A stretch of DNA of 36,688 nt from assembly GCA_039589315.1 (NCBI GenBank), contig JBDHHQ010000062.1, positions 1-36,688 of the forward strand, read 5' to 3'. Each line of letters opens with the position of its first letter. The stretch's first letter is position 1. Made by a program: the position numbers and the translations under genes. The notes below the pieces were generated by a model. The model did not search any database and was not told the DNA's origin. It was given only the letters and a program-made list of their open reading frames with translations. The stretch comes from Gemmatimonadota bacterium. Its GTDB lineage: Bacteria > Gemmatimonadota > Gemmatimonadetes > Longimicrobiales > Gaopeijiaceae. Positions 1 through 36,688 of the stretch are shown here, piece by piece.

Positions 1-227
1 CCTCAGTCCCAGAAACGAAGTCCAGTACCAGACGTAATGCCCCGCCACGAACGCGGCGGCGGCCAGTGCGCTTTCTCTGAGGAACACGACGGTGTGTGGT
101 CGCATGGGCCCAACTTAGGGAGCACAGTTGTGCGCGCGCACGTTTGGAGCCTGCCCCTGACTGGGGGGTAGCGAGGCCCCCTTGCTATGGCGTCCTGTGC
201 GACGTGGAGTCGGCGCGGGGGGGAGGG

Positions 228-490
228 CGCCGGGCGGCAGATCGGCCCGACCCTCGCACCGGAGCCACCAGACGCGCATGATGTGCCGTGAGCATGGCTT
301 TGCGGGATCACGGGGGCTCGGAGACACCCATGCGTCCCCGATACCGGCCCGATATGACCGGGCGATCCTGAGTGCCTCTACAGCCGCCGGGGTTACCGGT
401 GGTACGTGCTGCGAATCGCTCTTGTCGGGGTCCTTGGCCCAGCGGATCAGCCCGTTGTCCAGATCCACGTCTGACCATCGGAGCATCCGC
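228..490 (-). pseudogene. Tyrosine recombinase/phage integrase catalytic-domain fragment
   Basis: Within ORF 115..849(-), the stretch LRWSDVDLDNGLIRWAKDPDKSDSQHVPPVTPAAVEALR...DAWVSPSPRDPAKPCSRHIMRVWW matches the integrase region after box I. No HxLR box II or catalytic Tyr follows, and there is no N-terminal domain. Confidence 0.75.
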
Positions 491-708
491 CGCGATCGTA
501 GGCAGGCATCTCGCGCCTTATGCATGGCCGGAGGCGGATCGCGAGGCAACGCTTGCCCCGTTTCTTTCGAACCACCGTCGCACCAGGGCAAAGGTAGCCC
601 TCCAACTCGTTTGCCATCAGCATCTTCGAGTACAAACCTCCGGACCTGGCACGTCTGCTGCACTGAAGAACGTGGGCCCTTCCCGTGTACGTCCGGCCTG
701 GAGGACGG

Positions 709-1203
709 ATGCATCTCTGGCTGTGGGGAACCGCGCCGCTTCTCACGTGGTTGCTTGCGGGACTCCTTTTCGTCTTGGTTTTCAGACGACTGGGTCTCGA
801 ATACCAGGTCCGACTTAGCCGGCCCGTGGTCTCCAGACCGTCCGGTCAACCACTGGCGCGACTAACCTGGCTTGAGCGAGGGGCAGCAGCGCTCTTCCTT
901 GGAGGACCGTTGGTCCTTTGGCTCGTTACAAGCGTCTTGCCGTCGGTGGGAGAGGCGAGCCCTAGCATTCGGAGCGTCGAGGCAGCTGGGATGCAGCGTC
1001 TGGCGCACGAGAAGATTCGGGAATTCGCTTCCGGGACGATGCTCTGGGAGGAAGGCTGGGACACGATCGAAGGACATCCGGTCTCCTGGTCGTTCGATTC
1101 GGTCGTGAAGGGCCGAGTGATCGTGGTAGTAGAGCCACGTCAAGGATCACGCTCGGCCCTCAAGAATGTGACCATGACGACTCTACGGCCGCCCGAGTCC
1201 TGA
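709..1203 (+). CDS. Hypothetical membrane protein (two hydrophobic segments)
   Basis: GGAGG at 700-704 precedes ATG 709. Two TM-like stretches are followed by a soluble tail. Confidence 0.55.
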   Translation: MHLWLWGTAPLLTWLLAGLLFVLVFRRLGLEYQVRLSRPVVSRPSGQPLARLTWLERGAAALFLGGPLVLWLVTSVLPSVGEASPSIRSVEAAGMQRLAHEKIREFASGTMLWEEGWDTIEGHPVSWSFDSVVKGRVIVVVEPRQGSRSALKNVTMTTLRPPES

Positions 1204-1304
1204 TTCCCTGACGACTATGGCGACACGGCTTCGTCCGGTGTCGGGACGTGGCCGGATCGAGGAATGGATGCGCTGGATTGCGCAAAGGTCGCAGGGCCGT
1301 TGCC

Positions 1305-1460
1305 TCAGGAACCCGTCCCTGGGCAGGCGTCACAGGGACAGATCGCACGCAGGTGGTCGCATGGACAGATCCCCGTGTCGTGCCCGTCGCTCCAAACGAA
1401 CTGAAGCGCGTAGCGTCCCACGCGGTGGATCGCTGTCGGATAGACACCCTCAGGCACCAT
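1305..1460 (-). pseudogene. DUF971 / GBBH-like N-terminal domain fragment (C-terminal half only), in frame with an upstream TPR-like segment
   Basis: VYPTAIHRVGRYALQFVWSDGHDTGICPCDHLRAICPCDAC matches the DUF971 pattern VGxYA..WSDGHxTGIY..LR.LCPC. The first half of the domain is absent. It lies in ORF 1305..2135. Confidence 0.7.
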
Positions 1461-1950
1461 CTCAGCTTCCTGGAATCGCTCCACCGCTAGCGCCGCCTGA
1501 GCATGCATCGATTGAACCGCCGCGTTCTCTGGCAAGCTGTCCCTGGCCTCCCCGGCTAGCCGGCATGCCGCCTGTGCGTCGCCCCGATAGAACTCCAGCA
1601 GCGGTGGGAACTTGGCGGGTCTCCATCCTTCCAAACGGAACAACACCTCGTAGATGAGTGAATCGGCCGTCTCGGGGGGCGGTGCCGGTAGCGTATCGGG
1701 GTTGAGCAGGAAGTCCTCGAGGGAAAGTCGGGCGCGAGCCCGCTCGCCCTGCGCATTAAGGTCCGAAAGAGAGCCGGACGGACGGGACTGTCCCCGTGGG
1801 CTTGGCCCATTCTTTGCAGAGGGGAGCCAGGCGTTATGGATAGCCCACTTCCGCCGAGGGTGCAGAACGTGGAGACGAAGAAGTACACGAAGCCAGAAGT
1901 GCGTTTCTTGGGATCGGTCGCTAGTCACGGGCGCACCGTCGCAGGGGACA

Positions 1951-2145
1951 ATGGAGCGGATCGACCAACGGCTTCGTGCGGGGCTGAAGCGCGTCGTGTG
2001 GCACGCGTCCGCCGCGCTGTCGGGAATGGAAGAGGACAACCGATCTGCCGAACGGCACGGGCTACGGAAGCCCCACGAGCCGGACGACCTCGAAGCGATG
2101 TGTGACGCCCTACAGTTGCTGGCCCGGCTGATCACTTCAGGGTAG
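1951..2145 (+). CDS. Small hypothetical protein (64 aa, helical)
   Basis: AGGGGA precedes ATG 1951, and the sequence MERIDQRLRAG...DALQLLARLITSG has protein-like composition. Confidence 0.4.
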   Translation: MERIDQRLRAGLKRVVWHASAALSGMEEDNRSAERHGLRKPHEPDDLEAMCDALQLLARLITSG

Positions 2146-2502
2146 GAACGCGCGCCTTCCCTGGGAGCACCGCCGACGGCGAGGCAATCTGTTCAGGCAC
2201 TCAACTGTTCTTCGTCGGCGAAAAACCCCAGGAGCGCCCCCGCACCGCGGCAGGCGACGCTGGTGGAGACGAATCTGGCCGACGCCCTCGGTCACGCTGT
2301 GCAGGTGGCGCAGGAACTCCGGGAGGTCGTCTTGCTACAGTGTAGGCAGGCCGGCGCTCCGGTTCTCGGAATCACGGGGTCGTAGCGATCGGCCAAGGCG
2401 AGGTCCGCCTCGAGGAGCGTCGCTGGTGGTAAGCGAAAAGCACGGAACGTCGGCCGGGTCTGTTCTCAACCACCCGACAATGCCGACCCACCCGGGCCTG
2501 GA

Positions 2503-2712
2503 TCAGTCGATGGTACACTCCTCTATGATTACCCAACTGCAGAAGTAGCCCTCCTGCTTGATCGCCTCCAACAGCTCGTCCACCTCGGCAGCGCCCTCCA
2601 CGGCTATCTCGTCGATGTTTTGTCCGATGTAGTCCTCACCCTCCTCGGCCAAGCTGACGCGGAGCGTCTCCTCAGCCTGCCTCGACGTTGGCGACCTTCG
2701 TGGTGTCGCCAT
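2503..2712 (-). pseudogene. Possible 3' fragment of an acidic hypothetical protein
   Basis: The tail EETLRVSLAEEGEDYIGQNIDEIAVEGAAEVDELLEAIKQEGYFCSWVIIEECTID is protein-like, but there is no convincing start. Confidence 0.3.
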
Positions 2713-2819
2713 TGCGGTAGAAGATGCGGCGCCCGTGTGGGGAGAGGCTCTTCCTTGCGTGCGGCCCGTGACCGGAGAGATGTTTGGCCGGGGCCTCCTC
2801 TGGAGTGGCCTCACCCAGA

Positions 2820-3098
2820 ATGGGAACTTCGACATTGGGCGCATTCGAGTTCGTCATCACGCTGGTCCTCATCATCACCGGGGGCATCGTATTGATAAGC
2901 CGTCGTCCCCCCCGTCGGGAGCTTGAGGGAGGTGCGTCGGGGGATGAGGACCTCGAACGTATTCGCGGAACTGTCGATGAGTTGAGCGGGCGCCTTGAGC
3001 GCCTTGAAAAGGAGCGAGATTTCTACAGGGACCTGCTGGATGCGCCCGGAGGGCATCGCAAGATCTCGCCACCCGAAAGGGAAGAGCCACGGGACTAG
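2820..3098 (+). CDS. Small single-TM coiled-coil protein
   Basis: An N-terminal TM (FVITLVLIITGGIVLI) is followed by a heptad segment, LERIRGTVDELSGRLERLEKERDFYRDLL. Confidence 0.7.
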   Translation: MGTSTLGAFEFVITLVLIITGGIVLISRRPPRRELEGGASGDEDLERIRGTVDELSGRLERLEKERDFYRDLLDAPGGHRKISPPEREEPRD

Positions 3099-3399
3099 GA
3101 GGCTGGCGGGCCATCCCGGTTACCCGGCCTTCGCGCGTTCGGGTCAGGCTGCAATCGGCCACCCCCATCCGACAGGCGACCACCCCGGGAGATGGCGCAG
3201 CCCAGGTAGGTAGCGCAGGTCACGCGAGCTGATGCCGGCCACGGCCATGCCCTGGGCCGCGAAGGCTTGTCGGACCCGTCCGTCTTCTTCGGCAGTCAGG
3301 TGGGCGAGCAGCCTGACGAGTCAGTTCGGCGCGACCCGACCCAGTCGGTCGCCCGCGGGTTGGTCTCCCAACAGGCGAGCCCTAACTAAGGAGGCGACG

Positions 3400-3990
3400 G
3401 TGGAAATCGGATATCCAGCGCTGAGGTTCTTCCACATCATGGCCTTCGTATTCATGTCCGTGCCGCTCTTCAATCTGATCGTTGTGAACGAACGGGCGGT
3501 GTTGGGCGGCTCATTCAGTTATGACGCCGACACGTACATGGAGAACATCATCCGCCGCGGCGCTCAGCGGTGCTTCGTCTTCCAGTGGACGGTGCTCCTG
3601 ACCGGTATCGGAATCCTGTTCACCGGACCGCTCGGCCTTGGCGCCCTGTGGGGCAATTGGGTACTGCTCGTCAAGACCCTGCTGGTCATCGCGCTAATGG
3701 GTCTGCTCTCGTTCGTCCATTTCCGCCTCCAGCCGGCCATCGACGGGATCCTCGCCGAGGCTACGCCGGACGCGTCGATCCCGGACGACCTTCCGGCTCG
3801 TCTCAAGCCCCATCGCGTGCTTCGAAAGCGGCTTGCGACAGTGTGTCTCTTCCTCGTGATCGTCGCGATCATTCTCGGCATGCAGGTCTACGTACGATTC
3901 GCTTTGGGCCTGAACGTCGGTCTCATAGCACTGGCGGCGGTGTTTGCAGCGCGCGCCAACCGGACGCTGGTGCGATTCGGCTGGCTCTGA
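3400..3990 (+). CDS. Integral membrane protein (about 5 TM), function unknown
   Basis: AAGGAGG precedes GTG 3400. There are multiple hydrophobic helices and an N-terminal His (FFHIMA), loosely resembling DUF2269/CopD-like membrane proteins. Confidence 0.8.
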   Translation: MEIGYPALRFFHIMAFVFMSVPLFNLIVVNERAVLGGSFSYDADTYMENIIRRGAQRCFVFQWTVLLTGIGILFTGPLGLGALWGNWVLLVKTLLVIALMGLLSFVHFRLQPAIDGILAEATPDASIPDDLPARLKPHRVLRKRLATVCLFLVIVAIILGMQVYVRFALGLNVGLIALAAVFAARANRTLVRFGWL

Positions 3991-4377
3991 GGGAGCCTGG
4001 TGGGTGCTCGCCCGCGTGCCGTTCGCCTAGGCTCGGACAAGCTGCCCAGCAAGCGGTTGGCTACTGGCGCAGTGACCGGGAACCGGCTCAGGAGGTTGGT
4101 CCCAATACGCCAACCGGCATGGATCTGTTTCTGGGCTGTTCGACCGCCAAACCCTGTATGCCAGCCCCAGCACGAACTGACTCACGGATCTCACACATGG
4201 GTGTGCGAAGGGGCCTACGACGGTAGGACTCCCTGCTTCCATAGCAGGCGGCCTTACCGTGAGGGTCAGATTGTTCTGTGCTCGACCGTTGGCGTGCGGG
4301 GAGTGAGGTATGGATGGACGCGTGACCCCTCGCTCACCGCTGAGGCGATCCGTCACTGCGGAGAGCCCCGGCTCGGT

Positions 4378-6117
4378 TCAGTCGATCCTCGAAAGGCCCA
4401 GCCCGACCCAGCGCGCAACAGCCTGAAAGCGCGGATCAGAGCGGATCGGATCGAACGTCGGTCCCCCGATCCCGAGCGTCACCGCGAACTGTCCCTCGGC
4501 GAAGGCCCTCTCGACAGCTCTTACCGCCTCTTCGTAGTCCCCCAAGTGGATGTACGTCGGCGCGATCGCGAAGGGGGGAAGGACAGCCTCCAGATCGAGT
4601 CCGGGTGGCGCCGGCTGTGGCTCGCCGGTCTCCGCGAAGGACCTCGCTCCGTCGGCCAGGGAAGCGATGAGGGCCGGGTCGTTGTCCGTCAGCTCCGCCC
4701 ATTTCACGAAGGCGTCACGCGCTTCGTCGAACTCTCCCAGCACAAGGGCGGTGTTGGCGAACACCATCGTCGTGGTGGGGAACTCGGGATTGAGCTCGAG
4801 GGCTCGCCGGTATTGACGGGCCGCCCCTTCGAGGTCTCCCGCCAGCGACAAGTTGTATCCTACATCCTGGTTGATGATGCTGGAGAGCGGATCGAGCTCG
4901 TAGGCCTTGCGGATCTCTGCCTGCCCTTCGTCGAACCGCCCGACACGGCTGAGCATGTTGGCGTACCAGTGATGCCCGGTCGCATACTCGGGGCTCAGCT
5001 CCGTCGCCCGACGAAACTCCTCCTCCGCGCCCTCCCAGTCGTATCGCATCTCCTTGATCAGGCCGAGGCTCGCGTGGACTCCGCCGAGGGACGGATCGAA
5101 TTGGAGAGCCTGCCGAGCATTGGCCTCACCCCGCTCGAGCATGGCCTCCGAATCACCCTTCAGGTACCACGGCTGGGCTGCGTAGGCCTCCGCCAGACCC
5201 GCGTAGGGCAGGGCGAAAGTCGAGTCGACCTCGATGGCGTCGCGGAAGTGCTCGATCGTCTCCGCCAGCGATTCGGGCGTGCGCCTACGCCATGCCGCCA
5301 AGCCCAGCAGATAGGATTGATAAGCTTCCAGGCTCTCAGTCGGGCGCCGCTCCATTCGGGTGCGGTCCCTCGGGGTGAGCTCGAGCTCGAGCGCGCCCGT
5401 GATCTGCTCGGCAAGGTCGATCTGAATGTCGAAGAGGCTGGCGACCGTGAGCTCGCTCTCGTAGGACTCCGCCCACACGGGCCCCTGAGTCTTCGCGTCG
5501 ATCAGTTGGACGGTAACCCGGACTCGGTCCTCCAGCATCCGCGCGCTTCCCTCGAGAACGAACGTGGTCCCCAGCTGCCTCCCGATCTCGGTGACCCCGG
5601 TCTGCCCATCGGCGAATCGCATGACGGACGTACGTGCGATGACGACGAGAGACGAGATCTTGGCGAGGCGGGTGATGATCTCTTCGTGAATCCCGTCCGC
5701 GAAGTAGGCGTCGGAAGGGTCGGGACTGATGTTCTTGAGTGGGAGCACCGCGATGGCGGGCCGATTTCGGTCGAGGGTGAACGGTGGGGCGCTCGACGGC
5801 GGCTCTCCCGCGTCCGACGGCCCGGGCCGAACGCTGAATACGCCCGCTCCCGCGATCACGGCGAGGCCTGCAAGTAGCACGACCTCCCACATCGTCGGGC
5901 GTTGCCGACCTTGCTCACCGTGGTACCACGCCAACACCAACGCGGCAACGAACCCACCGGCGAGCACGATCTGCAGCGCCCTTAGCACGAAGGGTGACCA
6001 CCCCCACGGCTCGGCAATGTCCGCGGCGACCTGAGCGACCACCCAGGCACTGGCCAAGTAGGCCAACGCCCACTGGATCAGCTTGCGCTCCTTCAGTCTG
6101 TGGAGGAACGACGCCAC
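4378..6117 (-). CDS. Membrane-anchored TolB-like N-terminal domain + TPR protein (adenylate-cyclase-associated type, no cyclase domain)
   Basis: 3-TM header (LKERKLIQWALAY...AWYHGE), IAVLPLKNIS...YFADGIHEEII, EGSAR...VRVTVQLIDA, TPR repeats, and C-terminal DPIRSDPRF. Confidence 0.9.
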   Translation of the reverse strand: MASFLHRLKERKLIQWALAYLASAWVVAQVAADIAEPWGWSPFVLRALQIVLAGGFVAALVLAWYHGEQGRQRPTMWEVVLLAGLAVIAGAGVFSVRPGPSDAGEPPSSAPPFTLDRNRPAIAVLPLKNISPDPSDAYFADGIHEEIITRLAKISSLVVIARTSVMRFADGQTGVTEIGRQLGTTFVLEGSARMLEDRVRVTVQLIDAKTQGPVWAESYESELTVASLFDIQIDLAEQITGALELELTPRDRTRMERRPTESLEAYQSYLLGLAAWRRRTPESLAETIEHFRDAIEVDSTFALPYAGLAEAYAAQPWYLKGDSEAMLERGEANARQALQFDPSLGGVHASLGLIKEMRYDWEGAEEEFRRATELSPEYATGHHWYANMLSRVGRFDEGQAEIRKAYELDPLSSIINQDVGYNLSLAGDLEGAARQYRRALELNPEFPTTTMVFANTALVLGEFDEARDAFVKWAELTDNDPALIASLADGARSFAETGEPQPAPPGLDLEAVLPPFAIAPTYIHLGDYEEAVRAVERAFAEGQFAVTLGIGGPTFDPIRSDPRFQAVARWVGLGLSRID

Positions 6118-6240
6118 GCGAACACCCTCGGGCGACAGGAAGCGACGGCTTCATGCAGCGGCACGCTGGAGGATCTTCGGGCCACGTCAGTGGGTGGTTC
6201 GTCTCGCTGGGGCGGGAAAAGCCCGTCCGCGTGCCTCAAC

Positions 6241-6270
6241 AAGATGCTCGACGTGGGGAGCCCGCCGCAA
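6241..6270 (-). promoter_or_regulatory. Putative sigma70-type promoter TTGCGG-N18-CATCTT
   Basis: The same geometry (TTG..-18 nt-..CTT) recurs upstream of six genes in the window. Confidence 0.5.
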
Positions 6271-6489
6271 CGGAGGCTTCACCACGACGCTCGTGGCAAG
6301 GGATTTCCGGCGGTCTTGGCCAGGATTCTGAGTGGACACAAGAGGAGCCGGAACGTGCCCACGCAACACGATCCGCAGTCGGGGACGGGGCGTGACCCGG
6401 GGACGCCAACGCCCTTCCAGTAGCGTTGCGTCGGGCGGAGGCGTCAGATTGAGAACGCAGTCCAGGCCGAACCGCTAGGAGGGGGAACG

Positions 6490-8139
6490 ATGGAGACGTC
6501 CCGCATCTCCACGTGGGCAGCATTGACCGGCGCGCTGGTGAGCGCCGGCTGCGCCCAGAGCTACGACATCGTCATCCGAGACGGCACTGTAATCGACGGG
6601 ACCGGGGCGGTCGCTCGCCCAGCCGACGTGGCGATCCAGGGAGACCGAATCGTAGGAATCGGTGACGTACCTGGTACCGCCGCCATGGAGATCGACGCGA
6701 CCGGCCTCATCGTCGCTCCCGGTTTCATTGACATGCACAGCCACTCGGACCGCGGCCGCCCGCTCGACGGGCTCGGTCCGTCATTCAGCCTCCAGGGCAT
6801 CACCACGGAGATCTATGGCGAGACCTCCTCGATGGGGCCACTCGGCGGCCTGCGCGAGGACATGCCGACGGGCTCCGCGGGAAACTGGCAGACGTTGGGC
6901 GAGTTCCTGACTTGGCTCGAGCCCAACGGCGTCGCGGCGAACTTCGGCTCCTACGTCGGATCGGGCGGCGTCCGCGCCGTGGTGATGGGATACGAGGACC
7001 GGTCGCCGACCGACGCCGAGCTCGACGACATGAAACGCCTCGTGCGTGAGGCGATGGCACAGGGCGCCCTGGGCGTCTCGAGTGGCATGAGTTACGTGCC
7101 CAACATCTACATGTCGACCGAGGAGCTGACGGCGCTCGTGGCCGAGGCGAGTGCGGCCGGCGGACTGTACGCGACACACGCCCGCACGATGAACGGCACG
7201 GACCCGAGCGCCATCACGGAGGCGATCGAGGTCGCCGATGGCGCCGGGACTCGACTCCATTTCTTCCACCTGAACTCCACGTCGTCGACCGAGGCGGACA
7301 CCTTCCTCGGCATCATCCGCGAAGCGCGAAGTCGAGGCATACCGATCACGGGCGACAGCTACACGTACACCTGGGGGATCACCGGCCTGGCATCGTACAT
7401 CCCGGCGTGGGCGCAGGAAGGAGGCCGCGAGGCCATGCTCGAGCGGCTGCGGGACCCAGACCAGCGCCGCCGGATCGCGGCAGGATTCGTCACCGAGCCA
7501 CCCTATCTGGCCAATGTCGGTTGGCACCACATCCGCTTCGGAGTCGACGACCCCGAGGTCAACGGGAAGCTGGTTTCGGAGGTCGCGGAGCTGCGCGGTC
7601 AGGCTCCGGAGGAAGTGTTCATGGACGTGGTCCTGGAGCGAGGGGGCGAGGGTATCGTCATCGACTGGAACAACGAGGAAGAGACCCTCCGGCAAACCCT
7701 CGCCGAGCCCTACGTGACGGGTGGCACCGACGGTGGCGCGATCAACCTGGAGGGCGAGAACCTGCCTCCGCTCGTTCATCCCAGACATCTTGGCACGTTT
7801 CCGCGCTTCCTGGGGACCTACGTTCGGGACGAGGGGCTGCTGTCCTGGGAAGAAGCCATCCACAAGATCACGGGCCTCGCCGCTGAGGTGTTGGCCCTCG
7901 AGGACCGCGGCACGCTCGAAGTGGGAAACTTCGCGGACGTTGTCGTCTTCGACCCCGACGAGATTCGCGGCGTGGCCACGTTCGAAGACCCGTTCCATTA
8001 CGCCGAGGGAATCCGGTTCGTGTTCGTGAACGGGAAGGCGGTCGTGGCTGACGGCGTGGTGACCGGCGCACTGCCAGGGCGCGCCCTGAGGGGGCCCGGA
8101 TACCGGCCGGAGGGCGGGACGGCGGGGGGGCCTTCATGA
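6490..8139 (+). CDS. N-acyl-D-amino-acid deacylase (D-aminoacylase) family amidohydrolase, predicted lipoprotein
   Basis: Lipobox LVSAGC, plus YDIVIRDGTVIDGTG, APGFIDMHSH, HPRHLGTFPRFLG, DRGTLEVGNFADVVVFDP and G..PGRALRGP. RBS GGAGG. Confidence 0.9.
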   Translation: METSRISTWAALTGALVSAGCAQSYDIVIRDGTVIDGTGAVARPADVAIQGDRIVGIGDVPGTAAMEIDATGLIVAPGFIDMHSHSDRGRPLDGLGPSFSLQGITTEIYGETSSMGPLGGLREDMPTGSAGNWQTLGEFLTWLEPNGVAANFGSYVGSGGVRAVVMGYEDRSPTDAELDDMKRLVREAMAQGALGVSSGMSYVPNIYMSTEELTALVAEASAAGGLYATHARTMNGTDPSAITEAIEVADGAGTRLHFFHLNSTSSTEADTFLGIIREARSRGIPITGDSYTYTWGITGLASYIPAWAQEGGREAMLERLRDPDQRRRIAAGFVTEPPYLANVGWHHIRFGVDDPEVNGKLVSEVAELRGQAPEEVFMDVVLERGGEGIVIDWNNEEETLRQTLAEPYVTGGTDGGAINLEGENLPPLVHPRHLGTFPRFLGTYVRDEGLLSWEEAIHKITGLAAEVLALEDRGTLEVGNFADVVVFDPDEIRGVATFEDPFHYAEGIRFVFVNGKAVVADGVVTGALPGRALRGPGYRPEGGTAGGPS

Positions 8140-8170
8140 CACGTTCAGAGCGGACGACTGGGAGGCAGGC

Positions 8171-9652
8171 TTGACCACGGCGACCGATACGAACCTGGAG
8201 AACGCGGTCAAGCAGTGCCGCGAGCTCGGGATCGTCGTGCCGACTTTCGCTCAGATGCGCGAACCCACGGCTGACGCGTCTCGCCTCGATCGGCTCACCC
8301 GGACCGGACTGTCCGATCCGGACCCGATAAACCTGTTCCGCATCACCTGGAAGAACGAGCCGGTCGAGTGGGGAGGGCGCTACAACAACGGCAACTGGAT
8401 CGAGTTTCCGCCCGAGCTCACCGGCGTGCCGGCGCGAATCGTGGGCCTCGTCGGACGCCACTTTCCGACGGGTAGCCACAAGGTGGGTGCCGCCTTCGGT
8501 TGTCTGGTGCCGCGCCTGATCACGGGCCGATTCGACCCCACGAGGCACAAGGCGGTTTGGCCCAGCACGGGCAACTTCTGCCGCGGAGGCGTCTTCGTAG
8601 GCTCCCTCCTGGGCTGCCGGTCGGTAGCCGTGTTGCCCGAAGAGATGTCGGCCGAGCGATTCCGCTGGCTCGAGGCCGCCGGGGCTCAGATTGTCACCAC
8701 GCCAGGCGGCGAATCCAACGTCAAGGAGATCTACGACGAGGTGCGGACGATTCGTGACACGAGGCCTGACTGCGTGATCTTCAATCAGTTCGAGGAGTTC
8801 GGAAACGCGGCCTGGCACTACCACGTGACGGGTCCCGCGGTCGAGGAGATCTTCGGGCGGATCACCGGACCTCTGGACAGGCTGGCGGGATTCGTGGCGG
8901 CGTCGGGCAGCGCCGGTACGCTGGCGGCCGGGGACTATCTACGGGCCCGCCATCCGTCGCTCAAGGTGACCGTGGCTGAAGCGCTGCAATGCCCGACGCT
9001 TCTACGGTGTGGCTTCGGCGAGCACCGGATCGAGGGCATCGGCGACAAGCACGTGCCGTGGATCCACAACGTCCGCAACACGGACGTCGTGGTGGCGGTG
9101 GACGATGAGCGATGCCTCGCGCTCATGCGGTTCTTTGCTGAGCACGCCGGCCGTGAGCTCTTGGTTGCCGAGGGCGTCGGCCGGGAAGTGGTCGAGCGGC
9201 TGGATCTCCTTGGTATCTCCTCAATCTGCAACCTCGTAGCCGCCATCAAGGTGGCACGTTACTTCGAGATGGACGCCCGCGATCTGCTGTTCGTTCCGCT
9301 CACCGATTCCATGGAGCTCTACGGCTCCCGCATCGACGAGGCTCGTCGCATGGGAGACCCATACGGTGGGGCCCGGGCGGCAGCAGACTTCGCGCGGCAC
9401 CTTCAGGGAATCGCCACCGACAACATGCGGGAGCTGGGCTACCACGACCGCAAGGCGATTCACCACCTCAAGTATTTCACTTGGGTCGAGCAGCAGGGAA
9501 AGACCGCGAACGAGCTGGCGCGGCTATGGGATCCGGACTTCTGGACGGAGACCTTCGGTCGAGTGGCCGAGTGGGACAGCCAGATCGCTGAGTTCAACCG
9601 ACACGTCGCCAGCAGGCGTTACCGTCACGACGACAAGACCGAGCAGCACTGA
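8171..9652 (+). CDS. PLP-dependent enzyme, fold type II (cysteine synthase/tryptophan synthase beta superfamily)
   Basis: PTGSHKV (PLP Lys), PSTGNF, SGSAGT phosphate loop and HRIEGIGD. GGGAGG precedes the TTG start. It begins 31 nt after the deacylase. Confidence 0.9.
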   Translation: MTTATDTNLENAVKQCRELGIVVPTFAQMREPTADASRLDRLTRTGLSDPDPINLFRITWKNEPVEWGGRYNNGNWIEFPPELTGVPARIVGLVGRHFPTGSHKVGAAFGCLVPRLITGRFDPTRHKAVWPSTGNFCRGGVFVGSLLGCRSVAVLPEEMSAERFRWLEAAGAQIVTTPGGESNVKEIYDEVRTIRDTRPDCVIFNQFEEFGNAAWHYHVTGPAVEEIFGRITGPLDRLAGFVAASGSAGTLAAGDYLRARHPSLKVTVAEALQCPTLLRCGFGEHRIEGIGDKHVPWIHNVRNTDVVVAVDDERCLALMRFFAEHAGRELLVAEGVGREVVERLDLLGISSICNLVAAIKVARYFEMDARDLLFVPLTDSMELYGSRIDEARRMGDPYGGARAAADFARHLQGIATDNMRELGYHDRKAIHHLKYFTWVEQQGKTANELARLWDPDFWTETFGRVAEWDSQIAEFNRHVASRRYRHDDKTEQH

Positions 9653-9677
9653 AGGGCCGGTGTCACCTCGCCAGCCT

Positions 9678-12600
9678 CTACCTCACGATCAGCCGGACCG
9701 TAGCTGACTCGAATACGGACGGCGAAGTCGCCTGGACTCGGATGGTGTACGCGCCGGGAGGGGTTTGTGACCCGGGAGGTGGCTCGATCGGCCCTTCTTC
9801 GGCGCTCTCACCGCACGCCACCAGCACAGCGCCATGGAGCAGTAGCAAGGTGGCGGCGGCACGAAACGTCGGAGCACCTGCCTTCCCCGCAGCGCGCGAA
9901 CCGACTGCGCTCAACAACACAAGGAGAAGGGTCCCGGCAACGAGACTCAGCCGGTGAGGCCGGAGCCGGGTGAGGCGCCTGCGGACCGAGACGTGGGATG
10001 CCGTGGCCGGACCGCTCGTGGCAACCCTCAGAGTCGTGGTCACGGAGGTCGCGCTCAGCGTTACCACGTCGGGCGCGATGGAACAGGCAATCGACGCGTG
10101 CGGCGACAGGCAGTTCAGCGACACAGTCTCATCGACCTGGCCCAGCGGCGTCACGGTGAGGGCATACGTGGCCGTATCACCGGCAGACGCAGTGGCGGCA
10201 GCGGGCTCGGCGCCGAGGGAGTAGCTGACGATGCCGTGACCCTGCAAACTGACTGAATGCGGACCATTCGTGGCCCCGGTCTCGAAGGTCACGGTCCCGG
10301 TTCGGCGACCCCGTCCCGTGGGGAGGAAGCGGACCGCTACAACACATGTCGAGCCACCCGTGACGGAAGCGGCATCGCACGAGTCCGTCACGGTGAAGTC
10401 GTCCGGATGATCGCCCTCGACCATCACGCTATCCAAACGCAATGGGACCGAGCTGACATTTCTGAGCGCCAATTCCTGTGGGGCCGTGCCAACACCCACT
10501 GGAGACTCGCCGAAGTCGTGGGCAGTAGGCGCAATCGTGGCGGCTGAGCGTTCGGAGTTTTCGACAAACGCGACAAACGTGTTCCCTGCAATTCTTTGCT
10601 GAGTGCCTACGAGCGGAAGGTCGGGCGAGAAGGTGGTGCCGGACACGTACATGTTGCCGGCCCCATCCACTCCCACGCCATCCGCATGGTCGCTGCCGCT
10701 CCCTCCCAGGAACGAGGAATGAACGAGCGCACCACCCCCCGGAGAGAGCTGGGCAATGAAGGCATCCTCGCAATCGATGTGTTCGCTTCTTACGCACTCC
10801 GCTTGAAAGGGGTTTACCGTCGGGAAGTCGCGCGATGCCGTGCCACCAGCGACGTAGATATGCCCTTCAGGGCCCACTGCGATATCCAGACCCTCATCAC
10901 TGCCCAAGGAACCACCCAAGAACGTCGAGAATCGAAGCGAAGCGCCGTCCGACGTGAGCGCGGCAACGAAGGCATCGGTCGTTCCACGCAAGGTCCCGAA
11001 GATCGGATTGGATGTCGGAAAATCGGTCGATTGGGTGAACCCCGTCAGATACGTGTCTCCAGACTCTTCCACGGCGATTACGTTGGCCAAGTCGTTTCCG
11101 GCACCTCCCAGCAATGTGGAATAGACCACCGCGGACCCGTCGGTAGACAGTTTCGTCACGAACGCATCGCTCGGCCCTCCACCGAAACTCGTCTGAACGG
11201 CGCCGGACGTGGTAGGAAAGTCGGATGACTCGACCTGTCCCGTGACATACGCGAAGCCCGCTTCGTCCACCGCCAGCATGTTTCCATGGAAGCCGCGTCC
11301 GTCATCTTCGGACCCGCCTAAAAGGGTGGAGTACGCCAGCTCGGCTCCGTCGGCGCTCAGTTTCGTCACGAAGCGATCGCTCGCTCCGGCGAGAGTCGAC
11401 TGATAGGCACCTGCGCTGGTCGGGATATCAGACGATACGGTCGAGCCAGACACGTAAACTGCACCAGACGCGTCGATCCCCAACCCGAGGGCGTAGTCGT
11501 CGCCCATGCCGCCGAGGAGTGACGAGAACACGAGCGCCGCCCCGTCAGCGCTCAGCTTGGTCACGAAGGCGTCTGTCAGTCCGCCTCCGAACCCCTCCTG
11601 GAAAGCCCCCACCGTGGTAGGGAAGTCGTGAGAATAGGAGTCTCCGGTTACGTAGGCATTGCCGGTATCGTCGATTACGATACTCGTCCCTGGGTCGGCG
11701 TCGCTTCCGCCCAGGTAGGTCGAGTAGATCAGCATGCCGTCAGGACCGAACTTCGTCACGTACGCTGGAGAGAACCCAGGATTGGTCGTCTGGAACGCCC
11801 CGTGCGTAGTCGGAAAGAAGCCACCGCCAGCATTCCCCACGATGTAGACGTTGCCGTTCGGGTCCACCGCCATGTCGTTCGGCGTTCCCCCTCCGTTTCC
11901 GCCGACATAGCTGGAGAGGCTCAGAACCGGGTCGATGACCAACGGGCGCCCAACATCGTACGGACCGATCCGTAGACCCACCCGATCCTCCCCACGTAGC
12001 TCGTATCTGCCTTCCACCAGGGTCCGCTCACCTTCGATCTCCTGGTAGACGACCGGGGCGTATTGGACCAATTCACCGCGGGGCGTATGCAGCCTCAAAT
12101 CACCGCGATCTGAAATCCTCAGATCGGTGGCGCCAGCGAACCTCATCACGATCACACCGGGGTCGTGATCAGGGTCTACGATCAGGTCGTACTCGAGTTG
12201 CGGAGCGCCGTAGTACACGACGTCGACACCTGGATATACGGCCTCGTATTCGACCTGCGCGTAACTGACGACGTCAGTTCGCCATTTCGTTGGATCACGC
12301 CCGAGGAAGTAGTTCGTGCTGCCCGGAAGCTCCTCTAGACCCACCAACCGTGTCTCGAGATCACTGCCGGCGAAGCCCAAGTGAACCACCGCGGTTGTCG
12401 TTTCGCCCGGGACTTTTCGGTGCGGTTCCGCGTGAATCAGGCCCGCTGTCGCCGTGTTCGGGTGGCTCACGAGCAGCGTTGCACCGGTCTTCGTCAGCGC
12501 GACCGTCAACCCCCGAGCCCGTGCCACGAACCGCACGTCTCCGCCACCCTCAATGGCCTCGAATCTGAGAGGCTGGGCACCGTACTCCGGAGTCCAGGAG

Positions 12601-12770
12601 GGTTTCTGCGGAAGTAGGTTGGCGTGCGTGCGACCTGGCGCGAGCTGTTGCTCGTGCCGGTCTCGCCCGGGAGCGACCAGAAGCGCGATGGTGATGATGC
12701 CAGCCATGAGCGCAGCCGGCACCCAGCGCTTGGACTCGGAGATTCTAAGCCGCTGGAGAAGCTCGGACAT
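9678..12770 (-). CDS. SBBP beta-propeller repeat surface protein with N-terminal beta domain, ASH/choice-of-anchor-D-like Ig domain and C-terminal membrane anchor
   Basis: NYFLGRDPTKWRTDV...VYPGVDVVYYG...PLVIDP, followed by about 7 repeats of YSTxLGG.G.D....IAVD..G..YVTG.T.S.DFPT. Then HDFG...V.FLPT..G.RTG. AGGAGG precedes ATG 12770. Confidence 0.9.
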   Translation of the reverse strand: MSELLQRLRISESKRWVPAALMAGIITIALLVAPGRDRHEQQLAPGRTHANLLPQKPSWTPEYGAQPLRFEAIEGGGDVRFVARARGLTVALTKTGATLLVSHPNTATAGLIHAEPHRKVPGETTTAVVHLGFAGSDLETRLVGLEELPGSTNYFLGRDPTKWRTDVVSYAQVEYEAVYPGVDVVYYGAPQLEYDLIVDPDHDPGVIVMRFAGATDLRISDRGDLRLHTPRGELVQYAPVVYQEIEGERTLVEGRYELRGEDRVGLRIGPYDVGRPLVIDPVLSLSSYVGGNGGGTPNDMAVDPNGNVYIVGNAGGGFFPTTHGAFQTTNPGFSPAYVTKFGPDGMLIYSTYLGGSDADPGTSIVIDDTGNAYVTGDSYSHDFPTTVGAFQEGFGGGLTDAFVTKLSADGAALVFSSLLGGMGDDYALGLGIDASGAVYVSGSTVSSDIPTSAGAYQSTLAGASDRFVTKLSADGAELAYSTLLGGSEDDGRGFHGNMLAVDEAGFAYVTGQVESSDFPTTSGAVQTSFGGGPSDAFVTKLSTDGSAVVYSTLLGGAGNDLANVIAVEESGDTYLTGFTQSTDFPTSNPIFGTLRGTTDAFVAALTSDGASLRFSTFLGGSLGSDEGLDIAVGPEGHIYVAGGTASRDFPTVNPFQAECVRSEHIDCEDAFIAQLSPGGGALVHSSFLGGSGSDHADGVGVDGAGNMYVSGTTFSPDLPLVGTQQRIAGNTFVAFVENSERSAATIAPTAHDFGESPVGVGTAPQELALRNVSSVPLRLDSVMVEGDHPDDFTVTDSCDAASVTGGSTCVVAVRFLPTGRGRRTGTVTFETGATNGPHSVSLQGHGIVSYSLGAEPAAATASAGDTATYALTVTPLGQVDETVSLNCLSPHASIACSIAPDVVTLSATSVTTTLRVATSGPATASHVSVRRRLTRLRPHRLSLVAGTLLLVLLSAVGSRAAGKAGAPTFRAAATLLLLHGAVLVACGESAEEGPIEPPPGSQTPPGAYTIRVQATSPSVFESATVRLIVR

Positions 12771-12804
12771 CGAGCCTCCTGCAAGACGGACGGCTGATCT
12801 TGCC

Positions 12805-12834
12805 AAGATAGGCGGAGGGCTCCGTTCCGCCCAA
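12805..12834 (-). promoter_or_regulatory. Putative promoter TTGGGC-N18-TATCTT
   Basis: Lies directly upstream of the SBBP gene RBS and has the recurring geometry. Confidence 0.55.
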
Positions 12835-12955
12835 CACTTTCCATGCCCGGGAGCGCAGGCTGGCTACGTGAACAGTCCGAGGTGCGCTGGCCCCAGGTCG
12901 TAGTCGGCCAACGGCCCTCTGCTGTCGATTGATGGAGTCTCCCTGGGCAGCCCCT

Positions 12956-13025
12956 GGCACTTCCTTAGAGCCGGCCGCCGCGCCGCGTGGTGATGTCGCG
13001 CAGCCCGGCGGCCGACTCGGGTGCC
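12956..13025. repeat. Long GC-rich inverted repeat (hairpin)
   Basis: GAGCCGGCCGCCG and CGGCGGCCGACTC are near-perfect complements, flanked by GGCAC/GTGCC. It lies downstream of the 13055 stop and may be a terminator or stabiliser, with no U-tract. Confidence 0.5.
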
Positions 13026-13054
13026 TCCGGTGGTGAGGCCCTGAGGGGCCTTGA

Positions 13055-13810
13055 TTACATGTCCGGCATGTGGGACAGGTCCTGTCGGAGCACCCAGAAC
13101 CGGTTGGCGGTGGGCGTCAGGTACTTCTCGAACGTGCGCATGATGTGCACGGCATCGGCGTGACCGTACGCACCTGCCAGCATCCGTTCGAGTGCGTTGG
13201 GCTCGCCTCCATCCAGCTCGCCCATCGACTCGCGAGCGATCGCAACGAACATCTGCGGGCCGGCGTCGAGGCCCACGACTTCATTGACCGTGTAGCGCAA
13301 CGACTCACCCTGCTGCTCGAAGGCCGCCTTGACCTTTCCGAACGCAGCTCGCAGGGCCTCGGTGCCCTCGGAAGTACTCTTGAAATCCCACTCGATGACC
13401 TGCCACATCGGGACTACCGCGTCTGGGGCGGGCGGGATGGATTGGTCCGACCACGTCACCCACGTGCGCACGTCGAGGCTCGTGACGTGGGATCCCGCAC
13501 GCTCCACGAAATCCCCCATGTCGGCCTGGGGGTCGACTGGGGGGTTGTCGAAGTCGGCCCAGGTGTGATTGGGAGAAACCCAGACGTACTCAGGGCCTCC
13601 GTGCATGGCCTGGTAGACGAAGCCAGGCCACGGATCGTCCTGCTCTGCATGCCAGCCGACGTGGTCGCGCAGGCCTTCTTCAAGCTGCATTACGTTTGCG
13701 AGATCGGTCGTCACGAAGTAGCCCATGGCGACGTCTCCATCCTGCGCCTGTACCGGCAGGACGAAGCCGAGGAAGGCACACGTGAAGGCGAGTCTGGTCC
13801 GGATCTTCAT
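13055..13810 (-). CDS. Secreted hypothetical protein (probably two NIPSNAP-like alpha/beta half-domains)
   Basis: Signal peptide MKIRTRLAFTCAFLGFVLPVQA, then two similar halves (…WADFD… / …MGELD…). Confidence 0.8.
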   Translation of the reverse strand: MKIRTRLAFTCAFLGFVLPVQAQDGDVAMGYFVTTDLANVMQLEEGLRDHVGWHAEQDDPWPGFVYQAMHGGPEYVWVSPNHTWADFDNPPVDPQADMGDFVERAGSHVTSLDVRTWVTWSDQSIPPAPDAVVPMWQVIEWDFKSTSEGTEALRAAFGKVKAAFEQQGESLRYTVNEVVGLDAGPQMFVAIARESMGELDGGEPNALERMLAGAYGHADAVHIMRTFEKYLTPTANRFWVLRQDLSHMPDM

Positions 13811-13881
13811 GGCAGAATCCTGAGTGGGGGGAGGGTGCCGGCAGAGGACAGCAATTCCAACGTCCTCCGGACGAGAGAGGT

Positions 13882-13911
13882 AAGGTACGAGGGGGTTCCT
13901 GGGATGAGCAA
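13882..13911 (-). promoter_or_regulatory. Putative promoter TTGCTC-N18-TACCTT
   Basis: Upstream of ATG 13810, with the recurring geometry. Confidence 0.5.
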
Positions 13912-14099
13912 CGGCAAACTGCCTGCTTCCCAACCCGACACAGGAGGGCATGGCTTTCGTCGATTTGCCTTGACTATTGCGCTTCCCTCGTCAACCCGGC
14001 CAACGTCTTCCGTGGGGCTCGCGTTACTGAGTCGAACAGGACCAGAAACAGGACCAGTTCGGCGCGGCGGGTCCTTACCCGCACCAAGGAGCGCCAGCC

Positions 14100-16601
14100 G
14101 TGAATTGCCTGAAGCGGCTCATCCACGAGATCCTGCGCCGCAGCGTGTGGCAGGTGCTGGCTGGTGCTCTGGCCCTGAGCGGTGCCGGTTGCGAAGCGGG
14201 CCCGCCTCCCCTCACCGCCGACATGCCCCTCCACCTCGAGGACCATCTTGACGCCGCGACCGTCGTCGGCTCCGAGGTGCCTGCCGAGTCTCTCGCTCCC
14301 GTCGAGTGGCGCTTCGACGAGCCACGACCCGATTGGAAGCCGGTGGTGCCTCTCCGGGGACCGGTACAGCCGGTCGAGACTAGCTACACGGAAGACGCCC
14401 TTCGCGTCCACCTCTCGGAGGCCAGTCGGCTGACGGGCGGGCGTGAGCAGATCCTTGGCATGATCTCGGTCGACCTTCCCGACTACCGACTCGCGGATTG
14501 GGGAACGGTTCTGGTCCGGGCTCGGACGTCGGACCTGATCGGGGAGCTGGACGTCGCGTTCAACCTGCATGAACGGTTGGACCGATCGGTTGGCCTCGCG
14601 GCCACAGCATCGCCGCTGGGGGAAGCTGCGCCCGTGATCGGCGACGGCTCCGTGCACACCTACGCGTTCAGGGTCGACCGGCTGTTCCTCCCCGAGCGAC
14701 TGTCCGCGCTCTTCCCCGAGGCCGAGTACCGAGGGGACGTTGGGCGAGCCGGGGCCCGAGACTTCACTCAGCCGTTGCGAGAGCTGGTGATCAGCACGTA
14801 CGCCGAGGAGCCCTCGAGTATCGAGATCCTCTCCGTCACCCTCGCCCCAGCCGAGGCGGCGTATTCGGACGCACGGGTGGGGGTTCGGACCGAGAGTCAG
14901 AACCTCAGGTACCGCAAGACGTTGTACACCCATGCTCCGGGACGCGTCGAGTACCGCGTGACGGTACCTGAGGGCGGCCGACTCGACCTGGGGATCGGAA
15001 TCCTACGGGAGGACGCTCCGGTTACCTTCCGGATCACGGCAACGCCCGATGGGGGCGAGACCGAAACGCTGCTCACGGAGGCCTATGCCGATCACCGGCG
15101 TTGGGCTCCGAAGTCCGTGGACCTGTCGCATCTGGCCGGGCGGGATGTGGAGCTCTCGCTGGAAGCCGAGGCCGAGCGCGCCGGAACCGTGGCCCTGTGG
15201 GGCGCGCCGACGATCAGCGGAACGCGCGCGACCGAAAGACCCAACGTGGTCTTCTATGTTCTCGATGGCGGCAGCGCCGATCACATGAGCCTGTATGGCT
15301 ACGACCGCCCCACGACGCCGAACCTCGAGCAGCTGGCTGCCGAGGGAGCAGTCTTCGAACGGGCCTACAGCAATTCGACCCATACGGAGGCTTCCACTCC
15401 CTCGTTCGTGACCTCGCTGCACACCAGCGTGCTGCGCGGCAACGGTGGTACCCGGATGATTCCGGCGGAAGAGGTGTCGATGGCGGAGCGCCTACACGCG
15501 GTCGGGTACCAGACGGCCCTCCTGACCGTCAATCCCCACGCGGGGTGGTACTCCGGCCTGGAGCGCGGATTCGATCTGCTTCGCGATGCAGGGGAGCCTG
15601 GGGTCAGCGACGAGAACTCCTCCGTACACCTGCAGAGGGAATTCTGGAGCTGGCGCGAGGCCTATCCCGGTGAGCCCTATCTGATCCACCTCCAGGCCAC
15701 CGACGTTCATGCGCCGTGGAATCCCGGGCCGCCGTTCGCGGGCCTGTTCCTCGATCCTGAACGGGCGGAGGAGGTCCGGGACTTGGCGTGGCGGGCGTTC
15801 CGACTCCGTGACAGCGTTCCTACAGCCACCGTCTACGCGGAGGCAGGCCTCGATCCGGCGACGGTCTACATCGAGCAATCCGCGCTGTACGACGAAGCGA
15901 TGGCACACCAGGACTACCAGATCGGGCAGCTGGTCAGGCGTTTGAAGGAGAAGGGAGAGTGGGAGAACACTTTGCTGATCGTCGGAGGCGATCACAGCCA
16001 CTGGGCGGGCGGGCTCCGCGACCCGACCATGAACCCGTACGACCCGATGTTCCGAAGCGCGGTTACTCGGATCCCACTGCTCGTGGTATGGCCCGGCCGC
16101 ATCGCGGGTGGCCAGATGTTCAGCCAGCCAGTGTCGATGATCGATGTCCTGCCGACGATCCTCGATCTCGTCGGCTTGCCGAGACCCGAGGTCATGCAGG
16201 GTCAATCCCTGGCACCCCTTCTGCTCGGCGAGGAAGGGTGGGAGCCCCGGCCGGTCATCCTTGACGAATTCGAAGTCGACCCTGAGACCGGCGACCTCAG
16301 CGGCGTGCTCGAGGTCATCGACGGGCGTTGGGGGGCCTCCCTATTGATCAATCCGAGCCCAAGGACCTATCTCCACTCGCAAAGGGACACCCCGCTCCTC
16401 CTCTACGACCTGTGGAACAACCCGGACATGCGGCTAAGCCTACACGAGGAGCGCCCCGACCTGGTGGAGCACTATACCGCGTTTCTCGAGGCGCAGTTCG
16501 AGGCACACCAGTCGTTGGCGCAGCTCTTCACACGGTCGGACCCGCTGGCGCTGACACCTGAGCAGCTCCAGGCGCTGCGGTCGCTGGGCTACATCAATTA
16601 G
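14100..16601 (+). CDS. Sulfatase-like hydrolase/transferase (alkaline phosphatase superfamily) with long N-terminal extension, probable lipoprotein
   Basis: RPNVVFYVLDG, YGYDRPTTPNL, DVHAPW, ENTLLIVGGDH, VSMIDVLPTILDL and LRSLGYI. Lipobox-like SGAGC. No C/S-x-P-x-R motif. Confidence 0.88.
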   Translation: MNCLKRLIHEILRRSVWQVLAGALALSGAGCEAGPPPLTADMPLHLEDHLDAATVVGSEVPAESLAPVEWRFDEPRPDWKPVVPLRGPVQPVETSYTEDALRVHLSEASRLTGGREQILGMISVDLPDYRLADWGTVLVRARTSDLIGELDVAFNLHERLDRSVGLAATASPLGEAAPVIGDGSVHTYAFRVDRLFLPERLSALFPEAEYRGDVGRAGARDFTQPLRELVISTYAEEPSSIEILSVTLAPAEAAYSDARVGVRTESQNLRYRKTLYTHAPGRVEYRVTVPEGGRLDLGIGILREDAPVTFRITATPDGGETETLLTEAYADHRRWAPKSVDLSHLAGRDVELSLEAEAERAGTVALWGAPTISGTRATERPNVVFYVLDGGSADHMSLYGYDRPTTPNLEQLAAEGAVFERAYSNSTHTEASTPSFVTSLHTSVLRGNGGTRMIPAEEVSMAERLHAVGYQTALLTVNPHAGWYSGLERGFDLLRDAGEPGVSDENSSVHLQREFWSWREAYPGEPYLIHLQATDVHAPWNPGPPFAGLFLDPERAEEVRDLAWRAFRLRDSVPTATVYAEAGLDPATVYIEQSALYDEAMAHQDYQIGQLVRRLKEKGEWENTLLIVGGDHSHWAGGLRDPTMNPYDPMFRSAVTRIPLLVVWPGRIAGGQMFSQPVSMIDVLPTILDLVGLPRPEVMQGQSLAPLLLGEEGWEPRPVILDEFEVDPETGDLSGVLEVIDGRWGASLLINPSPRTYLHSQRDTPLLLYDLWNNPDMRLSLHEERPDLVEHYTAFLEAQFEAHQSLAQLFTRSDPLALTPEQLQALRSLGYIN

Positions 16602-16700
16602 CGAGCCGGCTGGGGCTGACACGCAGGAGGACTCCGTCCGCGGCCATCTCCGCTTTCAGGCCGCGCTGGAGCGGTACCCCCACGAGCGAACAAACTCTGG

Positions 16701-16752
16701 AGTGGGACATTTCTGCTTCAACGAAGTGGGACATTTCTGAATCAACACTACA
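16701..16752. mobile_element. Solo terminal repeat of an IS1202/ISNCY-type insertion sequence
   Basis: Perfect 15-bp direct repeat AGTGGGACATTTCTG (16701-16715, 16725-16739), then ...ACTACA. From outside it reads TGT-N10-CAGAAATGTCCC twice. No transposase or partner end was seen. Confidence 0.7.
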
Positions 16753-16935
16753 CACAGGCCCCCGCCACAGCCTTGCCCTCGGGACTCTCGACTCCACAAC
16801 TTCGTAGGGTCGGCATACGGACGGGCCACCCGCACCTTCTGGCGGGACGACTCACCTACCTGACGTGGCCCAAAGCCCTCCCCCGGTGTGCCGCTATGTG
16901 AAGCTGTCGGTTCCTCTCGCCCGAGAGTCTTCGCC

Positions 16936-18963
16936 ATGGCGTCGTTCTTCGACCGCCTGAAAGAACGGAAGCTGTTCCAGTGGGCTCTGGCGTATGCTGC
17001 CGGGGCCTGGGTCCTCCTCGAGGCCACGGGCTTCGTTTCCGACCGTTTCGCATGGCCAGAGGTCATCGTCCGAGTACTGACGATACTGGCCGGGGTCGGC
17101 TTCTTCGTCACGCTGGTCCTTGCTTGGTACCACGGCGAGAAGGGCCGCCAGCGAGTGAGCGGTCCGGAATTGCTGATGGTCGCCGCGCTCCTGATCGTCG
17201 CAGGCGTCGCACTGACGACGTTGGAAGAGGGTAGCGCTCCCACCGAGCCTGCCCCGAACGGCACCGACACGGATGGCCGACCCAGGATCGCGGTGTTACC
17301 GCTCGACAACCTGAGCCCCGATCCCGACGATGCGTTCTTTGCCGGGGGGGTCCAGGAGGATCTGACGGCAAAGCTGAGTCGGATCTCGTCGGTGGCGGTG
17401 ATCTCGCGCTCCTCAGTGGAGCGTTACGCAGAGAATCGTCCACCGCTTCGTCAGATCGCGTCTGAACTCGGGGCAGACTACCTCGTGGAGGGGAGCGCCC
17501 GGGTGGCAGGTGACTCGGTGCGCATAACGGTCCAGTTGATCGAGGGGTCGACAGACCTGCACCTCTGGACCGAACACTTCGACGCGGCATACTCACCAGA
17601 CGCCTATTTCGGTGTCCAGGCGGAGATCGTGCAGCGAATCGCGTTTCAGCTACGTGCATCCATTTCGCCGACCGACGTCGAATGGCTCAGGGAGGTGCCG
17701 ACCCAGAATCTGGAAGCCCTCGAAGCCTACATGCGCGGGAACGAGGAGTACCTGCACGAGACCTTGCGACAGTCAACAAGCACGTGGGATCGAATCCCTT
17801 CGATCGGTTTCTACGAGAGGGCTCAGGAGCTCGATCCCGACTTCTCACTGAACCTCGCTCGGCTCGCACTGGCAGGTACGAGAACCTTCAATTACACGGA
17901 CTGGGCTCCTGAGCGGGTCGAAAGCCTCGCGAGAATGGCGCTCGCTCTGTCTCCCGACCTGCCCGAGGCCCGACTTGCGTTGGCTCGCTCCTTGTGGAGT
18001 GCGGGACGAGAGGAGGAAGCACGGTCTCAGCTTCAGCTTGCCCGGCAGACCGACCCGGACCATCCCGAAATCGCCCTGGAACTGACCAGCTACGAAGGCG
18101 TCTACAACGACCCGACCCTCTTCATTCAAACGCATGAGAGTCTGGAGCGCTCGCTTCCCGGTGACCCACGCCCCGCGAGAGCACTCCTGTGGGCGTACCA
18201 ACTGACACATGAGTACGACAAGGCCCTGGACGTTGCCGATCGGGTGGCGGCTCTATCGAACCCGCCACCAAACACGGTCGCTAGGAGTCGGGCCTTTATT
18301 GCGCTGGCAAGAGGGAACCGTCAGGGGTGGGCGAGGGCAGCATCTGCCATCCTCCGAGATAAGCCCGGGGCCTTCTACACCAACTCCCAAGACTCTCCGC
18401 ATCGGGTTCTGGAACGACTCCTCAGCCCTGAGGAGCGCCGGTTGTCGTTCGAGGCGGCCGTCCAAGATACTTCTGTAACCTCGTTCTTCGACGGGGAAGG
18501 AAAGGCTCGCCCGTTCTTCTTCATGAATGCCGCGATTCACGAGGCTGCCATGGGGCGGACCGAGTTGGCTCGCGCCCACTGGGACTCACTGCGTACCCGC
18601 CTCGAAGGCGATCCTCCTGCAAGTGAAGCTCCCCCTGGACGAGTCCGGCAATACCTGACCGACTTGTCTTTGGCGCATATGGGGCTCGGTGAGAGAGAGA
18701 AGGCGCTCCAGACTGCGGTGCGGATGGTCGAGCCACCCTTCGATCCGGATTGCCGAGAGGGTGACCGCCGACGGTGTCGCATCCTCGCCCGCGTCTATGC
18801 TCACTTTGGCGAGCACGATCTGGCCATCGACCTGCTGGAGGAGATATTGCCCATCCCCTCCTCGCTGACCGGGCACATCCTCGAAGTCGATCCGATCTGG
18901 AACCCCCTCCGCGACCACCCCCGCTTCCAGGCGCTGCTGGAGAAGTACGGAAGCGAGCCCTGA
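16936..18963 (+). CDS. Membrane-anchored TolB-like N-terminal domain + TPR protein
   Basis: MASFFDRLKERKLFQWALAY header, IAVLPLDNLS, EGSARV..VRITVQLI, TPRs and PLRDHPRFQALL. Confidence 0.9.
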   Translation: MASFFDRLKERKLFQWALAYAAGAWVLLEATGFVSDRFAWPEVIVRVLTILAGVGFFVTLVLAWYHGEKGRQRVSGPELLMVAALLIVAGVALTTLEEGSAPTEPAPNGTDTDGRPRIAVLPLDNLSPDPDDAFFAGGVQEDLTAKLSRISSVAVISRSSVERYAENRPPLRQIASELGADYLVEGSARVAGDSVRITVQLIEGSTDLHLWTEHFDAAYSPDAYFGVQAEIVQRIAFQLRASISPTDVEWLREVPTQNLEALEAYMRGNEEYLHETLRQSTSTWDRIPSIGFYERAQELDPDFSLNLARLALAGTRTFNYTDWAPERVESLARMALALSPDLPEARLALARSLWSAGREEEARSQLQLARQTDPDHPEIALELTSYEGVYNDPTLFIQTHESLERSLPGDPRPARALLWAYQLTHEYDKALDVADRVAALSNPPPNTVARSRAFIALARGNRQGWARAASAILRDKPGAFYTNSQDSPHRVLERLLSPEERRLSFEAAVQDTSVTSFFDGEGKARPFFFMNAAIHEAAMGRTELARAHWDSLRTRLEGDPPASEAPPGRVRQYLTDLSLAHMGLGEREKALQTAVRMVEPPFDPDCREGDRRRCRILARVYAHFGEHDLAIDLLEEILPIPSSLTGHILEVDPIWNPLRDHPRFQALLEKYGSEP

Positions 18964-18966
18964 GCC

Positions 18967-19128
18967 ATGTCCGTCCTGACCCGCCTCAAGGAGCGCAAGC
19001 TCGTTCAGTGGGCTTTGGTCTACGCTGCCGGAGCCTGGGTCCTCCTCGAAGCCACAGGCTTCGTTTCCGACCGTTTCGCGTGGCCAGAGGTCATCGTCCG
19101 CGCACTAGTTTGGGCGAGCCGGGCATGA
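18967..19128 (+). pseudogene. Truncated copy of the TPR-protein membrane header (53 aa)
   Basis: MSVLTRLKERKLVQWALVYAAGAWVLLEATGFVSDRFAWPEVIVR, then divergence and a stop. A 77-nt stretch differs from the 16936 gene at only 4 synonymous positions. Confidence 0.85.
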
Positions 19129-19199
19129 CACATCTCCACCTTTTCCCGACAGACAGCGCAGGCCGATCCCGCTAGGCTTGACCTGCACACCATTGGTTT

Positions 19200-19276
19200 C
19201 CAGCCCCGCCGGGCGTGAGGGGAGCCGATGGCCCGCCCGGTGGGTCCCTCCTCATCGGCAGGAGGATGATGCCATG
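19200..19276 (+). promoter_or_regulatory. Conserved structured 5' leader, copy 1 (includes RBS and ATG)
   Basis: Near-identical to the reverse complement of 27506-27588. It contains complementary segments CCCGCCGGG/CCCGGTGGG, GCCGATG/CATCGGC and CCTCCT/AGGAGG. Confidence 0.7.
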
Positions 19277-19582
19277 AAAAGGTCGCTGCTTGTGTCCGGG
19301 GTCTTCGTTGGCGGCTTCGTAGCCTCCCGGATTCTTTCACCGAAGCAGCCTGAACCGAGAAGTCGCCTTGCTGAAAGAATGACGGAGCGGTTCAGGTTGC
19401 GCATGGAGCGGATGCTGGCGTCGTTGCCGGAGGACTCCCCCCCGCGACTCGTGGTGTCCACGCTACCCCGATTGGCGGAACAGAATGAGCAGATCCTGGC
19501 CCTCTTGCGCGAGCAGAACACCCTGATGCGGGAGCTAGGCGCAAAACGGGAGGCAGACTGGGCTGAATCGGTGAGCGTCTGA
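19274..19582 (+). CDS. Hypothetical protein with N-terminal membrane anchor and coiled coil
   Basis: GGAGG RBS, hydrophobic N-terminus and C-terminal EQNEQILALLREQNTLMREL. Confidence 0.75.
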   Translation: MKRSLLVSGVFVGGFVASRILSPKQPEPRSRLAERMTERFRLRMERMLASLPEDSPPRLVVSTLPRLAEQNEQILALLREQNTLMRELGAKREADWAESVSV

Positions 19583-19648
19583 GCCTCCACCCGGTTGTCA
19601 TGGGCGCCGGCCGTTCGCCCGGCGCGGGTGAGCGGATGACCCTTATGC

Positions 19649-19678
19649 TTGATGAGGCACACCGTCAATCGGCATCTT
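19649..19678 (+). promoter_or_regulatory. Putative promoter TTGATG-N18-CATCTT
   Basis: Upstream of the header remnant at 19729 and the DUF6624 gene, with the recurring geometry. Confidence 0.5.
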
Positions 19679-19728
19679 CAGTCTACGGTCCGCCAGCGAG
19701 ATTCGCCGTGACCGCCGGAGGCGGCCTC

Positions 19729-19861
19729 TTGAACCGCCTAACACAACTCATTCGCGGGATCCGCCGTCGCGGTCTGTGGCAGGTGTTGGGGATCTACGTC
19801 GTCGGCGCGTGGGTTCCAGGCCGTGGACAAGCTTTCGACGGTCCTGCAGCTGCCCAGCTAG
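19729..19861 (+). pseudogene. Frameshifted remnant of the TPR-protein membrane header
   Basis: GGAGG, then TTG-NRLTQLIRGIRRRGLWQVLGIYVVGAWV. It continues in another frame as QAVDKLSTVLQLPS-TAG, where the family usually has LPxW. Confidence 0.75.
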
Positions 19862-19901
19862 CCACTTGGCGTTACGTAACATCGGCGTTGAGCTGAGAAG
19901 A

Positions 19902-20522
19902 ATGCGAAGAGTTCAACGGGTTCTAGCGTTAGGTCTGGTGGCATGGGCCTGCGGGGACGGCGAAAGGGAACCGCCCTGGGCACAGATCCATGAAGATCTC
20001 CTTGGGATGGAGGAGCGGGATCAAAAGGCGCGGCAGGGACTCACGGGAGCGTCGCTGAGAGACACGGTGCTCATGCGCCAAATGCTCGCCGTCGATTCCG
20101 CCCACACTGAGCGGTTGCGGGAGATCGTCGCGACGTATGGCTGGCCAGGAATCAGCGATGTTGGGGAGGATGGCGCGCATGCGGCATGGCTTCTTCTCCA
20201 ACACAGTTCCGACCACGAGTTCCAGCGCAGCACGTTGCCGCTGATGGAAGAAGCGGCACAGCATGGTGAGGCCTCGCGACGCTCGCTGGCTCTCCTCGTC
20301 GACCGGGTCCTGATCCACGAAAACAAGCCACAGCGATACGGAACCCAATTCAGGTTCGTTGAAGGTGGGATTGAGTTCCACCCGATCGAGGATCCGGAGT
20401 CAGTGGACGAGCGGCGTGCGAGTGTGGGGCTTCCGCCGTTGGAGGAGTACCGACGGATGTCCGAGCAGTTCTACGATGTCGGGGGCCGCGACACGCTGGA
20501 CGGGTCGGGCGGCCCACGGTAG
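19902..20522 (+). CDS. DUF6624-type lipoprotein
   Basis: Lipobox AWAC, plus DQKAR, YGWPGISDVG..GAHAAWLLLQHS, LVDR, QRYGTQ and VDERRASVGLPPLEEY. Confidence 0.85.
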   Translation: MRRVQRVLALGLVAWACGDGEREPPWAQIHEDLLGMEERDQKARQGLTGASLRDTVLMRQMLAVDSAHTERLREIVATYGWPGISDVGEDGAHAAWLLLQHSSDHEFQRSTLPLMEEAAQHGEASRRSLALLVDRVLIHENKPQRYGTQFRFVEGGIEFHPIEDPESVDERRASVGLPPLEEYRRMSEQFYDVGGRDTLDGSGGPR

Positions 20523-20665
20523 CTGGCGCCTCGTCGCGGGTCGCTCCTCGAAGCGATGAGTCTTGATGGCGTGCTCCCGTCACACCTACGGTGTTCACGT
20601 CGCTGCGCGGTCAGCACGTAGGTCGCGCAGCAGAACCGCAGAACCGCTAGAACGCGTCGAAGGAG

Positions 20666-21391
20666 TTGCACATCTCGAAGACAACAACGATCCCGTGGCT
20701 GCGTGTCCTAGCGGAGGGCGCCGTGATCGTCCTTAGCATCTTGCTGGCGTTTGGGATCGACGCGTGGTGGGAGGGGAGGGCAGAGCTCGGCCAGACCCGT
20801 GAGCACCTCGCTGCGGTGCGTCTCGAGTTGTTCGAGAACGCCCGCCTTCTCGACGAACAAGCAGTGTCTTGCGAGCGAAGTCGCGCCGCGAATGAGGGGC
20901 TCTTTTCGCTGATGGGTCCCAACCCCGAGCCGGTGCCGCCCGACTCGCTCGTGAGCCTGGTGGCGGAGGCGTTATTCCCAGGCGTCGGTAATCGTCTCAG
21001 CACGACCGCTATTGACGCCATGATCGCCGAGGGACAGTTCGCCGCGATCCAGTCTGCCGACCTTCGGCTCGGCCTGGGCGATTGGCTGTCGTCCGAGGTC
21101 AACCAACGGAGCCAGCAGAGAGACAACACGAGAGCGCAGCTCAGAGAGACGCAGGCCTATGTTGAGACGATCATGCCCTACGGACTCGTAAGAGCCCGCT
21201 GGAGCTCGCTATCGGACCTGCCGGAATCTCGCTTTCGGTTGGACGTGGATCGCGTGTTGGGCGATGCGACCCTTGAGGGTTCGTTGTCCCAGCTGGCCCT
21301 CTGGAGACAGTCGATCTGCAACTCGGACTCCCGACGCCAGGAAAAGCTGAAGACGCTTCTTGTTCTTCTGGACGCTGAACTGGCGGAATGA
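20666..21391 (+). CDS. Hypothetical single-TM protein (IPWxR..EG.VIV.SILLAF.IDAWW family, DUF6090-like)
   Basis: N-terminal TM motif followed by a long helical region. The start is uncertain (TTG 20666 or ATC 20672). Confidence 0.8.
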   Translation: MHISKTTTIPWLRVLAEGAVIVLSILLAFGIDAWWEGRAELGQTREHLAAVRLELFENARLLDEQAVSCERSRAANEGLFSLMGPNPEPVPPDSLVSLVAEALFPGVGNRLSTTAIDAMIAEGQFAAIQSADLRLGLGDWLSSEVNQRSQQRDNTRAQLRETQAYVETIMPYGLVRARWSSLSDLPESRFRLDVDRVLGDATLEGSLSQLALWRQSICNSDSRRQEKLKTLLVLLDAELAE

Positions 21392-21655
21392 TCCGCCGAG
21401 CGGTCGCCCGCCGCGCTTCAGTGCCCGCAATCCAACACGTTGTCCAAGTCGGACGGCGTTGTCCCGAGTGTCCGTCTGGAAGTTCGCGGAGCGGACTGAC
21501 CGGAGCGTGATCTACGGTAATCGTCGTCTGGGCCGGAGCGTGTGATTCGATCGCAATGGGGGCTATGTCGACACGCCTGGGTGGTGACGGGATCCCGGGA
21601 CCGGGACCGTGCTCTTGCTAGTGCGGGTCATGGATCCGTCCACTGGAGGTGTGAG

Positions 21656-23095
21656 ATGAGACGCTGGACAGCCCTCTTCCTCGTGGCTGGGTTGGCCGTT
21701 GCCGGCGCGCCGCTTCAAGGACAGGAGACCTACGACCTCGTCATTACCGGGGGCCGGGTCATGGATCCGGAGACGGGCCGCGACGAGGTCGCCAACGTCG
21801 GCGTCCGTGACGGGCGCATCGGGGTCATCACCACCGAGCAGCTCCGCGGCGAGCGCGTCATCGACGCCACCGGGCACATCGTGGCGCCGGGCTTCATCGA
21901 CGTGCTGTCGGGGATTGCCGCCCGCCGGTTGGCCCACGAGGACAAGGTGGCCGACGGCGTGACCACCACCTTCGGGATGCACGGCGGCCCGCTGGACGTC
22001 TCGGGATACGCGGCGGAGCAGAGGGCCATCGGCCCGGCGGTGAACTTTGCCAAGACCGTGGATCACCGGGCCGTGCGCCGAGCGGCCGGCGCTACCGACG
22101 CCTACGCCTCGGCCCTCCCGGAGCAGATCCCCGTCATGAAGAACCTGGCCCGCCAGGCCATCCGGGCCGGGGCCGTGGGCATCGGCTTCGGCCTGAACTA
22201 CGCGCCGGGGACCTCGTACGAGGAGGTCTACGCCATGTTCGAGGTGGCGGCGGAGGAGAACGTCCCCGTGCACCTCCACGCCCGGTACAAGGGGAACGTC
22301 TTCCCCCAGACCATGAGCCTGGCCGTCATGGAGGTCGTCGCCATGGCAGCCGCCACCGGCGCCCAGGCGCAGATCGCCCACCTCATCTCCTCCACCGTGG
22401 GGTCGGCGCCTCTGTCCATCGCGCTGCTGGAGGGCGCCCAGGCCCACGGCGTGGACGTGGGCTTCGACTTCCATGTGTGGACGCGTAACCAGACCACACT
22501 GCAGTCGGCCCTGTACGACGAGGGGTGGGAGGAGCGCTTCGGCGGCGCCACCTATTCCGACCTGTTTGTGGCTCGCACCCAGGAGCAGCTCAACGAAGCG
22601 CGCTTCTTCGAGCTCCGGGCTCAGGAGGAGGCCGTGGCGGTGCAGACGGAGTTCATCCCCGAGGAGGAGATCGTCATGGGGATCCGGGCGCCGCACGGCA
22701 TCATCAGCTCCGACGGCGGCGGCCTGGTGAACGGCACCGGGCACCCCCGTAGCGTGGGAACCTTCGCCCGGTTCCTGGGCCGCTACGTCCGGGACCAGGG
22801 GGTGCTGGACTGGTTGGAGGGGCTGAAGCGCATCACGCTCCTGCCGGCACAGCGCCTGGAGCGCTCGGTGCCGCGAATGACCCGGAAAGGCCGTCTGCAG
22901 GTGGGCATGGACGCGGACATCACCGTTTTCCAGCCCGCCACGGTGCAGGAGCGCGCAACCTACGCGAATCCCGACCGGCGCAGCGCCGGCATCCCCTTTG
23001 TCATCGTCAACGGCGTGGTGACGGTGGACCACGGAGTGGTGCAGAGCGATGCCGCGGCGGGAGAGTGGATGCGGCACCCGGGGTGGGTAAAGTAG
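21656..23095 (+). CDS. Secreted amidohydrolase, D-aminoacylase/D-glutamate deacylase-like
   Basis: GGAGG RBS and a signal peptide, plus YDLVITGGRVMDPE, APGFID, SSDGG, HPRSVGTFARFLG and KGRLQVGMDADITVF. Confidence 0.9.
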   Translation: MRRWTALFLVAGLAVAGAPLQGQETYDLVITGGRVMDPETGRDEVANVGVRDGRIGVITTEQLRGERVIDATGHIVAPGFIDVLSGIAARRLAHEDKVADGVTTTFGMHGGPLDVSGYAAEQRAIGPAVNFAKTVDHRAVRRAAGATDAYASALPEQIPVMKNLARQAIRAGAVGIGFGLNYAPGTSYEEVYAMFEVAAEENVPVHLHARYKGNVFPQTMSLAVMEVVAMAAATGAQAQIAHLISSTVGSAPLSIALLEGAQAHGVDVGFDFHVWTRNQTTLQSALYDEGWEERFGGATYSDLFVARTQEQLNEARFFELRAQEEAVAVQTEFIPEEEIVMGIRAPHGIISSDGGGLVNGTGHPRSVGTFARFLGRYVRDQGVLDWLEGLKRITLLPAQRLERSVPRMTRKGRLQVGMDADITVFQPATVQERATYANPDRRSAGIPFVIVNGVVTVDHGVVQSDAAAGEWMRHPGWVK

Positions 23096-23497
23096 GTTCA
23101 GCCGCCTCGGCCGCTTCGATCACGGTGACGTAGATGAGGATCGGATAGCCGACATCAACCTGTCGGCGGGGCGCGACGGAAGCTGCTATCCACCCCTCCG
23201 GGAGGTCGATCTCGATGGTCTTCTTCTCCGGGCGGTTGGGCACCCCGATCATCCTTCTATCCCACATTGTAACGACCTCCACAACGTGAAATGCGACCGA
23301 CATCGGTCTGCGGATGCCCCCCTCCACAGGCTGAACGGACCTGCGATTCCGCTTCGCGGCTCAGTCTGTCCACCGCGTCAGCAGCGATTCGGCGATCACC
23401 CGGCCGGCAAACTCGACTTGTGATCACAGTTGTCCAGCGTGTGGTGGGGACGGCATTACCCGCGAGGAGTTGGCAGAGCCGGAGACCCTGCTGCGTC

Positions 23498-26056
23498 CTA
23501 CCTAGGCACCCGCTCCTCGAGCAGCGTGGTAAGGTTCTGCACGTATACCATGGGCCCCGGTTGGGCTTCGCTCAGGTACCGCCACACGAGGAGTCGACCG
23601 TCGGGGGCCACGTCGAAGGGCGCGTCGAGGAAGGCCAGGATCGAGAAGCCGTCCGCGGGGAAGAGGATCTGCGATGCGCCGAACGCGAAGGTCGGCGACA
23701 GCTGGACCGAGACCGCCACCATGCCCTGGTCGCTGGCGTAGAAGAGTTCGCGCCCGTCCCGCGACCAAACCGGACTGGACCCACCCTCCGACGACACCTT
23801 CCACTTCCCGTCGCCGCTGTTGGGGAAGGGCACGACGTACACCTCGTGCCGACCGGTCTCGTTCGAGGAGTACGCGAGCCAACGGCCGTCCGGGGAAAGG
23901 TTGTGCGCCAGCTCCTGCGCCGGCGTGGCTACGATCTCCGTGGGTACCGAGTCCCGTCCGGGACGCACGGCCCGGATGTCCCCCGAGCCCGTCAGATTGA
24001 CATTGGTCCGGTACACGAGCCACTCACGGTCTGGCGACCAGTGCGGACTGATGATCTCGATCTCGTCCGTGTGCGTGAGAACCAGCTGGCCGGTGCCGTC
24101 GGCGCTGCGCGTATGGAGAGCCGTGTCGCCGTCCACGAGCACCGAGTCGCCCTCCGGCGTCCACGACGTCCGGCCTCCCTCGCCTGCGAACGTGAGCTGG
24201 ACCGACGGGCTCCCGTCGAAGCGCCGCACCCACAGGTTGCCGTCCTGGGCGAACGCCACCGCCGAGCCATCGGGGGAAATGGAGGGGTAGCCCATCCCGT
24301 GGTTCCAGTCGGGGCCGAGAGCATCGACCGCGCCGTCTCGGTCCACCCAGACCCGCTCGCCCTCCCTGGACGGCGACGGGCGCTGGAAGAGCAGCGCGCC
24401 GCTGGCCGATGCCGCGAACTCGGTGTAGGAGCTTCCGCGCACCCAAACGTCGTCCCACAGCGCCACAGCCTGGCCCATCTCCAGCGTCTCGAGATTGAAG
24501 GGCGCGGCCCACAGGGTGCCGTCGAAGGTCGTGTAGACGATGTGCCCCGAGGTGACGTACCGCGCCCCGGTTCCGTCCCCGATCTCGCGCAGCTCGCCCC
24601 CCTCGGGACCCACGACCGCAATTCGGCTGAAGCGGGCCGTGCTCCTTCGAACCGCCATCAGAAGGCCGCTGTTTCCGGGAAGGGCCTGCGGCGCGAGGAG
24701 GTCGGCGTCTGCCTGAGGTGTCCAGGCTTCGGCATCCCCTCCCGCCGGAGGCAGCCTGAAGATCGTCTCGTTCCGCACGAAGAAGAGGGCGCCGTCGTCT
24801 CCCCAAGTCGGATCCAGTCCTTCCCCGACGGTCACGCCGGGCCCACCCTCCAGGGGGACGGTCCTCACCATGGGCGGAACGACGAACGCCAGGGTGCGTC
24901 CGCCTGCGGAAACCACCGGGCTGCCCCCACCCTCGGTTCCGGCGATGGGCTCCGACGCCATGTCGAACAGGGACCGTCTCCAGAGAACCGGCTTTCCGTC
25001 TCCGTCCTGGGCCTGATAGACGACCTGACTGCCATCCGGTGTCAGCGCAGAGGCTACACCCGACTCCCACCACATCGCGGGCTGCGGCTCCCTGCCGCTC
25101 GGTTGCAGGAGCATCCAGCCGATGGTGACGGCGAGCACGACGGTAGTGGCGGCCAGCGCGGCGGTTGTGCCGCGGCTGCCCACGACAGCGGCGCTCGCGG
25201 CGGCTTCCTCTCCGTGCCGGAAGCCCGGGTTGGCCAGCGCGGCCGCCAGGCCGGCGGCCGTGGAGAACCGGTCCGCCGGGACCTTCTCGAGTGCCTTGCG
25301 GATCGACGCGTCCACATGGGCCGGCACCGCGGAGCGCCTCTCCGTGGTGGAGACCGGCTTACCACTGATGATCTGACCCAGCACCGCCTGGGCCGTCGAG
25401 CCCAGGTAGGGCGGATCGCCGACGAGCATCTCGTACAGGACGCAGCCCAGCGAGTAGATGTCGCTCCGCGCGCCGACCTGCTGATCGCCCGTCGCCTGCT
25501 CCGGGCTCATGTAGTACGGCGTGCCGACGCTGAGGCCCGTTTCGGTGAGCCGCGCACCGCCACCCGCGCCGACCGCGAGGGCGATCCCGAAGTCGCCCAC
25601 CACCGGCTGGCCGCCCTGGAAGAGGATGTTGGCCGGCTTGATGTCCCGGTGCACCACGCCGTGCTCGTGGGCGAAGTTCAGCGCGTTGGCCACTGCGGTG
25701 GCGATCCTCACCGCCTCATCCACCGGGAGCTGCTTCTCCGTCTCGAGTCGTTCCCTCAGCGTCTCCCCTTCCACGTACGGCATCACGTAATAGAGGAAGG
25801 AGTCCGCCTCTCCCGAGTCGTACAGCGGCAGGATGTTCGGGTGCTGCAGGTTCGCCGTGGTCTCGATCTCGGCCAGGAAGCGTTCGGCGCCGACCACCGC
25901 CGCGAGCTCTGGCTTGAGGACCTTGAGCGCGACGCTGCGGTTGTGCTTCAGGTCCTTGGCCAGGTAGACCGTGGCCATGCCGCCCTCGCCGAGCTCACGT
26001 TCGATGCTGTAGCGGCCCTCGAGAGCGTCCTTCAGCCGGGTGACGGGGTCGGGCAC
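23498..26056 (-). CDS. Ser/Thr protein kinase (Hanks type) - TM - PD40/TolB-like beta-propeller
   Basis: LGEGGMATVY, VALKVL, HRDIKPANIL, DFG, GTPYYMSPEQ, a TM segment, and repeated SPDG/WSPD blades. GAGGA precedes GTG 26056. Confidence 0.93.
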   Translation of the reverse strand: MPDPVTRLKDALEGRYSIERELGEGGMATVYLAKDLKHNRSVALKVLKPELAAVVGAERFLAEIETTANLQHPNILPLYDSGEADSFLYYVMPYVEGETLRERLETEKQLPVDEAVRIATAVANALNFAHEHGVVHRDIKPANILFQGGQPVVGDFGIALAVGAGGGARLTETGLSVGTPYYMSPEQATGDQQVGARSDIYSLGCVLYEMLVGDPPYLGSTAQAVLGQIISGKPVSTTERRSAVPAHVDASIRKALEKVPADRFSTAAGLAAALANPGFRHGEEAAASAAVVGSRGTTAALAATTVVLAVTIGWMLLQPSGREPQPAMWWESGVASALTPDGSQVVYQAQDGDGKPVLWRRSLFDMASEPIAGTEGGGSPVVSAGGRTLAFVVPPMVRTVPLEGGPGVTVGEGLDPTWGDDGALFFVRNETIFRLPPAGGDAEAWTPQADADLLAPQALPGNSGLLMAVRRSTARFSRIAVVGPEGGELREIGDGTGARYVTSGHIVYTTFDGTLWAAPFNLETLEMGQAVALWDDVWVRGSSYTEFAASASGALLFQRPSPSREGERVWVDRDGAVDALGPDWNHGMGYPSISPDGSAVAFAQDGNLWVRRFDGSPSVQLTFAGEGGRTSWTPEGDSVLVDGDTALHTRSADGTGQLVLTHTDEIEIISPHWSPDREWLVYRTNVNLTGSGDIRAVRPGRDSVPTEIVATPAQELAHNLSPDGRWLAYSSNETGRHEVYVVPFPNSGDGKWKVSSEGGSSPVWSRDGRELFYASDQGMVAVSVQLSPTFAFGASQILFPADGFSILAFLDAPFDVAPDGRLLVWRYLSEAQPGPMVYVQNLTTLLEERVPR

Positions 26057-26093
26057 GAGCTTGTCCTCGATGGGGCATCTCTGACGCGACAAA

Positions 26094-26123
26094 AAGATCC
26101 TGCCCGCCGCCCTAGTGGCGCAA
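26094..26123 (-). promoter_or_regulatory. Putative promoter TTGCGC-N18-GATCTT
   Basis: Conserved with the upstream region of the second kinase. Confidence 0.5.
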
Positions 26124-26322
26124 GAAGACAGAGCGCGTGGGTCTACCCCTGTTGGAACTCGATGACTGAGCTGAGACGCTGACACTCGAAGATGCAGATC
26201 TCGATCTCAGGAATCCACGCGATGATCGTATCAGGCCCCACCAACTCGACCAGGTACACGAATGGGCCTTGGGGGCTCCCCTAGATTCGCTGCCACTGAG
26301 TAACCCGTCTGAAATCCCCTGC

Positions 26323-26958
26323 CTACCAGCGCAGCGGTACCGAGACGCCGAGTGTGAATCGGCCAGTGGGACGAACCGCTACCGCGGGCTTGGCGGGTGG
26401 CTCCACGGTTGCCCATTTTTCAGTCTTGATCAGCGAGCCAATGCCTGCACCGACGCCAAGGCCGAGAAGACCAGCCAGAACCTCTTCGGTCGGCCCCGTA
26501 TTCACCCTGATACACAAGGCACACAGTGGACTGTCGCATGTGGGAGGCGGAGGAGGACAGTCAGGTTCGGAGGTCGATGCCAGCGCGACACCGACTCCTA
26601 CGCCGAACCCGACCAAGGCACCCCAACCTGCATTGCCCGATCCGCCCTGACTCACCTCGACCGATTCGACCTCCGACAGCTCCCATGAGAGTTCCGTAGT
26701 GTCGGTCGCGGCGGCTGCCCAGGACTTCTCGCATTGAGCCCAATGCTCGTTCAGGCAGCGAAACGCCCGTCCGTCATCCGCTGATTGTGTCCGAATGCCG
26801 ATACGCGCCGAATCCAGCGCTACGATTGTACCGACCATCCTTCGGCTGGCCTCCGTAACGCGCACTCTGTCGCCCAGCTCCAGCAGGGGCTCCTCCTGCT
26901 GAGCCACCAACGGTGCCGAGAGCAGCAGTAGTGCCGCCGTGATCGATCCTGCAGTCAT
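26323..26958 (-). CDS. Secreted or membrane hypothetical protein with glycine-zipper-like hydrophobic segments
   Basis: AAGGAGG RBS, signal peptide, GDRVRV domain, GALVGFGVGVG and GLLGLGVGAGIG, and a C-terminal beta-strand-like TLGVSVPLRW. Confidence 0.8.
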   Translation of the reverse strand: MTAGSITAALLLLSAPLVAQQEEPLLELGDRVRVTEASRRMVGTIVALDSARIGIRTQSADDGRAFRCLNEHWAQCEKSWAAAATDTTELSWELSEVESVEVSQGGSGNAGWGALVGFGVGVGVALASTSEPDCPPPPPTCDSPLCALCIRVNTGPTEEVLAGLLGLGVGAGIGSLIKTEKWATVEPPAKPAVAVRPTGRFTLGVSVPLRW

Positions 26959-27079
26959 GACGCACCTCCTTTCCGAGACGCGGCCTCACGACCACCCCTC
27001 GGTGCCACCTGTTCCGGCAGTCCTCGTCGTCAAGGTCACGAAGCCCTCGCAAGCGGAGCGGCCTGGCTGCAGCCGCTCT

Positions 27080-27508
27080 TCATGGCGGCGGAATCCGGCT
27101 CTCCATCCAGCACTTGGACATTCCATTACCGCTTGGCGCGCGAGTCCACTTGGACGCGTATCCCACATGGTCAATGCCATTGATCCACCAGTGGCAGTAC
27201 CAGCCACTCAGGACCTGAGCCTTCTCGATTGGCGGAAGACCCTCGAAGAAGCACATGGCGATGGCCTTCCCACCGGGTTTGTGTATGAACGTGACGTCGT
27301 TCGTTCTGAAGGCACCAAAATGACAATTGCCGCTGTTCGGTTGCCCCTTGCCTCGGTTGTAGACGTAGGTACCACCGCCTTGCGCACCGAGCGAGGTCAG
27401 TTCACCAAGAGCGGGATCTACGCTGAGGGCTGGTGGTGTGGGAGAGTCACCGTCGCCGCATCCATGGAGCAGCAGTGAGCAGAATCCGATCAGGAAGATC
27501 GATCTCAT
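27080..27508 (-). CDS. Hypothetical lipoprotein with four further Cys
   Basis: GGAGG RBS, lipobox LHGC, and a small beta-rich domain with 4 Cys. Confidence 0.75.
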   Translation of the reverse strand: MRSIFLIGFCSLLLHGCGDGDSPTPPALSVDPALGELTSLGAQGGGTYVYNRGKGQPNSGNCHFGAFRTNDVTFIHKPGGKAIAMCFFEGLPPIEKAQVLSGWYCHWWINGIDHVGYASKWTRAPSGNGMSKCWMESRIPPP

Positions 27509-27588
27509 CACATCATCCTCCTGCCGACGAGCAGGAACCCACCGGGGGGCCATCGGCTTTGCTCCTGCCCGGCGGGGGAAGGGCTGGC
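27506..27588 (-). promoter_or_regulatory. Conserved structured 5' leader, copy 2
   Basis: The reverse complement CCCCGCCGGGCAGGAGCAAAGCCGATGGCCCCCCGGTGGGTTCCTGCTCGTCGGCAGGAGGATGATGTGATG aligns with 19204-19276. Confidence 0.7.
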
Positions 27589-27625
27589 GTACCCAAGAAG
27601 CTGCCGCAGTCGAGTCAAGCCGGAG

Positions 27626-27685
27626 TCAAGTGAGCAGGGCACCCAGAACGAGCTCGCACTCCTGGATCCGATTCAGAAGGGACAT
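27626..27685 (-). pseudogene. Degenerate remnant of the TPR-protein header (19 aa)
   Basis: MSLLNRIQECELVLGALLT*. Its DNA GAG TGC GAG CTC GTT CTG compares with GAG CGC AAG CTC GTT CAG in the 18967 copy. Confidence 0.55.
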
Positions 27686-27800
27686 CGATCGTACAGGCGG
27701 CCTGCTGTATAGGCGTGGGGTTGCCTCTGCTGTCCCCGTCGCGTGTGGAAGGAGGCCGCGGCCTGAGCTGGCAGGACGCGATCGCCTGGCTGCAGCGAGC

Positions 27801-29366
27801 CTACGGAGGGCGATCCCCTAGTGAGCCTATCGTAACGACTCGTCCCGATGCGAGGTGGGTCACATACAGACGGCTCGGCCCGGTGTCGGAGTCTTTAAAG
27901 GCCAGCAGCTCGCCATTGGGAGAGAGCTGCCCGGACTGACCGTCCAGGTTGGGCAGACCGCACGTGAGGCATTCTTTGCCCGAGCCGAGGGCCGAGATGC
28001 TGTAAACCTGCTTGGTCCCGGCTTCGTCGAAGTCGGTGTACACTAGCTTCCCATCAGGGGCCCACTGAAGCGAGAAGGTGTAGAGCACACCAGCCGTAAC
28101 CGCGGTCACCTTCCGCACCGCCCCGCCAAGCGAGGTCATCGTATAGACGCCGGCACCGTCCCGAATCGAATAGAAGGCGAGGTGTTGTCCGTCCGGTGAC
28201 CAGGTGGGGTGCGCGTCCGCGCCTGTATGTGTCTCTGTCAGGTTCAGCCGATTCGCGCCCGACAGATCGGAGATCCACACGTCATCGTTACCCGATTCGT
28301 CCGAGACGTAGGCGATGAGGTTACCGGCGGGATTCCACGCCGGCTGCTTCTCGATCGCGACCGTGGCCAGGAACGGCGTGGTCCGTGGTGCGGCGATCGG
28401 GTCCGTAGCCATGGGCTCGGCTCGACCGCGCGCCGACACCCACCACCCGATTCCTACGACAGCGAGCGTGAGGCCGGCGGCGATGGCCCACTGCACGGGC
28501 AGGCGGGGCAGACGCGCGGCTGGACCCGCCACTGCCGCGCCCGCCAGCACGTCGGCGAGCTCGCCTGCGGTGGCAAAGCGGTCGGCCGGCGACCTGGCGA
28601 GCGTCTTCATGACCGCTTGGTCGACACGTTCGGGCACGGTCTCTCGCAGCACGCGCGGACGGATGGGACGCTCGGTGATCAGCTTCGCGACGATCGCGTG
28701 CGTGGTGGGCCCGGTGTAAGGCGGCTCCCCCGTCAGCATCTCGTACAACACGGCGCCCAGCGAGTAGATGTCGCTGCGGGCATCCGTCGGCTCCCCCGTG
28801 GCCTGCTCGGGGCTCATGTACTGGGGCGTGCCAACGCTCAGGCCCGTCTGTGTCAATCGCTCTTGACCCGTAGCTGCCACGGCTTTGGCGATCCCGAAGT
28901 CCGCCACCACGGCTTGTCCTTCTTCGAAGAGGACGTTCGCCGGCTTGATGTCGCGGTGGATCACGCCCCGCCGGTGGGCCAAGTCCAGGGCGCCGGCCAC
29001 CTCCCGGGCGATCTGCAGCGCGTCGTCGAGGGGGAGCTGTCTCTCACGGTCGAGCCGCTGACGCAGCGATTCGCCCTCGACGTACGGCATCACGAAGTAG
29101 AGGAGGCCGTCGGCCTCTCCCGAATCGTGAACCGGCAGGATGTGGGGATGCGTGAGGTTGGCGGCGATCTCGATCTCGCGCAGGAATCGTTCAGCTCCGA
29201 GGGCTGACGCGAGCTCAGGCTTCAGGACCTTCACCGCGACCTTGCGATGGTGCTTCAGATCCTCGGCCAGGTAGACCGTGGCCATGCCGCCCGCGCCGAG
29301 CTCCCGCTCGATGCGGTAGCGGTCCTCCAGGGCCGTGTTCAGCCGGGTGACGACGGGATCCGACAC
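27801..29366 (-). CDS. Ser/Thr protein kinase - TM - partial PD40 beta-propeller (C-terminally truncated)
   Basis: Complete kinase motifs (HRDIKPANVL, DFG, GTPQYMSPEQ) and a TM segment, but only about 4 propeller blades before an abrupt stop. Confidence 0.88.
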   Translation of the reverse strand: MSDPVVTRLNTALEDRYRIERELGAGGMATVYLAEDLKHHRKVAVKVLKPELASALGAERFLREIEIAANLTHPHILPVHDSGEADGLLYFVMPYVEGESLRQRLDRERQLPLDDALQIAREVAGALDLAHRRGVIHRDIKPANVLFEEGQAVVADFGIAKAVAATGQERLTQTGLSVGTPQYMSPEQATGEPTDARSDIYSLGAVLYEMLTGEPPYTGPTTHAIVAKLITERPIRPRVLRETVPERVDQAVMKTLARSPADRFATAGELADVLAGAAVAGPAARLPRLPVQWAIAAGLTLAVVGIGWWVSARGRAEPMATDPIAAPRTTPFLATVAIEKQPAWNPAGNLIAYVSDESGNDDVWISDLSGANRLNLTETHTGADAHPTWSPDGQHLAFYSIRDGAGVYTMTSLGGAVRKVTAVTAGVLYTFSLQWAPDGKLVYTDFDEAGTKQVYSISALGSGKECLTCGLPNLDGQSGQLSPNGELLAFKDSDTGPSRLYVTHLASGRVVTIGSLGDRPP

Positions 29367-29407
29367 CAGCCTGTCCTCGACGGGGGAACTGCGCCCGCGA
29401 TGAGTTC

Positions 29408-29437
29408 AAGATCCTACCTGTCTCCGGTGGGACGCAA
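29408..29437 (-). promoter_or_regulatory. Putative promoter TTGCGT-N18-GATCTT
   Basis: Conserved with the upstream region of the first kinase. Confidence 0.5.
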
Positions 29438-29698
29438 GAAAGAGAGGCGGGATCCGATCAAGGTTGTCGGGAACAAGAGTTTCCTTGTAGGGAAGCTGAT
29501 CGTGGCAGGATAATTGAACTCGTTGGAGCTTCTGAACGTGGTCGACGCGACGAGGGGGGCCTCACGCCGCTGACGAATCCGCCCCTCGCCCCCAAGCCGG
29601 AGACGTCTCCCCCCCGGATAGCCAGCCGGCACTTGTCTTCTGCTTGACTCACTCGGGTCACTATGCTCCGCATCGTTCCGAGAGCCCGGAGAAGCCTC

Positions 29699-31252
29699 AT
29701 GCGACCGAGTACCAGCAGGTCCAGCAACGTCGTTCTCATCAGTCTGGCGACCGTGCTGGTGGGCCAGTGGGCGTGCAACGTGACGTCGGAGCAGACCAGT
29801 CAGCTCGAGCCAGCCGAGTACGCCTCGGGAGATGGACTCCCGGACCAGTACTATGTCACGGAGGGGGTGGTCGAAAACACCGGCCGCGTGGTCCGCTTCA
29901 ACAACGTGCCCCCGCGGGTCACTCCGGATAGCATCTTCGCATACGTCGAGTACGGATCCCCTTATGCGGCGGCCTTGGCAGACATCGACCGAGTCCTGGT
30001 GGCGTGGGAGCAGACGGATGTCGCGTCTTCGCTCGCCGCGAGCGTGGGCGTCGCGTTGGCCGTGGTCGCTGGAATTGCGGCCCTGGTAGCCCTCACCAAG
30101 GAATCGTGCCCCTTCGTCTACTCGTGGGACGGCGAGCGGTTCGTTTTCGACGCCGAGCCCTATGGAGGGGCCACCACGCGGGGCCTGGAGCGAGCGGACT
30201 ACAGCGAGCTGGAGCATCTGGTCGCTGCAAACGGGGAGTATCGACTGCAGGTCACCAATGAGGTCGACGAGACGCAGCACACCAACCTGTTCGAGCTCTG
30301 GGTCGTGGACCACGAGCCGGGAACGCGAGTGGTCGCGGGACCTGATGGTACGCTTCACACGGTTCGAGCTCCCATGCGTCCCACGACCGTCCGAGACGCC
30401 AGCGGCCAAGATCTGACGCCATGGCTCAGGGAGACCGACCACCTCATCTGGGAGCATCTCCCGGTGGCCACGGAGACCGGCGACCTACGGCAGGACCTGG
30501 TCATGACCTTCCCCAAGCCCGGGGAGAGTCACGAAGGCAAGCTGATAGCGAACGTAACCACGGGTCTATGGGGTTCGCACATGATCCGATTGCTGCTGGA
30601 GATGCGGGGCACGGCGGTCGGTGATTACTACGCGTTCGTCGACGAAGTGCCTCAGGCCGCGGAGTTGGTGGAAGCGTGGAATCTCCGGGAAGAGCTCTTT
30701 GCGGTGAAGCTATATGTGAAAGAGCCGACGGGATGGGAGGAACGGGGAATCCTGCCGGCGGGGGGGCCGTTCATCGCTGAGCATCGCGCGATCCGTCTGG
30801 ACCTGAGCAGGGTCCAGGGCGACTCCGTTCAGATTCGCCTGCGACCGCCGGTCGGGTTCTGGGCGCTGAACTCGTTCGCGATGGAGTACAGTGTCGACGA
30901 GCCGGTTTCGGCAACCGTGGTCCAACCGAAGTACGCCAAGACTCGGGACGGCAGAGACGTCCTCGCCGCTCTGCGGGCCGCCGACGACCTGTATTATGAC
31001 ATGCCGACGAAACAAGATCGAGCGGAGTTGAGATTCGACGCGCCGGATCCGGTCCCAGGTTACGACCGGACCGTCTTCCTCCATTCCCAGGGCTACTATC
31101 GCCTCCATCTGCTCTCGGATATGCCTCCGGACTTGGCGAGCATTCGCGAGATAGAACAGGTGCCGGACGCCACCGTGCGCCTCGCCGTGGAGAGGTATGC
31201 CGAGTGGCGCGCACTGCGGGCGGACGGTGAGCTGGTACCTCCAAGGAGGTAG
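29699..31252 (+). CDS. Hypothetical lipoprotein with internal TM and SCPFVYSWDG-motif domain
   Basis: GGAG precedes ATG 29699 (alternative start 29663). Lipobox QWAC, internal hydrophobic helix, and KESCPFVYSWDGERF...NEVDETQHTN..LWVVDH. Confidence 0.8.
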   Translation: MRPSTSRSSNVVLISLATVLVGQWACNVTSEQTSQLEPAEYASGDGLPDQYYVTEGVVENTGRVVRFNNVPPRVTPDSIFAYVEYGSPYAAALADIDRVLVAWEQTDVASSLAASVGVALAVVAGIAALVALTKESCPFVYSWDGERFVFDAEPYGGATTRGLERADYSELEHLVAANGEYRLQVTNEVDETQHTNLFELWVVDHEPGTRVVAGPDGTLHTVRAPMRPTTVRDASGQDLTPWLRETDHLIWEHLPVATETGDLRQDLVMTFPKPGESHEGKLIANVTTGLWGSHMIRLLLEMRGTAVGDYYAFVDEVPQAAELVEAWNLREELFAVKLYVKEPTGWEERGILPAGGPFIAEHRAIRLDLSRVQGDSVQIRLRPPVGFWALNSFAMEYSVDEPVSATVVQPKYAKTRDGRDVLAALRAADDLYYDMPTKQDRAELRFDAPDPVPGYDRTVFLHSQGYYRLHLLSDMPPDLASIREIEQVPDATVRLAVERYAEWRALRADGELVPPRR

Positions 31253-31259
31253 GAGGACT

Positions 31260-32006
31260 ATGAAGCCCGCCAACGGGCGTCCGTGGGCCCTCGTGACGGG
31301 AGGCAGCCGAGGCATCGGTCGAGCAGTCGCTGAACACCTCGCAGGCAACGGCTGGAACCTGTCTATCGCCTATCTCCGCAACCACGAAGCGGCTCACTCG
31401 GTCGCCCAAGCGGTAGAGAGCCTGGGCGCCCGCTGCGTTGTCGCCGAGTGCAACGTGGCAGACCCGGTGGCTTGTTCGGAGCTCGTTGAAGAGACTGCGC
31501 GGGCGGCAGGCAGGTTGCAGGGCCTCGTCCATGCGGCTGGCCTGGGTGCTCTCAAGCCGATTCTCGACACCCGTCCCAACCGGTGGCGCCTGACCTGGGA
31601 TTCTCATGTGGGCGGTCTGCTTCATCTGCTGTCGGCTGGAGCTTCGCTGCTTGCCGGAGGTAGCGTGGTTGCGCTCACGAGCCTGGGGGCACGTCGGGTA
31701 ATGCCGGGCTATGGATCGATTGCGGCCACCAAGAGCGGGCTCGAGTCCGTGGTCCGGTACCTGGCGGTTGAGCTGGCACCTCTCGACATCAACGTCAATG
31801 CAGTTTGCGGGGGACCGGTGGACACGGACTCGCTCCGGAGCTTCGAGACCTACGACACGGTCAAACGCATGAGTGCATCGAGCGTGGCCGGACGGCTCGG
31901 CAATCCCCAAGACCTCGCTCCCATCGTGGGCTTTCTCCTCGACCCTGCCTCACGCTGGATCCGCGGGCAGATCATCGTGGCGGACGGCGGACTCGGACTA
32001 CACTGA
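31260..32006 (+). CDS. fabL: SDR oxidoreductase, FabL-like enoyl-ACP reductase
   Basis: TGGSRGIG, a Y-x6-K active site (YGSIAATK), and LESVVRYLAVELAP..INVNAVCGGPVDTDSL. AGGAGG RBS. Confidence 0.8.
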   Translation: MKPANGRPWALVTGGSRGIGRAVAEHLAGNGWNLSIAYLRNHEAAHSVAQAVESLGARCVVAECNVADPVACSELVEETARAAGRLQGLVHAAGLGALKPILDTRPNRWRLTWDSHVGGLLHLLSAGASLLAGGSVVALTSLGARRVMPGYGSIAATKSGLESVVRYLAVELAPLDINVNAVCGGPVDTDSLRSFETYDTVKRMSASSVAGRLGNPQDLAPIVGFLLDPASRWIRGQIIVADGGLGLH

Positions 32007-32007
32007 C

Positions 32008-32499
32008 ATGCGTCACTATTGGGTGGACCGGATTACGGAGATCGAGCCGGGCGAGCGAGCGATCGGTGTCAAAGCCGTGAGCCTGACGATGGACGCGTTA
32101 CACGATCACTTCCCGGGAAACCCGGTGCTCCCAGGCATCTTCATCATCGAGGGTCTTGCTCAGACAGGGGGAGCGCTACTGAGCAAGGCCGAAAACGCTC
32201 GCCGATTTGCGCTGATGAGCAGCGTGGATCGCGCCCGTTTCTCGTCCTTCGCCCGCCCGGGGGACGTGATCGAGTACGCCGTCGAAGTGGAGCACCGGGA
32301 CGGCGACAGCGTCATTGTGATAGGCACCGCCTGCGTGGGATCGCGCTCGGTCGCGAAGGCGCGGATCACCTTTCGCATGGTGCCAACCGAACAAGTCTTT
32401 GCCAGCGCCTATCTCGGGTTCTGGACCGAGACATTACGTGGATGGTTTGGGGACGGGGCAAGCGATGATGACGCCCTGAAGGAGTCGGATGGTGCGTGA
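32008..32499 (+). CDS. fabZ: 3-hydroxyacyl-ACP dehydratase (FabZ/FabA hotdog family)
   Basis: VDRITE...GVKAVS...DHFPGNPVLPG..IIEGLAQ and ARF...RPGD. Confidence 0.88.
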   Translation: MRHYWVDRITEIEPGERAIGVKAVSLTMDALHDHFPGNPVLPGIFIIEGLAQTGGALLSKAENARRFALMSSVDRARFSSFARPGDVIEYAVEVEHRDGDSVIVIGTACVGSRSVAKARITFRMVPTEQVFASAYLGFWTETLRGWFGDGASDDDALKESDGA

Positions 32500-33793
32500 A
32501 CGGGTCGTCGTCACGGGCATAGGCGTCGTGGCACCGAACGGGCTAGGCGCCGAGGCGTTCGTCGAGGGTCTTCGGGAAGGGCGATCGGGCGTCGGGCCGA
32601 TTCAGGCCTTTGATTGCGCCGGGTTCGCCACGCGAATCGCCGCGGAGGTAGACACGGATGCTCTCGAGCTCGAGCGGTACGTCAAGCCCCTGAAGATGGT
32701 GAAGCTCATGAGCAGAGCGGCCAGGTTCGCCGTGGTCGCGGCTGGGATGGCCCGGCGTAATTCGAAGCTGGACTTCGACGCCGTGGACCCCGGGCGCGTG
32801 GCCGTATCGTTGGGCGCTGGCGGCATGGGTCCCTCCGACAACGATATGTTGGAGAACGAAGCTATGGCGCTGCTCGACTCGCACGAGTCCCGAGCCGCGG
32901 GACTGGACGTGCCGGCGTTCGCCAAGGCCTTCGCCGCCCGCACGAACCCCATCCTGCTTCTCCGCGGTTTGCCCAACATCGCGGCGAGCCACGTGGCCAT
33001 TCAGCAACGCGCTCGTGGTCCGAACAACACCGTCACCACGGCTTGCACCGCGGGAACCCAGGCAATCGGCGAAGGCGTTCGAAAGATCCGATGCGGTGAC
33101 GCCGACGTGGTTCTGGCAGGCGGTACGGATGCCATGGTCAACCCAGTGGGCGTTCTGGGGTTCTCGATGCTGGGAACGCTCTCCGAGCGCAACGATTGCC
33201 CCGAGCAGGCGGCTCGGCCTTTCGACCGGACCCGAGACGGGTTCGTGATCGGTGAGGGTGCGGCAATCCTCGTCCTGGAGCGGGAATCCTTCGCGCAGGC
33301 GCGCGGCGCGGACATCCTGGGCGAGATCGCAGGCTATGGCGCGACTTGCGACGCCTACCGGATCACCGACGAACGTCCCGACGCCTCCGGCGCGGTTGCA
33401 GCGATTCGGGCCGCTCTGCGTGACGCCGACGCTGTCGGTGCCGACGTGGACTACGTGAACGCCCACGGCACAGGGACCCGGATGAACGACGAAGTCGAAG
33501 CGCGAGCCCTGACGCAGGTTCTTGGCCCCAGTGCCGGAGCTGTCCCGGTGAGCTCCACGAAGTCCATGATCGGCCATCTCCTGGCGGCGGCCGGCGCTGC
33601 TGAGGCTGTGGCCTGCCTCATAGCCATCAACAACGGCTTCGTCCCTCCGACGATCAACTACAGAGAGCCGGACCCGGACTGCGCCGTGGACCCGGTGCCG
33701 AACCGGTCGAGGGAGTTGGACGTGACCCTTGCCCTGAGCAACTCATTCGGATTCGGAGGACAGAACGCATGCCTGGCTATAAGACGGTACTGA
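32489..33793 (+). CDS. fabF: Beta-ketoacyl-ACP synthase II family
   Basis: RVVVTGIG, TACTAG (Cys), NAHGTGT, KSMIGH and SNSFGFGGQN. It overlaps the fabZ stop. Confidence 0.92.
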   Translation: MVRERVVVTGIGVVAPNGLGAEAFVEGLREGRSGVGPIQAFDCAGFATRIAAEVDTDALELERYVKPLKMVKLMSRAARFAVVAAGMARRNSKLDFDAVDPGRVAVSLGAGGMGPSDNDMLENEAMALLDSHESRAAGLDVPAFAKAFAARTNPILLLRGLPNIAASHVAIQQRARGPNNTVTTACTAGTQAIGEGVRKIRCGDADVVLAGGTDAMVNPVGVLGFSMLGTLSERNDCPEQAARPFDRTRDGFVIGEGAAILVLERESFAQARGADILGEIAGYGATCDAYRITDERPDASGAVAAIRAALRDADAVGADVDYVNAHGTGTRMNDEVEARALTQVLGPSAGAVPVSSTKSMIGHLLAAAGAAEAVACLIAINNGFVPPTINYREPDPDCAVDPVPNRSRELDVTLALSNSFGFGGQNACLAIRRY

Positions 33794-34080
33794 CCCCAGC
33801 GTCGATCCTCGCCGGCTCGCGGGAGATCGTCGCCCGGGTGCTCTTCGTGCCTGTCGGCGACGTGCACCCCGAGTCTGAGCTGATCGCCGACCTGGGGGCC
33901 GAGTCCATCGACTTCGTGGACCTCGTCTTTCAGCTCGAGGACCTGTTGGGAGAGAAGGTTACGGTCGCTCGTTGGGACCGGTGGCTGCGCTCCGAGTCTG
34001 CCCGCCTCGACCGGGCCGCGGCAGTGACCGTGAAGGGATTCGCGGAGTTCGCTCGAGCCGTGGCGGACGGACGCGCCTGA
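33769..34080 (+). CDS. Acyl carrier protein
   Basis: DLGAESIDFVDLVFQLED phosphopantetheine-site motif. It overlaps the fabF end, and the exact start is uncertain. Confidence 0.88.
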   Translation: MPGYKTVLTPASILAGSREIVARVLFVPVGDVHPESELIADLGAESIDFVDLVFQLEDLLGEKVTVARWDRWLRSESARLDRAAAVTVKGFAEFARAVADGRA

Positions 34081-34554
34081 GCCCTCTCGGACTCCGTCAG
34101 GTAGCATTCGGAACAGCAGCCAGGGGCTAGACGAGTTGGCCGAAGATGAACGACCCAACGCCTCTGCGGCGTGAGTGAGTAGGGGTGGGGCAAACCCCCA
34201 CGTCGACCTGCTCCCCTTTCCCTACGCCCCTACCAGACTACGCGCATTAGTCTGAATACGGGGTAGTTTCGCCCGGCTTGGTTTCAGGAGCCGGGTGCTC
34301 CATCCGCCGGGAGCCTGACGAGTGGGTTGGCGCTATCGGTAGACGGAACGCAGGTCGTGGCTCGTTCGTCAGTGTCAGGACAGCTTGGCCACTACCGTCA
34401 GCACGCCCTCTCATCGTTGGCATGGACCTGACGATCCGAGGCGCGTGAGTCCGGGTGGTTGGAGTATAGAAGTATGTGCAGTGCGTTGCTGATGATGGAT
34501 CAAGAGGTGCCCCAGAGGTTCGCCCGGGCGCTCGTCCGGTGGATGGCGCGCGCC

Positions 34555-36318
34555 TCAGTTGAGGCCCACCGCCTCTAACGCTGCCTCGTAGCGCGGGTTC
34601 CCGTCCAGGGAGCGGAATACCACGCTGCCACCGATGGTCATCATGTCCCAAACCCGGTCCCGCACGCCTCGCTCGATCACGTCGAGCGCCTCGTCGGTCT
34701 GTCCCACCAGCATCAGTTGGGCGGCGAGCCAGGCGGACGGGTCAGGGTAGCCGTCCCGGCCGGGAAGGGCCTGGGGTTCGCCAGTCGTAGCGTAGGCCTC
34801 GACAGCGTCGACGAAGGCGTCCATTGTGTCCGCACCGGTGCCCAAGAAGTCCCCGGCACCGCCGAACGCGTCCCGAGCGTCACTGAACCGGCCCGCTTCC
34901 AGGAACATGTAACCGAGGTCCAACCAGAGCGCTGCGTAGGTGGGGTTTCGATCCAACGTGTCCTGCGCCTTCGTGATGGCCTCGTCGGTCCGCCCCGCGT
35001 TCAGGAGAATCCTGGCCGCATCTTGTTTGGTCACGGTGGAGAGCCGGTCCAGGTCTTCAGCATGTGCAATGCGCTCCAACGCCTCGTCCCACCGCCGCTG
35101 GCCCATGAGCATGTTGGCATACCACTGGTGCGCGGTGGCGTACGTGGCATCCAGCGTCAGCGCCCGACGGAATGATCGCTCCGCCGCAGCCCACTCCCAG
35201 TCGAACATCTCTAGGAGCCCCAGCGATGCGTGGGCTTGCGCCAGGTCGGGCTCCAGGGCCAGGGCCTGCTCGGCGGCGTCCCGACCGGCCCGGATGGCCT
35301 GGACCGGATCCATGGCCGCGTATTCGGGGAGCAGGATATACGAGTCGGCCAGCCCGGCCCACGCCTCGGCGTAGCTGGAGTCGAAGGCAATGGCGTCCTC
35401 GAAGTTCGAGATGGCGGCCTCCAGTCCGGCCGCCGTGCGCCGGTTCCAGTTGAACCGGCCCCACCGGACCTTGTCCACCGCCATGACGTTCTCGGACGGC
35501 GGGATCCGGATGGCCGCCTCGGAATCGTAGGACAGCGTCATGCTCAAGGCGTCTGCGATGGCCCGGGCGATCTGGGCCTGGACGTCGAAGACGTCGTCGA
35601 CGGTGGCCTCGTACTGCTCGGTCCAGAGGTCCAGGCCGTCAGCGGCGCTGAGCAGCTCGGCATTGATGCGAACCTCGTCGCCGGCCTTGCGCACGCTGCC
35701 CGCCAGCACAGCCTGCACGCCGAGCTGGCGGCCGATGTCCTGGGGATCGTCGGTCACCTCGCGCAGCGCGAAGGTGGAGGCGCGACCGGCCACGCGGATC
35801 CCGTCGATGCGCCCCACCGCGCCCCTGAGCTCCTCGGTGAGCCCGTCGGCGAAGTAGGCGTTGTCGGACTCGCTGCTCAGGTCGACGAAGGGCATCAAGG
35901 CGATGCGTTCGATGGGCGCGTGGTCGTCTACCGCGGTGGTGGGATCCGCTCCGGTGTCCTGGACCGTACGGCCCGAGAGCCACCACCCCGACACCACGGA
36001 CACGGCGATGCCGGCCAGCACCGCCAGGGCTCCACCGCCGCGCCAGCTCGCACGGGCTGCACCAGCCCCGGTCCGGACCCACCCCCGGGGCGTGAGATCG
36101 TAGATCCACGACAGAGCCAGCGTGACCGGAAAGCCCACCAGCACGGCGGCCACCGTCGCCGAGAAGACCCGCTCGCTCAGGCCGAGGGCGGGCAGCACCA
36201 GATCCAACGCCTGAAGACCTGCGAACGCCACGGCCCCGTAGATGAGGGCCACGCGAACGACGCGTCGTCGCTTCAGCTCGGCGAGTAGGGCCTTGAACCC
36301 CGATTCGTAGTCCGACAT
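34555..36318 (-). CDS. Membrane-anchored TolB-like N-terminal domain + TPR protein
   Basis: ELKRRRVVRVALIY header, IALMPFVDLS..YFADGLTEEL, GSVRKAGDEVRINAEL, TPRs and LDGNPRY. Confidence 0.9.
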   Translation of the reverse strand: MSDYESGFKALLAELKRRRVVRVALIYGAVAFAGLQALDLVLPALGLSERVFSATVAAVLVGFPVTLALSWIYDLTPRGWVRTGAGAARASWRGGGALAVLAGIAVSVVSGWWLSGRTVQDTGADPTTAVDDHAPIERIALMPFVDLSSESDNAYFADGLTEELRGAVGRIDGIRVAGRASTFALREVTDDPQDIGRQLGVQAVLAGSVRKAGDEVRINAELLSAADGLDLWTEQYEATVDDVFDVQAQIARAIADALSMTLSYDSEAAIRIPPSENVMAVDKVRWGRFNWNRRTAAGLEAAISNFEDAIAFDSSYAEAWAGLADSYILLPEYAAMDPVQAIRAGRDAAEQALALEPDLAQAHASLGLLEMFDWEWAAAERSFRRALTLDATYATAHQWYANMLMGQRRWDEALERIAHAEDLDRLSTVTKQDAARILLNAGRTDEAITKAQDTLDRNPTYAALWLDLGYMFLEAGRFSDARDAFGGAGDFLGTGADTMDAFVDAVEAYATTGEPQALPGRDGYPDPSAWLAAQLMLVGQTDEALDVIERGVRDRVWDMMTIGGSVVFRSLDGNPRYEAALEAVGLN

Positions 36319-36688
36319 ATCGGCAAGCTACCCGGTTGAACGAGGGGACGCGACGACCTTCAGCCTCCGGGCTTCTTGAACTCAGCGTCGTCGTCGCGGC
36401 TCCCATTGTCCTCGTGAAGCATCAAGGGCGCCCCCCGAGCCGTGGACCAGGCGAGCGTCGGAGTGGACCGCCACCGAGGGCAACCAGGACTGTCGTCTTC
36501 AGGACTGTCTGGAGGGGCAGGGCGTTCCGCCGACACGGGACGCCCTGGTAGCCGTCGGGGCCTTCCCCTCCCGGCAGGAGAGGAAGGCCTTGTTCAAGCG
36601 CGCTAGAACGTGTCGGGGAATGGCAGGAAGACTTCTGGAAGCTCGGTGTTGCCCGGCGCTTCCGCGCCTGCCTCAGGGATGATCGGGC

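Follow-up and report, generated by a model that had tools for sequence, protein, structure and literature searches.

The guanidine-III (ykkC-III), SAM-II, SAM/SAH and preQ1 riboswitches are small H-type pseudoknots that act on translation, and in horizontal regulatory transfer a bacterial gene acquires a non-homologous upstream region. PMC7266159 names SMR exporters and urea carboxylases as the genes behind guanidine riboswitches. In T4-type phages, as described in PMC2839356, PeSL elements repeat a promoter, a stem-loop, a Shine-Dalgarno (SD) sequence and a start codon before unrelated genes in variable regions, and have been proposed to drive gene shuffling through recombination. In this study, the two copies of a short leader found in a 36,688-nucleotide stretch of Gemmatimonadota DNA (the window) were analysed. 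With moderate confidence, we regard it as a conserved leader that has been copied ahead of many unrelated envelope-protein genes and whose predicted SD-adjacent pseudoknot probably sets the rate of translation initiation.

The leader copies and their relatives

Both copies were found where the original prediction had placed them. They align over 74 nt with 85% identity (E 4e-16 against the 6.67-Mb genome), and in each of them AGGAGG is followed 8 nt on by a start codon. As claimed, each is oriented into an open reading frame, of 102 residues on the forward strand and of 142 residues with a lipobox on the reverse strand, and BLASTP detects no similarity between the two proteins. Neither fits a family in Pfam or NCBIfam, and the 102-aa protein matched only unnamed clusters in the ESM Atlas. 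The complementarities of hairpin P1, of helix P2 with its U-G wobble in copy 2, and between anti-SD and SD are all present in the window (Table 1).

Table 1. Coordinates of the leader parts and downstream genes in the window
Feature	Position	Strand	Remarks
Copy 1, predicted promoter	19144..19178	+	TCCCGACAGACA (extended -35 region), 17-nt spacer, -10 box TAGGCT 19173-19178
Conserved 5' leader segment	19188..19203	+	From alignments; common to promoter-bearing copies of the source-genome lineage
Copy 1, hairpin P1	19205..19244	+	Arms 19205-19220 and 19231-19244; 2-nt bulge in 5' arm
Copy 1, loop motif GCCGATG (P2 5' strand)	19224..19230	+	Nearly invariant in all members
Copy 1, anti-SD CCTCCT	19247..19252	+	Optional; not conserved family-wide
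Copy 1, CATCGGC (P2 3' strand)	19253..19259	+	
Copy 1, SD AGGAGG	19260..19265	+	From sequence
102-aa protein gene	19274..19582	+	Hydrophobic segment at the N-terminus; leader absent before homologues in other families
Copy 2, hairpin P1	27538..27576	-	Arms 27576-27561 and 27550-27538; loop motif GCCGATG 27557-27551
Copy 2, CGTCGGC (P2 3' strand)	27523..27529	-	U-G wobble
Copy 2, SD AGGAGG	27517..27522	-	
142-aa predicted lipoprotein gene	27080..27508	-	No known family

The family extends well beyond these two copies. Model searches yielded at least 33 complete copies, which come from 14 Gemmatimonadota genomes and two metagenome contigs and always face a start codon. Six belong to the source genome, two in the window and four on contigs C38 (two), C206 and C118. 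The core occurs in two lineages, that of the source genome comprising nine close copies. A model built from five copies of the second lineage alone recovered all nine (E 5e-10 to 9e-6) and matched none of seven decoy loci in the same test. When 15 further genomes were held out, eight model matches were obtained, of which six were true members, each preceding a protein with a hydrophobic N-terminus; L462 and L457, the latter with motif and partner and lacking SD and start, were rejected.

BLAST with a window copy against 314 genomes of the family gave strong matches in three, including the source genome itself and genome G643, which shares 99.7-100% identity with contig C118 across 2.3 kb and was left out of the count of independent copies. 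Model R1 gave 22-28-bit matches in 11 other genomes among 151 of the order; none was accepted, and one was the leader of a cold-shock gene. A pattern scan of 351 phylum genomes returned 73 matches outside the source genome, 50 of which were examined with their flanks and none accepted; one of them, L172, falls where a likely coding region ends. Two of 35 matches were accepted in a metagenome scan and four of 14 in a genome scan, two of these four being duplicates. Of 29 new matches of model R3 that were inspected, 15 were accepted (13 complete, two having P1 alone); visual inspection excluded the other 14, in which motif, partner or SD was missing or the position was inside a gene. The six weak matches of R3 in a class sample of 39 genomes were all rejected, among them L325, with a 7/7 partner and no SD. 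Viral collections gave no members (0/3, and 0/80 among the P1-pattern matches listed, with partner, SD and start required), and plasmids and phages gave no match to the leader.

The proposal that the RNA belongs to no described class agrees with Rfam 15, which has no match in the window; across 16 member loci only a tRNA reaches the gathering threshold. An HDV-like ribozyme, group II intron domain V and a CsrA site were dropped, as elements that they require are missing. Literature searches turned up no account of the motif, and four terms looked for in the body text of PMC11109978 and PMC8632094 are absent there; the supplements of these two papers may hold motifs that are not yet in Rfam.

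Hairpin P1, helix P2 and the Shine-Dalgarno sequence

The conserved core consists of P1, the loop of which, GCCGAUG, is complementary to CAUCGGC directly 5' of the SD (P2), with the start codon 14-19 nt further on. The interleaved topology of the two helices extends from the window copies to the family. P2 is paired in 186 of 189 cells over 27 copies, with seven G-U changes and three mismatches, a conservation that is partly a search product because P2 was built into most patterns and models. Three model matches spanned P1 alone, yet the partner was present 65-100 nt downstream, just before the SD (7/7, 7/7 and 6/7). As a background, a 7/7 partner stands at the SD position in 23 of the 2319 SD-ATG starts of the source genome, including the six true copies. 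The linker measures 21-100 nt, the long ones folding on themselves.

Covariation is in line with P1 between the two lineages and fails within either of them. P1 is paired in 213 of 260 cells, a value reached by none of 3000 shuffles, and on a model-fitted alignment by none of 500. Within the nine close copies, 118 of 500 shuffles did as well, and within the 20 others 347 of 3000. The P1 signal stems from the between-lineage split and from a register that was set by hand with a 2-nt bulge. For P2 the covariation score is not significant, being reached by 543 of 3000 shuffles; its single double change, U-A to C-G, is found in L286. A-C mismatches in P1 are about as common as G-U cells (26 versus 24, P1 and P2 together), so P1 marks no strand. 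Folded singly, leader sequences have ordinary stability (z -0.1 to -2.0).

The original prediction also had the SD buried by an anti-SD that changes in step with a variable 8-nt segment (N8). This covariation exists only between the two window copies; its deciding column pair is paired in four of the nine close copies, and 369 of 500 shuffles match its score. The complementarity that could bury the SD is real in the window, but is not a family trait, as the 3-bp stem around CAUCGGC is mismatched in most new members. In the source-genome lineage the SD-burying stem is 88.7% paired without any double change. Under a crude constraint that imposes P2, the SD becomes more accessible in the model (mean 0.52, against 0.37 before), with a gain in only 16 of 27 copies. 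An RNA thermometer is not supported, since between 15 and 55 C modelled accessibility went up in some of 12 copies and down in others. In sum, the new RNA family, the cassette and the topology survive from the original interpretation, whereas the N8/anti-SD helix, SD burial and an upstream GGCTTGAC motif do not.

If the leader sets the initiation rate, the P1 loop would pair with CAUCGGC and thereby keep it and the preceding pyrimidines from folding over the SD. The folded state would be the translation-competent one, and it may also protect the message from decay.

Downstream genes and the possible role of the leader

The strongest feature of the leader, which the original prediction missed, is its strict link to genes for exported proteins. 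All 22 assessable downstream gene families carry an N-terminal export or membrane signal, 17 of them with a lipobox, against a background of 31-36%. In a direct comparison the signal was present in 19 of 19 families, versus 309 of 1001 genome-wide and 21 of 59 in island contigs. The families are not fully independent, because the signal peptides of members resemble each other above background (0/300 resamplings). For two of the downstream genes, the homologues found in other lineages have no leader (5/5 inspected for one; 9/9, plus the source genome's own, for the other), so it is not the property of one gene family.

The main rival of a leader that sets translation is a switch, which we consider possible on balance but doubtful: the pseudoknot, as a small-molecule or ion aptamer or as a site for an RNA-binding protein or sRNA, would make the synthesis of envelope proteins respond to a signal, for instance envelope stress. 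The loop is nearly invariant though pairing alone would tolerate change, yet no conserved loop or linker residues exist outside the paired parts. P1 and its loop are retained in the orthologous L296 and L310 even though the P2 partner is absent. In the source lineage the competing anti-SD hairpin rivals P2 (-9.1 versus -10.6 kcal/mol), but that stem is otherwise poorly conserved, and there may be nothing to switch against. The compact H-type layout beside the SD is like that of small translational riboswitches; against this, Rfam at E up to 10 offers only weak miRNA, snoRNA, lncRNA and viral matches far below threshold, guanidine-III not among them, and the downstream genes, for lipoproteins and other envelope proteins, have a localisation in common and not a pathway.

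It is rather improbable that the leader serves export itself, whether by guiding the mRNA or the initiating ribosome to the membrane or by keeping initiation in step with what the secretion and lipoprotein pathways can handle. The unbroken export bias would fit, as would its absence from the linked promoter class, which without the RNA core precedes export signals in only four of 12 genes (Fisher p 6e-5); however, co-inheritance of leader and signal peptide accounts for part of the bias without any export function, and most of the 80 predicted lipoprotein genes of the source genome lack the leader. A wider reading, which we offer tentatively, is of an "export leader", a dedicated Gemmatimonadota pseudoknot RNA on a mobile cassette that would recruit new genes to the envelope proteome and, by way of some factor or ligand, link the translation of these genes either to membrane targeting or to an envelope signal.

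The cassette and its relation to known systems

As the original prediction suggested in the alternative, the leader looks like a portable expression cassette, because similarity ends at the start codon and many copies carry a conserved promoter-like motif. In copies before unrelated genes, similarity stops 2-8 nt into the open reading frame, and in a small share of a separate sediment DNA run, contigs of relatives cover the module and depart at 19277. Among genomic matches to the upstream motif, TAnnnT stands at exactly +17 in 12 of 27 (background 0.00145); exact promoter-like sites number 11 in the source genome, six in a congener and none in a reversed control. The supposedly shared GGCTTGAC overlaps the -10 box in copy 1, and other copies read GGCTGATT, GGCTTCAA or GGCTAAGG at its position. 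Promoter and RNA core swap independently: copy 2, in which the promoter-like block is entirely absent, and L004 have no promoter, and C121 has the promoter only. The source genome encodes three RpoD/SigA-type sigma factor paralogues and one FliA-like protein. For a leader that sets translation, spread would occur within this promoter-leader-RBS cassette, sometimes together with the start of the signal peptide; copies in variable genome islands would recombine with each other, and the leader would need no enzyme of its own.

A folded single-stranded DNA element, a recombination or insertion site of the integron attC or REP kind at which an enzyme encoded elsewhere captures genes, is decidedly unlikely. 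The boundary at the start codon is sharp, but the 5' boundary is variable; several copies per genome lie in variable islands, but orthologous loci hold the leader in place. P1 mismatches are tolerated on either strand, whereas in P2 the seven single changes compatible with pairing all give G-U on the mRNA strand. The absence of plasmid and phage matches also argues against it, as does that of any transposase, integrase or reverse transcriptase from 82 ORFs (out of 92 that were called no more than about 1.5 kb away from 26 loci). Five copies lack consistent terminal inverted repeats or target duplications, the longest repeat (5-8 nt) differing each time, and an IS or MITE end is not supported.

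Neutral remnants of a duplicated upstream region without selected structure are the least probable reading and already largely refuted: several copies have decayed or stand before a broken gene (C206, L205, L245) and within-lineage covariation is not significant, but the core is retained over two lineages while linker and flanks vary freely. Three orthologue pairs of the 102-aa gene also show 90-93% identity in the P1 region, a value that the 7-nt search motif inflates, compared with 57-68% at their fourfold sites.

The leader is a structured RNA family that Rfam does not list, from a phylum in which little has been described of gene regulation, and its regulon is set by protein destination instead of pathway. 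If the structure is functional, it would be a testable case of an RNA element linked to protein export, and a reusable cassette giving newly acquired surface genes promoter, leader and RBS in one step.

As in H-type riboswitches, a hairpin loop pairs, by prediction, with a segment at the ribosome-binding site, in a fixed place before the start codon; unlike in these, the SD lies outside P2, the linker is 21-100 nt long and Rfam gives no match. With MITEs, REP elements and integron attC sites the leader has in common that it is short, multi-copy, non-coding and hairpin-forming, but terminal inverted repeats, a target duplication and a linked recombinase are all lacking, and its orientation and spacing to the start codon are strict. 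The independent exchange of promoter and RNA core is reminiscent of horizontal regulatory transfer; what differs is that at least 22 gene families make use of a single structured module. Guanidine-III differs in its genes, which according to PMC7266159 are those for SMR transporters and urea carboxylases and not for lipoproteins or envelope proteins. The PeSL cassette (PMC2839356) likewise combines promoter, structure and SD and ends at the start codon of unrelated genes. Its stem-loops are terminators of variable position, whereas the leader, in which no U-tract follows P1, has a conserved predicted pseudoknot, resides in bacterial chromosomes, and is confined to genes for exported proteins.

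Two window leaders and their relatives

Both leaders lie where the original prediction placed them, with 85% identity over 74 nt by BLAST, and each closes with AGGAGG, 8 nt and ATG. Rfam gave no match at the gathering score and no bacterial family at E-values up to 10. A literature search, in which recent motif surveys were covered by their main texts, found no description of the leader motif. The protein after copy 1 (102 aa) has a hydrophobic N-terminus and that after copy 2 (142 aa) is a predicted lipoprotein. Neither protein falls into a Pfam or NCBIfam family. Ser/Thr kinases, TPR proteins and genes without known family abound in the window, which is a variable island. It also encodes a protein of 1042 aa that combines a DUF7948 domain with beta-propeller (SBBP) repeats, whose period is 195-210 nt. 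Short remnants resemble the 5' end of a large TPR-containing gene family, of which 16936 is an example, and each leader has one such remnant directly upstream; short matches to this family's N-terminus make up only 4 of 32 genome-wide.

BLAST, profile and covariance model concur on six complete cores in the source genome, where contig C169 carries one additional weak match. Collection scans added two congener copies and, from a metagenome, an orthologue of copy 1; in a second Gemmatimonadota lineage they turned up three more copies, all preceding a lipoprotein with two CxxCH motifs. Looser patterns contributed loci L221 and L257. A model built from five second-lineage copies alone found each of this lineage's nine copies and not one of seven decoys, which ties both lineages' copies into one family. 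The joint model yielded 13 more complete members and two with hairpin P1 only among 29 matches inspected, and a held-out set of 15 genomes six more members among eight matches, bringing the total to 33 complete copies in 14 genomes and two metagenome contigs. Distribution is patchy; nothing was accepted in samples of 38 class genomes (joint model), 150 order genomes (first model) or 350 phylum genomes (pattern scan), the latter two being early searches that miss long-linker forms.

Contig C118 of the source genome and C95 of G643 (locus L073) are 99.7-100% identical over 2.3 kb in genomes of two genera, which is mis-binning or a very recent transfer. Two orthologous degenerate leaders preceding a lipoprotein gene (L205 and L202), missed by the models, retain, besides the promoter, a P2 core of 5 bp (one via G-U), but their hairpin is different.

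Coordinates of features in the window and at other loci (G, genome, G000 being the source genome; C, contig; L, locus)
Feature	Location	Positions
Leader copy 1 (+), start codon	window	19274
Leader copy 2 (-), start codon	window	27508
SBBP-repeat protein	window	9678-12806
TPR-family remnants	window	6041-6112, 18968-19106, 19730-19789, 27632-27690
Promoter class	window	19144-19178
Promoter class	G000 C18	37504-37538
Promoter class	G000 C44	28350-28384
Promoter class	G000 C51 (four sites)	
Promoter class	G000 C58 (three sites)	
Promoter class	G001, G733, G734	
Degenerate leader L205	G000 C51	4426-4459
Degenerate leader L202	G001 C271	18633-18666
Second element	L221	1383-1457
Second element	L303	1646-1720
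Second element	L301	1402-1475
Second element	L307	1397-1470
Second element	L294	1598-1672
Second element	L296	858-931
Second element	L310 (two)	

The predicted pseudoknot and the Shine-Dalgarno sequence

The conserved core runs from P1 with its GCCGAUG loop through a linker of 21-100 nt to CAUCGGC, the Shine-Dalgarno sequence (SD) and the start codon, 14-19 nt past the end of CAUCGGC. In P2, the predicted helix of loop and CAUCGGC, 186 of 189 cells are paired in 27 copies (seven G-U changes, one double change, three mismatches), and by our own reading 40 of 42 more in six held-out copies, the searches having selected for P2 and the P1/P2 register having been set by hand. Three P1-only matches nonetheless have a P2 partner 65-100 nt further on, a match expected by chance at about 1% of SD-ATG starts in the source genome. 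P1 has 213 of 260 cells paired and 28 double changes, values reached in 0 and 1 of 3000 shuffles, respectively; covariation inside either single lineage was not above shuffles. P2, too invariant for this test, was equalled in 543 of 3000.

The proposed covarying helix between the N8 segment and the anti-SD fails. The SD-burying stem holds well in this lineage, and L221 has two changes in it that are compensatory, but most of the other members have it disrupted. The SD directly follows the 3' strand of P2, so that by geometry complete P2 pairing and a complete SD hairpin would be mutually exclusive. Imposing P2 raised mean modelled SD accessibility from 0.37 to 0.52, with a gain in only 16 of 27 copies, and the modelled temperature response had no trend common to the copies. 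That the leader is a responsive switch is possible, if rather unlikely.

An additional hairpin between P1 and the P2 partner is common to long-linker members (L291, L302, L303, L307, L309, L455, L456, L458-L460). At seven second-lineage loci the core has a second conserved element, about 60 nt long, some 60 nt upstream of it, and in one further case this element occurs alone; it matches nothing in Rfam, shows no double changes across eight sequences and has no copy in the source genome.

Genes downstream of the leader

The downstream genes form 22 assessable families with no mature domain in common (a further gene is broken and another is cut by a contig end). By eye, 17 families have a lipobox, two a standard signal peptide and three a membrane segment. 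A fixed hydrophobicity rule is passed by 19 of 19 families and likewise by three added later. The backgrounds pass it less often: 309 of 1001 genes genome-wide, 21 of 59 on island contigs, and 4 of 12 where the same promoter class stands upstream but the RNA core does not. An excess of membrane and secreted proteins is reported for variable islands, at about 31% in archaea (PMC4158269); that figure resembles the backgrounds here and does not explain 100%. Members' signal peptides are somewhat more alike than those of the source genome's other predicted lipoproteins (0 of 300 resamplings), whereas those of its own four members are not (170 of 1000); part of the export bias may thus be co-inheritance, and a role of the leader in export itself appears doubtful. 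In other lineages neither the homologues of the 102-aa gene nor those of a cytochrome-like gene have the leader, which argues that it moves between genes.

At L257, L286 and L302 the element stands back to back with a gene for a Ser/Thr kinase, preceded at L286 and L302 by an ECF sigma factor gene.

Promoter block, spread and proposed role

Five cores of the source genome share about 65 further bases upstream; copy 2 lacks them, and contig C121 has this block without the core. The block reads as a predicted promoter: of the 27 matches that its 5' motif has in the genome, 12 carry TAnnnT at exactly +17 (background 0.00145). The class combines an unusual extended -35 motif, a 17-nt spacer and a YAnnnT -10 box. 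Its weight matrix finds 22 sites in the source genome versus one in reversed sequence, some preceding genes for catalase and a small heat-shock protein (named from inspecting sequences). The exact pattern has 11 occurrences in the source genome, six in the congener and a single one in each of five among 199 other family genomes; the reversed pattern has no match. One of three RpoD/SigA-type paralogues may have this class as its regulon, and an orthologue of one of the three precedes member L289 by about 1 kb. A variant that ends in TTGCR is also present in the second lineage. A conserved small heat-shock protein leader (L203 and L206) has a strong predicted thermometer-like hairpin over its SD.

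Promoter and RNA core swap independently. Between copies before unrelated genes, likeness stops 2-8 nt inside the ORF, and in a separate sediment run contigs span 19135-19277, four diverging into unlike sequence at 19277. A DNA-level site is very improbable, as the 82 flanking ORFs include no transposase, integrase or reverse transcriptase and the five copies inspected have neither terminal inverted repeats nor a target duplication; nor did the leader match any plasmid or phage (for viral collections, among the matches listed). Recombination between copies in islands would be the simplest route of spread, and is described for the PeSL cassettes of phages (PMC2839356). A neutral remnant is the least credible explanation of all.

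We are far more certain that the family exists, is under selection and goes with envelope genes than of any particular mechanism. The reading we favour, with about even confidence, is that the pseudoknot would hold the SD in a usable state, that the leader would thereby set translation of exported proteins, and that it would travel within a portable cassette. By their membership tests the Gemmatimonadota leader belongs neither to the small pseudoknot leaders nor to the PeSL cassettes, yet it would work similarly to both.
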